Source: a virus. Taken from it: DNA of 64,000 nucleotides. Below the pieces are notes generated by a model that did not search any database, had not been told where the DNA came from, and saw nothing but the letters and a program-made list of their open reading frames with translations. The DNA is taken from positions 64,001-128,000 of the IMG/VR virus record IMGVR_UViG_3300032241_002679. The stretch is one strand, 5' to 3'. Position 1 is the first letter of the stretch. Every line of letters starts with the position of its first letter. Below, in pieces: positions 1-64,000 of this stretch. A program made the position numbers and the translations under genes.

Positions 1-972
1 AGTAAAAACATCGTTGATACCGTAATAAAATATTCAAATGAGTATAATATTAAATTAGGATTAATAGCCTCACGAAGACAAATCGAAAATACTGGTGGTT
101 ATGTAAATAATTGGACGACAAAAGATTTTTGTGAATATGTAAGAAATAAATCTAAAAATGTTATCTTAGTTAGAGATCACGCTGGGCCGAATCAGGGTGA
201 TATATTTGAAGATGGTATAGAATCTTTTAAAGAGGATTGTAAACCTAATATGTTTGATGTTATACATGTTGATGTATGGAAAAAATATAATGATTATGAA
301 GACGGGTTAAAAGCTACAATAGAATTTATAAATTTAGGATATAATATTAATCCAAATGTATGTTATGAAGTTGGAACTGAAGAAGCTATTAGGGCAACTA
401 CTCCAGAAGAATTAAATCAATTGTTAAGCGATTTAAAAAAAATATTAAATCATGATGTTTATTCTAAAATAAAATACGCTGTTATACAGTCTGGTACTGC
501 TTTAAGCGGTAATAAAAATACTGGTCAGTTCAATCAAAATAGATTAAAAAAAATGATTGATGTTGTTAACAATTATTCTTTAATATCTAAAGAACATAAT
601 GGTGATTATATAACTGATGAACTACTCAGATTAAAATTCAATAATGGATTAGATAGTATAAATATAGCACCAGAATTTGGTCAGATAGAGACTAAAATAA
701 TTCTTCAGGAAATAAAGGAAAATTTTACGGAATTATATGATGAATTTTATAATATATGTCTAGAATCAAAAAAATGGGTTAAATGGGTTGATAAAAATTT
801 TAATCCTAATAAAAATAAAGATGAACTAATCAACATATCTGGGCATTATGTTTTATCAAATCCAAAGTTCGTTGAATTAAAATGTAAATTATCTAAAAAT
901 ATAGATGATTTAATAAAATTGGAAATTGAAAAAAAAATACAAAATTTAATAAATTTAAGTAATAATGAATAA
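1..972 (+). CDS. GatZ/KbaZ-like (tagatose-bisphosphate aldolase-associated) TIM-barrel protein, 5'-truncated by the window
   Basis: Frame is open from base 1 (SKNIVDTV...LIASRRQIE..GGY...RDHAGP...IHVD); the track start at 250 is internal. Confidence 0.6.
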   Translation, partial: SKNIVDTVIKYSNEYNIKLGLIASRRQIENTGGYVNNWTTKDFCEYVRNKSKNVILVRDHAGPNQGDIFEDGIESFKEDCKPNMFDVIHVDVWKKYNDYEDGLKATIEFINLGYNINPNVCYEVGTEEAIRATTPEELNQLLSDLKKILNHDVYSKIKYAVIQSGTALSGNKNTGQFNQNRLKKMIDVVNNYSLISKEHNGDYITDELLRLKFNNGLDSINIAPEFGQIETKIILQEIKENFTELYDEFYNICLESKKWVKWVDKNFNPNKNKDELINISGHYVLSNPKFVELKCKLSKNIDDLIKLEIEKKIQNLINLSNNE

Positions 973-1753
973 TAGATGCGCCTTTGTTATATTTGCTCAT
1001 AATAATATACAGACTAACGATGATATAGATGACATGATAAAAAACATTAATTATTTTCATGATAATTGTGATTTTTATATAAATCATCCGACTCTAAATC
1101 ATGATAAAGTAAAAATAAGACATAGATTAGGTCCACTTAATTACTCTAGTTTTATTTTTGGTGCGTTTGAGGCATTATTAAAAAAATTAACAATTGAAGA
1201 GATAAATAGTTTCAATCATTTTTGTTTGGTATCAGCCAATCAATATTTTATCAATAAATTTAACTTTCAAAAAAATGTAAATTATTTACAATTTTTAAAT
1301 ACTGAAAATTGGGAGGAGACATATATTGGCAAAGATAGTAGTAAAAAAATTATAGGATTCCCACTTCAACAACCATACGGTAGATGGGACCCTAAAGATA
1401 TGTATAAAACTTTAAATATTGAATCCCCAATGTCCGCTAATTGGGAATGTGCGGTGTTAACAAATAATGCAATGTTATTGGCTAAAGAACATATTGATAA
1501 ATGTCTTGAAATTTATCCTAATCAAGACATGATTAATATCTTTCCACCATATATGGCTTTATTAAGCGGAGAACCATGGGAATTTCCTAAACATTTTGGT
1601 ACATATGATCCATCTAATAAAGCTAAAAATTGGATTATTACAATACCCCAAGTAAAACAAAAATATGAAGAAGGTTATTATAGTATAAAAAGAGTTAATT
1701 ATCAAAAAAACTGTCCAGTAAAAGAATTTATAAGAAAAACATATATGGTATGA
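965..1753 (+). CDS. hypothetical protein, possibly glycosyltransferase-like
   Basis: 262 aa ORF overlapping its neighbours in the sugar cluster. Confidence 0.4.
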   Translation: MNNRCAFVIFAHNNIQTNDDIDDMIKNINYFHDNCDFYINHPTLNHDKVKIRHRLGPLNYSSFIFGAFEALLKKLTIEEINSFNHFCLVSANQYFINKFNFQKNVNYLQFLNTENWEETYIGKDSSKKIIGFPLQQPYGRWDPKDMYKTLNIESPMSANWECAVLTNNAMLLAKEHIDKCLEIYPNQDMINIFPPYMALLSGEPWEFPKHFGTYDPSNKAKNWIITIPQVKQKYEEGYYSIKRVNYQKNCPVKEFIRKTYMV

Positions 1754-2070
1754 AAAAAGATAACTTAAAAAATTTTATTAACGGTTGGTTTATTGGTAAT
1801 TTTAATCCGTCATTATTATTAACAGATAATTTTGAAATTGCTGTTAAACGTTATAAAGCTGGAAATTCAGAAAAAAGCCACGTACATAAAATAGCAACTG
1901 AATATACGATAATAATAGATGGCGAAGTTGAAATGAATAAAAACAAATATTTAAAAGATGATATAATAATAATTGAGCCAAATAATTGGACGGATTTTTA
2001 TTGTTTAACAGACGTTACTACTTTAGTTATTAAAATACCATCAGTAAAGGAAGACAAATATTTTGATTAA
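1750..2070 (+). CDS. cupin-fold protein (possible sugar epimerase/isomerase)
   Basis: HxH..xE cupin motif (HVHKIATEY). Confidence 0.65.
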   Translation: MKKDNLKNFINGWFIGNFNPSLLLTDNFEIAVKRYKAGNSEKSHVHKIATEYTIIIDGEVEMNKNKYLKDDIIIIEPNNWTDFYCLTDVTTLVIKIPSVKEDKYFD

Positions 2071-2758
2071 AATATTTATGCATATAGCAACAATGGGCGA
2101 GTATCAAAAAATAGGCTCAGAATTACTCGAAAAAATTATAATATCCGATTTATTATTATTTTGTGATGAATTAAATATATGCATTGTTGGAGATGGTATT
2201 TTTGAAATACCATATCAATCTGATAAAATTAAAATTCATAAATTAGGTCAAATACATGAATTTGAATTTCCAACACTTCAATTTATTGAAAATGTTATTC
2301 AAGAAACAAAAGAAAATATTAAAATTTTTTATTTAAATGGATTAGGTGTTACTAATAACACTATTTACAAACAGAGTTGGAGAAAATATTTAAGTTATTT
2401 CAATATTATTAAATTTAATAAATGTGTTGAAGCATTAGATAATGGATATGATATTTGTGGTGTTGACTGGAGAACTCATCCAGTACCACATTATTCTGGT
2501 AATTTTTGGTGGGCTAATTCTGATTATTTAAAAACTCTTCCTAAAATAGAATCCCTAAATAAATCAAATTCACCAATTATATTGACTTTAAGGCATAATG
2601 CTGAAATGTATATTGGCATGAATTCTAATGTTAAACCTAGAATTTTACATCAAAGCACTGTATCTCAATACACTAGACATCTAAAAGAATATGATGAAAA
2701 AAATTATATAGATAAAATTTCAGAAGAGGATATTATTATAGATCTCATACCAGATTAA
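2063..2758 (+). CDS. putative glycosyltransferase-like protein
   Basis: HYSGNFWW motif recalled from viral sugar-cluster proteins; context. Confidence 0.5.
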   Translation: MIKIFMHIATMGEYQKIGSELLEKIIISDLLLFCDELNICIVGDGIFEIPYQSDKIKIHKLGQIHEFEFPTLQFIENVIQETKENIKIFYLNGLGVTNNTIYKQSWRKYLSYFNIIKFNKCVEALDNGYDICGVDWRTHPVPHYSGNFWWANSDYLKTLPKIESLNKSNSPIILTLRHNAEMYIGMNSNVKPRILHQSTVSQYTRHLKEYDEKNYIDKISEEDIIIDLIPD

Positions 2759-2813
2759 TAAAATAAGCTTGCCTTTATAAAAAAAATGCCTACATTATAA
2801 AAAATAAAATTAA

Positions 2814-4112
2814 ATGAATATTGAACAAATATTATCAAATTTAAAAGATTATATTAAAAACAATAAACCAAAATATTTGTATAATCAATCATTTATTGCA
2901 GGTAAAAGTCAAGTATTATACTCAGGGCCATATTGGGATGAAGCTGAAATAATTGCGGCCATAAATACTTTTATTACTGGTAAATGGGTAGTCGCTGGTG
3001 AAAATGTCCATAAATTTGAATCCACTTTTGCTAAAATGTTTTCTGTTAAGTTTGCTCACATGGTAAATTCTGGAAGTTCAGCTAATTTAATACTCATAGC
3101 TGGGCTTAAAAAATATTTTAATTGGGAAGATGATGATGAGGTAATTGTATCACCAGTAGGATTTCCAACCACTATTTCCACATTAGTACAGAATAATCTA
3201 AAACCAGTTTTTATAGATATAGAATATAATACACTTAATTTTGATATAACTAAAATAGAAGAAAAAATAACATCTAAGACTAAAGCAATTTTTGTATCAC
3301 CAGTATTAGGTAATCCACCAGACATGGATTTTTTAACTAGTTTATGCGAAAAATATAATATTAAATTAATTGGTGATAGTTGTGATAGTTTAGGTACTAA
3401 ATGGAATGGTAAACATTTAAGTAATTATTATGTTGCGTGGTCCTCATCTTTTTATCCAGCTCATCACATTTCAACTGGTGAGGGTGGTATGGTATGTACT
3501 GACATAAATGAACTAAATAAATTATTTATTAGTTTTTCATGGTGGGGTAGAGATTGTTATTGTGTCGGGTCATCAAATCTTTTATCCTGCGGTACTTGCG
3601 GTAATAGATTTGATAAATGGCTTGATTCATATGATGGAATTATTGATCATAAATATGTTTTTACAACTATGGGATATAACCTTAAGCCGATGGATTTACA
3701 AGGTTCTATAGGATTAGTTCAACTAACAAAATTTGATGAAATAGAAATAAAAAGAAAAAACAGTAAATGTAGAATTGAATCTATTTTACTAGAAAACGTA
3801 AATAATTTAAAAGGTGTCACAACACTTACTAATGCTGATGTTTGTTGGTTTGGTACCCCCTTTATTTGTGATAATAAAGAAATGAAAAATAAATTAGTAA
3901 CATTTTTAGAGGAAAATAAAATACAAACAAGAAATTATTTTGCGGGAAATATTCTCATGCATCCAGCTTATAGACATTTAGATGATTTAACAAAATATCC
4001 AAATGCTAATCAGGTATTAGATAATGTATTTTTTTTAGGAGCTGCGCCACATTATGATGAAGAAATTTTTAATTATATAGAAAATATTTTTAAAGAAAAA
4101 TGGATAAATTAA
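2814..4112 (+). CDS. rfbH: NDP-4-keto-6-deoxyhexose 3-dehydrase (RfbH/DdhC, E1-type; DegT/DnrJ family)
   Basis: NSGSSAN, SFYPAHHISTGEGG (His replaces the PLP Lys), GRDCYC...TCGNRF Fe-S cysteines. Confidence 0.88.
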   Translation: MNIEQILSNLKDYIKNNKPKYLYNQSFIAGKSQVLYSGPYWDEAEIIAAINTFITGKWVVAGENVHKFESTFAKMFSVKFAHMVNSGSSANLILIAGLKKYFNWEDDDEVIVSPVGFPTTISTLVQNNLKPVFIDIEYNTLNFDITKIEEKITSKTKAIFVSPVLGNPPDMDFLTSLCEKYNIKLIGDSCDSLGTKWNGKHLSNYYVAWSSSFYPAHHISTGEGGMVCTDINELNKLFISFSWWGRDCYCVGSSNLLSCGTCGNRFDKWLDSYDGIIDHKYVFTTMGYNLKPMDLQGSIGLVQLTKFDEIEIKRKNSKCRIESILLENVNNLKGVTTLTNADVCWFGTPFICDNKEMKNKLVTFLEENKIQTRNYFAGNILMHPAYRHLDDLTKYPNANQVLDNVFFLGAAPHYDEEIFNYIENIFKEKWIN

Positions 4113-4804
4113 AAGTATTAGTTTTAGGTGATGGATTATTAGGTGCTGAAATAGTAAAGCAGACTAATTGGGATTATATATCTAGAAAAAAAGATAATTT
4201 AGATATAAATAATATATATCAATACATTCCTAAAGATAATAGTTTAAATCCGATACATAATGTTATTATTAATTGCATAGCAAATACGGATACATATTCA
4301 AACGATAAACAAAATCATTGGGAAACAAATTATGTCTTTGTAAAAAAATTAATAGATTTTTGTAATAACTATAATATTAAATTAGTACACATTTCTAGTG
4401 ATTATCTTTATGCTGGTTCGATATCAAATGCATCAGAGAATGATATTCCAGTTCATTGTAATACTTGGTATGGCTATACCAAACTATTAAGTGATGGGTT
4501 AGTTCAATTAGAATCCAGTAATTATTTATTATGCAGATGTACACATAAACCATATCCTTTTCCATATGAAGGAGCTTGGATAAATCAAATTGGTAATTTT
4601 GATTATGTTAATGTTATAGCTGAGCTTATAATTAAAATGATACAAAAAAATTTATTTGGTTTATATAATGTGGGTACCGAAATTAAAACGATGTATGAAT
4701 TAGCATCTAAAACTAAATCAGTAGTGAAAACGTTTGCCCCGAGTCATGTGCCCAAAAATCAATCAATGGATATAAATAAGATGAAAGAAAATTTATTATT
4801 ATGA
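4100..4804 (+). CDS. RmlD-like NDP-4-keto-sugar reductase (SDR)
   Basis: GDGLLG, HISSDY, YGYTK motifs. Confidence 0.8.
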   Translation: MDKLKVLVLGDGLLGAEIVKQTNWDYISRKKDNLDINNIYQYIPKDNSLNPIHNVIINCIANTDTYSNDKQNHWETNYVFVKKLIDFCNNYNIKLVHISSDYLYAGSISNASENDIPVHCNTWYGYTKLLSDGLVQLESSNYLLCRCTHKPYPFPYEGAWINQIGNFDYVNVIAELIIKMIQKNLFGLYNVGTEIKTMYELASKTKSVVKTFAPSHVPKNQSMDINKMKENLLL

Positions 4805-5754
4805 TAAATATAAATTATTTTTCTAATTCTAGATTAGAAATCTATCCACTTATATTTCATTTTTTAAAAAAAATAAAGACTGAAAATAAGAAAAATATAA
4901 AATTAAATATATTAACTACACAAGATAAAATTGATTTTTTTGAAAAATATATTGATGAAGATTTAAATACTGTTATTCTTACGTTTAATAATGGGTTTAA
5001 TTATACGGAGAAATTAAAATATGTTTTAGAATTAGATTCTGAATACTCTATTAAATTAGATGAAGATTGTATAATTAATAATCATATTTGGGATTATATG
5101 ATTGAAAATTGTGGTATATTAAATGATGAAAATAATTTATTATTGAGCCCATTATTATCGACCACGCTTCCATCTTGTGATGAATTTATAAATGAATTTT
5201 TGTCTAATGAAGAAGGGGAAAAAATAAAAAAATATTTTTTATCTCAAGAAATGCCAAATGGTTTATTTAATGTTGACTATTCTCCACTCAATAAATATAC
5301 TATTTATGCTAAGGAATGGATACCTAATGATTATTATAAAGGTCTAAGTGAATTAAAAACTAATATTAAAGGTATGCATCCTATGAGAATATCTTATAAT
5401 GCTCAAACAAATATAAATGATTTTATTTTAGATAATTATCAAAAACTTTTAAATAAAAATCAATATAGTATTTTTGAAATAAATTCGCCATATTTTACCA
5501 ATAATTTATTTTTAATAAAAACAAATACATGGAAAAATATATTTAATTTATATGGCAGTATCTATGACGAAATTCCTATTTCAGATTTTAAAAATAAATA
5601 CAATAAAAGATTTATGTTTATTAAAAATGGGTTTGGCATACATACCATGTATAATACAATATATGGTAATAATAATAAATGGAATATAGGCGGTATGGAT
5701 TCAGAAGAAAAAGAATTAGCCTTTATATCTAATTTAAAAAAAATAATATTATGA
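4801..5754 (+). CDS. putative glycosyltransferase (GT-A like)
   Basis: IKLDEDC DxD motif; context. Confidence 0.5.
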   Translation: MININYFSNSRLEIYPLIFHFLKKIKTENKKNIKLNILTTQDKIDFFEKYIDEDLNTVILTFNNGFNYTEKLKYVLELDSEYSIKLDEDCIINNHIWDYMIENCGILNDENNLLLSPLLSTTLPSCDEFINEFLSNEEGEKIKKYFLSQEMPNGLFNVDYSPLNKYTIYAKEWIPNDYYKGLSELKTNIKGMHPMRISYNAQTNINDFILDNYQKLLNKNQYSIFEINSPYFTNNLFLIKTNTWKNIFNLYGSIYDEIPISDFKNKYNKRFMFIKNGFGIHTMYNTIYGNNNKWNIGGMDSEEKELAFISNLKKIIL

Positions 5755-6395
5755 TACATTGCATAGGGGATAGTCACGCTTCAGTATTTTGTGGTAAAGA
5801 AGAAATGCAACCAATATGGCCACAAATTTCCGATGATAAAACACCTTTTTTTAAGACTTATAGAATTGGAGCTGCTACAGCATATCAATTAGATAATAAA
5901 AAACCAATAATTAATGAAATAATTCGTCTTAAAGTAGATATTAAAAATGATTCTGTTTTATTTTGTTTTGGTGAGGTTGATATTAGGGCTCATCTTTTAA
6001 AACAAGTGGAATTACAAAAAAAATCAATATCTGAAATTGTTAAAGAATGTGTTGACAGATATTTTTCGACTTTATTATATTATAAAAATTTAAACATTGA
6101 TGTTATTGCTTGGGGGCCAATTGCTTCTTGGCATGAATCAAAAAAATATACAGGAGGTCCATCTTTTGGTACATGTTTAGAAAGAAATATAGTAACGGAA
6201 GAATTTAATAAATATTTAGAAGAATTATGCGTAAAAAATAATATTAAATTTGTCACAATATTTTATAAAATGATTGATGAAAATAAAATAACTAATCCAT
6301 ATTATTTAGATAATTGGGAAGGTTCACATATGCATTTAAGTCAAACAGCTATGCCATTAATATTAAACGCTTTTTCTGAAAAAAAATTTATATGA
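5751..6395 (+). CDS. SGNH/GDSL hydrolase-like protein
   Basis: IGDSH, FGEVD, C-terminal HL. Confidence 0.7.
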   Translation: MIHCIGDSHASVFCGKEEMQPIWPQISDDKTPFFKTYRIGAATAYQLDNKKPIINEIIRLKVDIKNDSVLFCFGEVDIRAHLLKQVELQKKSISEIVKECVDRYFSTLLYYKNLNIDVIAWGPIASWHESKKYTGGPSFGTCLERNIVTEEFNKYLEELCVKNNIKFVTIFYKMIDENKITNPYYLDNWEGSHMHLSQTAMPLILNAFSEKKFI

Positions 6396-6835
6396 TATTA
6401 ATAGCACATAGGGGGAATATAAATGGAAAATTTGAATCTTATGAAAACGAACCAACTTATATTGATAAAGCAATAAATGATGGATTTGAAGCTGAAATTG
6501 ATGTTTGGTATATAAATGGTATTTTATTTTTAGGTCATGATAAACCACAATATGGTGAAAACTTAAAGTGGTTTATAGATAGAATGACAAAACTTTGGAT
6601 ACATTGCAAAAATATTGAAGCTATTGAATTTTTCAACAAATTAGAGTACAAATTTAATTATTTTTGGCATGAAAATGATACTGTAACTCTTACATCTAGA
6701 GGTTATATTTGGGCATATCCTAATAAACAACCTATAATTAATAGTATTGCAGTAATGCCAGAAATTAATAATGAAAAAATAGATCACTGTGCTGGTATAT
6801 GTAGCGATGTAATTTCAAATTATAAAAAAATATGA
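6392..6835 (+). CDS. glycerophosphodiester phosphodiesterase-like protein
   Basis: IAHRGN...EN...EIDVW...HD. Confidence 0.75.
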   Translation: MILIAHRGNINGKFESYENEPTYIDKAINDGFEAEIDVWYINGILFLGHDKPQYGENLKWFIDRMTKLWIHCKNIEAIEFFNKLEYKFNYFWHENDTVTLTSRGYIWAYPNKQPIINSIAVMPEINNEKIDHCAGICSDVISNYKKI

Positions 6836-6895
6836 ATAAATTATTAGTAACTAAATGTGAATACCATTCTTACAAAATTTAAAATAATTTAAGTT

Positions 6896-7918
6896 ATGAA
6901 AAATAAAAAAGCATTAATAACTGGAATAAATGGTCAAGATGGTAGCTATCTTGCCGAATTATTACTCTCAAAAAATTATGAAGTATGGGGAACTATTAAA
7001 AGAAATTCTGTATCTGAAACACAGTCAACAAGAATTGAACACTTAAGATCTAAAAATTTAATAAAATTAGAATATGCTGACTTAACAGATATGTCATCAC
7101 TTGTTCGAATATTATCCCATATTCAACCAGATGAGGTTTATAATTTAGCAGCACAATCACATGTTAGAATTAGCTTTGATCAACCAATTTATACCGCAAA
7201 TGTTGTTGCCATAGGAACACTTAATTTATTAGAAGCAATTAGAATTGTTTCACCAAAATCAAAATTTTATCAAGCTAGTTCTTCTGAAATGTTTGGTAAT
7301 ACAATTGATGAAGACGGATATCAAAGAGAAACAACAAAAATGAATCCTGTTTCTCCATATGGTTGTTCTAAAGTTTTTTCGTATAATATTTGTAAAAATT
7401 ATCGTAATTCATATGGGATGAAAATATGGAATGGTATTTTATTTAATCATGAATCCCCAAGAAGAGGAACTAATTTTGTGACAAATAAAGTTGTCAAATC
7501 AGCCGTTAAAATAAAGTTAGGTTTACAAGATTTTTTATATCTTGGTAATTTAGATGCCACAAGAGATTGGGGACATGCAAAAGATTATGTCGAGGCCATG
7601 TGGATGATGTTACAAACTGATACACCAGATGACTATGTTTGCGCAACTGGAATATCACATTCAGTTAAAGACCTTTGTGAGTACACATTTTCAAAATTAG
7701 AAATGAATTATCAAGATTATGTTAAAATAGAGGAAAAACACTTAAGACCAGAGGAATTAAATGTTTTAAAGGGTGATGCAACTAAATTAAAAAAAAATGT
7801 AAATTGGAAACCAAAATATACATTTGAAACTATGTTAGACGAAATGATTAATTATTGGATTAATCATTATGAAAATAATAACATCTATAATATTAATGAA
7901 GTTAATACAATATTTTGA
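6896..7918 (+). CDS. gmd: GDP-mannose 4,6-dehydratase
   Basis: ITGINGQDGSYL, NLAAQSHV, SSSEMFG, YGCSK, NHESPRRG. Confidence 0.96.
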   Translation: MKNKKALITGINGQDGSYLAELLLSKNYEVWGTIKRNSVSETQSTRIEHLRSKNLIKLEYADLTDMSSLVRILSHIQPDEVYNLAAQSHVRISFDQPIYTANVVAIGTLNLLEAIRIVSPKSKFYQASSSEMFGNTIDEDGYQRETTKMNPVSPYGCSKVFSYNICKNYRNSYGMKIWNGILFNHESPRRGTNFVTNKVVKSAVKIKLGLQDFLYLGNLDATRDWGHAKDYVEAMWMMLQTDTPDDYVCATGISHSVKDLCEYTFSKLEMNYQDYVKIEEKHLRPEELNVLKGDATKLKKNVNWKPKYTFETMLDEMINYWINHYENNNIYNINEVNTIF

Positions 7919-7938
7919 TATTTATACAAAAAGACTGC

Positions 7939-8775
7939 ATGAATAAAAAGACAGGAGAAAGAAAAACAAGAACTAGAAAAACTAACGAATTATCAGCATC
8001 ATCAGAGACCCAAACAGAAATAAAGAACAAACCAGATATAAACGAAATCATTCACTTCTACGAGCCATTTAAATGTAAAAATAAGCCCCAAAAAGACCTT
8101 ATAAATCTAATCAATGAGAAAGATATTGTAATTGCTTCAGGCCCAGCAGGGGTTGGTAAATCGTATATAACGATAGCTAGAGCATTAGAGCTATTAAAAG
8201 CCACAAATACTCCATTTTCTAAAATAATTTTATCAAAACCAGCCGTAGAATCGGATGAACATCATGGTTTTTTACCAGGCAATATGAGAGAAAAAATGGA
8301 GCCATTTATTGCTTCTTCATTAGATATTTTTGACAAATTAATTGGAAGATCAAATAGACTTAGATTAGAAGAATTAGAATATCTAGAAATACAACCACTT
8401 GCTTATATAAGAGGTAAATCTATTGATAATACAATTTTAATAATGGAAGAAGCTCAGAATATGACACCAGTCCAAATGAAAAATTTATTAACTAGAATTG
8501 GTAACAATAGTAAATTTATTATTTCTGGAGATTTAGATCAATCCGATAGGTTTAAGAATGTTAAACATAGTGGTCTATATGACGCAATTCAAAAACATAG
8601 CAATATATCTGAGATTGGTTTTATAGAATTCGATGAATCTCAAATAGTAAGAAATCAAATAATTAGTAAAATATTAGCAAATTATAAAATACCAGAATAT
8701 AAGCCAGAATATAAACCAGAATATAAAAAAGAAAAAAAATCATTATTTAAAAAAATATTTAATTTTTTTAAATAA
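7939..8775 (+). CDS. phoH: PhoH-family ATPase
   Basis: GPAGVGKS, GFLPG, YIRGKS, EEAQN, GDLDQSD; ATG 7939 follows a TATTTAT motif. Confidence 0.93.
   Translation: MNKKTGERKTRTRKTNELSASSETQTEIKNKPDINEIIHFYEPFKCKNKPQKDLINLINEKDIVIASGPAGVGKSYITIARALELLKATNTPFSKIILSKPAVESDEHHGFLPGNMREKMEPFIASSLDIFDKLIGRSNRLRLEELEYLEIQPLAYIRGKSIDNTILIMEEAQNMTPVQMKNLLTRIGNNSKFIISGDLDQSDRFKNVKHSGLYDAIQKHSNISEIGFIEFDESQIVRNQIISKILANYKIPEYKPEYKPEYKKEKKSLFKKIFNFFK
8692..8727 (+). repeat. 12-bp tandem repeat x3 (PEYK) in the phoH 3' end
   Basis: ccagaatataag/ccagaatataaa/ccagaatataaa. Confidence 0.9.
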
Positions 8776-8813
8776 AAACTTGACTTATAGTATTATCTAA
8801 TTATTTTAGATAC

Positions 8814-9413
8814 ATGTTTATAAATGTATCAATAAATGAAGTATTACGAGATTTTATCTCTCAATTAACATATGTCTATGACAAATATATAGGACCGTCT
8901 AATATAAAGGAAGGCGATGTTACTAATTTTGAATTAATGAATTTTTTCAAATTTGATAGCAAATTTGAAATGAGTAAATTCATTTACATGGAAGCACCAT
9001 TAGAAATTTTTGGACACGCTGATTTAATGTCTGATAATCTAATGAATCATTTTAATTATTTCATAGAAGAAATGAAGGATGAGGAAATAAATGTTAAATT
9101 AGTTAGCAGAGAAGTAAATAAAAGTATACCATCTACCCTTTTCTTCCTATCTAAAACGGGTTGCAGGGCTCAAGATATTCACTTCGTTGATGACTCAAAA
9201 AAAGAATGGGATAACGCTGATATATTAATCACAGCAAACCCAGATGCATTAATTAATAAACCAAATGGTAAAATATCGGTTAAAATAAAAGCTAGCTATA
9301 ATAAAGATATAGCAGCTGATTTTGAATTGGATTCAATTTTAGATTTTATTAAAGACGAAAATCTTAGAACTAAAATTTTAACTACAAAAATAACAACATA
9401 CGAAGAAATTTAA
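8814..9413 (+). CDS. HAD/5'(3')-deoxyribonucleotidase-like protein, apparently degenerate
   Basis: N-terminal SINEVLRD resembles DxDGVLRD with the catalytic Asp residues lost. Confidence 0.5.
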   Translation: MFINVSINEVLRDFISQLTYVYDKYIGPSNIKEGDVTNFELMNFFKFDSKFEMSKFIYMEAPLEIFGHADLMSDNLMNHFNYFIEEMKDEEINVKLVSREVNKSIPSTLFFLSKTGCRAQDIHFVDDSKKEWDNADILITANPDALINKPNGKISVKIKASYNKDIAADFELDSILDFIKDENLRTKILTTKITTYEEI

Positions 9414-9416
9414 ATT

Positions 9417-9773
9417 ATGCTAGAATTTGGAGACTCAATCTATTATATAGATTTAAAAGCTTTTGACAACGTACTTACAATTAATAAGGGTAGTGATGGT
9501 AAAACAACAAGGGATCAAGAAATGAAAATAGTATATGATGGTGGCGGAAATATAGTGAGCACTGAAACATATGAAAGAATATCCCCACAGCATAAAGAAA
9601 TTGATGCGGCAAAATATGATTTACTTAAAACATTTATTGAATATATTATTGATTATGAAGATGAAAGTGATGATACACTTGGTGCTGAAAGAGCATTAAA
9701 TTCAACTCCATTAGGTTATAAAATAGTATTTAATACTCTATATAAAGAAGGTATTATAAAAGAAAAAAAATAA
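9417..9773 (+). CDS. hypothetical protein
   Basis: 118 aa ORF in operon. Confidence 0.7.
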   Translation: MLEFGDSIYYIDLKAFDNVLTINKGSDGKTTRDQEMKIVYDGGGNIVSTETYERISPQHKEIDAAKYDLLKTFIEYIIDYEDESDDTLGAERALNSTPLGYKIVFNTLYKEGIIKEKK

Positions 9774-9795
9774 TAATGTCTAAAAAAAAATTAAT

Positions 9796-10914
9796 ATGGA
9801 CGAAAAACAACAAAAATTAGAACAAATAAAACAAGTTATTGAAAAATTAAAAACAAAAGATTTTAATTTTTATTTTTTCACTTTAGATACAAAGGGAAAT
9901 CCAAGCGCTGGTATAGCTAATATTTATGAACATGTAAAACTTCTAAATGAATTTGGCTATAAAGCATATATTATGCATGAAAAAGCTGATTATAAACTTA
10001 GAGGTGATGAAAATGGTATGGGCATTGCTGATTGGCTTGGGGAAGAATATGCAAGCCTTCCACACATAGCAATCGAAGGACAAAATTTAAATATTAGTCC
10101 AGCTGATTTTATTGTAATACCAGAAATTTTTTCTACAATAATGGATCAAATTAAAACATTTCCATGTAGAAAAATTGTAATGTGTCAGAATTATGATTAT
10201 TTGTTGGAATTATTGCCAATTGGAAAAAGATGGGATATTGATTATGGATTTACACATGTAATAACAACGACTGAAAAACAATCTCAGTATGTTAGAAATT
10301 TATTCCCTACAGTTAGAACACATGTCGTTCCAGTATCCATACCACAATACTTTTCTCCTAACACAAAACCCAAAAAACCAATTATAGCAATCTTAAGTAG
10401 AAATCAGACTGATACTGTTAAAATTGCAAAATCGTTCTATCTCCAATATCCAATTTATAAATGGATTACATTTAAGGAATTAAGAGGACTATCACGTAAA
10501 ACATTTGCTGATGAACTAAAAGACTGTTGTCTAGCTGTCTGGGTAGATGATAGTTCTGGATTTGGAACATTTCCTCTTGAAGCTATGGAATGTAACACAC
10601 CAGTAATCGGTAAAATTCCTAATCTAATTCCAGATTGGATGGAGACAAAAGATGAACATGGTAATCCCGCAATTAAAAATAATGGAGTATGGACAAATAC
10701 TACATTAAATATTCCTGAGTTAATAGCAACGTATATGAAAATATTTTTTGAAGACGCTCTTCCCAATGATCTATTGGAAAGTATGAAAGAAAGTACTGGT
10801 CATTATACAGCAGAACAACAAAAAATTGTTGCAAGCAATGTCTATGATATTTTAGTTCAAGAAAGAATAGGGGAATTTAATAACATCCTAGCTAACGAAA
10901 GAGTGGAAGCTTAA
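9796..10914 (+). CDS. GT-B (GT4-like) glycosyltransferase
   Basis: GFGTFPLEAMECNTPVIG. Confidence 0.8.
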   Translation: MDEKQQKLEQIKQVIEKLKTKDFNFYFFTLDTKGNPSAGIANIYEHVKLLNEFGYKAYIMHEKADYKLRGDENGMGIADWLGEEYASLPHIAIEGQNLNISPADFIVIPEIFSTIMDQIKTFPCRKIVMCQNYDYLLELLPIGKRWDIDYGFTHVITTTEKQSQYVRNLFPTVRTHVVPVSIPQYFSPNTKPKKPIIAILSRNQTDTVKIAKSFYLQYPIYKWITFKELRGLSRKTFADELKDCCLAVWVDDSSGFGTFPLEAMECNTPVIGKIPNLIPDWMETKDEHGNPAIKNNGVWTNTTLNIPELIATYMKIFFEDALPNDLLESMKESTGHYTAEQQKIVASNVYDILVQERIGEFNNILANERVEA

Positions 10915-10959
10915 TATAACAATAAGATACTCAAATAGAAGTATAAAAAAAAATAAATT

Positions 10960-11775
10960 ATGAAACAAACAGAAAATAAAAATTTAACGGACATTTCTGT
11001 CATACTTCCAGTACACGAAGTAGATGAAATAACAAAACAATTATTTCTAAATTCAGTAAAGAGTGTTGAGGGACAAAAAGTTAGACCAGATGAACTATTA
11101 ATTGTTGTTCCGACAAATAGTGAAGCTAGTAATTATGTAAAATCAGTAGATTACGGAGAAATAAAGGATATAGTTACTATACTAGAGAATGATGGTCCAA
11201 CGGATTTTGCTAGTCAGACAAATTTTGGTGTCAGTAATGCAAAATCAGAATGGGTATCTCTATTGGAATATGATGACGAATATGCTAATACATGGTTTAA
11301 AAATGTATTAGAATATCGTGAAGCCTATCCGAATGTAGGTTTATTTATGCCAATTATTGTTGACGTAGATTCTAAAGGCTTATTTGTTGGATTTACAAAT
11401 GAAGCTGTATGGGCAACTAGTTTTTCAGATGAAATTGGTATTTTAGATCTCAATGCATTATTGGCATATCAGAATTTTAATATTGATGGAATTGTGATTA
11501 AAAAATCATATTTTGATGAATATGGCGGTTTTAAGCCAAGCATTAAATTAACGTTTATTTATGAATTCTTGTTAAGAATGGCGTTTAAAGATGTAAGAAT
11601 TATGACGATTCCAAAATTTGGTTATAAACATATAAACCAAAGAGAAAATTCTTTATTCGCTAACTATAAGGATAGTATTAATCCAGTTGAAGCTAGATGG
11701 TGGCTTAGTCAAGCTAAGAAAGAATATTATTTTGACAAAGACAGAAAAATAACATATGATAAATCAATAGTCTAA
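10960..11775 (+). CDS. GT2-family glycosyltransferase
   Basis: ISVILPV, NFGV..AKSEWVSLLEYDD. Confidence 0.8.
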   Translation: MKQTENKNLTDISVILPVHEVDEITKQLFLNSVKSVEGQKVRPDELLIVVPTNSEASNYVKSVDYGEIKDIVTILENDGPTDFASQTNFGVSNAKSEWVSLLEYDDEYANTWFKNVLEYREAYPNVGLFMPIIVDVDSKGLFVGFTNEAVWATSFSDEIGILDLNALLAYQNFNIDGIVIKKSYFDEYGGFKPSIKLTFIYEFLLRMAFKDVRIMTIPKFGYKHINQRENSLFANYKDSINPVEARWWLSQAKKEYYFDKDRKITYDKSIV

Positions 11776-12501
11776 ATGGTTAATAAAAGGGGACGCAAAA
11801 GAAAGAATGAAATTTATTTTGGTCCAGATGAGGAGAAAGCCGTTAATGACTATTTAGCTTCAAGTGATGACAAAGAAAGAAACTTAATTTATAATCAATG
11901 GCTCAAAGATCCATTGGACAAAATGATAGAATCTATTATCAGAAGATATAAATTATATAGAAAGGGTGAAACGTTTGAAGATTTGCATACGGACACTCTT
12001 TCTTTTCTTATGACTAAAGCTCATAAATTTGAAAATGCAAGAGGTAAAAAAGCTTATTCTTATTATGGAACAATTTGTAAACATTATATTTTAGGTCTTT
12101 TAATAAAAGATGAAAAATATACTAGACAAACAGCTTCTTATGAAGATATTTCATCTAATATTGAAGAACGAAAAGATTTAAGTTATGTAATTGATGAAGA
12201 TGAATTTTCAATGGATGCATTTTTGTCTGAATTAATTGATGGTATCAAAAAAGAAATGGACGAAGATACTGTATCAAAAAAAAGGTTGACTGATAACGAA
12301 AAAAAAGTTGGCTATGCATTAATTGAAATATTAGAGAATTGGGAAAAAGCCTTTGATACAATGCGAGGCGGTTCAAAATATAATAAAAACTCAATTCTTG
12401 AGACAATGAGAAATTATACAAATCTATCCACTAAAGATATAAGACTCGCTATGAGAAGATTTAAAGAATTATACGAGTTATTAAAAAACAACAATTTATA
12501 A
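11776..12501 (+). CDS. phage sigma factor, gp55-like late sigma
   Basis: Region-2-like HKFENARGKKAYSYYGTICKHY; precedes structural genes. Confidence 0.65.
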   Translation: MVNKRGRKRKNEIYFGPDEEKAVNDYLASSDDKERNLIYNQWLKDPLDKMIESIIRRYKLYRKGETFEDLHTDTLSFLMTKAHKFENARGKKAYSYYGTICKHYILGLLIKDEKYTRQTASYEDISSNIEERKDLSYVIDEDEFSMDAFLSELIDGIKKEMDEDTVSKKRLTDNEKKVGYALIEILENWEKAFDTMRGGSKYNKNSILETMRNYTNLSTKDIRLAMRRFKELYELLKNNNL

Positions 12502-12548
12502 GCCTAAAAAAAACATTTTTTTAGGTATTTATATATAAACTATATTAT

Positions 12549-12932
12549 ATGCCTAGAAAAAAGAAACAGGATATTAAAATTAATAATTTAGCTAGTTTAG
12601 AAGGTCTATGTCAAGAAACATACAACGATGCTTGTTTGCAAATTATTGACGCTCAAATTAGTATAAATGAATTAAAGGTTAATTCCAATCCAGTTGATGT
12701 TGATGATTTAACAAAAATTGCTAAAGAAAAAGGTGGGTTATTGAAAGTTAAAGATTCCGCAATTAGAATTAAGTTGGAATTGGCAAAACTTCAGTCTGAA
12801 ATTATTAAAAATCAAGGTAATATCGAAGCTGCTGTACAAGAAAGAGGTCATGGACAAGCTTCATTAAATGATTTTAAGAGTATAAGAGAAATGCTTAAAA
12901 AAGACAATGACTTAAACACTGATTTTGAATAA
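12549..12932 (+). CDS. hypothetical helical protein (late)
   Basis: ORF after TATTTAT at 12526. Confidence 0.6.
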   Translation: MPRKKKQDIKINNLASLEGLCQETYNDACLQIIDAQISINELKVNSNPVDVDDLTKIAKEKGGLLKVKDSAIRIKLELAKLQSEIIKNQGNIEAAVQERGHGQASLNDFKSIREMLKKDNDLNTDFE

Positions 12933-12934
12933 CT

Positions 12935-14377
12935 ATGGGAGTTTTAGATCAAAAACAACAAATATTTGGCAACATTGCAGCTGCTAGATCTTTAACTGAG
13001 GGACTTCCTACGTTAAATGCAAACTCCTCATTTCCATCAATAAATAATGATGGGGATTCAATTAGTTTTTTAACTGATTTAATAAAAGCTCTAGTCGGAT
13101 TTCAAGAATTACAAAAGACAATAGAAACTATTATTAGTACAAATTTAATAGAAATTGAAAGAGAAATTAAAATTGCTTTAAAATCACAACTTAAATCAAT
13201 TGTAAGTTGCAATGTCAATCCTTCCATACCAGATTGGTTAAAATATGGTAATGTAGGTGCTAAATTTAAAGTATCTCAAGTTGATTTTGTAAATTTAATG
13301 TTTGTTAACCCAACTTCAGATGCTGGCAAATTATTATATAATAATATTAAATCAAATTTAATAGATAGTACTGATTTTAATACATTTTTGTATCAAACCA
13401 TTCAAAATAATGGTACTGTAGAAGGATGGGGACATCAAACTATGGGCGATGATATTTTAAATTTTAAATATACAGCTAAAGATATAAGTAATACAGATCC
13501 AAACAATACTATAACTGTCAATGCTAGTAAGTATTATACCAATAATAAAACATTAACAGATTTAAATAATGATTATATTGATAGTGTAAATTTATTAAAT
13601 GCGCCAAAACTAATCACTAATTTAATTGATAATATTTTTGGCACCGTCTCAAGTACTCTTAATAAATCTCTTACACAATTAAATAAAGAAGCTCAAATAA
13701 CAACAGTTGTAAATAATCTTACAAAAGCAAAATCAAACGATGTTATAAATAGTAGTTATTTTCAATTTAATAGTAGTCAAATCAGTGCTCAGGAGGCAAA
13801 TGCATTACAGAGAAGAAACGGACAATCATTAGTAACTACTAGTAGTCAAATACAGACAAGCGTACCGTTTAGTTCTCTACAGACAATGAATACAAATGTA
13901 AGTAGTGCTACTAATCCTCTAGAAACAAGAAACGCTGTTTCATCATCATTAAATAGTATTGGAAATGATTTAGGTTCTTTAGCAACTAACCCAATTGATG
14001 CAAATACTATTAAATTAAATTTTATTCAATCATTAATTGATAATTTAATTAAATGCATTGTAGATACAATCTTATCCCCAAAAATTGTATCACTTTTTTT
14101 ATTAAATTATAAAATTATAAATGGACCAACAGCAACATTTACTGATGTTATTGATTTTATGGAAAAAAATAAAAATTTATTATATAATGTTATAAAGGGT
14201 ATTTCAGCTTCAATAATTAAAGTATTATTAAAATTTGCTTTAGGGGAAATTGGAAAATTGGTTACTGCATCTGTGGGGAAAAAATCATTAGATAAAAATA
14301 ATTTATATATAGCACAATTATTAACATTAGTTGGTGTTCCGCCAAGTATTATACAATTAATAAATAAACTAGTATGA
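12935..14377 (+). CDS. putative virion structural protein
   Basis: 480 aa, N/S/T-rich, upstream of the spike gene. Confidence 0.5.
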   Translation: MGVLDQKQQIFGNIAAARSLTEGLPTLNANSSFPSINNDGDSISFLTDLIKALVGFQELQKTIETIISTNLIEIEREIKIALKSQLKSIVSCNVNPSIPDWLKYGNVGAKFKVSQVDFVNLMFVNPTSDAGKLLYNNIKSNLIDSTDFNTFLYQTIQNNGTVEGWGHQTMGDDILNFKYTAKDISNTDPNNTITVNASKYYTNNKTLTDLNNDYIDSVNLLNAPKLITNLIDNIFGTVSSTLNKSLTQLNKEAQITTVVNNLTKAKSNDVINSSYFQFNSSQISAQEANALQRRNGQSLVTTSSQIQTSVPFSSLQTMNTNVSSATNPLETRNAVSSSLNSIGNDLGSLATNPIDANTIKLNFIQSLIDNLIKCIVDTILSPKIVSLFLLNYKIINGPTATFTDVIDFMEKNKNLLYNVIKGISASIIKVLLKFALGEIGKLVTASVGKKSLDKNNLYIAQLLTLVGVPPSIIQLINKLV

Positions 14378-14823
14378 GTGATGTAAATACAGGAATGCAA
14401 TCGCAAACTCCTACAAATAATTTTGATTTTAGTTCCATTAGTGATGTATTAAATGTCGTTAGTTCTTCATTTAGTATATCAGATACCCCTATAACACCTC
14501 TTCCACCACCACTTATATTAATTGGTGGTGTACTTAGAACTGGGTTGAGTGCTGATGAAATAGCATCAAATATTATATCAAGACAATCAGAAGCTGGATT
14601 AATTGTTGGGGATGCATTTGCTGATGGAAAAAATTCATTAGAACAAATGGAATTGATAAGAATTCAAGAAATAATAAAGGCACTAATGCTTAATGCTAAA
14701 ATAGAAGTTGTAATCCCACCAGGTGTTTCTGTTACATCCGTTGGTATAGGTAATTTAGGGGCACCAGTATTATCATTAGGTTATACAACAACTATTGGTT
14801 CTGGATATGGTGTAATACGTTAA
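14374..14823 (+). CDS. putative baseplate-associated protein
   Basis: ORF in structural operon; Gly-rich C-terminus. Confidence 0.45.
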   Translation: MSDVNTGMQSQTPTNNFDFSSISDVLNVVSSSFSISDTPITPLPPPLILIGGVLRTGLSADEIASNIISRQSEAGLIVGDAFADGKNSLEQMELIRIQEIIKALMLNAKIEVVIPPGVSVTSVGIGNLGAPVLSLGYTTTIGSGYGVIR

Positions 14824-14833
14824 ATTTTTTAAT

Positions 14834-15013
14834 ATGACAGTAAATTTTGAGGAAATGTCTAATAATGAAATACTCTTTCATATAAAACAATTAGAAGCTG
14901 ATCATGAGGCTATAAAAATTAAAATGCTTAGGGATTATGATAAAATGATTGAATTAGAAAATGAATTTGATAAAGCAAATAAAATTTTATTAAAAAGATT
15001 AAAAGGCGAATAA
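14834..15013 (+). CDS. small coiled-coil protein (59 aa, not in the ORF track)
   Basis: ATG 14834 to TAA 15013 fills the gap exactly (MTVNFEEMSNNEIL...LKGE). Confidence 0.75.
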   Translation: MTVNFEEMSNNEILFHIKQLEADHEAIKIKMLRDYDKMIELENEFDKANKILLKRLKGE

Positions 15014-15014
15014 C

Positions 15015-15992
15015 ATGGCTGGTGGAGAATATAAATATATATTTGGACAGAATAAATTAGTTCCTAATGAAGAAGCTCTTAAAAGGGTTCAAATTGGTAT
15101 TGTGGCTAGCGTTGATGATCCAAATTCATTGGGGAGAATAAAAGCAGTTATCCAAGGACCAGCACAAAAAGGAGGTGATGACGGATTATCATTAGATGAA
15201 TTAGCTTGGTGTTATCCAATGGTACCAAAATTTTTCTTATCAACACCAAAAGTCGGTGAGGCTGTATTTATCTTTATTCTTAATGATAAAAAAACACATG
15301 CTGATAGATTATATCTCGGCCCAATAATTTCTCAGTTAAATAAGTTAGATTATGACTCAATTAATTCAACAGCCCTAAGCTCATTTAGTTTTGCTCTATT
15401 AAATCCAACATCTAATTTTGATACAATACCAGCATTAAAAGGTGTATTTCCATTAGTTGATGATATTTCAATCCAAGGTAGATATAACACAGATATTATA
15501 CTGAGAGAAAATGAAATATTAATAAGAGCTGGTAAATTTGTTGAAAGTACGCCAACACAGACTAATCCATATAATTTTCAATTTAATAATACCACACAGG
15601 GTTATTTTCACATAAAAAATAATGTATACCTTGAAGCACAGAGTAAATCAGATACAAGAGCAAAGGGTAGTGTCGCTAATATTATAGCAAACAAAATAAA
15701 TTTAATATCTCTTAATGGTACGCCACAATTTAATGTTTTACAACAAGACGGACAAATAAATGATGATGAAATATTAAATATAATTCAAAAAGCCCATCCA
15801 GTTCCATTTGGTGATTTACTTGTAGAATATCTTAAACTATTTAAAAAAGCATTTTTAAACCACGTACATAATGCATATGGTCAAGCACCACCCACAGATC
15901 TCACAAGTGGAACTTTAAATGTCACTGATTTTAGAAATAAATCCGATGATTTAGAAGCTAGAATGTTATCCAAAAATATTAATATTAACTAA
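15015..15992 (+). CDS. baseplate central spike (gp5/VgrG OB-fold)
   Basis: GIVASVDDPNSLGRIKA, PKVGEAV, C-terminal HVH. Confidence 0.8.
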   Translation: MAGGEYKYIFGQNKLVPNEEALKRVQIGIVASVDDPNSLGRIKAVIQGPAQKGGDDGLSLDELAWCYPMVPKFFLSTPKVGEAVFIFILNDKKTHADRLYLGPIISQLNKLDYDSINSTALSSFSFALLNPTSNFDTIPALKGVFPLVDDISIQGRYNTDIILRENEILIRAGKFVESTPTQTNPYNFQFNNTTQGYFHIKNNVYLEAQSKSDTRAKGSVANIIANKINLISLNGTPQFNVLQQDGQINDDEILNIIQKAHPVPFGDLLVEYLKLFKKAFLNHVHNAYGQAPPTDLTSGTLNVTDFRNKSDDLEARMLSKNININ

Positions 15993-16019
15993 TATTGTGA
16001 TATTTATTATAAAAAGATA

Positions 16020-17435
16020 ATGGTATTAAGAACCTTTTTTGATAAAACTAACACTATTGTTTATAATGATTACACCAATACTGGTAGAAACCCAATTGCT
16101 CAATTATTCTATGGTGGCTCAGATGGACTAAATACATATAGCCGTCTGTTATTTCATTTTGATGAATCTAGATTAATTAATTACTATACTGGTGGCACTT
16201 TTACAGATTTAAATAAAGTAAAACATATACTTAAATTAACAAATACTAGTTCGTTTGATAAATCATTATTAAATACTTCATACGATGGTATATATAATAG
16301 AAGCTCATCATTTGATTTAATTGTTTTCCCAGTTAATCAAATCTGGGACGAAGGTGTTGGTTATGATTATACAAATGGTTCAAATTTAATAAATGGAGAT
16401 TTGGCTGTTTCTACATTGCCATCTAACTGGTTTTATTCACAGAGTGGTATATATTGGGATAATGGTGGTGGTACTTTTTCAGGATCACCATCAGAAATGA
16501 TCATAGCGACACAACATTTCGATGCTGGTAATGAAAATATGGAAGTTGATGTAACTGATTTTGTGAATGGTATATTAACTGGTAATACAAATTATGGAAT
16601 GGGTATAGCATATTCTTATGCATTTGAACAAACAAGTACGCCACAAATACAGTATGTAGGATTTTTTACAAGACATACTCAAACTGCTTATGAGCCATAT
16701 ATAGAAACAAGATATGAAAACTATATTCAAGACGATAGAAATAACTTCTTTCTAGATAAGATTAACAAATTGTATTTATACGTTAATTTGGCTGGAAATC
16801 CGACCAATTTAGATACACTACCTACTGTTACAGTATATGATAATTATGGTGGCATATTTTCAGCCTATACAAGCTCTGACGTAAATCATATAACTAAAGG
16901 CGTTTATAGTATAGATTTACTCATACCAACAAATACATCATTTAGCGATGGTATGCTATTAAATGATGTATGGGGTAATATTCTTATTAATGGTATATCA
17001 AGACCAGATATAAAACTTAGCTTTGAATTAATGGATAGTTGGAAATACTATAATCTAGGTAGTAGCGATTCATTACCAAAACAAGTAGCTGTAACCGTAT
17101 CTGGAATATATGCAAATGAAAAAATTAAACGTGGTGATATTAGAAAAGTAATTGTATCAACAAGAATACCATATACCGTTAATCAGACCCAAGTAATAAC
17201 TGGATTAAAATATAGACTATACGTAACAGAAGGACAAAATGAATTAACTATTGTTGATTATGAACAAATAGAAATGACTAGCAATAGTAATTACTTTTTA
17301 ATAGATACACAGAGTTTATTACCAAATACTTATTATGTAGATATAAAAGTAGAATCTAATTTAGAAATTATTACATTAAGTAATGTATTAAATTTTGATA
17401 TAACAAGTCAATCAACATGGAGAATTAGCCAATAA
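16020..17435 (+). CDS. virion structural protein (baseplate/tail)
   Basis: Beta-rich 471 aa, SRLLFHFD and WDEGVG motifs; late motif at 16001. Confidence 0.55.
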   Translation: MVLRTFFDKTNTIVYNDYTNTGRNPIAQLFYGGSDGLNTYSRLLFHFDESRLINYYTGGTFTDLNKVKHILKLTNTSSFDKSLLNTSYDGIYNRSSSFDLIVFPVNQIWDEGVGYDYTNGSNLINGDLAVSTLPSNWFYSQSGIYWDNGGGTFSGSPSEMIIATQHFDAGNENMEVDVTDFVNGILTGNTNYGMGIAYSYAFEQTSTPQIQYVGFFTRHTQTAYEPYIETRYENYIQDDRNNFFLDKINKLYLYVNLAGNPTNLDTLPTVTVYDNYGGIFSAYTSSDVNHITKGVYSIDLLIPTNTSFSDGMLLNDVWGNILINGISRPDIKLSFELMDSWKYYNLGSSDSLPKQVAVTVSGIYANEKIKRGDIRKVIVSTRIPYTVNQTQVITGLKYRLYVTEGQNELTIVDYEQIEMTSNSNYFLIDTQSLLPNTYYVDIKVESNLEIITLSNVLNFDITSQSTWRISQ

Positions 17436-17800
17436 TGAAAACATTTTTTAAAATATTATTATCCGATAGTAATAAAATATCTATGAAAAGATTCATAGGA
17501 TTATTATGTCTTATTATGTTTATAGCCTATGGAATTGTTGGTCTATATAAACCATTTAACCAAAGTTTCTGGATATTCTATGTAAGTCTATGTACCATAA
17601 CCATTTGGATCGCATTTAAATTTATGACATCCGATAAAATTCTTAAATATGATGTAATTGGTAAACTTACAAAATTTAATAATATTAAAAATGCTGTTGA
17701 AAATTTTACAGAAGAAGAAAATGAATTAGATGATAATATTCAACCAAATAATACAGCCTCAGGATCTACTTCAAATACAACATCCGCTCCAATGGAATAA
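17435..17800 (+). CDS. two-TM membrane protein (holin-like candidate)
   Basis: SMKRFIG followed by two hydrophobic helices. Confidence 0.5.
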   Translation: MKTFFKILLSDSNKISMKRFIGLLCLIMFIAYGIVGLYKPFNQSFWIFYVSLCTITIWIAFKFMTSDKILKYDVIGKLTKFNNIKNAVENFTEEENELDDNIQPNNTASGSTSNTTSAPME

Positions 17801-17813
17801 TTTTTAAAAATTA

Positions 17814-17844
17814 CTTGACTATTTAATAATTATTATTATATTTT
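17814..17844 (+). promoter_or_regulatory. host-RNAP (Bacteroidota-type) promoter
   Basis: cTTG-N19-TATATTTT. Confidence 0.55.
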
Positions 17845-17845
17845 A

Positions 17846-17918
17846 TTTACGTTAACTCAAGTATTGGAACCCAGAATTAAATGTCTGTTGAGTCATTAAA
17901 TGACAAAGGTTTTAGTAC
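17846..17918 (+). ncRNA. candidate structured 5' leader (three-way junction with two AUUAAAUG loops)
   Basis: 17861-71 pairs with 17908-18 (11 bp, 3 G-U); hairpins at 17872-87 and 17892-904; 17846-60 pairs with 18816-30. Confidence 0.6.
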
Positions 17919-17949
17919 ATAATAACAAAAAAATTAAAAGTTAATTATT

Positions 17950-18807
17950 ATGAAAAAAAACTATGTAAATGGTGCATTGGCACCAAGTGCTGTGATTTGT
18001 ATTAACAAATCCAGACTAAAAATCTATCACAAAGAAAGTAATCCGACCTATTATCTAGAAAATGGTCAGGAATTCTCAATTGAACTTCACAATCCAACTC
18101 ACAATACCGTTCTAGCTAAAATAGAGCTTAATGGTAAGCAGATCTCACAGGGTGGTATAGTATTAAGGCCAGCAGAAAGAATCTTCCTAGAGCGTTATAT
18201 AGACGTTCCTAATAAGTTTAAATTTGAGACATATAAGGTCTCAAATACTAAAGAAAATAGGGAAGCAATAAAGGAAAATGGGGATATTGTCGTTAGGTTT
18301 TATAATGAATCAACACCATATACCACATATACATATAATCCAATCCTTACCAATGGTACATATTATAATAATAATTTACAATATTATTATAATAACCCTA
18401 ACTTTACTACTGCATCACCTAAGTTTACGGTAACTACTACCAATGGAATTGCTACTAGTGGTTCTTATAGTGCATTAAATGCATTAAACACTACCAATAC
18501 CTTTAATTCATCTGGTACATTGAATATGACCACAATGGATGCTTTTGCTGGTAACGCTACAAGTAATTATACATCATCAATAGAGACTGGTCGTGTTGAA
18601 GGTGGAAGTGATTCAAATCAGAAATTTCAATTTGTAAACAAAATGTTTGATAATTATCCGTTTTTTACTGTTGAATATAAATTACTACCATTTTCCAATA
18701 AAATTAATACTGTGGGGGATATTAATGTTAAAAGATATTGTCACAATTGTGGGGCAAAATTAAAATCAGAATACAAATATTGTCCACACTGTTCTGTAAA
18801 AATATAA
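17950..18807 (+). CDS. Ig-like domain, N/T/Y low-complexity linker and C-terminal zinc ribbon
   Basis: CHNCG...CPHC; stand-alone transcription unit. Confidence 0.75.
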   Translation: MKKNYVNGALAPSAVICINKSRLKIYHKESNPTYYLENGQEFSIELHNPTHNTVLAKIELNGKQISQGGIVLRPAERIFLERYIDVPNKFKFETYKVSNTKENREAIKENGDIVVRFYNESTPYTTYTYNPILTNGTYYNNNLQYYYNNPNFTTASPKFTVTTTNGIATSGSYSALNALNTTNTFNSSGTLNMTTMDAFAGNATSNYTSSIETGRVEGGSDSNQKFQFVNKMFDNYPFFTVEYKLLPFSNKINTVGDINVKRYCHNCGAKLKSEYKYCPHCSVKI

Positions 18808-18827
18808 ATAAATAATTGAGTTAACGT

Positions 18828-18856
18828 AAAAAGCTGAGATTTACTCAGCTTTTTTT
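18828..18856. terminator. bidirectional intrinsic terminator
   Basis: aaaaagctgag-attta-ctcagcttttttt between convergent genes. Confidence 0.85.
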
Positions 18857-18859
18857 AAT

Positions 18860-19258
18860 TTAAACGGTATATTTAATTTTGTCATCATCCGCAACATTTG
18901 TCTTTAATTCTGATTTTTGAAGTATTTTAATAGCGTTATCTATAGATATTATTTTAAACATAGTAAAAGGAACAATACCATCCCATACTACCTCTTCTGC
19001 ATAACCATATTTTGGCAATTTATTCGTCTTAAATAATATAGCAACTTGTCTTTTTTCATTCTTTGGTAAAACAGCACCTTTATTATATATTCCCCATTTT
19101 GCTGAAACCGCCCATGTACTAAAACCATCCTTACCTAATGATTTTTTATCAATTATATTTTTACTATTTTCTAATGTAGTAAAATGTATAAACATATCAT
19201 CACTTAAACTTTTTTTAATTAGTTCTTCTTTTAATATTTTTTTTATGAACAATTTCAT
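18860..19258 (-). CDS. putative ADP-ribosyltransferase-fold protein with LxE leader
   Basis: Likely ATG 19258 (MKLFIKKILKEE); HFT..N..NII and EEVV..G.VP pattern. Confidence 0.45.
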   Translation of the reverse strand: MKLFIKKILKEELIKKSLSDDMFIHFTTLENSKNIIDKKSLGKDGFSTWAVSAKWGIYNKGAVLPKNEKRQVAILFKTNKLPKYGYAEEVVWDGIVPFTMFKIISIDNAIKILQKSELKTNVADDDKIKYTV

Positions 19259-19282
19259 AATAATAAATATTGTCTTTAAAAC

Positions 19283-19310
19283 AAAAAAGCCCCACATAAG
19301 TAGGGCTTTT
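19283..19310 (-). terminator. terminator after the major capsid gene
   Basis: aaaagccctac-ttat-gtggggctttttt (minus strand). Confidence 0.85.
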
Positions 19311-19331
19311 AAGTTTATATTCTTGAATCGA

Positions 19332-21224
19332 TTATCTCAATTCAGCTACATTAAATGTAACCACACCATCAACTCTAACACCAGCATAGAATCTGTTATT
19401 AACAGATTTCTTAGCATAACGTGTCATGATACCTTTAACAGGAGCAAAGTTGAAAGGATTGTACATAGTTGGGGTTAATTGCAATGGCACATATGGCGCA
19501 TAGATATAACCAGTATCCAACAATGATTTACCTTTATGACCTACAATGACACTGTAAGCAGGAGAATAAGGGTCACGATACACTTGGTAACGACCACTCA
19601 ATGTTCCAATTCTTTCAATACCCATGTTATATTGGTCTTGCTCAGGGTTAGCATCACTTACGTGGAAATATTCAAGATCATCGAATATTGCAGAAATTTC
19701 TGAAGATACTACGATGAAGTTTGCACCACCACGCAATGTTGATTTATGAATTTGTGCGCTAAGTTGATTAATCTTAGTGATAAGAGTTTGGTTCCAGTCT
19801 TTTTGTGTATAAGGACTAGCAGCTGAAGAAGCTTTTCTCCAACCATTATAATCCCAACGCAATTGCCAAGCACCAAGTTTACGTAAATCTCTAAGGATTT
19901 CACGGTCAATTTCAGCAGCAATTTGTTCAGACAACATAGCAGTCAATTCAGCTTCAGCGTCAATGTTATGGAAAGCACTAACGTCTTGAGCCAATTCAGG
20001 TGACCACGTTGCTCTTAATTTTCTTTCTTCAACAGCCACAACAACTTCTTGAAGTGTGAAGGTAACTTCTCCAAGTTCTGTTTCAAGTTCCAAAGAACTA
20101 TATTCAGCCCATGCAAAAGAGAAAATATTAGTATATGCTGATGCTGTAGAACCAGAAGCTCCTACATAACCATCATAAGTTGATGTACCGTTAACGGCAG
20201 CACCAGTAGCAGATGTACCAACTGGATGTCTAAGATCCATCTCAATATATATTACACCTTGTGGTGATGTTAATGAACCTTTATTTTGAACAATAGCCTT
20301 ACCATATTGTTGAGTTACTACTCTGAAAGGAACTTCTTTATTAGCAGCAACAATAACGTTATTATCTTGGTCCAAAATGTTTGAAGAAGTAACACAGTGT
20401 AATGAAGCTAAGAAAGATTCAGTATCCATGTTATTACCATCTGGTCCTGTTAATACTTCAGTACCATTAGAACCACCAGCACCGCCACTAAATCCACTTA
20501 AACCGATAATTACACCTCTCAATGAACCATCAGTACTTGTAGGTAAAGAAGAAGCTGGAGCAGCTACATTAAGATTACCAGTTGAATCAAATGTATAAGC
20601 GTTTAATGAAACACCAGTACCTGCACCAGAAGTTTTAATAGTCAAAGTACCTTTAGAATTATCAAACAAGCCATCATTGTAGAAAATATCATACAAATTT
20701 TTAGCATAGAATTGAGTTAATGGTGTGTTATTTGTAGCTTTTACTACTGCATAAGGTAATGCAGCATTTGTAGCAGAACCATTGTGTTCACCATTCAATC
20801 CAGTATGTGCTGAATATGTTGTACCATATACATCACTACTTGAAGTTGTGCTATAATCATTTCCTGCAACACCACCACCGTCAACACGGCTAGATGTCTG
20901 AGGTACGAAGTAGAACAATTTACCGATAGGCATGTTCATTGCTTGAACAGATACGATATCGTTAGCCAATAATTTAGAGAATACTCTTCTCACAATTGGG
21001 AATACAACTGTTTCGAAAGAACCTGATGAAGTAGCAGTTGTAGACTCATTCAAAAGCGTTGATGCTTGGTTCTCATATAATTGGGCAATGTTTTCTTTTA
21101 CATGACCTTTAAGGCCTTCCAAGAATCCCAAGCTATCCCATTTTGCTTGAGTTTCTTTACGGATTGCTTTCATATGGTTCAATCCGATGTTACCAACTTG
21201 TCCTGATGTTAATAAATGTGACAT
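19332..21224 (-). CDS. gp23: T4-like major capsid protein
   Basis: IVSVQAMNMPIG, RKLRATWSPELAQD, DAEAEL, EIDREI, YAPYVPL, MTRY. Confidence 0.97.
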   Translation of the reverse strand: MSHLLTSGQVGNIGLNHMKAIRKETQAKWDSLGFLEGLKGHVKENIAQLYENQASTLLNESTTATSSGSFETVVFPIVRRVFSKLLANDIVSVQAMNMPIGKLFYFVPQTSSRVDGGGVAGNDYSTTSSSDVYGTTYSAHTGLNGEHNGSATNAALPYAVVKATNNTPLTQFYAKNLYDIFYNDGLFDNSKGTLTIKTSGAGTGVSLNAYTFDSTGNLNVAAPASSLPTSTDGSLRGVIIGLSGFSGGAGGSNGTEVLTGPDGNNMDTESFLASLHCVTSSNILDQDNNVIVAANKEVPFRVVTQQYGKAIVQNKGSLTSPQGVIYIEMDLRHPVGTSATGAAVNGTSTYDGYVGASGSTASAYTNIFSFAWAEYSSLELETELGEVTFTLQEVVVAVEERKLRATWSPELAQDVSAFHNIDAEAELTAMLSEQIAAEIDREILRDLRKLGAWQLRWDYNGWRKASSAASPYTQKDWNQTLITKINQLSAQIHKSTLRGGANFIVVSSEISAIFDDLEYFHVSDANPEQDQYNMGIERIGTLSGRYQVYRDPYSPAYSVIVGHKGKSLLDTGYIYAPYVPLQLTPTMYNPFNFAPVKGIMTRYAKKSVNNRFYAGVRVDGVVTFNVAELR

Positions 21225-21244
21225 AGTGTTATTTGTTTTTTTTT

Positions 21245-22693
21245 TTAATACTTATCTTTATTTTCAACTCTCTTAATCAAATCTTTAATTCTTTGAGTTG
21301 AAGGGTCAACATATGCATTTGCTTCGTTTAATTGTTTTGAAGTGCTACTTGTGACCTCTTTTATTATTTTGTTCCCTAAAGCTTCATTTATTGGTTTTCT
21401 TGTACCCAATTCATTAGCAATAGTCTTGTATAATTTTTTAGATTCTTTAAGGTTTGTTACTTCCTCATCAAATCTTTGAATTATTTTTTTCTTTTCATCC
21501 TTAGTAGTAGAGTGTTCCATAAACAATTTAGTTACGTAACTTAAATTGCTATTGAATACAACTGTTTCTACTAACATGCTTCTGAACTTCTTAAGAGCCT
21601 TTCTGAACTCTTCATTTTCGTTCTTAAGTTGTGTAGCTTCGTTCAACAATTTCTTGTATTTTACTTCGGCTTCAGAAACAATAGACTTTGTGGAACTTTT
21701 AGATTCTGTTTTAATTGCACCATATTCCTGACCGAATTTAGCACCAGCGCCTTTTGGTTGCCCAATATCAGCACCAGCACCACCCTTGTGACGGGATTGA
21801 GCATTTCCGACTGGAATGGCTTCTTCAACAACATCTTCATCTTCCTGATCAACTTCAGTTATTGATTCATCTTCTTCATCTTCTTCAGCCTCTGTCATTG
21901 ATTCATCTTCTTCAGTTTCTGTAATGTTGTCTTTAGGATTACCTTTTTTTGTGGGTTTCATTTCATCATGGTCGGCACCTTTCATATGTTCTTTGATTTC
22001 AGATTCGTCTTCCTCATCTTCTTCCTCATCTTCCTCTTCTTCTTCATCATCTTCATTAGGTTCCTCATCCATATCAATTTCATATGTTAGGCCTTCATCC
22101 TCATTATCCATGTCTTCCATTTCTTCCATGTCTTCTTCGCCAGATGTCTCCATACCAAGGTCTCCCTTTTTGACGATGTACTCACCTGGTTCAGAAATGT
22201 TGAGATGAATTTCATCTCCCACGATTTCAATTTCATCATCACCACTCAATTTCTTGTAGATAGCAATAACGTCATCATCTGATGCACCTGTCATGTCTAA
22301 TTCATCCCCTCCAAACGCATCTGCGTCCATTCCTGCTTCTTGGTCTTCTGGACCAACTTCAGCTGAGGCTGGAATCTCGGTGTCATCATCACTGTCCATG
22401 GCTTCAGGTTCGTCATCAATTGTTACATCTCCTTTATCACCAATTTCATCAGAAGGCTCATCACCATCTTTTTCAATTGGTTCATCAGTTTCAGTTTCAT
22501 CTGATTCCATACCATCATCATCAACAGCTTCTTCTTCGTAATCACTTTCTTCTTTAAGTGATTCTTTCACAACACCATCAATTTCTTCTTTCGCAACGGA
22601 ACGAAGTATTTCTTTGGTATTGGCATTTAAAGCCTCTTGAATTTTTTTCAAATCCAAAATAGCTCCTTCTAAAATTTCTTTTTTTTCTGCCAT
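21245..22693 (-). CDS. prohead core/scaffold protein
   Basis: Highly acidic with coiled-coil C-terminus; between protease and capsid genes; many (I/L)xE sites. Confidence 0.8.
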   Translation of the reverse strand: MAEKKEILEGAILDLKKIQEALNANTKEILRSVAKEEIDGVVKESLKEESDYEEEAVDDDGMESDETETDEPIEKDGDEPSDEIGDKGDVTIDDEPEAMDSDDDTEIPASAEVGPEDQEAGMDADAFGGDELDMTGASDDDVIAIYKKLSGDDEIEIVGDEIHLNISEPGEYIVKKGDLGMETSGEEDMEEMEDMDNEDEGLTYEIDMDEEPNEDDEEEEEDEEEDEEDESEIKEHMKGADHDEMKPTKKGNPKDNITETEEDESMTEAEEDEEDESITEVDQEDEDVVEEAIPVGNAQSRHKGGAGADIGQPKGAGAKFGQEYGAIKTESKSSTKSIVSEAEVKYKKLLNEATQLKNENEEFRKALKKFRSMLVETVVFNSNLSYVTKLFMEHSTTKDEKKKIIQRFDEEVTNLKESKKLYKTIANELGTRKPINEALGNKIIKEVTSSTSKQLNEANAYVDPSTQRIKDLIKRVENKDKY

Positions 22694-22827
22694 TGTATTT
22701 TTTTTTATTTTTCTATTATAATTTGTATTTGCAGTTGCAGATACTTTTCAATAAAATAATGGGAATTATCCACTTACATAATAAATATGTCTTATTTATC
22801 AAAAAATCATTTTAAGATTAAAATATT

Positions 22828-24633
22828 TTAATCTATTAAAAATCTATCGATACTTTCTATCAAACGTTCCTTTTTGATAATTCTGTTTTCTACGTATGGT
22901 TTTGATTCTTCACGATTTTTAAATACCCATGACCCTGGCGTACTTGGAGCAGTAACAACATCCCAACAAATCAATTCAAAGTCATCTTGTACAATTAAAT
23001 CACCCTTGACTTCTTTAAGACTACCAACACCCCTTGATGATACACCAATCATTATATTATGACGTAATAAATCTGCTACTAAATCTCCTTTAGTAGATAC
23101 TATACCATAAGTCTGATATCCTTTAGTCATGAGGATTTCCATCTTACCCATTAGGGTATGATCCTCCCACCATGTTTCAATAATATTGTGTGAAATTCTA
23201 TCCGCTGAAATAACGCTTGATTCTGGGTGGTCACAATTATGTGTCCATGCAGATGCGTTGTTATATCTCATAAGCCATGTGTTATTAGGTACAGAGACAC
23301 AATAAACATTATCATTAATTTTTTCTAATTCTGCTTTTATAAACCTATTATCTAATGATATACTTGAAGAATTTTTTTCGGATACTATATACAATGGTTT
23401 TGAATTAGAGGCTAATATCTTTCTTTTAATTTTTTTACTTATGACTGAAACAGTTCCATTTTCATCCTCAACTTCATTTTCAACTTCATTATCAATAATG
23501 TACCTATCAGTTTGTATTCTAGTATTAATTGAAGCACCACTACCTAATTTTAATATTATTTCATAGACATCATCAGCTAATTTTTTGGATGTTGTATAAT
23601 ACTCTCTGAGTAGTTCTCCCTTCAAATTATGCCTATTTCTTCCGTCACCCATTAACAACCATTCAAATAATATATTTAATATTTCAACACTCCAATTTTT
23701 AGCATAATTTGGAATATACTTTTCCCAAGAATTTCCTAAAACTTTTAAATGTTCATATAAATTTTTATCTGTTATAATGAATTGTCTATTATTTGATACC
23801 CTATATTTAAATGGTAATCTATTAAGTAGCTCTATTAATTTTTCTTGTTGAACTGATTTGGTCTGTGTTATAATAACATTATTTATAGTTTTACCGCCAC
23901 GGCTACCAGAAGTATGCCCCTCAGCAATAAAAATACCTAAAAATGCAGCCCAATCTTTTATATCTATTTTAATATCTGTATTTGGTAAAATGAAAAATTC
24001 TTCATTTTTACCATTCCAATTACCACCATAATGAATAGAGGAATGAGATAATGTAGAATTTTTATTTTTCAATTTCTCATAAAATTCAATAGCTGTTAAT
24101 TCATATGGTTTATTATACCTATCCCAAAGAATCATTTTATGGTTCTTTGTTAATTTCATATCTAAAGAACATTTTTTATTATATATGTGAACTAATTCGT
24201 CATTATATTTTTTTTCAATTGTATATGAAATTGGCTGTAATTCAATCTCATTTTTATTTACATTAAGTGTAAAAATTTTCTCACCAGCTACAACATCTGT
24301 TATATTTTTCCAGCCAGTACTTGTCAATATTTCTGTGTCTCTGGTAACACATTCACCGACAGCTCTTCTTTCTCTTATATTTTGTTGATAAATTTCATTC
24401 TGTTTTCTTAGAATATCTTCTGGATATATTCTACCGTTACGGTTTTTTACATTGTATTTTTGAAGAACGACATATACTATTAATTTGTCTGAAGTACTAG
24501 ATTTTAAATCTATTTTTTCAAATTCACGTATAATATTTTTATTTCTTTCATCCAATGGTGAAATAAACCCTGCATCCCCTTCAATTAAAAATCCATAACC
24601 AGTTTCATTAGCCTTTAATATTTTTATATCCAT
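22828..24633 (-). CDS. gp21: prohead protease (intein-containing)
   Basis: NRNGRIYP, GE|CDHP, GVSSRGVGS, DVVTAPS; likely ATG 24633. Confidence 0.93.
   Translation of the reverse strand: MDIKILKANETGYGFLIEGDAGFISPLDERNKNIIREFEKIDLKSSTSDKLIVYVVLQKYNVKNRNGRIYPEDILRKQNEIYQQNIRERRAVGECVTRDTEILTSTGWKNITDVVAGEKIFTLNVNKNEIELQPISYTIEKKYNDELVHIYNKKCSLDMKLTKNHKMILWDRYNKPYELTAIEFYEKLKNKNSTLSHSSIHYGGNWNGKNEEFFILPNTDIKIDIKDWAAFLGIFIAEGHTSGSRGGKTINNVIITQTKSVQQEKLIELLNRLPFKYRVSNNRQFIITDKNLYEHLKVLGNSWEKYIPNYAKNWSVEILNILFEWLLMGDGRNRHNLKGELLREYYTTSKKLADDVYEIILKLGSGASINTRIQTDRYIIDNEVENEVEDENGTVSVISKKIKRKILASNSKPLYIVSEKNSSSISLDNRFIKAELEKINDNVYCVSVPNNTWLMRYNNASAWTHNCDHPESSVISADRISHNIIETWWEDHTLMGKMEILMTKGYQTYGIVSTKGDLVADLLRHNIMIGVSSRGVGSLKEVKGDLIVQDDFELICWDVVTAPSTPGSWVFKNREESKPYVENRIIKKERLIESIDRFLID
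23236..24351 (-). mobile_element. intein with LAGLIDADG endonuclease (372 aa) in prohead protease
   Basis: CVTRD...THN|C; FLGIFIAEG and LLMGDG. Confidence 0.93.
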
Positions 24634-24668
24634 AGATAATTTTATTATAATAAATATGCTAATGGACA

Positions 24669-24698
24669 TAAAAAAAACGCCAAATAGTTTTGGCGTTT
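24669..24698 (-). terminator. intrinsic terminator
   Basis: aaacgccaaa-tagt-tttggcgttt with A-tract on its 5' (+) side. Confidence 0.8.
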
Positions 24699-24721
24699 AA
24701 TTTTTAATTTTTATTTTATCT

Positions 24722-25165
24722 TTATTTTTTTCTTTTATGAAATTCAAAAATTTTATTATTCTCAAAAGATTTACTAATGACATGATTAATTACTTCTTCA
24801 ATCTTTGGTTTAATTATTTCTGAATTTATTGGTATTTCAGTATCCATAAATAATGTTATTTCGCAATTTAAATAACTCTTTTTACCAAATTTTACACCTG
24901 ATTTTCTTATGTCAAAATCAACAATTGTATAATCTTTCATAAATGGTGTAAAGAGATTTTTTTTAATAAAATCATAGATATTTTGTCTAATACATTTATC
25001 AAAATTTTTGATGATTCTATTATAATTAATATTATCATTAATGAGGGGTTCAACCCATGAAGAAATATTAATATATAATGCTTTAGGGTTTTTATTGTTT
25101 ACTGTTCCATAAACAATATTATAATTTTTAAAAACGTCTAACTTAAGTTCTTTTCCATATTTCAT
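24722..25165 (-). CDS. hypothetical protein
   Basis: Likely ATG 25165 (MKYGKE). Confidence 0.7.
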   Translation of the reverse strand: MKYGKELKLDVFKNYNIVYGTVNNKNPKALYINISSWVEPLINDNINYNRIIKNFDKCIRQNIYDFIKKNLFTPFMKDYTIVDFDIRKSGVKFGKKSYLNCEITLFMDTEIPINSEIIKPKIEEVINHVISKSFENNKIFEFHKRKK

Positions 25166-25216
25166 ACCTGGTATTTTTTCCAAGTATAGACAAAATTTTT
25201 GGTAGTGTCAAGGAAT

Positions 25217-25561
25217 TTATTTCATTTTTGCCCAATAAATAATAATAAACCCCATTACAATTTGAATAAAAGTTATAATAGCAATAGTAGCAACCCATTT
25301 ATTCTTTTGTTTATAAATTTCGTCTTTTGCTTCTTTCATTTGTATTGGTGACCATACATCAGTCACTTTCTCAATCCATAATTTTTGGTCTATTACCAAT
25401 CTTTCAGTATTTTTTAAATCAGATAGTGTTGAAGTCATTTCTTGAAAACGAGTATCTATTTCTTCTCTCATTTTCTCATAATTATCATTTAATCTTTCTA
25501 GTTCCTTTAATACTAATTTGCTGTAATCACCCCACGTTTCATTTTTTTCTGGCGTTGACAT
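25217..25561 (-). CDS. coiled-coil protein with C-terminal TM helix
   Basis: WVATIAIITFIQIVMGFIIIYW. Confidence 0.65.
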   Translation of the reverse strand: MSTPEKNETWGDYSKLVLKELERLNDNYEKMREEIDTRFQEMTSTLSDLKNTERLVIDQKLWIEKVTDVWSPIQMKEAKDEIYKQKNKWVATIAIITFIQIVMGFIIIYWAKMK

Positions 25562-25562
25562 G

Positions 25563-25805
25563 TTAAGTAAATTTAAATCTATTTAATATTATTTGTATTT
25601 TAGAACAAATTTTTTCATAACATTTAAGCCTAATTTCTTTATCAGTATTCAGACTCGGATTTTCAGTTTCTAAAACTTTTTTTATTTCATTAATTACATT
25701 TTTATACTTTTCCTCTTCATCATGCTCAGTTTTTTCATACTGACAAATTCTGTCTGATAACTCTTTTAATTTTAAAATATTTGTATTTGAGAAATTAGAA
25801 ACCAT
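25563..25805 (-). CDS. hypothetical protein
   Basis: 80 aa ORF in operon. Confidence 0.55.
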   Translation of the reverse strand: MVSNFSNTNILKLKELSDRICQYEKTEHDEEEKYKNVINEIKKVLETENPSLNTDKEIRLKCYEKICSKIQIILNRFKFT

Positions 25806-25819
25806 AGTATTATAATTTT

Positions 25820-26587
25820 TTAATTAATAAGATTATTTTTAAGATCAATTAATTTTATTATTTTTTCAAGTAATTGATTTTCATTAATATTTTTATCTTT
25901 TAATAATTTTTCTTTTACTTTTATTAATTTATCCTTTGATTCTTCATTTGTATTTTCCAATAAATTATTTACCAATTCAAGACATTCATTAACGGTTTTA
26001 TTATAATATTCTTTTTTAGAATTTAAATCAGAATTTAATAACACTTTTAATAGTTCTTTATCCTCTAAATCTAAATCAGCATATTTTTCATTATATTTCT
26101 CAACCATTATCTTTGTTATAAGACTATTTGGTAAATCAATACTTTCATTAATTTTTGGTAATTCATTATTATTAATATAATTAATAATATTTTTAAGTTC
26201 ATTAGTTATTTTGTCTACATTGTTAGCATTAGATTCCGTTAATATTAAATAAGATAATGATTCATGAAGTTTATTATCCTCAGTTTTATTTAATTTTTTA
26301 TTCTCCAATAAATTTAATAATTTTTTATTTTCCTCTAAAATATCATGAACTTTATATTTTTTTAAAATTTTAATATTTTCTGATACATATAGTGCAGCAG
26401 AATTAAAATCTTTCTCTATCTTAGTTTCAATATTATTATAGACTAAAAACTGATCTTTTAATATTTCACTTTCTTTTATAGTCTTTAAATATTTTTTAAA
26501 AAGATTTTTGCTCTTCTTATCCTTTTTTATAATTCCGTCAATAAGAATATTATTGAAAATTGTCTTTATATTACCAAAATCTTGCAT
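25820..26587 (-). CDS. hypothetical head-module protein
   Basis: 255 aa helical ORF after late motif at 26607. Confidence 0.7.
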   Translation of the reverse strand: MQDFGNIKTIFNNILIDGIIKKDKKSKNLFKKYLKTIKESEILKDQFLVYNNIETKIEKDFNSAALYVSENIKILKKYKVHDILEENKKLLNLLENKKLNKTEDNKLHESLSYLILTESNANNVDKITNELKNIINYINNNELPKINESIDLPNSLITKIMVEKYNEKYADLDLEDKELLKVLLNSDLNSKKEYYNKTVNECLELVNNLLENTNEESKDKLIKVKEKLLKDKNINENQLLEKIIKLIDLKNNLIN

Positions 26588-26633
26588 TTTAAATTATTTA
26601 TATTTAATAAATATCATTATTAGATTAAAAGAA

Positions 26634-29600
26634 TTATTCACTCTCTAACATATCATCTATTTCCCTTATCATTGTATTTACACTCTCATTAATATGTACG
26701 TTTTTATCATAAATTTTAACCTTTTCAATTGGTTTAGGTTCATTATCAACCATTTCAATTAACTTATTAACAAATAACCCCTTATATTTTTCAGTTCTTT
26801 CATTTAATTTTTTGGAGATTTTTTCTTTCTCCTCTTTAAGAAGGTTTTCGATTTTTTTAATATTTTCAGCCGTTGGTGGTGCTTCAGTCTCTGGTTTTTC
26901 TGCCCCAGCAGCTTCAGCAGCCCCAGCTTCAGGGCCACCAGCCTCAGCAGCTCCAGCTTCAGGACCACCAGCTCCAGCCGCTTCAGCTCCTTCGGTTTCT
27001 TCTGTACCCTCTGCTCCAAAATTTAAATCGGCTTCAGTAGTTCCACCACCACCAAATCCACCGCCTCCACCACTGAATCCGCCACTAGGTTCTTTTCCTT
27101 CTTCAGTACCTCCTGTACCCCCTTCAAGTGCTTTATTCATATCGCCATATATTCTATCAACCGTATCAAACATACCAGTATGTTTAATAACACTTGCAGA
27201 ATTTGCGAGTTCCGCAGCAGCAGCTTTTTCCATACGCTGTTCTAATAGATCTTGTTTAATTTCATTATCAGGCCATCCAAATATTTCTCTTCTGGCTCTT
27301 GTCATACTCATTGCGCCAAAACCATTACCAGCATCACTAACAGCATCTTTATATAATGTAACTTTTAATTGCATATGTTCAACCTTAAGCATTTCTGCTT
27401 GTGTTGACGGATTATTTAATGTTATTGTGAAATTATCCAACTCATCTTCAAATCCCAATAAATACAAATGAATAATTATAACCTTATTTAATTCTTGAAG
27501 CATCGATTGTTGAATTCTATTAATTGTTCTTGAGAAACGTATATCTTGAAGTGCTAAATTTTTACCCTCACCAGTAGTTTCATCAAAGCCTAAAAATGGT
27601 TTAGGTACTCTCAATGCTGTGAATAATTTTTTCTGAAGATACTCAATATCTGCAATCTGATCCAAATTAGAATTTTTTACATAAATACCTGATTCTAAAG
27701 CAAATGTGTGGTTTTTATTAAATTTTTCCTCACCATCAACAGTAATTGTACCTGTATCTTGTGTGTCATCTAACCATTCAATATTAATTATTTTATGATT
27801 ATATAATTCTATTTTATTTTCTTTTTCAATATAGTATTTCCAAGCCCTAACATTTTTATATCCTAATTCTTCAGCAGTTATTTTACACCATTGACGATAA
27901 TTTTTAAAACCACGTTGTTTAAGCATTTTTTCTAAATGATTATGCGTAAATTCATTTAGATTTGTTAATGCGCTTCGTATATTTGTATTATTACTTCTAA
28001 ATTCATTAATAAAAGTTTCATTTGAATTTAAAACAGATAATGTTAGATCAGCTCTACCTAATTTATTATATTCCCCTAAAAACATATCATATAATTTATC
28101 ACTAAATATTATATTCTGATTTTTAGAAAAAACACGTTTTTTATACCCCTCTTTTTTCCATTGCTCTGAAGCAATTTTAGAAAATTTCTCTTTAAATTCT
28201 AATGTTGATTTAACATTACTAATTGCTTTTCCCCTTAATGAAATTATATCATTTTTATTTGGGTTATCATCAAATGTTTTTTTAGCTTTATTTCTAGATT
28301 TTATTGAATTATTTTTAGAATTGTTTGCCCTAAATATTTTTTCTTCTTTGGTTAAATTACTAATATATTTATTTATTCCATTAGTTATTTTTTCTTTATT
28401 TAATTCTGGATTAGCCCAAATAGTTTCTTTTATAACTGATTGATGATATCTCATATGATCACCACCGTTCATCCAAACTATATTATCTGGATTATTATTA
28501 AATCTATTATGATCCCTATGATGTCTAATTTTTTTATCACTGTCACTATATTTTTCATCGAAAATAAATTCCTTTATTAAACCAAATTTATCTAGTTTAT
28601 CGGTAACTAATCGATGTGTAAATATCCATTCTTGTTTATTTGAATCCCATGTTCTATGATATTCTCCGTTTGTGTTTGATTTAATTTTGGCTGTATCACT
28701 ATAAAATGGCATTAAACTATCACCAATATTTAAATGTTGTGCTTCAACAAATCCGTTTGTTCTATGAACAAACTTATGATCTGGTGTGGCTATAACTTCC
28801 TTACCATTATCGAGTGTTATTTTTAATACTTGTGTATTTTTACGTGTAATCCCAGCCCATGTAATTGGGCCTATAGTTGATTCACCAGTGTTAGGGTTGA
28901 CAGAATACACCCACATATTCTTATTTCCATTATCCCATTCTTTAATAATTTCTTGTAATTCAAGGATTCTTCCGTCAAGTAATGGTATACGTGTATTCAA
29001 AGCAAGGCATGCACCTGGCAATGTATCAATGGGACTTGGCGCATCTTCAGTTCTAACGGGAATAAAATAATCCTGATCGTTCGAATTTCTTAAGAATGAA
29101 CCACTTACGGATACATTATTTTCATAATCTAATGATAAAGCTGCAAAATTATGTCTATCATTCTCCCCATTTGGACCAACTACGGTCATGCAATACACAT
29201 CATCACCTCCAACTATTTCAATAGATTTAACTTTATGATTTTTACTATGTGAATTAATGTAATCGGTTATTGTTTCAAAACCCTCTTCAATTAATAATCT
29301 TTCTATGACAGTACGCTCAATTTTACGTTGACGATGTAATCTTCTATTAGTATTTATCGAAATAATATGATTTAATTGCTCATCCTCATTTAAAAATTCT
29401 ACTAAAGTTTTTCTATTTTTTATTTTTTTATTGATAATATTTTTTCTAATTAATTCCCAAATAATAGAATCAAATTTAATTTGCATTGCTTTAGACCTAA
29501 CTTTTTTCTTTTCTGGATTAGACCAATCTTTTAACTGAGCATCTTTCCTTAGGATATTATGTTGAGTATGTAAATCAGAATGATTATATTCGATAAATGT

Positions 29601-31211
29601 ACTAGCCCAATCTTGTTCTTTGGCTAATTCAATATTTCTAATACGTTTTTTTTCAGATTTATTATATTCTATTAGTTTTGGCACAACTTTATTATATAAT
29701 CCATTTTTCCATTTGGTTTTCATTAATTCTTTATGATAGTTTTGATGCTCATGCCAATTAGTCCATAAAAGATTTTCTGGGTTATTGTTTTTAGAATTAA
29801 AATCTATATGGTGAATGGTATTATTATTTTCTCCTAAATTACTAATTTCCTTTGCTACAAATCTATGCGTAAATTCATATTTTCCAGTTTTAGGATTAAA
29901 TACTCTATAATACTTGCTAGCATTTGGTGTAGTGGTAAATGCTTTTTCATCACGATAAAAAGGCATTAAGGAATCATTTTCTTTTAATTCATCAGCTCTT
30001 TTATGAGAACCATCTCTCAATATAAACGGATGTTCTGGTGCTGTTGTTATATGTGTATTATCATCTAGCCATATTTTGATCATTTTTTCTGCTGTATAGT
30101 TTTTTCCACACCATTTAACTTTACCGCCAACAAGTTGGTGGGTTTTATCGTTAATTGAGTGAACCCAATTTTCTTTACCCTCATCATATTCTTTAGCTAG
30201 TTCTTCTATTGTAAGTGTCCTACCATCTAATAAGGGTATAGGTGTATTTTTCCATACGGGAAGTTGATTATATCTCAAATCAACTTGACCAGTTTGAGGA
30301 TCAACCATTGGTGTACGTTTAAATCTATTTGCAATTTCATTTACATATGACTCAACGTCTTTATCATCTATATTACCTACATATATTTTATATATCCTTC
30401 TTTCAGGTGCTCTAGTAACACGATAAACAAGCATGGCATCTTCAGACAATAAAAGTTGTTTCCAAATTCTACGTGCTTTTTCTAATAAACTTGTGCCATA
30501 TGGCAATCTACGATCATCGCCAAATATTCTAAAATGTGCTATTTGCCAAGAATTAAATTCAACATCTCTACCACGCCAATAAAATTTAACTTTATCTGCT
30601 TTATAATCTTCATTCATTCTTTGTGTAAGAATATCATATAATGCGCCATCCCTACGTTCCATTTCATAATTAGGCATTTGTTTAGCGCCTACAATACCAT
30701 TTTTTTCATCAATATGCAAGAAAACAAAATTATCGCCATATTTTACAGTATTTCTAGTCCACATTGGAAGTGAGGTATGAATATCTAATCTATTAAATAA
30801 TAAATCTTCAATTATGCCTTTTACTCTTTTACTATCAGAATAAACATTAACCATACGACCATTATTATTTAATGTCGTACTTTCTTCCATAAAAATATCT
30901 AAAGCTGCGGCTATTTCTGGATAAAATTCCATTGCCTCAAAGTCTGAATAAGAACCAATCCTTGTTGTTTCATAATTAACAGCTTGTTGAAAAAGACCAT
31001 GTTCTACTTTTTTCCAAACTTGGCCTAAATATTTATTCTGTTGAGCTTGTAATTTTGCTATTTCATATTCTTTCTTATCAGTTGTTTTAAGAAGAACATC
31101 ATTATTCATCTTATATCTCTGAGTCTGTTGTTGGGTCTGTTTAATTTTAAAACCATCAGGGCCTAATATTTGCCCTAATTTTTGAAATATTGTTAAATTA
31201 TTTTTTGCCAT
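26634..31211 (-). CDS. gp20: T4-like portal protein with two inteins (~687 aa spliced)
   Basis: EDAMLVYRVTRAPERRIY, IDTLPG, DIEYLQKKLFTALRVP, DIRFSR. Confidence 0.95.
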   Translation of the reverse strand: MAKNNLTIFQKLGQILGPDGFKIKQTQQQTQRYKMNNDVLLKTTDKKEYEIAKLQAQQNKYLGQVWKKVEHGLFQQAVNYETTRIGSYSDFEAMEFYPEIAAALDIFMEESTTLNNNGRMVNVYSDSKRVKGIIEDLLFNRLDIHTSLPMWTRNTVKYGDNFVFLHIDEKNGIVGAKQMPNYEMERRDGALYDILTQRMNEDYKADKVKFYWRGRDVEFNSWQIAHFRIFGDDRRLPYGTSLLEKARRIWKQLLLSEDAMLVYRVTRAPERRIYKIYVGNIDDKDVESYVNEIANRFKRTPMVDPQTGQVDLRYNQLPVWKNTPIPLLDGRTLTIEELAKEYDEGKENWVHSINDKTHQLVGGKVKWCGKNYTAEKMIKIWLDDNTHITTAPEHPFILRDGSHKRADELKENDSLMPFYRDEKAFTTTPNASKYYRVFNPKTGKYEFTHRFVAKEISNLGENNNTIHHIDFNSKNNNPENLLWTNWHEHQNYHKELMKTKWKNGLYNKVVPKLIEYNKSEKKRIRNIELAKEQDWASTFIEYNHSDLHTQHNILRKDAQLKDWSNPEKKKVRSKAMQIKFDSIIWELIRKNIINKKIKNRKTLVEFLNEDEQLNHIISINTNRRLHRQRKIERTVIERLLIEEGFETITDYINSHSKNHKVKSIEIVGGDDVYCMTVVGPNGENDRHNFAALSLDYENNVSVSGSFLRNSNDQDYFIPVRTEDAPSPIDTLPGACLALNTRIPLLDGRILELQEIIKEWDNGNKNMWVYSVNPNTGESTIGPITWAGITRKNTQVLKITLDNGKEVIATPDHKFVHRTNGFVEAQHLNIGDSLMPFYSDTAKIKSNTNGEYHRTWDSNKQEWIFTHRLVTDKLDKFGLIKEFIFDEKYSDSDKKIRHHRDHNRFNNNPDNIVWMNGGDHMRYHQSVIKETIWANPELNKEKITNGINKYISNLTKEEKIFRANNSKNNSIKSRNKAKKTFDDNPNKNDIISLRGKAISNVKSTLEFKEKFSKIASEQWKKEGYKKRVFSKNQNIIFSDKLYDMFLGEYNKLGRADLTLSVLNSNETFINEFRSNNTNIRSALTNLNEFTHNHLEKMLKQRGFKNYRQWCKITAEELGYKNVRAWKYYIEKENKIELYNHKIINIEWLDDTQDTGTITVDGEEKFNKNHTFALESGIYVKNSNLDQIADIEYLQKKLFTALRVPKPFLGFDETTGEGKNLALQDIRFSRTINRIQQSMLQELNKVIIIHLYLLGFEDELDNFTITLNNPSTQAEMLKVEHMQLKVTLYKDAVSDAGNGFGAMSMTRARREIFGWPDNEIKQDLLEQRMEKAAAAELANSASVIKHTGMFDTVDRIYGDMNKALEGGTGGTEEGKEPSGGFSGGGGGFGGGGTTEADLNFGAEGTEETEGAEAAGAGGPEAGAAEAGGPEAGAAEAAGAEKPETEAPPTAENIKKIENLLKEEKEKISKKLNERTEKYKGLFVNKLIEMVDNEPKPIEKVKIYDKNVHINESVNTMIREIDDMLESE
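26904..26990 (-). repeat. 30-nt imperfect tandem repeat (AGGPEAGAAE) in portal tail
   Basis: GC-rich low-complexity repeat. Confidence 0.75.
27672..29009 (-). mobile_element. portal intein 2 with HNH endonuclease (446 aa)
   Basis: PGA|CLALN...TPDH...HHRDHNRFNN...YVKN|S. Confidence 0.92.
29085..30260 (-). mobile_element. portal intein 1 with HNH endonuclease (392 aa), Pro at position 1
   Basis: YNQL|PVWKNTPIPLLDG...HHIDFNSKNN...VYCMTV...FLRN|S. Confidence 0.88.
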
Positions 31212-31253
31212 ATTTTTTTATATATTATAACGTTTTTATTTAAAAAATAAAGA

Positions 31254-31508
31254 CTATTCTATATAGCCACAAGCTACATATGCTGATCTTTCTATTATAC
31301 CATTTACAACAGAAATATTATATACATAATTCACTGTCCAGTCTTGTCCCTGTGAATTAGCTGTTGCATTACAAAAATTATTTGTTACTTGTTGATTTAA
31401 TAAAGAAGTAGCTCTTTTTTTAACATTAGCCTCTGGGCTCCAAGTATATAAATTACTATCAAAAGTTTTAAGAGTATATTTGCCTCTTTTTTGTGCTTTT
31501 TGTGCCAT
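31254..31508 (-). CDS. hypothetical protein
   Basis: 84 aa ORF between terminase and portal. Confidence 0.65.
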   Translation of the reverse strand: MAQKAQKRGKYTLKTFDSNLYTWSPEANVKKRATSLLNQQVTNNFCNATANSQGQDWTVNYVYNISVVNGIIERSAYVACGYIE

Positions 31509-31521
31509 ATTTTTTTAAATT

Positions 31522-34500
31522 TTATCTAGCGCCACTAAATAACCACATATATTGTCCAGTTGGATCTTGCATATTTTTTGCTACAATTGGACTAAAATTT
31601 GGTCTTTCTGTCTGTTTTTTATATCTATTATTATTTGATACAAAACCATGTCCCTTCATTCTATCATTTATAATTTCATTAGGACTATTTGGACTAATCC
31701 AACTGCTTAACATTGCTTTTGTCTGTTTTTCAAGTCTTTCAAGATTTTTAAAAGAATGTTCCAATACCCACAAACACATTGCCATTGCAAAAATTAAATC
31801 GTCATGATAACCATCCATATGGTCTGGCCTTCCATTTTTAAATACAAACGTTTTCATTTCTGAAATCATTCTAATTGATTTAATTTTTACTAAATTATTT
31901 CTGACTTTTTCTTCGAAGTTTGATATCATCTGTAGACGTATGCTACTTACTTGAAGGCCTGGTACTTTATTATCTTTTTTAAATGTTTCCATTTGTTTTT
32001 GCTTACTTGATAATATTTTACCATTTGGAGTATCGTAATGAAGTCTCTTGTAATCAAATTCCAATAATTTTAAAACAGTAGAGACACCCATACCACCAGT
32101 AATATCCACAATTGTATAGGCCTTATATAATTCACCATATTCCTCAACTAATTGAGCCAATAAGTCTGGCTGTATTTTACCTTGATATTCCATAACTTGT
32201 TCCATGGTTGTGAAGTCCAATATTACTATTGTTGATGAATCCTCACCATCTCCACGACTTACGTCAACCCCCATGATGTATTGATGCCCCTCTTCTGGCT
32301 TCTTCCAAATCCATATTTCATTCTCACTACCATCAATAAAAAGAGGGTCCTCGACATTAAATTTTTTCTGTTCTTCAATTATTTCTTCACTAATGACATT
32401 ACCACCACTACCAATAAATGATACATCCAATTCCTGTGCGATCATTTTAGCATCATTATTCATACCACGACACATCTCCTCATACCATGAAGATGTTGGT
32501 TTATACCCATTTAATATTTTATTATTATATGACTCAAATGTAAATTCAAATTCCTCTATTATTTCATCACCCTTAATCCATTTTAAATCTTTATTATATC
32601 TCAGATCCTCATACCATTTCATTTCAATTATATTGAAATTATTTTTTTTAGCTTTAGACTGAGCATATGTCTCATAATATAACTTATCCATACCATTTGG
32701 TGTGGATATAAGGGTAGCTTTTCCTCCAGTATTATGGCTTATAATACCATTACTAATAAAAGAATTGGTTTCTGGCACATGTAAATCATAGGTATAGTTT
32801 TCAGATTTTGAAATTTCAATAATTTCATCAACATAAAAATTTTTATTAATTTCTACTTTTCTATTTATATTATCTAATATTGGATGTTTTATTTTCTCAT
32901 TAAGCTTATCAATTGCGTTATATGTTAAACGACTGTATTTTGAATTCCAAAATCTTTCTAAAAATCTAACTTTATATTTTGGAATTTTATTATCTGATAG
33001 TACAGTTTCTATCTCTCTTTTTTTAACAAAAACAAATCGTTTATTTTTAATTTTATTAATTAAAAATTTTTTCTTTTCTTGTTTTCTCTCCAATCTAAAA
33101 CCGATCTCATCATAAAATTTTATTGCGTTATTTGAATATATGTATAAATTATAAATTTCTGTTATATGTTCTTTATTTAATATAATTGAAGACTGGCTAG
33201 TTTTTTGATTTTCTTTTTTTATTCTAGAAATAATACCAAAATTTAACAATAATATTTGTAGTTTTTTAGCTAAATCATGCGATGTAGTTGAATACTTTAC
33301 TTCTTTTACTGTTGAGCAACCATCCCCATCAAATAATCCCTGTAAAAATGATTTTATAACGTTCTTACTTGATTTCAAAATACAACTTGGTATTGTTTTA
33401 TCTCTAGCATTATGTTTTTTAAACCCATAGTATTCTAGCCATGCAACTAATTTTTTTGAGCTTAAATAATAATGATATTCTCTAGACTTTTTAAACCCAC
33501 GACCTAATTTTGAGCCATCGTTAATTAGAAAATCTTGTATCTTTTTATCACCATTAGTAATTACAATTCCACCTTTCTGAAAATTACCCTCAGCAACAAA
33601 TAATCCTAATAAATAAGCAAAATCTAAATTATTATTTAAATTCGTTGGAATATTAATTTCCTTTTCGTTTATAGTTGGTTTATAATCAAAATCATATAAA
33701 AAATCGCCAAAATAGTTTTGATTATATTGTACTATTGGCATATCGCCAACCTTAAGTTCATTAAATCTAACCCATTTATTAATTTCATTATCACTAATGT
33801 ATATGGGATGTTTCCAACTACCTTCTAATTCAAGACCTAATTTTGTTTTAATTTTATAGGTTTCCCCGTATTCCGAAACAAATGTCTGGGTAACATCAGT
33901 AAGCTTTCCATACATATCACATACTTTATGCGGAGTTTCTAAAGTTGTAAAACCAATTTGTTTTTTTTCTTTAACCAATTCATCTAATTCTATTAACCCC
34001 TCCTTTGTTAAGATTAATGATTCTTTAGTTAAACAACCTAAAGCAGTCAGAGCAGCACCAAATACAATAGCCCCGTTATCAATATAGGCGGCTTCATCCA
34101 TTACTAGATATGTCGGTGTAAAACCACGAAGAGCATCCTTTGATGTAGCAACGGCTTTAATTCTACTACCATTTGGTAATCTAATTTCTTTTTTAGAATC
34201 AGTGATAAAAATTGTTTTTTCCTCATTACGACTATTGCCATAATATTCTGGCCCCCATACCCAACGTGGAAGTTGTGATACAAAATCTTTAATTTTAGCT
34301 AAAAATTCAAAAGCTAGTTCTTGTTTATTGGCAATAATTAGAACAGCTTCAGGATTTTCATCATCTGCAAATGCCGCTTTTATAGCGAGATATGCAGCGG
34401 TTGTTGTAGATACACCAGCTTGACGTGGTTTTGTAATTAAATTAAAACGTTCTTTTTCGTATGAAAAAATAATTTCTTTTTGTCTTGGAAATAGTTTAAA

Positions 34501-34614
34501 AGGTACAAATCCTTCTTGTGTTTTGTCAAATGTCTCTAAATAAGTCTCAATTGCATAAATTGGACTGGATAAACATTTGGCGTATTCTCTTATTATTTCC
34601 TCTCTAGTGAGCAT
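31522..34614 (-). CDS. gp17: terminase large subunit (intein-containing)
   Basis: KPRQAGVST, VMDEAA, ISTPNG, GVDVSRG, HDDLIFA. Confidence 0.95.
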   Translation of the reverse strand: MLTREEIIREYAKCLSSPIYAIETYLETFDKTQEGFVPFKLFPRQKEIIFSYEKERFNLITKPRQAGVSTTTAAYLAIKAAFADDENPEAVLIIANKQELAFEFLAKIKDFVSQLPRWVWGPEYYGNSRNEEKTIFITDSKKEIRLPNGSRIKAVATSKDALRGFTPTYLVMDEAAYIDNGAIVFGAALTALGCLTKESLILTKEGLIELDELVKEKKQIGFTTLETPHKVCDMYGKLTDVTQTFVSEYGETYKIKTKLGLELEGSWKHPIYISDNEINKWVRFNELKVGDMPIVQYNQNYFGDFLYDFDYKPTINEKEINIPTNLNNNLDFAYLLGLFVAEGNFQKGGIVITNGDKKIQDFLINDGSKLGRGFKKSREYHYYLSSKKLVAWLEYYGFKKHNARDKTIPSCILKSSKNVIKSFLQGLFDGDGCSTVKEVKYSTTSHDLAKKLQILLLNFGIISRIKKENQKTSQSSIILNKEHITEIYNLYIYSNNAIKFYDEIGFRLERKQEKKKFLINKIKNKRFVFVKKREIETVLSDNKIPKYKVRFLERFWNSKYSRLTYNAIDKLNEKIKHPILDNINRKVEINKNFYVDEIIEISKSENYTYDLHVPETNSFISNGIISHNTGGKATLISTPNGMDKLYYETYAQSKAKKNNFNIIEMKWYEDLRYNKDLKWIKGDEIIEEFEFTFESYNNKILNGYKPTSSWYEEMCRGMNNDAKMIAQELDVSFIGSGGNVISEEIIEEQKKFNVEDPLFIDGSENEIWIWKKPEEGHQYIMGVDVSRGDGEDSSTIVILDFTTMEQVMEYQGKIQPDLLAQLVEEYGELYKAYTIVDITGGMGVSTVLKLLEFDYKRLHYDTPNGKILSSKQKQMETFKKDNKVPGLQVSSIRLQMISNFEEKVRNNLVKIKSIRMISEMKTFVFKNGRPDHMDGYHDDLIFAMAMCLWVLEHSFKNLERLEKQTKAMLSSWISPNSPNEIINDRMKGHGFVSNNNRYKKQTERPNFSPIVAKNMQDPTGQYMWLFSGAR
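32731..34035 (-). mobile_element. intein with LAGLIDADG endonuclease (435 aa) in terminase
   Basis: ALG|CLTKE...LLGLFVAEG...FLQGLFDGDG...SHN|T. Confidence 0.95.
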
Positions 34615-34665
34615 ATTTTTTTCTTTATAAATATGCTGTGAGCGAATTAAAACCTATTTTAATGT

Positions 34666-35682
34666 TTATTTAAAGTAATCACACCAAATATTCTTAGCTT
34701 GATCAGAAATATTAATAAGATTTTTTTTGTTTAATTTTTGTAAATTAGTTATTTTAAAATAATTTGCAAATCTTAATTTATCCATAATATCATTGCTATC
34801 TGTTGCATCCGCTTTATAAAAATAATTTAACCAAGATATCTCTTTTGAGCCAATAACTGGAATATTTTGATTTACAAAATCTGCTGCTACAATATTAAAT
34901 GTTTCATTAAAAGACACTTGTAAACCTAAATCCATTTGACGAATAAGTAATATAAATTCATCATGATTTAACCAAGAATGCTCTATTAATTTATGTACTT
35001 TTTGATTTTCAAATAAAGCTTTTATGTTAATTAAAACTGAGTCACCTCTTTCAATTCTACTAGAATTTATATGAAAATGAATTTCTTTATTAATTTTATT
35101 ACCAAAATCTATAGCAGCTATAGCTTGAATTAATTGGTTTTTCATTGGTCTAATAGCACCAAAACATCCAATGTCAATATGATTTTTTTCATTAAAAGAA
35201 TAGCAATTTTTTTTATCAACTGGATAATAATTAGGCATATAAACTACATGGTTAATTCCAATTTTATTCAAGTCATCTAACATTTTTTCTGAATTAACAG
35301 CAATCTTTATTTTATTGTAAGCCATTGAATTATATTTAAATAACCAATCAATTGCAATACTCTCATTTGAAATAAATGGAATTTCGGAATGAAGTCTTAT
35401 ATACCATTTGACATTTGGGTGTAATGTATGTAGTATATCAAATTTTTCAGGAACAACCCAAAGTGCCTCAATAATTACATCTGTCGGTTTATAATTATAT
35501 ACTTCCCTATCAATATCATTATTGTCATTAACTTGCACTAATTTAGATTCAATACCATTTTGATTTAACATATCATTGACAAATAATGCGCTATTATATA
35601 GTCCTGAAGAAAATACTTCTTCATTCGGCATATCATATACTCTTCTTTTTTTAAGTATAAATAAAATTTTATGTTCAGACAT
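34666..35682 (-). CDS. GT-B glycosyltransferase
   Basis: GCFGAIRPMKN, SFNETFNIVAAD. Confidence 0.75.
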   Translation of the reverse strand: MSEHKILFILKKRRVYDMPNEEVFSSGLYNSALFVNDMLNQNGIESKLVQVNDNNDIDREVYNYKPTDVIIEALWVVPEKFDILHTLHPNVKWYIRLHSEIPFISNESIAIDWLFKYNSMAYNKIKIAVNSEKMLDDLNKIGINHVVYMPNYYPVDKKNCYSFNEKNHIDIGCFGAIRPMKNQLIQAIAAIDFGNKINKEIHFHINSSRIERGDSVLINIKALFENQKVHKLIEHSWLNHDEFILLIRQMDLGLQVSFNETFNIVAADFVNQNIPVIGSKEISWLNYFYKADATDSNDIMDKLRFANYFKITNLQKLNKKNLINISDQAKNIWCDYFK

Positions 35683-35744
35683 AATGTAGTTTTTAAATAA
35701 ATATAATGTCTAAACATAATTGTAATTAATAATTGGTTAATAAT

Positions 35745-35772
35745 AAAAAAAACCACTCATCTGAGTGGTTTT
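35745..35772 (-). terminator. intrinsic terminator
   Basis: aaaaccactca-tc-tgagtggtttt. Confidence 0.75.
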
Positions 35773-35798
35773 ATATTTAAAAATAATTTATATTTTAA

Positions 35799-36989
35799 TT
35801 ATAGAAATTCTTCTGAATCTTCTATGTTATCATTAGTTTCATTCATAGCATTATTAAATTCTTCATTCTGAATATCACGATTGACATCTTGAATAATTTC
35901 CTTCACAATATTTTTACCCTTTTTAGTACCAGCCATAATTTCTTTCATCTGACGATGAAATTCTTTAGCTGGCAATTTTGCTAATTCTGAATATACATGA
36001 TGTTTAAGAGGAAAATCATCTGGATCAAAAGCATCTGTAAATTTACCCCAAATAGCTGGACCAAGTCTCATATCCCATGGCTCAGCAGCTAAAAAATCAG
36101 CCTTATTTGTTATATAATTAGCTAATTTTGGATCTTGTGGTAAACCATGCGCTGATAATAATTCCATTACTCCTTTAACTATTTCATGTATTAACACTGG
36201 AAATACCATGGCTTGTGCATGTATAACAGCCTTTGGATTTTTTTTATTTGGATATTCAACCTTTACTACACCACCAGTAATACCATTATCTATTTTTGGA
36301 ATGACATAATACATATAATCAGCAGCTGACATCATTTTATTATATCTATTAGGCAAACGAGGATCTAAATTTAACAATTCTTCATCAACCATATGAAACA
36401 TATGATTACACTTTTTCGCAGCACCCTGTGTCATTGCATTTAGGAATCTTCTTTTATATACTTCTTCATTAGCGTTTGATATATCATCATGGCTATTAAA
36501 TTCCATATTATCAACTTGTACTGGTCTTGGATTCTTTTTAGCGCCTTCAAGACTAATTTTAGGCGTTAATTCAGCTATAATTTCTACGACATCCTCACTC
36601 ATATCATATTCTTCTCTTACCATCTTAATAGCTAATTCTTCTAAAGCTTTTTTATGTTTTTCTTCAGCCGCCATTGTTTCATATACTAATGGCATCATTT
36701 CTGAAACCAATTTTTGATTATCAATTTTATCAACATCAAAAGCTCTTTTATATCTATTTGCTACTTCACTAAAACGCTGGCCCATAATCTTTTCTTCAAA
36801 AGAACATTCATCACCCTCAGGTATAGCTGGATGTTTACCCAAAGAATGCGTTTGATTTTTTAAATCTTCTTCTAAAGCTGGATGCATCCTTTCACTTATA
36901 TTTTCTGGATATAAAACATTTTCTTTCAATATTCTTTTAATATTGACTTTGTTTAATGCTTTTTCCGCTAATTTTTTATAATCACTCAT
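35799..36989 (-). CDS. hypothetical protein (head module)
   Basis: 396 aa; leader ends RILKE. Confidence 0.7.
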   Translation of the reverse strand: MSDYKKLAEKALNKVNIKRILKENVLYPENISERMHPALEEDLKNQTHSLGKHPAIPEGDECSFEEKIMGQRFSEVANRYKRAFDVDKIDNQKLVSEMMPLVYETMAAEEKHKKALEELAIKMVREEYDMSEDVVEIIAELTPKISLEGAKKNPRPVQVDNMEFNSHDDISNANEEVYKRRFLNAMTQGAAKKCNHMFHMVDEELLNLDPRLPNRYNKMMSAADYMYYVIPKIDNGITGGVVKVEYPNKKNPKAVIHAQAMVFPVLIHEIVKGVMELLSAHGLPQDPKLANYITNKADFLAAEPWDMRLGPAIWGKFTDAFDPDDFPLKHHVYSELAKLPAKEFHRQMKEIMAGTKKGKNIVKEIIQDVNRDIQNEEFNNAMNETNDNIEDSEEFL

Positions 36990-36990
36990 A

Positions 36991-38070
36991 TTATTTTATG
37001 TCTTTTTTCTTAATTTTTTTTATAATACGAACATTTTCAGTCACTGGAGCTGCTGGAGCTGGTGTAGTAGCTGGGGCCGTATTAGTTGGTGTAGCTGGTT
37101 TACTAGTTGGTTGTTTAGCTAAACCTCTAACTGTATTTATAATATCATTTAGTTTATCAGCAGGAACACCAACTTTTTTAATAAAATCAATAATGGCAAA
37201 TTTTTGAGCATTAGGATTTTGTTTTATATTGTCAAATGTATTAGAGGGTAATGCTCTATCTATTAACCCCATCATATGTGTTACAGCTGAAGGTTCACTA
37301 GTTTGAGTAGTAGCCGCTGGTGCTGGTGCTGCTGGTGCTTCTTTTATATTTCTTTTACCGAATAAAGACTCATCAAGATATTTTTTGAATTCTTTTATGC
37401 CCATATATTTTTCATTCCCATCCATTTTAGCTTTTGCTAATTCTTCTATTGATTTAAATTTTTTTATTTTACCACTATTTAAATTTACAATAAAATGTTT
37501 ACAACCCTTAAAAAATTCTGCCTTATTAATATCTTCTTTATCTTTATTTTCTTCCTTTTCTTCTTTATTTTTTTCTTTGGTTTCTTCTTTTTTAGATTTC
37601 TCTTCTTTTTCTGATTCTTCAATAGCTTTTTTAGCTACGTTTTCTTCAAATTCTTTTAAATCATAAATTATATTTTTACCATTTTCATCTCTCTCATCTA
37701 AAGAATAAACAGCGGTTACTTTTTTTCTTTCTGGTGTAATCGCCCTACATATTTGATATTGTTTACCATTAATAGTAAATGGCTGTGATATTTTATTAGT
37801 TTTTGCATCTTTAACCTCAGAAAGATACGTAAAATTAGATGGTTTTAAAACGCTTTTTAAATCTGTCTTAATTTCTTTTTCCTCTTTTTGTACCATAATT
37901 TGAGCATCTGTGCCTTTTAATTTGGCTGCAGTGTCTTTTAATTTATTTTGTGGTACAACAACAGTTGGATGTTTACCAGAAGAACCAGTAGTAGTGGTAT
38001 TTGATGTATCATAACTAGTGATACCTTGACTTAACGCACCTTCTTTAATTTTATTTTTCTTGTTTTTCAT
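36991..38070 (-). CDS. hypothetical Lys/Glu-rich protein with Pro/Ala linkers
   Basis: ORF with multiple IxE/LxE sites. Confidence 0.7.
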   Translation of the reverse strand: MKNKKNKIKEGALSQGITSYDTSNTTTTGSSGKHPTVVVPQNKLKDTAAKLKGTDAQIMVQKEEKEIKTDLKSVLKPSNFTYLSEVKDAKTNKISQPFTINGKQYQICRAITPERKKVTAVYSLDERDENGKNIIYDLKEFEENVAKKAIEESEKEEKSKKEETKEKNKEEKEENKDKEDINKAEFFKGCKHFIVNLNSGKIKKFKSIEELAKAKMDGNEKYMGIKEFKKYLDESLFGKRNIKEAPAAPAPAATTQTSEPSAVTHMMGLIDRALPSNTFDNIKQNPNAQKFAIIDFIKKVGVPADKLNDIINTVRGLAKQPTSKPATPTNTAPATTPAPAAPVTENVRIIKKIKKKDIK

Positions 38071-38449
38071 TTTCTAATACTAAATCTTTTTCATACAGCT
38101 TATTTTGAACTTCTTCCAATGTCTCACCAAACTTAAAACATAGCCTATGTTCAGGATATGATTCATAGCTATCAGTATTTTCCCATGCTAAAGCAATCAC
38201 TCCGTCTAATGCATCCCATACAGCAAACGTATCACTATTTTGAACTACATCTAACTTTATTTCCGATTTTAATACTAAAGCTTTTTTAATAAATATATCA
38301 TGTGGTGGTTCAGGACGAGTAGATGCTGGGAATGAATCCCAGTTTTCGCCATCAATATTTTTTGTTGTATCAGAAAAAAGAAATTCATAAATAAAATTTC
38401 CTTTATAATCTTTACCGACATAATTTACATATATTAAATATAGTTTCAT
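38051..38449 (-). CDS. hypothetical protein
   Basis: 132 aa ORF. Confidence 0.7.
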   Translation of the reverse strand: MKLYLIYVNYVGKDYKGNFIYEFLFSDTTKNIDGENWDSFPASTRPEPPHDIFIKKALVLKSEIKLDVVQNSDTFAVWDALDGVIALAWENTDSYESYPEHRLCFKFGETLEEVQNKLYEKDLVLENEKQEK

Positions 38450-38967
38450 TACTTTTTAGCTTTAGGATCTGTTTTTATGCCTGGTGTTACGTTAGGTAAA
38501 AATGGTTTATCTTTTCTACTTGGTTCTTTTACAGGCTTTATGAAAGGCTCATTTGGGCTTTTCTTTGGTTTTACTTCTGGTTTTACCTCTGGTGTCATAT
38601 TTTTTTGTTCAAATATACTATTTTTTTTTGAATTGTCAAAATTTTTACTTTCACCCATCATACCACCAATTCCGATTGAATCAATTTTTGGTGATGAATT
38701 TTGAACTAAATTTTCATGTCCTGTTCTATCCATTTGAGCTTCTAAAAAATGGCATACTTGGTCTATATCATCTTTTGCAATAGCAATATGATCTAACGCC
38801 CAATTACTATCAATTAATATTTCATCCAATTTATTTTGATCCATTTGCATAATTTTAGCAGTAGCCTCATAAATTGTTTTTATATTATTAAAAAACATAT
38901 AATTCTGTGGCCCATCTTCGTGGGTTTCAACCATTTCATGTAATTTTTTCTTAATTATATTTTTCAT
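38449..38967 (-). CDS. hypothetical protein, paralog of the N-terminus of 38973-39572
   Basis: KKLHEM...QNYMFF...WALDHIA.AK..IDQV.HFL is shared. Confidence 0.75.
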   Translation of the reverse strand: MKNIIKKKLHEMVETHEDGPQNYMFFNNIKTIYEATAKIMQMDQNKLDEILIDSNWALDHIAIAKDDIDQVCHFLEAQMDRTGHENLVQNSSPKIDSIGIGGMMGESKNFDNSKKNSIFEQKNMTPEVKPEVKPKKSPNEPFIKPVKEPSRKDKPFLPNVTPGIKTDPKAKK

Positions 38968-38972
38968 ATTTT

Positions 38973-39572
38973 TTAAACTATTTTAGATACAGGTTTACTT
39001 GACCACATTCTACATGACCAATATTTTGGTGTAGTACGATCTTTAGCCTGTGAACATTTATGTCTGGCTCTGAATGATTTTCTTCTTTCTGGATTATCTC
39101 TTTTAATTTCCATATTAGGATCGCCAAAATTTACTTTAACCACATTACCCTTTTTATTTTTAACATATACTTTAAACTTTTTAACATCACCCTTTGTTGG
39201 TTTACCCAATTTAACAGATTTACCCTTATATTCAGCTTCATTCATTACAGATTCGACACTTCCATATTCATCCTCATAACCACCCTCTGTATTACCAATT
39301 TCTGGGGATAATTCTTCAACATCATCATAGCCTACATTCGCATCTAAGAAATGATGTACTTGATCTATATTTTCTTTTGCTGATGCAATATGGTCAAGTG
39401 CCCAATTATGTCCATCTGATATTAATCTATCAACTTCAGATGGTTCTAATTTTAGAATTTCGTCAACAATTTCTTTAATTGTTTTTAAATCATTAAAGAA
39501 CATATAATTTTGTTGTTCATGAGAATGTTCATTAATCATTTCGTGTAATTTTTTTGTGATTAAGTCTTTCAT
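38973..39572 (-). CDS. hypothetical protein with basic C-terminal domain
   Basis: VKVNFGDP...RRKSFRARHKC...YWSC. Confidence 0.75.
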   Translation of the reverse strand: MKDLITKKLHEMINEHSHEQQNYMFFNDLKTIKEIVDEILKLEPSEVDRLISDGHNWALDHIASAKENIDQVHHFLDANVGYDDVEELSPEIGNTEGGYEDEYGSVESVMNEAEYKGKSVKLGKPTKGDVKKFKVYVKNKKGNVVKVNFGDPNMEIKRDNPERRKSFRARHKCSQAKDRTTPKYWSCRMWSSKPVSKIV

Positions 39573-41092
39573 ATTCCTTTTTGTTTTATTTGTTTAAGAA
39601 TGTTATAAATTTTTTTTAAATTTGGTAATGTTACAATATGATAAGCATTTAATTCTTTTAAACTAAAATTGGTGTTATCGTCATTTAATTTCGACCATAT
39701 ATCATACATTGTTTTAAACTGTGGATTTTTTTTAACGAAATCTTCAAATTTATCCACAGTAATATATCTAACGCCAGAAGGGGTAATTTTATCATGATCA
39801 ATATTTCCTTCTTTATCCATTATATTTTCAGCTTCTTCATAAGCACGTTGAAGTTCTTCTAGTGTTTGTGTATTGTAAAATCCCATAATTTTATTATAAA
39901 GAAATTTAGACGGCTGAAAAGTAATTTCTTCTTGAAAAACTGGCAAAATAAGTTCTTCAAATTTTTCAAGTTTTAATTCTGCTAATTGCTTTCTTTTCAA
40001 TTGCACCATATCTTCCGCTAAGGCTAAAATTGTTTTATCCAAATTTTTTTTGAAGCTAATTTCATCCATTTTATCAACCCAATCAAGGAAAGCTTCGTTG
40101 TTGTGTTCCTCACCAGACTTTCTAAATTTATCTTGTTCCCTATTCCAATCAAATTTATGTTCAAAAATATGTCCATAATTGTATTTAAAATTTTTCCATA
40201 AATCTTTTGGGAAAAAAGTAGAATAAATTATGCCTTCTCTAAACTCGCCTTTGTCATTTACATGAAAAGCCTCATGTAATTTTTTTGCTATAAATTTTTT
40301 TATTTCTTTGTTCTCATTAGAACTTTTTTTCCCCCAACTTTTTCCCCTACCCTTTGTACCACAAGATGCTGGCGTAGGTCTACAAGCTGGATATTTTCTT
40401 TTTTCACCTTCTTGTCTACCACATGGCTTGCATTTTTTTCTTCCAGTTTTTGGATCTTTTTTGCATGTATTGCAATCCACCCAACCACTTGAACCACTGC
40501 CACCACGTCTAGCAAACCAACCATGTAATCCTTGTTTTTTTTCTTTCGAAAAATCAGTTTTTTTTGCTTCGTCTAATGGATTTTGTATGTTTACCCTTAT
40601 TTTTTCAAAAAAATCTTCGATTTCAAAAAACTTTCCATTAATTTCATTAATTACATCATTTAATTGTTTATTTGTTAAATGGTTTTGTTTTGAAATTATT
40701 TCTTTATTATAATTATATTTATTATTTGCCATACTTTCAACAATTTTTAGAGCTAATTTAGTTGCAGTATCTGTTTCTTTACTTGGAATTTGTATAAGTT
40801 TGAAATCTAGATTAAAATAAAAAAAATAATTTTCTCTTATTTTATTTATAAGATAGGTAAATTCTATTACAGTATTTAAAATATCAAACGTTATTTTTTC
40901 ATCATTAAAATAGTATTTAATGTTTTTATTGTAAGTTACATTTTGAAAAAAAACTTTGTTTTCACCTGAAGAATCTTTGAATTTTTTTAAAAATGGAATT
41001 CTCTTGATAAAAGTCTCAGGACTAATATCAATTTTTTGCAAATCTTCATTTAAACTATGTTTTTGCATTTTTAACTTTGGGGGTTTTAACAT
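39569..41092 (-). CDS. multidomain protein with central Cys-rich basic module
   Basis: GLHGWF...WVDCNTC...KPCGR...YPACRP, flanked by LxE sites. Confidence 0.7.
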   Translation of the reverse strand: MLKPPKLKMQKHSLNEDLQKIDISPETFIKRIPFLKKFKDSSGENKVFFQNVTYNKNIKYYFNDEKITFDILNTVIEFTYLINKIRENYFFYFNLDFKLIQIPSKETDTATKLALKIVESMANNKYNYNKEIISKQNHLTNKQLNDVINEINGKFFEIEDFFEKIRVNIQNPLDEAKKTDFSKEKKQGLHGWFARRGGSGSSGWVDCNTCKKDPKTGRKKCKPCGRQEGEKRKYPACRPTPASCGTKGRGKSWGKKSSNENKEIKKFIAKKLHEAFHVNDKGEFREGIIYSTFFPKDLWKNFKYNYGHIFEHKFDWNREQDKFRKSGEEHNNEAFLDWVDKMDEISFKKNLDKTILALAEDMVQLKRKQLAELKLEKFEELILPVFQEEITFQPSKFLYNKIMGFYNTQTLEELQRAYEEAENIMDKEGNIDHDKITPSGVRYITVDKFEDFVKKNPQFKTMYDIWSKLNDDNTNFSLKELNAYHIVTLPNLKKIYNILKQIKQKGI

Positions 41093-41132
41093 TGAAATAA
41101 TTTACATTTTTAGGTTCACCATTCTCTTATAG

Positions 41133-42136
41133 TTAGATTGCATTTTCATCAACTCCTTTCCAAATTTTTCCTTGTCTGCATTTTACAACAGCACCACTAG
41201 CATAGGCTGAAGGCCATACATCATATTTTCTTTTAGCTATTCTTGTGCATCTATCATCCTTTTCATCTAATATATCATTGGAACCTTCTTGAAACATATT
41301 ATTTTTTTTCGGATTTTCTAGAAATATATCTGTTTCTTTAATATCTATTACTTTTGAATCAGATTCAATGTCTGGAATTACAATACCATTTTTTTCTAAT
41401 TTTTTAAAAAAATTTTCTAAATCTTCTTCATTTACATAATCCTCTAAACATTCAAGAAAATATTTTCTATTTTCTGCTAAATCTTTTTCATCTACGGAAT
41501 CGCTTTCATCTTCATATGTTACGAATCTAACTAATTGTTTTTTAGCTTCGCCACCATTATCATACATTTTAATTAATATTTTAGCATCCCTCTTTTTTAG
41601 AGACATTTCATTTAATGTTTGATCGGTAGTTTCATCTGAGGGTTCTTCATTATCACCATCTGGAATATTTGTAGTTTCTGTATCCCCATCATTATTCATA
41701 TCATCATTATTACCATCCTTACCAGAAGATTTTATTTTTTTAATAATATCTTTTTGATCTTTTGGATTCATTTCAGATGCATGGGTCGCTGAAATAACAG
41801 AATTAATAGCAAATTTTTCCAATTTAAAATCAGGTTGGCCCTGTTCATCAGAATATTTTCTTAATGATTGGCCTAATTTACCAGATAATTGCTCAATAAA
41901 TTTTTTGGGATCACTTTCTTCATCAGCCTCTACACCAGCATCAAACGGTTCTTTTTCAAAAGGAGATTTATTTCCTGTGTCCTGTGTATTTTGGGAATCA
42001 ACTCCGAAATCAATATCATCAGATGGTTCTTGTGGAGCTGGTTTCTCAGTGGCTTGTGGTTCTGGAGCTGGAGCTGGGGCAGGTTTGCTGCCCAGCTTCA
42101 ACTTATATTTTGCTTCGTCTATCTTATCGAATAGAC
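41133..42136 (-). CDS. C-terminal part of a probable -1 frameshift fusion with 42119-43198
   Basis: No nearby ATG; frame is open back to the A9 run at 42137-42145; WPSAYASG module. Confidence 0.65.
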
Positions 42137-43198
42137 TTTTTTTTTAGAAGGAGCAAATTCTTCAATAATATTGTCCATTTCGTTTAATGATTTGGCAATA
42201 CTTAATTTTCCTTTTTTTATTTGTTTAATTGGTTTTTTATCTTCCTCATACATATTTTGTACGGCTTGTTGAATTTCATCTAATTCTTCATCCATATTAA
42301 ATTTATGCATATCAGTTGATATACCCCAACCTTCTTCTTGCATCTTATCAGCACCTCTTGGAATTTCTTTAGAATCTTTATAACCAATAAGAGCGCCATC
42401 TTTATTAACTTTAAACCCATTAATTGCGTCATAAGTACCTATAATTCTACCATTTGAAAGGTTTTTTACTTTATGAATCTCAGGAGTGAATGATTCATCA
42501 GCTTGATCACCAGCATGTTTTCCGCCTAAAGATGGTTCATTATCAATTAATTCTTCTGGCATATAATCTTCATTCTTTTCAAAATTTTCTGGATCTCTAT
42601 CTTGTGCATTAGCTGTTGCGTAATATACACCAATACCTTTTTTATCACCATATTGGTCTTTCATTCTCTTCATAACTTCTTTGTTATATTCGTCCAGAGT
42701 CATACCACATTCGCTACACATTCCTTCATACATTGGAGCCCCACAGCATTCACTCATAGGATGTTCTTCCATATTTCCCTCAGCAGCGAAGCCACTATTC
42801 ATACTATCAAAACCAGCAATATCTTCTTTTAAAAGATTATCGTTTTTTAAAATATCTATATCACCAGTAATATTATAATTTTCATATAGACTATTAAATT
42901 TAAGATTTAATTGTTTTGTTGCTTTGGCATATGAGGAATAGGCGAAGTCTTTTTTATTTTTTAAACCACCAATATATGAAAAATCTTCAATAACTAAGTT
43001 TTTTTTGTTATCAGCTATTTTAATATAATATTCATGATTTTCTCTTACAATGCCATATACTTTACCATCAGGTCCAAGTTTAGTTAATTCAACAACACTA
43101 GTCTTTTTATTTTCAACTATGGGTTGAATACCCATAAGTTCTTTCATACGTTCTGTTATTTGATTTCCCTTTAATCCGATTGGGTTTATTTTATCCAT
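42119..43198 (-). CDS. hypothetical late protein (N-terminal part of frameshift pair)
   Basis: GPDGKVYGIVREN; ends SKKKVYSIR across the A9 run. Confidence 0.75.
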   Translation of the reverse strand: MDKINPIGLKGNQITERMKELMGIQPIVENKKTSVVELTKLGPDGKVYGIVRENHEYYIKIADNKKNLVIEDFSYIGGLKNKKDFAYSSYAKATKQLNLKFNSLYENYNITGDIDILKNDNLLKEDIAGFDSMNSGFAAEGNMEEHPMSECCGAPMYEGMCSECGMTLDEYNKEVMKRMKDQYGDKKGIGVYYATANAQDRDPENFEKNEDYMPEELIDNEPSLGGKHAGDQADESFTPEIHKVKNLSNGRIIGTYDAINGFKVNKDGALIGYKDSKEIPRGADKMQEEGWGISTDMHKFNMDEELDEIQQAVQNMYEEDKKPIKQIKKGKLSIAKSLNEMDNIIEEFAPSKKKVYSIR

Positions 43199-43241
43199 AA
43201 TCTTTTATTTTAATATAAATATCTGTTTTTCTTATTAAAGT

Positions 43242-43487
43242 TTAGTAAACATATGGGCTTCCTGTTCTATTATCAATTGTTTCACCGAGTAAATAACACG
43301 CCCCTGTACCACCACTTATACTATTTATTTTAATTTTAATAGATGAAGCTGGTGCCATATTTACAGTTACACCATTAATTACTACTGTAGTTGAAACACC
43401 ACAATAAATTTCAGTATAACTATGTGCTGTAAAATTCGCTGAATCTACTGGAACTATAAGCGAATGTATATCATTCATTAATGGCAT
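43242..43487 (-). CDS. small late protein, possibly structural
   Basis: 81 aa beta-rich ORF; late motif at 43503. Confidence 0.6.
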   Translation of the reverse strand: MPLMNDIHSLIVPVDSANFTAHSYTEIYCGVSTTVVINGVTVNMAPASSIKIKINSISGGTGACYLLGETIDNRTGSPYVY

Positions 43488-43521
43488 ATTCTAATTTTTA
43501 TTATAAATATTCAATAAAAAT

Positions 43522-43549
43522 AAAAAAAGCATCTAAAAAGATGCTTTTT
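43522..43549 (-). terminator. intrinsic terminator
   Basis: aaaaagcatct-aaaa-agatgcttttt. Confidence 0.8.
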
Positions 43550-43576
43550 GAAAAATAAGATGTTTATTTTTATAAG

Positions 43577-44320
43577 TTATTCGACTACATATCTGATTCC
43601 ATCAACAACCAACCATTTAATTTCATTGATATTGACTTTTCTCACATTTGATCCCCTACCATCGTCAATAATGTCCATATCAATAACATCGTAAAAACCA
43701 TTAGTTGAGGAAAATTGTACTTTATAACCCCTTAGAATTCTTTCATCACCCTTTTCAATGGACAATACTGGATTTTCTTGGATTTGTTTAAAAGCTTCCT
43801 CGAGAGTCACTTTACCACTACTAATGTTTGTTAAAGCTTCTTGGATTTGTTTTTCTTTTGCAGTGTTAAAAGCTTTTTTAGTCAATTCCTTACCCTTTTT
43901 ATCAAAGCATACTGAGAATACCCTAGTTGTATGAATGTCCGCCCATAGGTTCCTAATACCCTTTAATTTGATATCTCCTTCTCTTACAGTAGAGTCAGCC
44001 TCTAATTGACCTTTATTTTTAGCTTCGTCAATTTGTTTTTGTGTCCATAATTTATCCTCACGACCTACACTGACTTCTTCAGAATATTGATCCGCTGTTG
44101 TCAATAATTCAGATACATATTTGCTATCCAAATTAACTACTTGATTTGATTCTAGGTGTCTGAACTGATAATTAGTAACAATATTTCCATTGTTATCTAA
44201 ACCTGCGTTTTTGTTACCTAAGTAGACATAATGACTTTCTTCGCTGAATACATCGCCTACTTCCATTTCATTAATTTTAATGAGATTTTTCTTTGTTTGT
44301 TTTTCTGTTTGTGTGTTCAT
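43577..44320 (-). CDS. hypothetical protein
   Basis: 247 aa ORF. Confidence 0.7.
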   Translation of the reverse strand: MNTQTEKQTKKNLIKINEMEVGDVFSEESHYVYLGNKNAGLDNNGNIVTNYQFRHLESNQVVNLDSKYVSELLTTADQYSEEVSVGREDKLWTQKQIDEAKNKGQLEADSTVREGDIKLKGIRNLWADIHTTRVFSVCFDKKGKELTKKAFNTAKEKQIQEALTNISSGKVTLEEAFKQIQENPVLSIEKGDERILRGYKVQFSSTNGFYDVIDMDIIDDGRGSNVRKVNINEIKWLVVDGIRYVVE

Positions 44321-44327
44321 ATATATA

Positions 44328-45053
44328 TTATTTTTTTTCTTCTACTGTCTTAGTGTAAAAATCTTGAGTAACCTCTTCGCCCCTAGATACTGATTTAGAA
44401 TACATCATTCTAGCTTTTTTTGTATTATCATAAGACATTTTAATACTCGATGCTGTATTCATATGGGTTAGGGTATTTGATTCCTTTAAATTAAGTATAT
44501 CAACAGCATACTTGACTTCTGACTTTGTACCCATAAATGTAATTGTAAATCCTTCTTTTTCATATTGTTTAATCATATCGCCCAATATTTTTTGACCATT
44601 ATATCCGCCATAAGTTCCTCTTGATGAATTTTCTTCACCATCTGTAAAAATATTAATAAGAACTTTATCAGATTCTGAATACTTTGTTTTTCGAGCAAGA
44701 TGTATATATTCCAATGTCTCGCCAATTGCTTGATTTAATGGTGTTGAGCCACCAGTACCCATACCCCCGTATGTATCTGGAATAGTATTTAATATATCCA
44801 AGATTCTTTTAATTGATGACCCCTCAAATTCAACAACTGTCACTGTATTATCAGTATCAGTATCTGTTTTTATATCTTTAAGAAGTTCATTAACGCCATC
44901 AATTGCATTTGAATACTTACTACCAGTCATGCTGCCAGATGCATCAATAATGAATACATTATGTATTCGTGGTTTTTGACTGTTTAATGGAATGTTGACT
45001 GTAACTTTATTGTCAACTAAATTTGGATTGCGTTTTGCGCCCTTTACTCTCAT
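44328..45053 (-). CDS. von Willebrand factor A domain protein
   Basis: MIDAS motif DASGSM, GSTPL, TDGEEN. Confidence 0.9.
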   Translation of the reverse strand: MRVKGAKRNPNLVDNKVTVNIPLNSQKPRIHNVFIIDASGSMTGSKYSNAIDGVNELLKDIKTDTDTDNTVTVVEFEGSSIKRILDILNTIPDTYGGMGTGGSTPLNQAIGETLEYIHLARKTKYSESDKVLINIFTDGEENSSRGTYGGYNGQKILGDMIKQYEKEGFTITFMGTKSEVKYAVDILNLKESNTLTHMNTASSIKMSYDNTKKARMMYSKSVSRGEEVTQDFYTKTVEEKK

Positions 45054-45093
45054 GTTTAAATTTTTAATGAAAAATATCTTATTTATGTATAAT

Positions 45094-45125
45094 CAAATAT
45101 ACATAATATATTCATAAAAGTCAAG
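45094..45125 (-). promoter_or_regulatory. Bacteroidota-type promoter for the VWA operon
   Basis: cTTG-N20-TATATTTG on minus strand. Confidence 0.7.
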
Positions 45126-45129
45126 TAAA

Positions 45130-45885
45130 TTATAAAGAAAAAACACTGAAATTGTTATCAAAATCCAGCAAAATAGCGGTTCTATTTTCAACCCAATCGC
45201 CACTATTTAAATAGTGTGAGTTATTTATTATACGGTCAGCTGGCTGATGTATATGGCCACAAATAACGCCATAACAATTATTTTTTTGTGCCATTTTAAT
45301 AGCATTGATTTCAAAATCATTTATATAGTTTGTAGCAGATTTAACACCAGATTTAATATCCTTTGATATCGATTTATATGGTAATTTTTTCCATTCACGA
45401 TATCTATTATACCATCTATTAATCCATAATGCTAAATCATAGCCAATACTTCCTATTTTAGCAAGCCATTTATACTTAGTTATAAAGACATCTATTACAT
45501 CACCATGAAAAATATAATAATGTTTGGGGATCATTGTGTCATAACTATCCCATACAAAATTTTCTAATCTATAATCTTCACAAATTTCAATATTTCCCAA
45601 TTTAGAACCAATAAAATCTTTTAAAAAATCATCGTGATTTCCACGAATCCAAACGACATTTGTTTTTTTTGAATATTTAAGAAGTTTTGCGATAACTTTA
45701 ATGTGATGGTTTTTTAATTTTGAACCTCTTTTAATAGCCCAACCATCAATAATATCACCATTTAATATTAATAAATCGGTTGAATGTGTTTCCAAAAATT
45801 GTAAAAATTCTTTAGCTTTTGAATCTTTAGTACCTAAATGTAAATCAGATACAATAATAGCTTTATATTTATTTTTTATTTCCAA
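45130..45885 (-). CDS. LpxH/PlcP-like metallophosphoesterase
   Basis: SDLHLG, GDIIDGW, GNHD, HGD, CGHIH, NSGDWVE. Confidence 0.88.
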   Translation of the reverse strand: MEIKNKYKAIIVSDLHLGTKDSKAKEFLQFLETHSTDLLILNGDIIDGWAIKRGSKLKNHHIKVIAKLLKYSKKTNVVWIRGNHDDFLKDFIGSKLGNIEICEDYRLENFVWDSYDTMIPKHYYIFHGDVIDVFITKYKWLAKIGSIGYDLALWINRWYNRYREWKKLPYKSISKDIKSGVKSATNYINDFEINAIKMAQKNNCYGVICGHIHQPADRIINNSHYLNSGDWVENRTAILLDFDNNFSVFSL

Positions 45886-46574
45886 TAATTATAATCTTTT
45901 TTAAACCAATCTTCATTATTTCTATTCCACCAACTTAAAAACATTATTTTAATCATATACCATATACCTTTCTTTTTAAATCGTCTATCTGTAGTATAAA
46001 CATAACGATTAATGATTTTAAATTTTCTTGGTTTAATCTTCGAACTAATACGATAGTCCTCAGCAATTTTATCTTTTTCATCAAATCCTCCTAATTTATT
46101 AAATGTCTCTGTCTTAAATAACATAAAACCACCGACAGCAAATGGACGAGTTATTGAAGTTATTTTTTGTATTGTATCAAATACACGATAAACCCAATTA
46201 TAACCCTTACCAATTGTTCTAAATTTACATGTAATTAAATCATAATCGCCATTAATTGCAGTAAATAAACAATTTTTAATTAAATATTTATCTGTAATAA
46301 AAATGTCCGCATCTAAAAACAAAACATAAGGTGTCTTAACTAATTTAGCCCCATTATTACGAGCTACACTAGGTAAGCCACCTTTTATTATTTTAATTAA
46401 TCTATGTGAACGTTGAACAAAATCATATAATGATTTAATTGATAATATATCATCACTTGAATCGGCTATAATAATTTGACAATCCAGACGCTGTCTAAAA
46501 ATAAGTTTCAAAACATTAATAATGTTTACCCCCTCATTTTTACATGGTATTACTATCGTTAAATCTTTATTCAT
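45876..46574 (-). CDS. GT2 glycosyltransferase
   Basis: IVIPCKNE, ARNNGA, FLDAD, GGFDE..AED. Confidence 0.9.
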   Translation of the reverse strand: MNKDLTIVIPCKNEGVNIINVLKLIFRQRLDCQIIIADSSDDILSIKSLYDFVQRSHRLIKIIKGGLPSVARNNGAKLVKTPYVLFLDADIFITDKYLIKNCLFTAINGDYDLITCKFRTIGKGYNWVYRVFDTIQKITSITRPFAVGGFMLFKTETFNKLGGFDEKDKIAEDYRISSKIKPRKFKIINRYVYTTDRRFKKKGIWYMIKIMFLSWWNRNNEDWFKKDYNYWK

Positions 46575-46575
46575 T

Positions 46576-48522
46576 TTATTTTATTAATGATATTGTCCAG
46601 AAGTCACTTGCGTAGTCTGAACTACATAAATATGAAGCTGGTATTTTAAAATAACCGCCTAATCCCCAATTAGTACCCCAAGAATTACGCATCATGAACA
46701 TATCTTCTTCTTTAATATAACCGACAACAGCTATTGCATGACCACCTACCATACTCTCAGTATTAATATCTGGCATTGGTACAATACCAGTCTGAGCAAC
46801 TTCTTGACTCATAAAACTTTCAAAGACACTTATGCCACAACTAATTGGAAATCCCTGTAATAAAGCATTAACTAATAATTGTTTATTTGTGTTATCGATA
46901 GATTTATATTGCAATGCCTCAAATTGTTTAGCTGAATTAATTGCTTCATCACTCGGTTTAATAGTAAATTGATTAATATTGTATGGCCATAAATCCTCAG
47001 ATGAAACACCATTTTGAGCTATTACTTTAATTCCATCACGAATAACGGCACCAGCATCACTATTAACAGTTCCTTCCATGAGTCTTTCAAAATAATAAAT
47101 AAAAAGTCTTGATGGTTGAAATGGAGTTTGATTTAGTGTAGTATGTTTATTTAACAAATCAAAATGTACCAAAAAAGCAAGTGAATTAGCTGTACAATTA
47201 TGTACAAAAACACCAGACTCTAAGGCAAAATTATGGTACTTATCAACTGTTAAGCAATAAACATCAATTTTTTTATCTAGTTTTTTTATATTAACTATTT
47301 TATGGTTATAATTTATTGCGGACTCCTCAAGTTCTTCTATTGAATTAAAGAATTTTTCTATCGTTGTAAACTTGTAAAAATTATGTATACCACTACTTTC
47401 TTTTTTTTCTAACCAATTTTTTTCGTTAATTTCTTTGTTTTCATCAATTAATTCTTTAGCCCATTTGACCAATAATTTCTTTGTCGTATTTTTTCCTAAA
47501 TATGTTTTTCCTAAATTAATATATTTTTCTTTATTAAAATCATTACTCAATAGATTGGCCATTACTTTTTTTCCATTGATAATTTGTCTTTCTTTAATTT
47601 CAGGATTTTTTAAAGTATTTTTTAATGTTTTATTAGCCTTATCTCTTGACTCTTTAGTATGGCCAATTAATAAATTATTTTTAATTTGTTCTAATCTTTT
47701 AGGTTCATTTTTTGCTTTTTCCCAAGCCATTTTGCCACCCTTAGAACAATTTTCTAAATTCCACTCTGGATTTTTTTCATATCTCTCTTGCATTATTTTT
47801 CTCGAATGTTCTCTTTGAGCATCAGTACCGTTCCAACTAGTATTATGAAATATTTTATGTTCGTTTTCACCCATCCATTCTAAATTATCTGGTGTATTAT
47901 CAAATTTATTAAAATTTTTATGGTGTGTAACTAAATATTTATCTGATTTTTCCTCTATCCTTTCTTTAACAATTTTTTTATAACCTAAATTTATTTTTTC
48001 GTTTATCGTAGTATGTACATATTTCCATTTATTTAAATTATTATCAAAATATTGTTCATAACCAAGAGGACCGACTTTTAGATAGTTCGGCATTAAGGAT
48101 TCATTTGGCATTATATCTATAACTCTTTTAAAGCTACCATCCCTCATCATAAATTCATGGTCAGGGGTACAAATAATTTTAGCCCCATTATCTAGAGTAA
48201 CTTCAACGACTTCTTTATTTTTACCAGTTAAATTAGCCCTAGCTTTACCAGCAGTTAATGAACCATTTTCATCGGCTGAATATACATAAAAATCTTTTCC
48301 GTTTTCATAAAGTTCTTTAAGTGTTTTTATTGTCCCATCAAGTAATTTAATTTTAGTTTCACCAGCAAAACATGAACCTAATTGTCCTTGGTCATAAGGC
48401 GTTGGTAATACATACTTATCTGATAATAAAACTGTCTGTATTGGCTTTAAAAGCTCTACACTGAATTTAATGTCACGAGGATCTGGTTTTTGTGGTAACC
48501 AACCCAATTTTTTCTGTATCAT
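46576..48522 (-). CDS. papain-family (C1A) cysteine peptidase with intein (256 aa spliced)
   Basis: DQGQLGS|C, SRLFIYY, GGHAI, RNSWG. Confidence 0.92.
   Translation of the reverse strand: MIQKKLGWLPQKPDPRDIKFSVELLKPIQTVLLSDKYVLPTPYDQGQLGSCFAGETKIKLLDGTIKTLKELYENGKDFYVYSADENGSLTAGKARANLTGKNKEVVEVTLDNGAKIICTPDHEFMMRDGSFKRVIDIMPNESLMPNYLKVGPLGYEQYFDNNLNKWKYVHTTINEKINLGYKKIVKERIEEKSDKYLVTHHKNFNKFDNTPDNLEWMGENEHKIFHNTSWNGTDAQREHSRKIMQERYEKNPEWNLENCSKGGKMAWEKAKNEPKRLEQIKNNLLIGHTKESRDKANKTLKNTLKNPEIKERQIINGKKVMANLLSNDFNKEKYINLGKTYLGKNTTKKLLVKWAKELIDENKEINEKNWLEKKESSGIHNFYKFTTIEKFFNSIEELEESAINYNHKIVNIKKLDKKIDVYCLTVDKYHNFALESGVFVHNCTANSLAFLVHFDLLNKHTTLNQTPFQPSRLFIYYFERLMEGTVNSDAGAVIRDGIKVIAQNGVSSEDLWPYNINQFTIKPSDEAINSAKQFEALQYKSIDNTNKQLLVNALLQGFPISCGISVFESFMSQEVAQTGIVPMPDINTESMVGGHAIAVVGYIKEEDMFMMRNSWGTNWGLGGYFKIPASYLCSSDYASDFWTISLIK
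47197..48372 (-). mobile_element. intein with HNH endonuclease (392 aa) in papain
   Basis: CFAGET...CTPDH...HHKNFNKFDN...VHN|C. Confidence 0.93.
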
Positions 48523-48593
48523 AATTTATAGGTTTTTCTATAAATATTTCAAATACGAATAAAATTGGGAATAATAATAATTTAACACTAAAT

Positions 48594-48619
48594 AAAAATG
48601 GCCCAAAAATGGGCCATTT
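48594..48619 (-). terminator. intrinsic terminator
   Basis: aaatggccca-aaaa-tgggccattt. Confidence 0.8.
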
Positions 48620-48640
48620 AATAAAAACTTTGAATATTGT

Positions 48641-49609
48641 TTAGAATATCCTATTGAAAAAATTACCAGTGCCTAAAACTAATGTACTTTGACCTATTTC
48701 ATAACCATTATTATATACCGAAATGTTATAATCTCCAGCTATTAAATTTTTCTGTGGTAAAGCAAATTGGATACGTTTTGTTTTTTTAGTCTCAATATTT
48801 ACTGGTATCTTAGTGGTAAATGATTTATCACCATCCTCACGTGTTGTGAATGTACCAGAATTTAAAGTCTCATCAGTAACTACATCACCACTAGGGGTAG
48901 TCAAAACAATGTGTAGCTCAGTCTGTTTGTTTTCTATAATTCTATTGTAGACATCAAATGAAATCAAAAATTCATCAATCTTTTTAGCTACATCACTTCT
49001 TTTTAATTTACCATTGTTCTTCTTGTGTACTGGAACAATAAGAATATTATTTGCGACTAGAGTTGAGGCAACATCCACAGTTTTCTGTAATTGCTCATTA
49101 ACTTGGTTACTCACATTAAGGCTAGAGTCTGATACTTCTTTTTCTTTAATCAAACGTCCATTATTCTCTTTTAAAGTGGCAACTTCAACGTGAAGAGCAC
49201 CAACTTGATTATTCAATTCTTTAATTAAATCCTCAGCCTGTTTCTTTTCAGCATCAGTTAAGTTCTGTTTATTTAACAATGAACGAATTTCATTCTTTAA
49301 CTTAGAAATTTTTGAATTTTTATTATTCAATGCAAGACTTAGCTTATCGTTAAGACTGTTAGCTGAATCCAATCTAATTAATGCGTTATCAAAATTTTTC
49401 TGTAGATCGGTCTTTTCGCTCTCAACTGTGACAATTTTTAATTCTTGCTTAACTGTCTGAATACGTTGACTAGTTATATAGTTATATGCGAAAATAAAAA
49501 CAACTATGTTTAGCAATAATAGGGATATAATTATCCAATAGTTCTGAAAAAAATTCTTTTTGTTTCTCTGAAGTGTTTCCTGTGTAGGAGCGTTTTCTCT
49601 GTTTATCAT
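48641..49609 (-). CDS. membrane-anchored coiled-coil protein with C-terminal Ig-like domain
   Basis: N-terminal TM, heptad repeats, beta-sandwich-like end. Confidence 0.7.
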   Translation of the reverse strand: MINRENAPTQETLQRNKKNFFQNYWIIISLLLLNIVVFIFAYNYITSQRIQTVKQELKIVTVESEKTDLQKNFDNALIRLDSANSLNDKLSLALNNKNSKISKLKNEIRSLLNKQNLTDAEKKQAEDLIKELNNQVGALHVEVATLKENNGRLIKEKEVSDSSLNVSNQVNEQLQKTVDVASTLVANNILIVPVHKKNNGKLKRSDVAKKIDEFLISFDVYNRIIENKQTELHIVLTTPSGDVVTDETLNSGTFTTREDGDKSFTTKIPVNIETKKTKRIQFALPQKNLIAGDYNISVYNNGYEIGQSTLVLGTGNFFNRIF

Positions 49610-49663
49610 ATCATATAAGTTTATGATACTATAACCAAATGTATGCCAATTTTTTTTATGGGC

Positions 49664-49954
49664 CTAATTGGTCACATAATATAAATCCCATTTTTTTGAA
49701 AAATTTATAAATGTCTGGGCAACAAATTCATTTATAGAGTCCCAGTCCCCGAACATTTCCTCTTTCTCCCACCACCAACCTCTAATCTCAGCCAGTTCAT
49801 TAATGTCATTAACAAACTCTAATTGTTTTTCATTCGGTAATGATAACAATAATTCTGAATATTCAAGAATTGATACCACAGAACTTAAATCATGAGTATA
49901 GACCTCACATTCAATAATTGTATTATTTTTTTTGTTTCTTAAAAAATGTACCAT
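49664..49954 (-). CDS. hypothetical protein
   Basis: 96 aa ORF. Confidence 0.6.
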   Translation of the reverse strand: MVHFLRNKKNNTIIECEVYTHDLSSVVSILEYSELLLSLPNEKQLEFVNDINELAEIRGWWWEKEEMFGDWDSINEFVAQTFINFSKKWDLYYVTN

Positions 49955-49965
49955 ATATAGTCAAT

Positions 49966-50397
49966 TTATTTCTTTCCAAAAACTACAATCATACTATCAT
50001 GCATTCCAGCCTTATTCTCGACATATTCACCCTTCGTGTTCATACCTAAAAATTTTACTCTACCCCTAAGAAATCTAATTTCTTCAGCGTTTGGTTTAAT
50101 GTAATCATGAAATAATTTGGTAGATGTACTTACTGGTAAAAGCATGACGCATAATTTACCCCTCTTACTCATTTCAATATCCCTCTTTACAAAAGCTTCC
50201 TTCAATTGTCTTGAATACGGTGGATTAATATAATTTCTTTCGCCCCACTCTATTAATAACCCATCATTCTCTTCAGTTATTTCACCTAGGTTTAATGGAC
50301 ATGGATCGAAGTCAAAATTGAATTCTTTATTTAGCTCGTCATATAAATAAGGTGGAGTTGCCCAATTATCACTATGCTTTAAATTTCTATTTTTCAA
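49966..50397 (-). CDS. phage DNA N6-adenine methyltransferase (Dam-like)
   Basis: WATP, FDFDPC, YINPPYS, IRFLRGRVKF. Confidence 0.85.
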   Translation of the reverse strand: MKNRNLKHSDNWATPPYLYDELNKEFNFDFDPCPLNLGEITEENDGLLIEWGERNYINPPYSRQLKEAFVKRDIEMSKRGKLCVMLLPVSTSTKLFHDYIKPNAEEIRFLRGRVKFLGMNTKGEYVENKAGMHDSMIVVFGKK

Positions 50398-50451
50398 GTT
50401 TTTATTGTATTTTAATTAAGATATTGAATATTTATTAATAAAATAATTTTA

Positions 50452-50572
50452 ATGGCAACAACAGCAAATTCACCCTATAAAGTCTCCTTTGGTAGAAGAA
50501 AAGGCGGCAAGGCTAAAAAATCATATAATAAACACGAATCTAAAAAAACAATATAGAGGCCAAGGTCGCTAA
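50452..50572 (+). CDS. small basic late peptide (34 aa; +1 frame continues to YRGQGR)
   Basis: TATTTAT 50429, ATG 50452, TAG 50554-56; +1 frame ends at TAA 50572. Confidence 0.55.
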
Positions 50573-51342
50573 TTACTTAATGGTGCTTTAATTGCTGGAT
50601 GAGATTTATAATTATCTAATTTGAAATCATCTGGGTTTAAATGGTTATATAGTGATTGATCCCCTGATAATGATTTATAAAAAACATCTGTCTTACAATG
50701 TACTAATTTTGGTAATTCAAATGGCATCCTATTAGAATAGGGGATATTATTACAATTCATCCACCAATTAATTATTCCTTCAGTAAATGGACTTAAATTT
50801 CCAAACTCATCTCTTTGTTTTTCCGTTAAAAACTCTCTACGTTCTTCCCAAGATAATTTACCAATTTGCTCCTTAGCTTGTTCAATATGATTTAGGTATA
50901 AATGAGTGTCACCTAAATTACCAATCAATTCATCAGGCACCATATTCACAATTTTTGCAATAATCTCTAACAGTAAACCATAAGATGCTATGTTAAACGG
51001 CAAACCGAGAAAAGTATCGATGCTTCTCATATTGAATATCAAAGAGATTGCTCTGTATTTTCCAGGATTAACTATTTTTTCATCCCTTGTGGTTGGTCTG
51101 GTATAAACTTGAAATCCGTAATGACAAGGCGGTAAAGTCATTTCTGTTAGGTCATTGACTGCCCACGCATTAACAATTAACCTACGAGAATCTGGATTTT
51201 CTTTTAATTGTTTAATCAAATCAGATATTTGGTCTATACCTTTGTTTCCAAATTCTTTATTGAACTCAGCATCGGTTTCTAACTTTTTTAAGAACTCTTC
51301 CTTCGTAAAAGGTGTCCCATCTTCGTGTGTGTATTTATTCAT
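50569..51342 (-). CDS. thyA: thymidylate synthase, C-terminal fragment
   Basis: IDQI, PDSRR, LPPCH, RSIDTFLGLPFN, DTHLY. Confidence 0.93.
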   Translation of the reverse strand: MNKYTHEDGTPFTKEEFLKKLETDAEFNKEFGNKGIDQISDLIKQLKENPDSRRLIVNAWAVNDLTEMTLPPCHYGFQVYTRPTTRDEKIVNPGKYRAISLIFNMRSIDTFLGLPFNIASYGLLLEIIAKIVNMVPDELIGNLGDTHLYLNHIEQAKEQIGKLSWEERREFLTEKQRDEFGNLSPFTEGIINWWMNCNNIPYSNRMPFELPKLVHCKTDVFYKSLSGDQSLYNHLNPDDFKLDNYKSHPAIKAPLSN

Positions 51343-51346
51343 AACT

Positions 51347-52039
51347 TTAATTTATATAATACCAATTTTTATACCTCTCTTTGAATTTTTCTGAACGAAA
51401 TCTATTTAATAATCTATCTCGCATAGTACATTCATTTATATTGAAAAAATCCGCAGCTTCCTTTGCCGATTCAAATTCAACACCATCTATTGAACATCTT
51501 TTGTTTGACGTGGACGGTAATTTCTTTCCTTCATATTTTTTTTGTTTATCATTATTGGCCTTGGTTGATATATGATATCCATTAAACCGACCAGGTAACC
51601 AACCTTCTAATTTAATTCTTTCATCATTTGGGAAAGTTCTTAAATTAGTCCCATTTAATTTATGATACCATTTGGTTCCAGTTAATCTTTCTTTAATTGA
51701 ACTTATTTGGGTTTCAGATGGTTTAAATTTTTGCCAAACTTCTAACATTTGATGTTTAGCATATTCATATATTCGAGATGAAGGTCTATACCTTTTCTGA
51801 TTGTCAGAAGAACGACACATTGACCAAAAAGAATATCGTAAATCTGTATTATTGGGATACATTTCGTGTAATAACCAATGACATAGAAAATGCTCTCTTG
51901 CTGTTAGTTTTACTATGTTATCTGAATTATTAGTTCCATTCATACATTTTGGGATTATGTGATGTTTTTCTGAATATCCACCCAAATTTCTACTTTTTGC
52001 TCTTTCAATTATTTGATTGTAAATTTTTCTGTAGTTCAT
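51347..52039 (-). mobile_element. free-standing HNH endonuclease interrupting thyA
   Basis: EKHHIIPKCMNG...NIVKLTAREHFLCH; C-terminal NUMOD1/HTH-like; own TATTTAT at 52063. Confidence 0.88.
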
Positions 52040-52090
52040 ATATTCTCCATTGATTACCGTATATAAATATGGTAAAAAATAGAAAACATA

Positions 52091-52648
52091 CTATTTCGTT
52101 TGAACTTTTTTCAAATAATCTTCGTATAGTTCGTCTTTTGTTTTTCCACTCCAATTACGCCACTGGAATCCGTATATTTTTCCGAGATCACCCCACTTCT
52201 CGGCAAATACGTTATCAGTTTTGATTTTCTCGATGAATTCTTCTTTACTAAAAAACCCATCTATTTTAAAATCCCCCCATCCTTCAATTTTAGTCCCACT
52301 AACTTCCAATGGTTCACTACTTTTGATTTTAAAATCATATGGATTAGAAGAAAACATTGCACTATCCAAATATTTCTTATAAGCATCACCATCCCAAATG
52401 TGACAATCGTTATCAACCAGATATTTTATGTTGGTATCGCCTCTCAAAAACCATAGTAATTCAGTAACGATTCCCTTAAAATGCATTTTCTTTGTAGTTA
52501 ATAATGGAAATTTACCATCTTTAAATTTGTATCTAATAGACCTACCAAAGACACTTAAAACTTTACCGTTTCGGGTGTTTTTCTCAACCCCATTTTCTAA
52601 TATATCCTCTAAAAGGTCTATATATTGTTTGTCTAATCCATTTTTCAT
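52091..52648 (-). CDS. thyA: thymidylate synthase, N-terminal fragment
   Basis: [27 protein letters not shown]. Confidence 0.93.
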
Positions 52649-52848
52649 AGTATAATAAATTTAAAATTAATGTTTTTATTTAAAACGGATTCTCTTTTTA
52701 AAAGGTTTTTTTCTTTTTCTTTATTAAACGTGTAGGTTGATTTTACCTCAATAACTTTATTTTCCGATTTAATATAAATGTCTGGATAATATCTGTGAGT
52801 TTTGTTTTCGTAAACATAATGAAACCCTCCAATCTCGTCAATTATTAT
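52645..52848 (-). pseudogene. remnant of a PD-(D/E)xK endonuclease
   Basis: Open frame without ATG: HRYYPDIYIKSENKVIEVKSTYT; its TGA overlaps the thyA ATG. Confidence 0.7.
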
Positions 52849-52858
52849 TTATTTTAGA

Positions 52859-53476
52859 TTATTTATCAACTACTTGATACATAAGCTTATTATCCTTTAT
52901 TATTTCAATATAATAAACATTTCCAAAAGTCTTATAATATTTAATTCCATCAATTATAACAATTTTAGCATCTTCTGGTAAATAAGATACTATTGCACCT
53001 ACTGGAGGTTTAACTACTTCATAATTTCCATCACTTGTTTGGTCATAATAAATCCCAGAATAGTAATAATAAGGATAGCCGTTATAGAAAAATGCCCAAT
53101 AACCATATGGTAAACCACCAACCAAAAATCCAAATGGTGGATATATTAAACTATAATATGAATTATAATACAATCCATGGTAAAAAAAACAATTGGCGTT
53201 TGCAATACGAACACTTACGCCACGATGTGATATTACTCTCATCATATGCCTGTTTACTACAACATCCCTGTTACCATAGTTGTGTTGTCCATTGTTATAA
53301 GTATGCTGACCATTATATCCGTTATTATAGGTACGTTGTGTATTATTATAATGCGATGCTTCATAATGAGGCGCATTATAGTGTGGTGCACTATAATGCG
53401 ATCCATTATTATTTCTCTGTGCATTTAAAGAACTAATTATTAATAGAGCTAAAAATAAATTTACAATCTTTTTCAT
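52859..53476 (-). CDS. secreted Tyr-rich protein (DUF6515-like)
   Basis: Signal peptide, HY.AP repeats, YYYYSGIYY...VVKPPVGA. Confidence 0.7.
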   Translation of the reverse strand: MKKIVNLFLALLIISSLNAQRNNNGSHYSAPHYNAPHYEASHYNNTQRTYNNGYNGQHTYNNGQHNYGNRDVVVNRHMMRVISHRGVSVRIANANCFFYHGLYYNSYYSLIYPPFGFLVGGLPYGYWAFFYNGYPYYYYSGIYYDQTSDGNYEVVKPPVGAIVSYLPEDAKIVIIDGIKYYKTFGNVYYIEIIKDNKLMYQVVDK

Positions 53477-53530
53477 AATCTTTTTCTTATAAATATACAC
53501 AATATTTCAGCAACGTTGGTTAATCGGATG

Positions 53531-55318
53531 TTAAAAGGTCAATGTTACTTTTACTGTATTAAAATATGTTATTGTTTTGTCCTTATGAATTACACTTAGT
53601 CTAAAGTAATGATAATGTGGACTAGTTGTCTTATTTATTCTTGCAGCATCAACAACTGTTGAATCTGCATTAGAGGCTAATGAGTTATCTTTAGTACATG
53701 AGAACAATCCTATCATTAGAATAATTGGTAATATTAAAAATAATTTATTACGTCTCTTAAATGATATTCCAAGAATCAATAAACCAAATCCAGCAATTGC
53801 AACAGTAGCAGTTGTTGGGGTAAAGAAGAAATAATAAGGACCATAATTAATGGTACTAGTTGATGTTCCCTTAGTTGCTTTAGTTGCAACTGTTTGATAT
53901 CTTACCCAAGTACTATTATTAGAAGAAGAATCCATTACCCATAGGCTATCATTTCCTTCTTTGGTAGCAGCCCAAGTAAATTTAATTCTTCCAGTTGAAT
54001 CATTAACACCAACTAATGTTGCAAGAGTTGTATCATTAACTGCTGGTGGTGGCGGTGGTGGTGTTGAACCACCATATGAAATTGCACCTAAATCTAATGT
54101 TGCTGGATTATGATATAAATCCTGAGTTCTCCATGATAATGCTACTCCAGCATTTATGGCTGGGCTTCCAGCGACCAATTTACCAGTACTTGGATCTAAT
54201 ATACCAGTAGCACTTGCATTAGTTAGATTATTACTAAATACCACTGGATCACTAGCTGCGTTATATACATCATTACCCATATCTTGTGAGCCAACATTTA
54301 AATTATTATAGACATAATACGTTGCACCCGCATGACCAAATATAACTGCTGCTGCAGTAGTATATGTAAGAGGATCTAAATTTCCAAATTGGGTATTATT
54401 ACATATGTAAGCATTAGCGGATGTTACCGAACCCCCAATATTACTGCTACTTGCTCTAATATCGACAACACCATAACAAGTAGTATTCAATTTTAAATTA
54501 TTATATACATATGTCGTACCCTTTCCATTTAATGAAATTGATTCAAGTCTTCCAACATATCCCCATAGTGAACCCTGCATAATTATTGAACTGACACTAC
54601 CATACCCCCCAACTCTTATCATACCAATATCGTCTGTGGCGGAACTATTTGTTCCACCTATAGTCCAATCATGGAAATTATAATTCCACATATTATAACC
54701 AAATATAAGACCATCTCCAGTTGTCATGTTCTGAATTTGTGCATTATATATTTGTAGGCCAAAACTGGAAGAATGAAGTGTTGTTGTTGCATCCCATGTT
54801 CCGTATAGAATATGAGCACTATTACTCATTGAAAAATTTGCTAGTGTAAATTGATTAAACATTAATGTGCTACTATCAGATAAATTCCAAGTGCCACCCT
54901 GACTACCACTGAAATCAATTAAATCACCAGAATTAACTGTTTGAAAATATTGGATACTTGAATGGTCAGCAATATGACCAGATCCGATTTGAAATACATT
55001 ACCATTGTAGGTAAAATTAAATCCGTATTGGAGACCAGATGTTCCATTACCCATTAAGTTAACATAACTCCATGGGCCAATGTTAACTGGGCCAGTACAA
55101 GTAACTTGACCACCCTGATTAACAATTGTAACATTGTTTATGTTCTGCAGTGTAATACTGGAATACGTACCAGCTTGAATAATTAGGACATCATTCGGGT
55201 TAATTCCCGTCATTGATGTCACCGAAACGGTCCCTGAACCATTACCAACAACAATATTATTGGCGAATGAATTTAGGGATATAAATCCTAGTAAAATAGC
55301 AAAAATAAGTTTTTTCAC
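53531..55318 (-). CDS. secreted parallel beta-helix protein with membrane hairpin and lipobox
   Basis: Signal peptide, N/G/S/T-rich repeats, AGSPAINAG, P6 linker, two TM helices, LFSC. Confidence 0.7.
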   Translation of the reverse strand: MKKLIFAILLGFISLNSFANNIVVGNGSGTVSVTSMTGINPNDVLIIQAGTYSSITLQNINNVTIVNQGGQVTCTGPVNIGPWSYVNLMGNGTSGLQYGFNFTYNGNVFQIGSGHIADHSSIQYFQTVNSGDLIDFSGSQGGTWNLSDSSTLMFNQFTLANFSMSNSAHILYGTWDATTTLHSSSFGLQIYNAQIQNMTTGDGLIFGYNMWNYNFHDWTIGGTNSSATDDIGMIRVGGYGSVSSIIMQGSLWGYVGRLESISLNGKGTTYVYNNLKLNTTCYGVVDIRASSSNIGGSVTSANAYICNNTQFGNLDPLTYTTAAAVIFGHAGATYYVYNNLNVGSQDMGNDVYNAASDPVVFSNNLTNASATGILDPSTGKLVAGSPAINAGVALSWRTQDLYHNPATLDLGAISYGGSTPPPPPPAVNDTTLATLVGVNDSTGRIKFTWAATKEGNDSLWVMDSSSNNSTWVRYQTVATKATKGTSTSTINYGPYYFFFTPTTATVAIAGFGLLILGISFKRRNKLFLILPIILMIGLFSCTKDNSLASNADSTVVDAARINKTTSPHYHYFRLSVIHKDKTITYFNTVKVTLTF

Positions 55319-55376
55319 AATATATTATATTTTATAATATAAATATCATGAAAACTATGCCAAACTTTATAGAAAT

Positions 55377-55964
55377 TTAAATTTCCACTAAGTGATTTAT
55401 ATAATAATCGTTTAACTTGCTAATAATCACCCCAGTTTTATGTCCCGAAGCATGAATAAAATAACCATTCGTTAAATATACACCTACATGCCAACCAGTT
55501 TTTTTATTCGGAACTTTAAAGAATATAAGATTTCCACTCTTTAATGAATCAATGTCATTATTTCCATAGACTTTAAATTGTTCCTTAGCTGTACGTGGTA
55601 TTGTTAAATGGTACACACTATCATAAAGGATTTTTGTAAATCCAGAACAATCCACTCCCCTAGGACTAGCACCACCCCAGACATATCTAGCTCCAATCCA
55701 TAATTTTACAAAATTATTTAATATACTATCATTAGTAATTGCTGAATCTAATGACATAGAATATTTTTTATATACCTTATTTTTAATAATAGAAACATTA
55801 TTCTTAATTTTACGATGCTTAATTTTAAGAGAATAACGATGTTTATGGGCAATACGATGCCCAACATGTTTGGTAACATGTACGTGCACTTGTGGAGACT
55901 GAAACTGTGCACTTGATTTGGTTGAGGTAAAACAAATTACGAATGCAATTGCAATCTTTTTCAT
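55377..55964 (-). CDS. NlpC/P60 cell-wall peptidase with signal peptide
   Basis: YVWGG, DCSGF, HVGVY, FIHAS. Confidence 0.92.
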   Translation of the reverse strand: MKKIAIAFVICFTSTKSSAQFQSPQVHVHVTKHVGHRIAHKHRYSLKIKHRKIKNNVSIIKNKVYKKYSMSLDSAITNDSILNNFVKLWIGARYVWGGASPRGVDCSGFTKILYDSVYHLTIPRTAKEQFKVYGNNDIDSLKSGNLIFFKVPNKKTGWHVGVYLTNGYFIHASGHKTGVIISKLNDYYINHLVEI

Positions 55965-56005
55965 AATAATTTGTTTTTAATTTACGTTATTTAATTATAT
56001 AAATA

Positions 56006-56443
56006 TCACAAAAATTCTTTTAAAACCATGTCTAAAGTTTTAAGGTTATTTTCGAATTGATTTTTATCAAATGGAACAGTATCATCTATTAATATAATAT
56101 TCTTCATTAATTTAATGATTTTCATTCGTTTAGCTTTTTCTAATGCGTTTTGTTCTTGATCTTTTAATATTACTGCTTCATTCAATATTTCTTGAACATT
56201 GACATTTTCCAATTTCTCATATTGATATTTTTTTATATGTGTATTAAATACGACTCCTTGACTTTCAGCAATTTCTAATCTAGTATAATCATTCAGACTT
56301 ACATTTGGATACTTATACTGTGTCCCTGATTTAAAAATAATAATTAAATCATTTGTATTTGTATCATATATACTCGCTAATACATTGGATGAATCGTATA
56401 ATGATTTTATTATATTTTCTTTTACTTGTTTTTTTAATATCAT
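56006..56443 (-). CDS. KTSC-domain protein
   Basis: SSNVLASIYD...FKSG.QY.Y..V...AESQG..FN..IK. Confidence 0.8.
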   Translation of the reverse strand: MILKKQVKENIIKSLYDSSNVLASIYDTNTNDLIIIFKSGTQYKYPNVSLNDYTRLEIAESQGVVFNTHIKKYQYEKLENVNVQEILNEAVILKDQEQNALEKAKRMKIIKLMKNIILIDDTVPFDKNQFENNLKTLDMVLKEFL

Positions 56444-56682
56444 ATTGATGATTTTTGGTATACCTTATATAATTTTATTTTACTTAGTTCAAATATAGTA
56501 CCAATTGTTATAAACATATTATCTTCATGTCTTATTTGATTAATAATAAAAAAATTTTGTATTATTTTTAATGACCCGTCTTCAAAAATTTCTTTTTTTA
56601 TACTATCAATTGTCGTATTTTTACTATTATCATATAATAATATTTCTAATTTATTAAAGTTTATATCATAATCACTATTCAT
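56440..56682 (-). CDS. hypothetical protein
   Basis: 80 aa ORF. Confidence 0.55.
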   Translation of the reverse strand: MNSDYDINFNKLEILLYDNSKNTTIDSIKKEIFEDGSLKIIQNFFIINQIRHEDNMFITIGTIFELSKIKLYKVYQKSSI

Positions 56683-56699
56683 ATTCTTTACATTTAAAA

Positions 56700-56762
56700 C
56701 AAATGTACAAATATTTATCTAATAAATCAAGTTGTTTATTTGATGAATATAATGTAAATTTG
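56700..56762. promoter_or_regulatory. back-to-back Bacteroidota-type promoters
   Basis: + strand gTTG-N20-TAAATTTG (56731-62); minus strand cTTG-N20-TACATTTG (56731-56700). Confidence 0.75.
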
Positions 56763-56775
56763 TAAAAAATTAAAA

Positions 56776-59700
56776 ATGAATAGAGAAATCCTTCCAAAAG
56801 TAAAGTTGATTATTAATCAAGCTAGTAAGGAAGCTAAATCATTTGATGATATTAAAATAAAACCTGAACATATAGTTTTATCTATGATATCTCATGATGA
56901 TAATGAATGTATTAAAATATTAAAATCACTCAAAGTTGATATGGGTGATTTACATGATAAAATATCTGATTATTTAAGAAAAAATGATTTAACACCAAGA
57001 ATTTCGCAGTATGGTAGAAATAAACTACCTTTGTCCGATGAAACAAAAATAATATTTAAAAATGTTGATTCTGAGTGTGAAAAATTAAATGATGATGCTA
57101 TTGATACTCATCATTTAATGCTGAGCATTCTTAAAATAAAAACACCAATTACAAAAATCTTATTTGATGCTGGTGTTAATTACAGGAGCTTTAAAAAAAT
57201 AATTATGGACAACAGAAATGACATGCCAAAAGAAAACAATGTAAAAATGGAAAATGATTCAATGGATGATGATTTTCAAGAGCCTGAACGTTTTAAAAAG
57301 GTTAAAAAGAAAACTGATTCTAAAACGCCTATTCTTGATAATTTTTGTCGAGATATTAGTAAGGCTGTTGAAAAAGGCGCAATTGATCCAGTTGTAGGTA
57401 GGATCAAAGAAATAAAACGAATAAGCCAAATTCTATCCAGAAGGAAAAAAAATAATCCAGTATTGATTGGCGAACCTGGTGTCGGAAAGACAGCCATTGT
57501 TGAGGGATTGGCACAATTAATTAAAGATGGTAATGCACCACGTACTATAGCTAATAAAAAAGTATATAGTCTTGATTTAGCTAGTATTGTTGCTGGCACT
57601 AAATATCGTGGACAATTTGAAGAAAGAATGAAAGCTGTTTTGGAAGAGTGTAAAGCGAATACAGATATTATTTTATTCATTGATGAATTGCATACTATTA
57701 TTGGTGCTGGTAATGCCTCTGGTTCACTTGATGCAAGCAATATTTTTAAACCAGCTCTTGCACGTGGAGAAATACAAATCATTGGCGCAACTACACTTGA
57801 TGAATATCGTGAACATATTGAAAAGGATGGCGCACTTACAAGAAGATTTCAACAAGTATTAGTTGAGGAACCTTCTCTTGAAGAGACTAAAATAATTCTC
57901 ACTAATATTAAAGAAAAATATGAAAAACATCATAAAGTAGTATATACTGATGAGGCTATTGATGAATGCGTGAAATTATCACATCGCTATATAATGGAAC
58001 GCTCAATGCCAGATAAAGCTATTGATGTACTTGATGAAGCTGGAGCAGCTACAAATATAACTGTAGAAAAACCACAAATTATTAAGACATTAGAACAGAA
58101 AAAAATAGCACTCAATAATAAGAAAAAAGACGTAGTGCTTCAACAGAATTATGAAGAAGCTGCTAAGATACGTGATGAAGAAAAAAAGATAGATAATCAA
58201 CTCTTAAAGCATAATAAAGAATGGGCTGATAGCCTAGATAAAAAAATCACTACGGTTGGTGTGGAACAAATATCAGAAGTAGTCAGTATGATGACTGGTA
58301 TACCTCTTACTAAAATTTCTACACAAGAAAGCAAACGCCTATTGAACCTTGATAAAGAACTGATGGGTAAAGTAATTGGACAGGACGATGCAGTTTCAAA
58401 AGTAGTTAAAGCTATTAAAAGAAATAGAGTCGGTATTAAAGATAAAAATAAGCCCATTGGAAGCTTTATTTTTCTTGGCCCAACAGGTGTCGGTAAATGT
58501 TTTTTATCTGATACTAAGATAATTATAAGAAATAAAAAAACTAAATCAATCGAAGAAATTGATATTAATGAATTAAAAGATAGATTTGATGAGATACAAA
58601 AAAGAATTAAAAAAACTAATAATGTCTTATTGTTTGACAAGCATGAATTAGAATCATTAAAGAAAATTACCAAAACAACCAAAATAAGCGATTACGAGGT
58701 TTTAACTGACGATGGTTTTGTTGATATTGAAGCATTGCATGAAACAATACCATATGAGGTTTACCTTCTTAGGTTATCTGACGGAAAGGAACTTAAATGC
58801 GCTGATAATCATATTGTATTTTTAAATGATTATCAAGAAATATTTGTGAAAGATTTGCAAATTGGTGATAACGTTATCGTGGAATCAAACGAAACCACAG
58901 GATTGGCTAGTGTGCTCGAAGTAAAAAATTTGGGCTATGAAGAAGCAATGTATGATTTGGAATTAGCAGAAGATTCAAACAGACGATATTATACCAATGG
59001 AATATTGTCACATAATACGTATTTGGCCAAATTATTGGCAGAATTTGTCTTTGGAGATGTAGATGCTTTGGTTAAAATTGATATGAGTGAATATATGGAA
59101 AAACATTCTGTATCAAGACTAATTGGTTCTCCGCCAGGTTACGTTGGTTATGATCAAGGTGGCCAATTGACAGAAAAAGTACGTAGAAAACCACATTGTG
59201 TTATTCTTTTTGATGAAATTGAAAAGGCACATGAAGATGTATTCAATCTCTTATTACAATTATTGGATGAAGGTCAGTTGACAGATGGACTTGGAAGAAA
59301 AGTTAATTTTAAAAATTCATTAATTATACTTACGTCAAATTTAGGTGTTAAAGAAATTAATACTTTTGGTACATCAATAGGTTTCGAGACTACAGCTACC
59401 GTTGCTAGTGAAGAAGCTAGAGCTAGAGGAATAATTGAAAAAACACTCAAGAAAAAATTCAGACCAGAATTCCTAAATCGTATAGATGAGAGTATCATTT
59501 TCAATGAATTAAAAGAAGATGATATACATAAAATCATATACAAAGAATTGGAAAAGTTGGAGAACAGACTTAATGAAGTTCATTTTAAACTTAAAATTAA
59601 TAAAGCAGCCGTTGAATTCTTAGCGAAAGAGGGTTATAGTAAAGAATATGGTGCTAGACCATTGGGTAGAGCAATCCAGAAATATATCGAAGACCCAGTC

Positions 59701-59817
59701 GCTGACGAAATTCTGAGCGGAAGTATTACTGAGGGTGAAGTAATAAAAATTAATTTCGATAAGAATAAAAATGAAGTTATAATCAAACCAGATAGGAATA
59801 ATAAATCTGAAGACTAA
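56776..59817 (+). CDS. clpC: ClpC/ClpB-type AAA+ chaperone with mini-intein
   Basis: Clp-N repeats, GEPGVGKT, UVR-like middle domain, GPTGVGK|T, GSPPGYVG, GARPL. Confidence 0.9.
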   Translation: MNREILPKVKLIINQASKEAKSFDDIKIKPEHIVLSMISHDDNECIKILKSLKVDMGDLHDKISDYLRKNDLTPRISQYGRNKLPLSDETKIIFKNVDSECEKLNDDAIDTHHLMLSILKIKTPITKILFDAGVNYRSFKKIIMDNRNDMPKENNVKMENDSMDDDFQEPERFKKVKKKTDSKTPILDNFCRDISKAVEKGAIDPVVGRIKEIKRISQILSRRKKNNPVLIGEPGVGKTAIVEGLAQLIKDGNAPRTIANKKVYSLDLASIVAGTKYRGQFEERMKAVLEECKANTDIILFIDELHTIIGAGNASGSLDASNIFKPALARGEIQIIGATTLDEYREHIEKDGALTRRFQQVLVEEPSLEETKIILTNIKEKYEKHHKVVYTDEAIDECVKLSHRYIMERSMPDKAIDVLDEAGAATNITVEKPQIIKTLEQKKIALNNKKKDVVLQQNYEEAAKIRDEEKKIDNQLLKHNKEWADSLDKKITTVGVEQISEVVSMMTGIPLTKISTQESKRLLNLDKELMGKVIGQDDAVSKVVKAIKRNRVGIKDKNKPIGSFIFLGPTGVGKCFLSDTKIIIRNKKTKSIEEIDINELKDRFDEIQKRIKKTNNVLLFDKHELESLKKITKTTKISDYEVLTDDGFVDIEALHETIPYEVYLLRLSDGKELKCADNHIVFLNDYQEIFVKDLQIGDNVIVESNETTGLASVLEVKNLGYEEAMYDLELAEDSNRRYYTNGILSHNTYLAKLLAEFVFGDVDALVKIDMSEYMEKHSVSRLIGSPPGYVGYDQGGQLTEKVRRKPHCVILFDEIEKAHEDVFNLLLQLLDEGQLTDGLGRKVNFKNSLIILTSNLGVKEINTFGTSIGFETTATVASEEARARGIIEKTLKKKFRPEFLNRIDESIIFNELKEDDIHKIIYKELEKLENRLNEVHFKLKINKAAVEFLAKEGYSKEYGARPLGRAIQKYIEDPVADEILSGSITEGEVIKINFDKNKNEVIIKPDRNNKSED
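58498..59016 (+). mobile_element. mini-intein (173 aa) in the second Walker A motif of ClpC
   Basis: GK|CFLSD...CADNH...YDL...SHN|T; no endonuclease. Confidence 0.92.
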
Positions 59818-59821
59818 TATT

Positions 59822-59845
59822 AAAACCCCACTTTTGTGGGGTTTT
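59822..59845 (+). terminator. intrinsic terminator
   Basis: aaaaccccac-tttt-gtggggtttt. Confidence 0.85.
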
Positions 59846-59860
59846 CTTATATTTATAAGC

Positions 59861-60262
59861 ATGAAGAAATTTATAAAAAGTTTACTCAATGAAGGTCTCT
59901 TTCATAGAAATTCAAAAGAACAATTGAAGCTAATGGAGGAATTTATTAACTTTACTTGTAAAGAATTAAACATTGATCCAGTACCAGTAAATCTACAATT
60001 TAATCATGATGGACTAGTTACAACTGCAGCATATGGGGATAAAAAAGTATATGTATATGCTAAAGATCGTGCTATAGTAGATATTATGAGAAGTATAGCA
60101 CATGAACTTACCCACTTAAAACAAGACCTAGAGGGTAGACTCAATCCTAAAAATCATGAAAAAAATAATGCCGCTGGTTCAGATATTGAGAACGAAGCAA
60201 ATTATAGGGCTGGGGAAATAATAAGAAAATTTGGAAAAATACATCCTGAAATTTATCCATGA
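59861..60262 (+). CDS. zincin metallopeptidase-like protein with LxE leader
   Basis: ATG 59861 after TATTTAT; HELTH...ENEA. Confidence 0.75.
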   Translation: MKKFIKSLLNEGLFHRNSKEQLKLMEEFINFTCKELNIDPVPVNLQFNHDGLVTTAAYGDKKVYVYAKDRAIVDIMRSIAHELTHLKQDLEGRLNPKNHEKNNAAGSDIENEANYRAGEIIRKFGKIHPEIYP

Positions 60263-60576
60263 TAAATAAAAATGAAATAGAAATTGTTAGAAGAGGCATC
60301 TCAAATATGGGGCCAGCCTATACACAAATAGTTAAACAATCCAGTGATAAAAAAATAATACAAATTGGAAAAGATGTGGTAGACCAATTAGCTGATCAAG
60401 CTACCTATGAACCCACAAAAAATGCTATTGGACAAGAAGCAACTAATATTCTAATTAGTTGGTACCCAGAGTTTTTTAAGGAAAAAAGAGAATACTATAA
60501 TAATAATAAATTAAGCGATATTTCAGAGAATAAAAAAACTATTAAAAAATTTTTAAGGGCTTTTCTTCTTAAGTAA
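60259..60576 (+). CDS. hypothetical protein
   Basis: 105 aa ORF. Confidence 0.55.
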   Translation: MINKNEIEIVRRGISNMGPAYTQIVKQSSDKKIIQIGKDVVDQLADQATYEPTKNAIGQEATNILISWYPEFFKEKREYYNNNKLSDISENKKTIKKFLRAFLLK

Positions 60577-60835
60577 TTATGCCAATATATTCATGACTAA
60601 AACATATTCTTTTATTATCTGCATAATGATCATGATATATGTTTTTATGTGTAATGTCCTTTCTCAATTTTTTATTCTTGCTGGTCGGCTTCCATAACGG
60701 AGAATGTTCACGATAATATCCCATTCGTGGGTGGGAAGTTCTGGAGAAATATCTAAGACCCTGATCAATATGCATCTGAGCAATTGCATCTGAAAATCTA
60801 ACACCAATACCCATACCTTGAAAATCTGGAAGAAC
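60569..60835 (-). pseudogene. displaced duplicate 3' half of the GNAT gene
   Basis: VLPDFQGMGIG...; 59/84 aa identical (manual count) to the C-terminus of 61736-62158. Confidence 0.8.
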
Positions 60836-60874
60836 TTTCCATTAAAACAAGATATTTATTAATAAATAAAATTT

Positions 60875-61777
60875 ATGAAAACTAAAAATTTTATTGAGAA
60901 AGCTAAATTAAAACACGGAAATAAATATGACTATTCGTTAATTAAATACATTAATAATGAAACAGAAGTTGAAATAATATGTCCAATTCATGGTATTTTT
61001 AAACAAAAACCAAAAAAACATATTAATAGAGGTCAAAATTGCCCCAAATGTACAGGACATTTTATAGATAAAAGTTTTTTTATAGAAAAAGCTAATAAAA
61101 TTCATAATAATTTTTATGATTATTCTTTGGTTGAATACAAAGATAGCACAACTAAAATTAAAATTATATGTCCTATTCATGGAATATTTGAACAAACTCC
61201 AAATGCTCATTTATCTAATAAGAATTGTTATAAATGTACAGGTACACCTAAGAAAACAACAGAAACATTTATTAACGAAGCAAATAATATACATAAAAAT
61301 AAGTATGACTATTCATTAACTAATTATCAAAATAATAGTTTTAAAGTTTCTATTATTTGTAAAATACATGGAATTTTTAAACAAACACCAGCAGCACACT
61401 TAAGGGGTCAAGGATGTCCTATTTGTCGAGAGTCAAAGGGTGAAATTTTAATAAGAAATTTTTTAGAAAATAATCTAATAAAATTTAAACCTCAACATAG
61501 ATTTAAAGATTGTAAACATAAACTTCCATTACCATTTGACTTTTATTTACCGACTTTAAATCTATGTATTGAATTTCATGGTCACCAACACTACTTATCA
61601 TCACATAACTTTGGTGCGGTTAAAAATGAATTTGAATTAATACAAATAAGAGATAAAATTAAAATAGAATATTGTATTAAAAATAATATTTCATTATTAA
61701 TAATTCCTTATTATGAGAACGCATCAATTATTTTATCAAATTTCTTTAGTACCTATAAATTCAAAACTACCACATAA
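60875..61777 (+). mobile_element. free-standing endonuclease (CPIHG zinc repeats plus PD-(D/E)xK-like domain)
   Basis: Three KYDYS...IIC.IHG.F.Q.P..H..CxxC repeats; PFDFYLP...IEFHG.QH...RDKIK. Confidence 0.85.
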
Positions 61778-62212
61778 ACGTTTATTATCGGTATAATGAT
61801 TATTAAATACTTTTTCATGTTTTATGTCAGTACGAACTTTTTTATGTTTTGATGTTGGTTTCCATAGTGGTGAGTTCTCTCTATAATTAATTAATCTGGG
61901 ATGGGCTGTTCTAGAAAAGAATCTATAACCCTGATTAATATGAATTTGTGCTATTGCGTCTGAAAATCTAGGACCAATACCCATACCTTGAAAATCTGGA
62001 AGAATGCAAATCCTATGACCACGCCATGCATTTTTCATATTTCCATTTGGCAATGCTAAACTAGCACCAAATGCCACTATTCTATTATTCCATAAACCAA
62101 TATAACATCTCGATGCTTTATTCAAATCAGAACTTAAATAATGATGACCTTTAAACATGTCCCAGATATGATGGCTTGTTCGAAATATTTCGATTTGTAT
62201 TTTTGGCCTGAC
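61736..62212 (-). CDS. GNAT acetyltransferase (Mom-like), probably frameshift-fused to the upstream ATPase
   Basis: HHYL, RICILPDFQGMGIG; frame is open to the T9 run. Confidence 0.8.
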   Translation of the reverse strand, partial: VRPKIQIEIFRTSHHIWDMFKGHHYLSSDLNKASRCYIGLWNNRIVAFGASLALPNGNMKNAWRGHRICILPDFQGMGIGPRFSDAIAQIHINQGYRFFSRTAHPRLINYRENSPLWKPTSKHKKVRTDIKHEKVFNNHYTDNKRLCGSFEFIGTKEI

Positions 62213-62817
62213 AAAAAAAAACCATTAAAAAATTCACCACTATCTGTGTCAATTACCCAATCTGGCTGAATCCAATCCAATATATCACGATGACATGTTG
62301 ATAATACTATATTATTAATGTCATTATTTCTAATATATCTCGAAAGACTTACACTGGCCGCTTTAGCTACATCACGATCCACTACACTGGTGAATTCATC
62401 TATAATTGCATTTGAATTTAATTTACGAGATAAATCAGCCCTAAACTTCTCACCATTTGATAAGACATGATATGGTTTATACCACGAAGGTATACTATTC
62501 AATCCTACCGCCCCTAGCTTATTTATAGCCTCATCAGGGCTCTCAAAATGTGAAATGATAGATTTATTGTCATGCCATATAGGAACGGTCTCTTGGCCAA
62601 AATTCTTTATCATAGTACTCTTACCAGTACCACTACCTCCAACTATTACGCCTATTTTAAATTCAGGAGGAATATTAGGAACACTCCATGGATAAAATTT
62701 AGAAGTGCCATCAAAAATACAGTCAAAAGCTTTTTCACTTGCTAATATAAATTCATCCCTATCAACTATACTAATTAAAGGCTTAGACTCCCTTGATAAT
62801 TTTATTATTTCATTCAT
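62134..62817 (-). CDS. ABC-type ATPase
   Basis: GGSGTGKS, LSNGE, IIDEF, STCH. Confidence 0.9.
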   Translation of the reverse strand: MNEIIKLSRESKPLISIVDRDEFILASEKAFDCIFDGTSKFYPWSVPNIPPEFKIGVIVGGSGTGKSTMIKNFGQETVPIWHDNKSIISHFESPDEAINKLGAVGLNSIPSWYKPYHVLSNGEKFRADLSRKLNSNAIIDEFTSVVDRDVAKAASVSLSRYIRNNDINNIVLSTCHRDILDWIQPDWVIDTDSGEFFNGFFLSGQKYKSKYFEQAIISGTCLKVIII

Positions 62818-62923
62818 AAATGAAATATATAAAAAAATTAATAGGTGTAAAGTCTATAAAATAGAATAGCTAGAGGATAAATAAATACCCCCTAGCATAC
62901 TATTTTATTAATTAAAATTTAAA

Positions 62924-63127
62924 TTATTTGCTAGCTAACTTGCTGATTTTTTCTTCCAATTTGTTTAATTTGGATTCCAAAATAGCTGTTTTGTCGCCTT
63001 TTTTAGCCTGTTCAGCAAGCCATTCTTTCTTTTTAACTTGAATTGCTTCGCTTACAATGTTATCAATTAAATCAACCAAATCATTTTCAGAAATTCTAAC
63101 GGTTTTTTTTGCGTTTGACATATGCAT
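62924..63127 (-). CDS. small late coiled-coil protein
   Basis: KTVRISENDLVDLI; late motif at 63159. Confidence 0.65.
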   Translation of the reverse strand: MHMSNAKKTVRISENDLVDLIDNIVSEAIQVKKKEWLAEQAKKGDKTAILESKLNKLEEKISKLASK

Positions 63128-63203
63128 ATTTTTTTAAGTGAATATATTTATCTTGATTATAAATATACATTTTTTTTGAAAAAGATTAATTTTACTTAAT
63201 TTT

Positions 63204-63713
63204 TTATTTTGCTAAATGATCTGCGCAATATGTACTGGCTGTTGAATTAGGCTTAATTTTAAATTCATAACCCATCCCCATTATATAACCAATAGCTTGA
63301 CTCAAAGCTTTATTTGATTCCCAACGAGGATCAGGATTTATATCAGCATGAACTTCCATCATAATTCCATAAGAATCTAATAATGGTGAAATTTCATAAG
63401 CAACTTCAATACTCTTAGTTACTTCCAATAACATCCTCTCATTAATGGTTTCCTTTTTCTTACCCTTAATACTTATATTGTAGTCTGAATATATCATCTT
63501 ACCACCACGACCAACAATTGTACCGCCTCCCAAATCTTCCTTTATAGTAATAAGAATAACAGTGGCAAATTTAAATCCTTTACCATTTCTCTGAGAATCA
63601 GTACCGACAGATACTCTAATCATGTGATTCATTTCTATTTCTTCAATAATTAAATTTTCCAAATATTCTAATAATGGAATTTTAATTTTTTCGCCAGCTC
63701 TTTTCCAAGTCAT
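63204..63713 (-). CDS. RNase H-like YkuK/DUF458 protein
   Basis: VGTDSQ, EV.KS, EVHAD, IKP...AS..AD. Confidence 0.85.
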   Translation of the reverse strand: MTWKRAGEKIKIPLLEYLENLIIEEIEMNHMIRVSVGTDSQRNGKGFKFATVILITIKEDLGGGTIVGRGGKMIYSDYNISIKGKKKETINERMLLEVTKSIEVAYEISPLLDSYGIMMEVHADINPDPRWESNKALSQAIGYIMGMGYEFKIKPNSTASTYCADHLAK

Positions 63714-63771
63714 AATAATTTTTTTTAAAAAACGTGTTATAATAAAAAATCCCCAATTATGGGGACTAATT

Positions 63772-63999
63772 TTAAAAATTTGTTGTCGGTAATAATTCCT
63801 TCAACCTTTTATAATTTTTTTCCCCTATTTCATTCTTATTTATCGCTAGACGAAATAACGACCCACCATTACTTCTGTCAAGATATTTAATTTCATCTGG
63901 TATTATTTCTATAGGATTACCAACTAAATTCAAAAATATAAGCTTATTAAGCTGACCAATTTCAATTGGTAAAATTTTTATACGATTATGTGATAATAC
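63772..63999 (-). CDS. leucine-rich repeat protein, 5' part outside the window
   Basis: LSHNRIKILPIEIGQLNKLIFLNLVGNPIEIIPDEI. Confidence 0.85.
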   Translation of the reverse strand, partial: VLSHNRIKILPIEIGQLNKLIFLNLVGNPIEIIPDEIKYLDRSNGGSLFRLAINKNEIGEKNYKRLKELLPTTNF

Positions 64000-64000
64000 T

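Follow-up and report, generated by a model that had tools for sequence, protein, structure and literature searches.

The split thymidylate synthase locus

The window analyzed here is a stretch of 64,000 nucleotides, positions 64,001 to 128,000 of virus record IMGVR_UViG_3300032241_002679. In this window, the thymidylate synthase of a large, uncultivated phage is encoded as two separate genes, ThyA-N and ThyA-C, with an HNH gene between them (Table 1). An earlier note on this DNA had described ThyA as broken between QWRNW and GIDQI by an HNH gene, and open reading frames, Pfam and PHROG bear out that description in coordinates, strand and gene order. The window sequence likewise agrees with the note that the spacers are 51 nt and 4 nt, and that each half has its own start and stop.

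Table 1. Features of the split thyA locus, with positions in the window
Feature	Position	Strand	Description and evidence
ThyA-N gene	52091..52648	-	185 aa + TAG; PF00303 positions 1-108, 9.8e-37; phrog_160, 3e-35
Native small-domain helix 1, counterpart of the tail	52361..52390	-	collinear in hhalign against the small-domain profile; helix 84-94 in the P0121 model
Native small-domain helix pair, counterpart of the head	52181..52252	-	BLASTP E 2e-4; 0/5000 shuffles; hhalign
Tail, first hairpin arm	52094..52150	-	19 aa; conserved in all split loci; dN/dS 0.15; insertion point after ..KKV (L130 vs L132)
Spacer from N-half stop to HNH start, part of the cassette	52040..52090	-	51 nt; no Rfam match; conserved within HNH clade-A loci
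Free-standing HNH homing endonuclease gene	51347..52039	-	230 aa; phrog_655 'homing endonuclease', 1.6e-44
Spacer from HNH stop to C-half ATG, end of the cassette	51343..51346	-	4 nt, AGTT; read from the locus sequence
Head, second hairpin arm, MNKYTHEDGTPFTKEEFLKKLETDAEFNKEFGNKG	51238..51342	-	near-invariant across loci; dN/dS 0.04 at dS about 1.5; helices in the fused-allele model
ThyA-C gene	50569..51342	-	257 aa + TAA; PF00303 positions 105-224, 8.5e-47; phrog_160, 3.6e-58

The two genes together account for the whole enzyme. ThyA-N carries the phosphate-binding Arg (TRNG), TELLWFL, IWDGD, the small domain and the YGFQWRNW strand. ThyA-C begins MNKYTHEDGTPFTKEEFLKKLETDAEFNKEFGNKG-IDQI and carries DSRR, the catalytic Cys (LPPCH), MRSID, FNIAS, GDTHLY and the C-terminal IKAPLSN. 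The catalytic Cys and the dUMP-binding motifs are all intact in the window, divided over both halves. The main PF00303 matches of both halves are far above the cut-off (ThyA-C has an additional, weaker C-terminal stretch), and because one runs to model position 108 and the other starts at 105, no part of the enzyme is missing. By sequence, the best solved relative of ThyA-C is the thymidylate synthase of phage T4 (1tis, 2.1e-31). A promoter and terminator scan was uninformative, with 20 sites where 15 were expected and no terminator.

The HNH protein has an HH..N..H motif at residues 24-50 (EKHHIIPK…N…LTAREH) and an I-TevI-type C-terminal DNA-binding domain. Its match to PF20987 (1.1e-4) is below the cut-off, the Pfam HNH model matches a clade-B relative only, just below its cut-off, and a sequence search found no solved relative of the window protein. 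The gene is present in a single copy in the 141.8-kb record. Orthologues with 47-92% identity lie in the same place in 34 of the 54 junctions surveyed, and these make up clade HNH-A. The remaining junctions contain a second HNH clade, HNH-B (8), a GIY-YIG gene (6), or no endonuclease (4), or are fused (2). The HNH and GIY-YIG proteins have the I-TevI-type C-terminal DNA-binding domain in common. Extra ORFs lie in some gaps, others consist of 100-590 nt with no endonuclease, and three loci (L160, L145 and L092) retain HNH remnants between ThyA halves that are still intact. The endonucleases turn over and are lost while the split persists.

Could a continuous ThyA be restored by an unrecognized intron, a split intein or ribosomal bypass? 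The thyA and td genes of phages are classic hosts of group I introns, and a true intein is present elsewhere in the gene of one relative (P0124). Nevertheless, group I and group II introns were rejected, since Rfam gave no match in the locus at E<=10 and none at the gathering threshold in nine related loci; there is no ribozyme, and therefore continuity is not restored at the RNA level. An intein or split intein was rejected as well, for lack of domains and motifs: Pfam found no intein or Hint domain in either half, and no intein blocks were found in the tail or the head, which ends ..FGNKG|IDQI where it joins the ThyA core. Outside the ORFs there are only 51 + 4 nt between the halves (55 nt in total), the content of the gap is not conserved, and in every case a stop follows the tail and a Met starts the head. 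The earlier claim of a split without an intron thus holds, and we consider cryptic splicing highly improbable.

Read-through of the TAG stop, which would yield a functional fusion of ThyA-N with the HNH endonuclease, seems to us the least credible of the explanations weighed here. The earlier note had pointed out that the N-half TAG is in frame with the HNH ORF, and in the window this is correct: 17 sense codons separate the TAG from the HNH ATG. TAG is also a rare stop, ending 3 of 58 long ORFs in the window, yet it ends 28 of 38 distinct N-halves. However, the open frame is not a conserved trait, and read-through fusion was rejected on that basis. Among 38 distinct junctions, the frame is open in only 4; in 14 it matches but is closed by additional stops, and in 20 it does not match. 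The cassettes share a common ancestor, which accounts for the prevalence of TAG, and the in-frame TAG is best read as coincidence.

A hairpin that precedes the split

The earlier note had proposed that the tail of the N-half and the head of the C-half look like another copy of the small helical insert of ThyA. For the head the resemblance is clear from the window itself. BLASTP aligns N-half residues 133-156 with C-half residues 12-35 (11/24 identities, E 2e-4), a score reached by none of 5000 shuffles. The echo of the tail is weak alone. The window tail as a single sequence gave a shuffle p of 0.09 and its best local match falls elsewhere, but a profile of 36 tails picks the collinear WDGDAYKNY position (P 0.006). 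Taken together, the tail and head bear out the proposal: a joint profile aligns collinearly with the small-domain profile (hhalign P 8e-12, probability 97.5%).

Structure prediction points the same way. In an AlphaFold2 model of an allele in which the gene is fused (P0121), the tail forms a helix at residues 143-152 and the head forms helices at 167-176 and 178-184 (pLDDT 79-88 overall and 83-88 for the head helices). These predicted helices mirror the native helices 84-94, 107-116 and 118-124. The best structural matches of the model are thymidylate synthases of the Lactobacillus casei type (PDB 3ik1, 4tms and 1lca; Foldseek E about 1e-22), and the native helix pair (…EEFIxKIKTDxxFAxKWGDLG) belongs to the same type of small domain. 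In contrast to the split enzyme, these solved enzymes are single chains in which no second hairpin separates the QWR strand from the DQI helix. The hairpin, about 55 residues between the QWRNW strand and the IDQI helix, is in all likelihood a diverged copy of the ThyA small-domain helices.

The earlier note had regarded the ends of the two halves as new termini created by the split, and here it was mistaken. The ends pre-exist: in endonuclease-free alleles (P0121/L130, P0122, P0123 and P0126), tail and head form one contiguous, in-frame hairpin. The last three of these were examined as proteins, and the DNA of the fused allele (L130) comes from a metagenome scan. The comparison with unsplit relatives, which the note had proposed, finds the hairpin intact in the endonuclease-free alleles, with the endonuclease site in its loop.

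The insertion point can be read from a fused and a split locus of the same phage lineage (L130 and L132), which are 100% identical for about 120 nt around the junction. In L132, the cassette is inserted exactly between GTT (Val) and a pre-existing ATG (Met), and AAAGTT is repeated at both ends of the cassette. By this insertion point, the final three codons of the window tail (QTK) and its TAG stop are inside the inserted cassette. A patch 130-340 nt downstream is only 53-67% identical between the two loci, and the rest of the gene is 90-100% identical. Uninterrupted alleles that could serve as homing sites are found in P0121/L130-L131, compared with L132, and also in P0122, P0123 and P0126. 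The L130/L132 pair, together with the scattered distribution of the split in the ThyA tree, suggests that the HNH protein cleaves a specific site and homes. We infer that the endonuclease is active and that its target is the hairpin-coding DNA.

Selection on the arms

Both arms are under selection. Across loci, the head has an amino-acid identity of 0.87 even though synonymous change is saturated (dS about 1.5, pS 0.65), and its dN/dS of 0.04 therefore indicates selection on the protein. The tail (0.15) falls among the catalytic-core segments (0.085-0.20). Its upstream half varies synonymously, whereas its last seven codons, the 21 nt GAAGATTATTTGAAAAAAGTT, show no variation among the HNH-A, HNH-B and endonuclease-free loci. 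These invariant nucleotides could reflect a role at the DNA level, or codon bias, instead of a need of the protein. A scan of viral contigs found the exact 21-mer also in L210, L214 and L217, in unrelated scaffold or protease-like genes whose products contain EDYLKKV, so that codon bias explains part of the invariance and the 21-mer is not a clean signature of the split locus. For the same reason, we rejected DNA-level constraint as a clean reading of this block.

These data bear on the possibility that the tail and head are retained chiefly to serve the endonuclease, as a recognition or homing site or as signals for expression of the cassette, and that any association of the halves relies on the normal ThyA fold. 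The invariant 21 nt would fit such a role, as would the DNA-binding domain common to the HNH and GIY-YIG proteins and the fact that the endonuclease site is always accompanied by the hairpin. Selection on the head acts on the protein, however, the upstream half of the tail is free to vary synonymously, the 21-mer recurs outside thyA, and both arms are intact in loci that have lost the endonuclease. We regard a role mainly for the endonuclease as unlikely.

It is also conceivable that the gene is dead: the insertion would have inactivated thyA, the ORFs would be decaying, and dTMP would come from the host or from another phage gene. Three relatives (L215, P0224 and L127) are plainly degraded or deleted, and from such decaying or deleted relatives it follows that not every copy is functional. 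In addition, because the record is only about 40% complete, a second route to dTMP could lie elsewhere in the genome. Against this, both halves in the window are full-length with all catalytic motifs, and neither ThyX nor a second ThyA was found in the 141.8 kb of the record. Purifying selection is strong on the cores and on both arms, across loci with cores 45-65% identical to those of the window, and the split outlasts decay of the endonuclease. A dead gene is therefore very unlikely.

Spread, proposed assembly and known systems

The same arrangement recurs in many phages. About 85 of the best 120 database matches to the C-half are themselves C-halves with the same head, the tail and head arrangement is present in 18 viral loci and 80 metagenome loci, and more than 100 protein clusters share the tail and the head (M..HEDGTPFTKEEFLQKLKTDKEFNNEFGNKG-IDQI). 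At a second ThyA site, in L123 and L128, GIY-YIG genes are bordered by the same hairpin; the ThyA core of L123 is only 42-46% identical to that of the window, and its head is 76% identical. Pieces split at the second site number more than 100 in the protein database, in addition to fused forms (P0204 and P0206; P0204-P0206 were examined as proteins). Two loci (L098 and L175) have thyA genes in three pieces.

On a tree of the C-half cores, the split state must change 10 or more times along starred branches, although this is a FastTree tree of recombining genes and shows that the split state is scattered, not the number of events. No split thyA was found in a collection of 50,697 records of isolated phages; the closest ThyAs there are unsplit, with 42-44% identity, and belong to Flavobacterium phages. 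A full-text search of the literature found no paper on a split thyA. Judging from these sequences, the split arrangement is not a one-off but a widespread, horizontally moving module at two or three ThyA positions, and the hairpin recurs, beside varying endonucleases and at further sites, across hundreds of environmental phages.

We propose that the locus encodes a two-chain thymidylate synthase, with its halves clasped by the hairpin arms and the HNH cassette lodged in the hairpin loop. Based on the sequence comparisons and the structural model, we put the probability of this reading at roughly 0.8. A free-standing HNH cassette, made up of three extra codons, a stop, the 51-nt leader, the HNH gene and 4 nt, has landed in the hairpin loop inside the thyA coding sequence. 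The first arm has thereby become the C-terminal tail of ThyA-N, and the second arm, translated from the pre-existing Met codon, the N-terminal head of ThyA-C. The arms would pair again as a non-covalent clasp and join the halves into an active enzyme, so that thymidylate synthase would be made from two polypeptides. The endonuclease would spread by cleaving hairpin alleles that have no endonuclease, whose repair would then copy it in. The most plausible role of the arms is to hold the halves together; we infer that the two chains assemble and that the arms mediate this assembly.

More tentatively, and with somewhat less than an even chance of being right, the hairpin might be a portable module for splitting and clasping that travels with homing endonucleases. 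It would have arisen from the two helices flanking an endonuclease site in the native small-domain loop, for which pieces split at site 1, such as P0205 and L098, look like the prototype. Together with the endonuclease, it would then have reached two or more further positions in ThyA, and ThyA genes with only about 45% identity to one another. With such a module, no intron or intein would be needed for an endonuclease to colonize a coding sequence, because the arms would pair again and reassemble the broken protein. If this is true, the module would be a natural, transferable tag for protein-fragment complementation.

Insertion of a free-standing homing endonuclease into an essential gene is expected to be lethal unless an intron or intein hides it. 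To our knowledge, the only escape by protein tails that has been studied is the mobE-split NrdA of Aeromonas phage Aeh1, which is also the closest known case to the one described here. This nrdA-a / mobE / nrdA-b arrangement, of the 'genes in pieces' kind, was reportedly also described by Friedrich et al. in 2007. In both systems, an essential gene of nucleotide metabolism (nrdA there, thyA here) is cut by a free-standing HNH-type endonuclease, introns and inteins are absent, the pieces have stops and starts of their own, and short extra termini are tied to reassembly, putatively so in thyA. Activity of the split NrdA depends on its tails (Crona et al. 2010, PMC3045599), whereas such a need is at most suggested indirectly for the thyA arms, by their dN/dS of 0.04-0.15 and the helices in the fused-allele model. 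The same paper describes the NrdA tails as needed for higher-order assembly and not for heterodimer formation (PMC3045599), and a 'clasp' may therefore be too simple a picture. For Aeh1, the tails are reported to be unique sequences that originated with the insertion. In contrast, the thyA ends derive from a pre-existing hairpin that is homologous to a native subdomain. The thyA module also differs in its extent, with hundreds of environmental sequences, at least three endonuclease lineages, two to three positions and genes in three pieces. The authors of the Aeh1 work suggested that the mechanism might be general.

The split thyA would be a second and much larger case, in which many environmental phages keep an essential enzyme as two or three pieces. 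The putative rejoining peptides go back to a duplication of part of the enzyme, and occur with and without an endonuclease and at different positions. Such loci open to testing where the tails come from, how the endonuclease invades, decays and is lost, and whether the clasp is portable. The clasp may offer a small, natural heterodimerizing pair for the engineering of split proteins. For annotation, thyA half-genes should not be labelled as pseudogenes or as 'thymidylate synthase' fragments.

Other homing systems share some of these features. The td gene of T4 contains a group I intron with I-TevI, and the thyA of Bacillus mojavensis contains one with I-BmoI. These have the same host gene as the split locus and the same type of DNA-binding domain, and homing into endonuclease-free alleles is expected in each. 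They rely on a ribozyme, which the split locus does not have, and td-type introns lie in the conserved active-site region, whereas the insertion site of the split thyA is the loop of a surface hairpin. In T4-like phages, free-standing endonuclease genes replace one another by position, for example segH/hef for mobC/mobE. Similarly, unrelated nuclease families (HNH and GIY-YIG) occupy the same slot of related phages at thyA, but there the slot falls within a coding sequence, and a protein-level module borders it.

Anatomy of the split thyA locus

The thyA locus of the window, which comes from a 141,843-bp IMG/VR virus record estimated to be about 40% complete, consists of three consecutive minus-strand ORFs in the order ThyA-N, HNH, ThyA-C. 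ThyA-N accounts for positions 1-108 of the Pfam profile PF00303 and ThyA-C for 105-224, so that the halves abut and nothing is lost. ThyA-N contains TRNG, TELLWFL, IWDGD and YGFQWR, and ThyA-C contains DSRR, LPPCH, MRSID, FNIAS, GDTHLY and IKAPLSN, which together make a complete set of catalytic and substrate-binding motifs. Between the halves, the HNH ORF scores 1.6e-44 against PHROG 655, 'homing endonuclease'; its sequence shows an HH…N…H motif and, as a weak Pfam match, a C-terminal DNA-binding domain of the I-TevI type. The record has one copy of this HNH gene. No second ThyA or ThyX was found in the same, incomplete record.

The coordinates, spacers and break point in the earlier note are all correct, as is its TAG in frame between ThyA-N and HNH. 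Its view that the split is intron-less also held: an Rfam scan (E<=10) gave no intron or other plausible RNA at the locus.

Features of the thyA locus and of related loci (L handles, related viral or metagenome loci)
Feature	Coordinates	Strand	Details
ORF	48641-49609		no PHROG match
DNA methyltransferase, phage-type	49966-50397	-	phrog_111, 4.9e-40; directly downstream of ThyA-C
ThyA-C	50569-51342	-	257 aa
Spacer HNH/ThyA-C			4 nt, AGTT
HNH ORF	51347-52039	-	230 aa
Spacer ThyA-N/HNH			51 nt
ThyA-N	52091-52648	-	185 aa
ThyA-N stop	52091-52093	-	TAG
ORF	52859-53500		no PHROG match
ORF	53531-55318		no PHROG match
GOLLD RNA, full-length	L088:1480-1883	+	RF02032, 259.6 bits, E 1.3e-72; ~3.3 kb upstream of split thyA on a related viral contig
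C-half	L132:2995-3705		altered loops
C-half	L122:2974-3813		altered loops
Split-gene fragments	L127:1745-4307		head fragment at 3001-3072
Decayed locus	L215:5503-7871

Origin of the two arms

ThyA-N has a tail of 19 residues past QWRNW, and ThyA-C has a head of 34-35 residues ahead of IDQI (MNKYTHEDGTPFTKEEFLKKLETDAEFNKEFGNKG). The earlier note had seen in each an echo of the native small domain. For the head this was borne out, with an E of 2e-4 and a score reached by none of 5000 shuffles. The tail of the window by itself did not support it (p 0.09, best match elsewhere), but a tail profile from 36 distinct loci chose the collinear position (P 0.006). The joint tail and head profile from these loci is collinear with the native small-domain helices (…TKEEFINKIKTDDEFAKKWGELG; P 8e-12, probability 97.5%), and the proposed likeness of both ends to a duplicated subdomain stands. 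Judged by this alignment, tail and head together are a second, diverged copy of those helices.

Contrary to the earlier note, the termini are not new. Comparison with unsplit relatives, suggested in the same note, and a joined tail and head query recovered unsplit ThyAs in which the two arms form a contiguous hairpin (database proteins P0121, P0122, P0123, the more divergent P0126, and P0124, which also has an intein ahead of the catalytic Cys). The AlphaFold2 model of P0121 (30-sequence alignment; mean pLDDT 75.7) has a tail helix at 143-152 and head helices at 167-176 and 178-184 (pLDDT 79-88); these predicted helices mirror three native ones (84-94, 107-116 and 118-124). The best Foldseek matches among solved structures are L. 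casei-type thymidylate synthases (E ~1e-22). The intein of P0124 (779 aa) is of the LAGLIDADG-domain type (precomputed Pfam PF07591, PF14528, PF14890) and lies directly before the catalytic Cys (…MVLPPC/FTEG…HN/CHYGFQ).

P0121 is encoded by L130 and L131, and L132, a TARA locus of the same phage lineage, has the HNH gene. L130 and L132 are 100% identical over ~120 nt at the junction, and the cassette is inserted precisely after GTT (Val) and before ATG (Met): the fused allele reads …AAAAAAGTT/ATGAAATAT… and the split allele …AAAAAAGTT/AAAGATAAGTAG-(leader, HNH)-TAAAGTT/ATGAAATAT…. The cassette thus gives the first arm three extra codons and a stop, and the Met that begins the second arm was present before insertion. 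The window follows this arrangement (…KKV-QTK-TAG … TAA-AGTT-ATG). Just 3 of the 58 window ORFs of >=150 aa end in TAG, against 28 of 38 distinct N-halves of the family, indicating that the stop codon is part of the inserted cassette and not of the host gene. Of 38 distinct junctions, only 4 are open in frame from the N-half into the following gene, which makes a ThyA-N/HNH fusion by read-through of this TAG extremely unlikely.

Elsewhere in the gene L130 and L132 share 90-100% identity, apart from one patch (53-67%) 130-340 nt downstream of the junction; recombination with another allele would produce such a mosaic. The C-halves of L132 and L122 have DDRG in place of DSRR and LRPCHNFFQF in place of LPPCHYGFQV, so that the dUMP-phosphate and active-site loops are altered; these proteins may be drifting, or may act on another substrate.

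We propose, with a confidence of roughly 0.78, that the split gene encodes a predicted two-chain ThyA whose halves are united by the hairpin arms, and that it was made and spread by a homing endonuclease targeting hairpin DNA. The hairpin-coding DNA of endonuclease-free alleles would be the target, the endonuclease would create and spread the two-piece gene, and the two arms would bring ThyA-N and ThyA-C together.

Spread, selection and turnover

The best 120 database matches to ThyA-C are mostly proteins of 213-320 aa that span the entire query, head included. The head-junction DNA pattern occurs in 18 viral contigs, and a peptide scan yielded 80 metagenome contigs (lakes, oceans, TARA samples). 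None of the 50,697 records of the isolated-phage collection carries the split, and a full-text literature search found no published account. Related ThyA cores are only 45-65% identical to that of the window, and the ends are near constant (tail, W[NGS]GK[ST], 11 residues, [VI]… and stop; head, M..HEDGTPF[TS]KEEFLxKLxTDxEFNxEFGNKG).

Among 15 non-redundant loci (Nei-Gojobori), dN/dS is 0.04 for the head (dS ~1.5), 0.15 for the tail and 0.085-0.20 for catalytic-core segments, pointing to protein-level purifying selection on both arms at least as strong as on the active site. That the split gene is a pseudogene is quite improbable. It is also rather unlikely that the arms persist chiefly because they serve the endonuclease, be it as DNA site or as expression signal. 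Even synonymous sites do not vary in the last seven tail codons; this 21-mer also occurs in unrelated genes encoding EDYLKKV, and codon bias may therefore be a partial cause.

Of the 54 complete junctions in metagenome loci, 34 contain an HNH gene of the same lineage as in the window (47-92% identical), eight a second HNH lineage (~36% identical), six a GIY-YIG/NUMOD endonuclease at the same site and four no endonuclease; two are fused. Some of the GIY-YIG loci (L203, L205, L208) are closely related to the window in tail type, and several loci have extra small ORFs 3' of the endonuclease. Both ThyA halves are intact where the HNH is reduced to its C-terminal half (L160) or to its last 26 (L145) or 13 (L092) codons, which shows that the two-piece state outlives its endonuclease. 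L091 and P0208 look like re-fusions via internal deletion in the hairpin. Cryptic splicing of the split gene is very unlikely: gap content varies, every tail ends in a stop, every head is preceded by Met, and Rfam found no introns in nine related loci.

In the second HNH lineage (e.g., L170, L182, L188), the C-terminal 70-90 residues are 38-42% identical to the C-terminal DNA-binding region of GIY-YIG endonucleases from hairpin sites (e.g., L128); different nuclease domains appear to have been joined to a common DNA-binding module.

The nearest known parallel is nrdA-a/mobE/nrdA-b of Aeromonas phage Aeh1, in which the NrdA tails arose with the insertion and are essential for activity (PMC3045599). 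In contrast, the thyA arms derive from a native subdomain and already exist in endonuclease-free alleles; the split is very widespread, its slot hosts several endonuclease families, and the hairpin is found at several positions.

Hairpins at other positions and their remains

L123 and L128 have thyA split elsewhere, between AWNVxDLP and M[AV]LPPCH (site 3; the native small-domain loop is site 1 and the window's split site 2). The occupant is a GIY-YIG-type gene with NUMOD3 and an I-TevI DNA-binding domain above cut-off and the GIY-YIG domain just below it. Both loci keep the same ends (tails …DDKLYEDYLKQIG and …DDELYRDYLKDIGKS, each followed by a stop; heads MNKNYTHEDGTPFTKEEFLEKLKIDKEF… and MKTPLSKEEFLQKLKTDKEF…). 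The ThyA of L123, an E. coli-type enzyme that lacks the small-domain insert, shares 42-46% identity with the window's core, and the two heads share 76%. A database search gave >100 clusters of site-3 C-pieces, and P0204 and P0206 are fused site-3 alleles. Two loci have thyA in three pieces, L175 with an HNH at site 2 and a 100-nt gap without endonuclease at site 3, and L098 with a NUMOD1 endonuclease at site 1 and an HNH at site 2. The hairpin appears to be portable between ThyA positions. P0205, which begins with MRKYINEDGTPFSKEQFIDKIKNDKEF…GNLGPIYGKQWR, inside the native small domain, and is intermediate between native helix and head, suggests that the module originated from the sequences on either side of an endonuclease in the native small-domain loop. 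A tree of 131 C-cores (FastTree) intermingles split with unsplit genes, with at least 10 changes forced by well-supported branches; because recombination is seen in these genes, the tree shows scatter and not the number of events.

Several loci are decayed. In L127 an intact unsplit thyA directly follows an N-half 3' fragment with an intact tail, two unknown ORFs and a head fragment; these pieces look like remains of a split gene replaced through recombination. L215 has an 80-aa fragment reduced to native helix, strand and tail, an HNH gene interrupted by a stop, and a site-3 head joined to a truncated C-fragment. In P0224 (335 aa) a site-1 tail (GDAYQAYLKECEKLKK) is joined directly to a site-3 head (EEFLEKLKTDRDFNNRYGRKHITEGKMVLPPCH), and the YGKQWR strand, IDQI helix and DSRR are all missing; it is probably a dead gene, left by deletion through recombination between hairpin copies.

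Follow-up and report, generated by a model that had tools for sequence, protein, structure and literature searches.

According to textbooks, homing endonuclease genes settle in essential coding sequence with the help of either an intron or an intein. Bringing along a spare gene end is a third possibility, which has so far been documented in fungal mitochondria. As described in PMC3630166, a mobile ORF (mORF) that comes with a foreign C-terminus was first shown for atp6 of Allomyces macrogynus by Paquin, Laforest & Lang in 1994; in Glomus, the atp6, atp9, cox2 and nad3 genes harbor mobile endonuclease ORFs carrying foreign C-termini (PMC3630166), and in Endoconidiophora, C-terminal duplications of atp6 and cob lie beside endonuclease ORFs (PMC6279837). 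For phages, intronless homing has been described for the seg and mob genes (PMC2988022), T4 mobA together with the gene 60 bypass insert is referred to as a ‘mobile DNA cassette’ in the work cited in bioRxiv 10.1101/2022.08.31.505936, and the homing behavior of EDxHD enzymes is established (PMC3239194). Our literature search, which was incomplete in its coverage and thus provides weak evidence of absence, retrieved no example from phages of a nuclease that brings a replacement gene end with it. Here we describe a phage locus at which, very probably, a 1.17-kb homing cassette has invaded an ATPase–GNAT gene, bringing along a foreign 3’ half and an antisense EDxHD nuclease gene and leaving the native gene end behind as an orphan.

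The window, i.e., the whole stretch of 64,000 nucleotides analyzed here, represents bases 64001-128000 of a 141.8-kb IMG/VR virus record with a completeness estimate of 40%. Its GC content is ~28%, and its genes include those for an HK97-type major head protein, a head protease and a large terminase, identifying it as part of a large tailed phage. Contigs related to the window reach 360-370 kb, and its source is an AT-rich tailed phage of roughly 330-370 kb. The locus is composed of the following features, given in window coordinates:

60569-60835, minus strand: orphan native 3’ half, open, 88 codons plus stop, without start context
60803-60834: 32-nt exact repeat, copy 1, within the orphan half
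60835-60874, plus strand: 5’ flank of the nuclease gene, containing the 16-nt palindrome TATTTATTAATAAATA at 60853-60868 and meeting the orphan at its left edge
60875-61777, plus strand: free-standing homing endonuclease gene, 300 aa, antisense, between the repeat copies
61736-61777: 42-nt tail-to-tail overlap of the nuclease ORF and the imported GNAT end (ORF coordinates)
61736-62004, minus strand: in-frame imported replacement GNAT 3’ half, from ILPDFQGMGIGP to the stop, completing the GNAT frame
61736-62158, minus strand: GNAT ORF, 140 aa, in the -1 frame relative to the ATPase ORF
61973-62004: 32-nt exact repeat, copy 2 (motif A codons), within the in-frame half
62005-62212, minus strand: GNAT N-terminal part, the resident gene body up to the insertion point
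62134-62817, minus strand: target-gene portion encoding the ABC-type P-loop ATPase (227 aa, 0 frame)
62213-62221, minus strand: U9 run (GG UUU UUU UUU G), after which the GNAT portion is in the -1 frame

The ATPase part matches positions 41-194 of phrog_11143 (E = 1e-60), with weak matches to ABC_tran and ABC-F. Since this family (357 positions) spans both ATPase and GNAT, the two parts normally constitute one protein. The GNAT ORF was recognized by Pfam Acetyltransf_1 (PF00583; E = 3e-5, residues 12-80) and contains motif A (Q/R-x-x-G-x-G/A) in the form of QGMGIG at residues 57-62 of its 140 aa; an NCBIfam search returned no family for either the GNAT protein or the nuclease. At the U9 site, about 40 related contigs have T9 with the -1 offset, T10 fuses ATPase and GNAT in frame in L013 and L042/43, and L014/15/18 have A_AAT_TTT at the place of the run. 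The P-loop of the same gene harbors a true intein in L014/L015.

A sequence-only reading of this DNA had pointed out a direct repeat flanking an antisense endonuclease, which our analysis confirms: the 32 exactly identical nucleotides, a string that occurs exactly twice in the window (0 expected by chance), stand at the beginning of a 253-nt direct repeat (60582-60834 and 61752-62004; 74% identical, ungapped, spacing 1170 nt). On the minus strand, both copies encode [IV]LPDFQGMGIG, i.e., GNAT motif A. A 27-nt core of the repeat is also identical in several unrelated relatives (L008, L011, L046, L049), so that the 32-nt identity mostly reflects extreme nucleotide conservation of the motif; it is not necessarily a recent recombination scar and by itself constitutes weak evidence, and the conservation of the core is as expected of a motif conserved enough to serve as a homing target. 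The same reading was right in describing the second 3’ half as open, ungapped and about 70% identical: the 88-codon orphan shares 69% protein identity with the in-frame half, and a stop codon is located three codons upstream of it. At the other end of the imported half, the last 14 nuclease codons oppose the last 14 GNAT codons, with a similar overlap present in L003. The AT-rich palindrome TATTTATTAATAAATA upstream of the nuclease start is conserved and occurs only once in the window. The ‘late motif’ that had been ascribed to the nuclease gene gave no sign of being a promoter, as TAATAAATA and TATAAATA turned out to be common in the AT-rich window and mostly not located upstream of starts (window scan); a promoter role for either element or for the palindrome is not supported. 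No group I or group II intron was matched at E <= 1 in the segment 59800-63000, and the nuclease cannot be an intein because it is encoded antisense to GNAT.

The nuclease starts with three 63-aa DUF723/DUF4379 treble-clef zinc-ribbon modules and ends with a Vsr-like EDxHD nuclease domain (residues 185-299). It matches phrog_559 (E = 4e-76), whose label ‘HNH endonuclease’ is a loose one, and has more than 8000 database relatives, named very-short-patch-repair endonucleases in some sources. A PDB sequence search with the nuclease retrieved nothing, matches being obtained by fold comparison alone. In the AlphaFold model (40 homologues as input, pLDDT 90.9), residues 185-299 superimposed on E. 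coli Vsr (1cw0) with a Z score of 10.7 and an rmsd of 2.9 Å over 106 aligned residues, and on the catalytic domain of I-Bth0305I (3r3p) with a Z score of 10.3 (92/97 residues); Vsr and I-Bth0305I structures also made up the top four Foldseek matches. E190, D222, H239 and D260 are shared by 38 of the 40 homologues in the alignment and by each of the 12 GNAT-locus nucleases, a conservation pattern that, at the sequence level, fits the EDxHD signature (PMC3239194). Judging from the predicted fold, the enzyme thus belongs to the Vsr-like EDxHD homing endonuclease family. NUMOD/HTH N-terminal modules as found in I-Bth0305I are absent from the nuclease, which is a difference in architecture rather than in catalytic family. 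The identical protein is recorded on two contigs, the longer of which comprises 324,674 nt, and a homologue (P0097) is 66% identical. In 45 further nuclease-family loci inspected for flanking target duplications (L083-L127), the tblastx matches proved to be tandem paralogous nucleases (L084) or remnants of nuclease tails (L092) and not duplicated gene ends. The habit of carrying a replacement end has so far been shown for the ATPase–GNAT gene only.

Our scan of viral contigs yielded 80 loci with the ATPase–GNAT gene, mostly uninterrupted. Twelve of about 55 close relatives carry a related nuclease, at two fixed junction codons, while the others are uninterrupted; these data show both a presence/absence polymorphism of the nuclease among relatives and a fixed junction codon. 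All 12 related nuclease genes are antisense and lie just after the in-frame gene end. A 3’-half duplication lacking the nuclease, an arrangement that the sequence-only reading had named as evidence against its own interpretation, was found in none of the relatives. The elements fall into two classes. Class 1, with a three-module nuclease, is represented by the window, L003 and L052; its duplication begins at codon [IV]LPD, to which the nuclease 5’ flank is joined in 3/3 cases, and the element is 1166-1172 nt long. The in-frame class 1 copies of the window and L003 have IC for TV directly upstream, i.e., as the last two codons of the GNAT N-terminal part (IC is common to only these two; TV is usual), and P for V after GIG; in L052, the motif is recoded in the in-frame copy. 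Class 2, with a two-module nuclease, was found in L003, L004/5, L011/12, L021 and L051; its duplication begins at HPRM|G, 33 codons downstream of the class 1 site, with one fixed junction (…AAAAG|CATCCACGTATG GG). Here, the in-frame copies read ATG ATT TGG TAT AGA and the native alleles ATG GGN TAY TAY CGN. L003 stacks both classes in the order gene–nuclease1–orphan1–nuclease2–orphan2, which implies that class 2 invaded first and class 1 later.

The polarity of the event is best illustrated by L052 (class 1) and the nuclease-free L016, which have near-identical ATPase–GNAT N-terminal parts (branch lengths 0.006 and 0.019, respectively). Aligned as nucleotides, L052 corresponds to L016 with 1166 nt added. 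The in-frame half of L016 and the L052 orphan share ~95% nucleotide identity from codon ILPD through the stop, and collinearity of the two contigs runs for another 3 kb downstream of the orphan. The in-frame half of L052 diverges sharply from the motif onward, with many nucleotide changes in the motif codons (LPEFQGLGLGV versus LPDFQGMGIGP in L016). This comparison identifies the in-frame half plus nuclease as the insertion and the orphan as the displaced native end. For the window, the N-terminal part is nearest to L004/5 and L008 in the tree, and its orphan is 92% identical to the L004/5 orphans and 85% identical to the native half of the nuclease-free L020. In the tree, the in-frame half forms a pair with the L003 half linked to class 1 (85% identical); the N-terminal part of L003 lies in a different clade from that of the window. 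The two window halves fall into different starred clades separated by a 95* branch, and constraining them as sisters cost 44.5 lnL (AU p = 0.010). Most of the 30 nearest relatives have orphan-like rather than in-frame-like halves, with L003 g0, L013 and L009 as exceptions. Taken together, the in-frame half of the window is shown to be foreign and the orphan to be native, an assignment based on the congruence of trees from short alignments (88 columns). The L016/L052 pair, the incongruent trees and the AU test bear out the earlier proposal that an element invaded the conserved motif and that the gene was kept by a diverged 3’ half, as do the junction codons, which are identical in three contigs, and the nested arrangement in L003. 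With the two L052 halves constrained as sisters, the AU test gave p = 0.44, probably because gene conversion between these halves has been patchy. Foreign-type halves are also present in the nuclease-free relatives L006, L008, L010, L013, L014/15, L017 and L016, so that the previously raised question of which half matches endonuclease-free relatives has no simple answer.

A reverse polarity, in which nuclease and downstream half would have entered behind the stop of a native gene left intact, would make the orphan the foreign part. The nuclease 5’ flank is always joined to the orphan at the fixed codon, as would be expected if the two had arrived together. We nevertheless consider this very unlikely, since it is the L052 orphan together with the 3 kb beyond that is collinear with L016, leaving the in-frame half as the novel sequence, since the window orphan clusters with the native halves of contigs related to the window by their N-terminal part, and since the nuclease ORF overlaps the in-frame half by 42 nt.

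Further insight into the fate of the duplicated ends was gained from their state of preservation. Orphans are intact in seven loci; in L007 only about the last 14 codons are left (…NKRVCFSHEYIG), and in L009 only ~16 nt (CACCCATGAATGGGTG) beside the nuclease flank. L006, the sister to L009, has no nuclease and has kept the foreign-type half. The life cycle of the element thus reads as gain, decay of the orphan and loss of the nuclease, after which the imported half stays fixed. In orphan–orphan and orphan–native pairs, dN was 0.05-0.30, similar to the values of functional copies, with dS saturated in nearly all pairs. The dN/dS comparison that the sequence-only reading had envisaged for the orphan therefore yields dN well below dS, as in functional copies, a difference that under saturated dS does not separate young pseudogenes from constrained ones. 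The low dN fits young orphans, made anew in each homing event, rather than selected ones.

Intact orphans in most loci and a dN well below dS might also be viewed as signs of a selected switch, in which the orphan is a reserve C-terminus and recombination between the 32-nt copies toggles GNAT specificity while deleting the nuclease. Such a recombination, which had been predicted from the repeats, is compatible with the geometry of the locus in that it would put the orphan back in frame, but its product (IC codons followed by the native half, no nuclease) is absent among the relatives. As low dN/dS is expected of merely young orphans and synonymous sites are saturated, and as L007 and L009 have lost part or nearly all of their orphans by deletion, a switch function appears highly improbable to us. 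An in-situ tandem duplication of the 3’ half, followed by divergence in place and later landing of a nuclease between the copies, would account for the direct-repeat geometry taken alone and for the lack of statistical separation of the L052 halves (AU p = 0.44). It is, however, at odds with the position of the window halves in different clades (AU p = 0.010 against sisterhood) and with each of them being closer to other genomes (85% and 92%) than to its partner (69%); moreover, the L016/L052 comparison revealed insertion of new sequence, and no relative has the duplication but lacks the nuclease, making this scenario extremely unlikely. The chance of an assembly chimera of two co-occurring strains, a caveat of the earlier reading that the metagenome origin of the contig calls to mind, is close to negligible, because the same architecture and junction codons recur in distinct IMG/VR contigs of different metagenome origin (L003, L052; L004, L005, L011, L012, L021, L051), the exact nuclease protein of the window is present on two contigs, one of them 324,674 nt long, and copies that are 74% identical are too diverged for collapse or joining by strain mixing.

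We thus favor a homing cassette, consisting of the foreign last 89 GNAT codons, continuing the resident frame, and the antisense gene of the free-standing EDxHD nuclease. The resident last 88 codons have been pushed downstream and would now be an unexpressed orphan. A fixed right junction points to a break end in empty alleles that coincides with the junction codon or lies immediately upstream of it; the nuclease would cut nuclease-free alleles at or beside the RTV|VLPDFQG codons, and the break would be repaired from a cassette-bearing co-infecting genome. In this repair, the gene body may serve as the left homology arm, while on the right side the donor orphan may pair with the native 3’ half of the recipient. 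With the orphan as the right homology arm, the cassette would not depend on the variable sequence that follows the gene, and with the spare gene end restoring the reading frame, neither an intron nor an intein would be needed. Since the orphan has no upstream half-site and the in-frame copy departs from native alleles at the junction, neither resident copy would constitute a full target; if recognition were to lie wholly inside the motif, both window copies would be targets because they are identical over these 32 nt. At later stages, the orphan would be lost by deletion and the nuclease might be lost as well, with the foreign half left fixed. The very first duplication would require an illegitimate join. 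Our data suggest a free-standing nuclease that has both homology arms inside its target gene and would be able to spread across phages with differing flanks.

A more far-reaching view, which we put forward tentatively and hold to be possible rather than probable, is that the 3’ third of the ATPase–GNAT gene evolves mainly by successive selfish sweeps in an arms race between nucleases and immunity, in which halves outlive nucleases and later variants retarget them. Each imported half would then represent an immunity allele that outlives its nuclease, as might be the case for the GIGP-type and I-type halves persisting in the nuclease-free L016, L006, L008 and L010. Later nuclease variants would retarget such immunity alleles, and L052 could be understood as a GIGP-type genome that was re-invaded by a 62%-identical nuclease with a heavily recoded motif. 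Likewise, the stacked orphans of L003 might be a fossil record of the invasion order.

Irrespective of this view, the finding of a spare gene end with an EDxHD enzyme in a phage argues that the strategy is general, and the before/after, nested and decayed states provide a tractable natural series in public metagenomes. It also means that the 3’ ends of phage genes can be mosaics of horizontally swept immunity alleles, and such hidden mosaicism bears on phage phylogenetics and on gene calling, where orphan fragments and hybrid genes have to be dealt with. The cassette design could inspire marker-free insertion in phage engineering. Finally, a single gene that combines nuclease cassettes, an intein and a conserved -1 frameshift offers a compact model of selfish elements choosing the most conserved motifs.

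Comparison with known systems reveals the closest likeness to the fungal mitochondrial mORFs. In both cases, an endonuclease ORF resides inside a protein-coding gene with neither intron nor intein, a foreign copy of the C-terminal part, in frame, restores the gene, the native C-terminus has moved downstream and is closer to element-free relatives, and the phylogenies of core and C-terminal parts are incongruent. The host, however, is a bacteriophage here and an organelle there, and the nuclease is EDxHD/Vsr-like in place of the LAGLIDADG or GIY-YIG enzymes of the fungal mORFs. It is moreover encoded antisense, overlapping the imported end tail-to-tail by 42 nt, whereas fungal mORFs are in phase with the gene. 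Also unlike the fungal cases, two nuclease lineages use two sites in one gene, resulting in stacked orphans. With I-Bth0305I of Bacillus phage 0305phi8-36 and the free-standing Hef-type enzymes of T4-like phages, the nuclease shares the Vsr-like fold with its E/D/H/D residues, the location on phage genomes and the modular N-terminal DNA-binding repeats (PMC3239194). I-Bth0305I is encoded in a group I intron of recA and has NUMOD/HTH modules (PMC3239194), while the enzyme described here has three DUF723/zinc-ribbon modules and no intron, gene continuity being provided by the spare 3’ half. As in T4 mobA and the seg/mob genes, a free-standing phage nuclease moves together with adjacent target-gene sequence that spares the carrier. 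According to what the sources cited above for T4 report, protection there is brought about by a 50-nt untranslated insert or by flanking polymorphisms, with no part of a gene duplicated; in contrast, a whole replacement gene end is carried here and the old end is left behind. The nrdA gene of Aeh1, as cited in PMC2988022, likewise has a free-standing nuclease gene, mobE, inside a conserved phage gene, but nrdA is split by mobE into two polypeptides, whereas the gene studied here is whole by virtue of its replacement end. The mechanism, then, is one known from fungal mitochondria, encountered here in the new setting of a phage.

In the window and among the related viral loci L003-L055, with which it was compared, a conserved -1 shift links the two parts of the target gene, an ABC-type P-loop ATPase part and a GNAT part, at the following site:
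62213-62221, minus strand, U9 run (GG UUU UUU UUU G).
A T9 run with the -1 offset is found in about 40 distinct related contigs, while a T10 run yields an in-frame fusion (HGFFFVRP) in L013 and L042/43, and the canonical heptamer A_AAT_TTT stands at the equivalent position in L014/15/18. In distant relatives, ATPase and GNAT are fused in frame without a run. The peptide FFFVRPxIxIxIYRT is conserved in the GNAT frame, upstream of its Met, and this conservation, together with the pattern of T9, T10 and heptamer, implies that the U9 site would serve programmed ribosomal frameshifting or transcriptional slippage. Two products would result from such a shift: the ATPase alone, of 227 aa, and an ATPase–GNAT fusion of about 365 aa.

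Comparison of nuclease 5' flanks brought out an AT-rich element:
60853-60868, nuclease 5' flank, 16 nt, perfectly palindromic in the window's copy.
The element (ATATTTAT[TA]AATAAA) is conserved in the window, L003, L004, L009, L011, L021, L051 and L052, and lies 6-10 nt 5' of the start codon in both nuclease lineages. No Shine-Dalgarno sequence was found between it and the start codon in these eight flanks; the element may act as promoter, translation signal or operator.

Locus comparison also covered what lies beyond the 3' end of the GNAT gene:
60259-60576, plus strand, 105-aa ORF, convergent with the orphan (the displaced native GNAT 3' half).
Because this ORF has a counterpart in none of the 80 related loci and the gene beyond it (59861-60262) is kept in most of them, the region 3' of the GNAT gene is a variable spot.

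Further members of the nuclease family were located elsewhere:
G000:C1:21403-22134, minus strand, second member in the same phage record, outside the window, open frame of 493 aa.
L084:1599-3394, head to tail, two tandem paralogous members on another phage contig.
The former is 50-57% identical over the repeat modules; the L084 pair adjoins a structural gene.

Further inserts, two of them putative, were noted:
31522-34614, minus strand, large terminase ORF, 1030 aa.
56776-59817, plus strand, ClpA/B-like ATPase, 1013 aa.
L015:2256-4025 (also L014), intein with LAGLIDADG motifs, about 360 aa, in the ATPase–GNAT gene.
As terminase matches fall into two blocks (residues 5-331 and 729-951) separated by helicase-like or unknown matches, the terminase ORF may contain an inserted element. 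The ClpA/B-like ATPase has an intein-like insert after its second P-loop (…GPTGVGK|CFLSD…ILSHN|TYLAK). The L014/L015 intein sits in the P-loop of the ATPase–GNAT gene (GASG|C…THN|SGKST); therefore, counted across relatives, three selfish elements target three of this gene's most conserved motifs, and they do so in one of two ways, either as an intein or by bringing a spare gene end.
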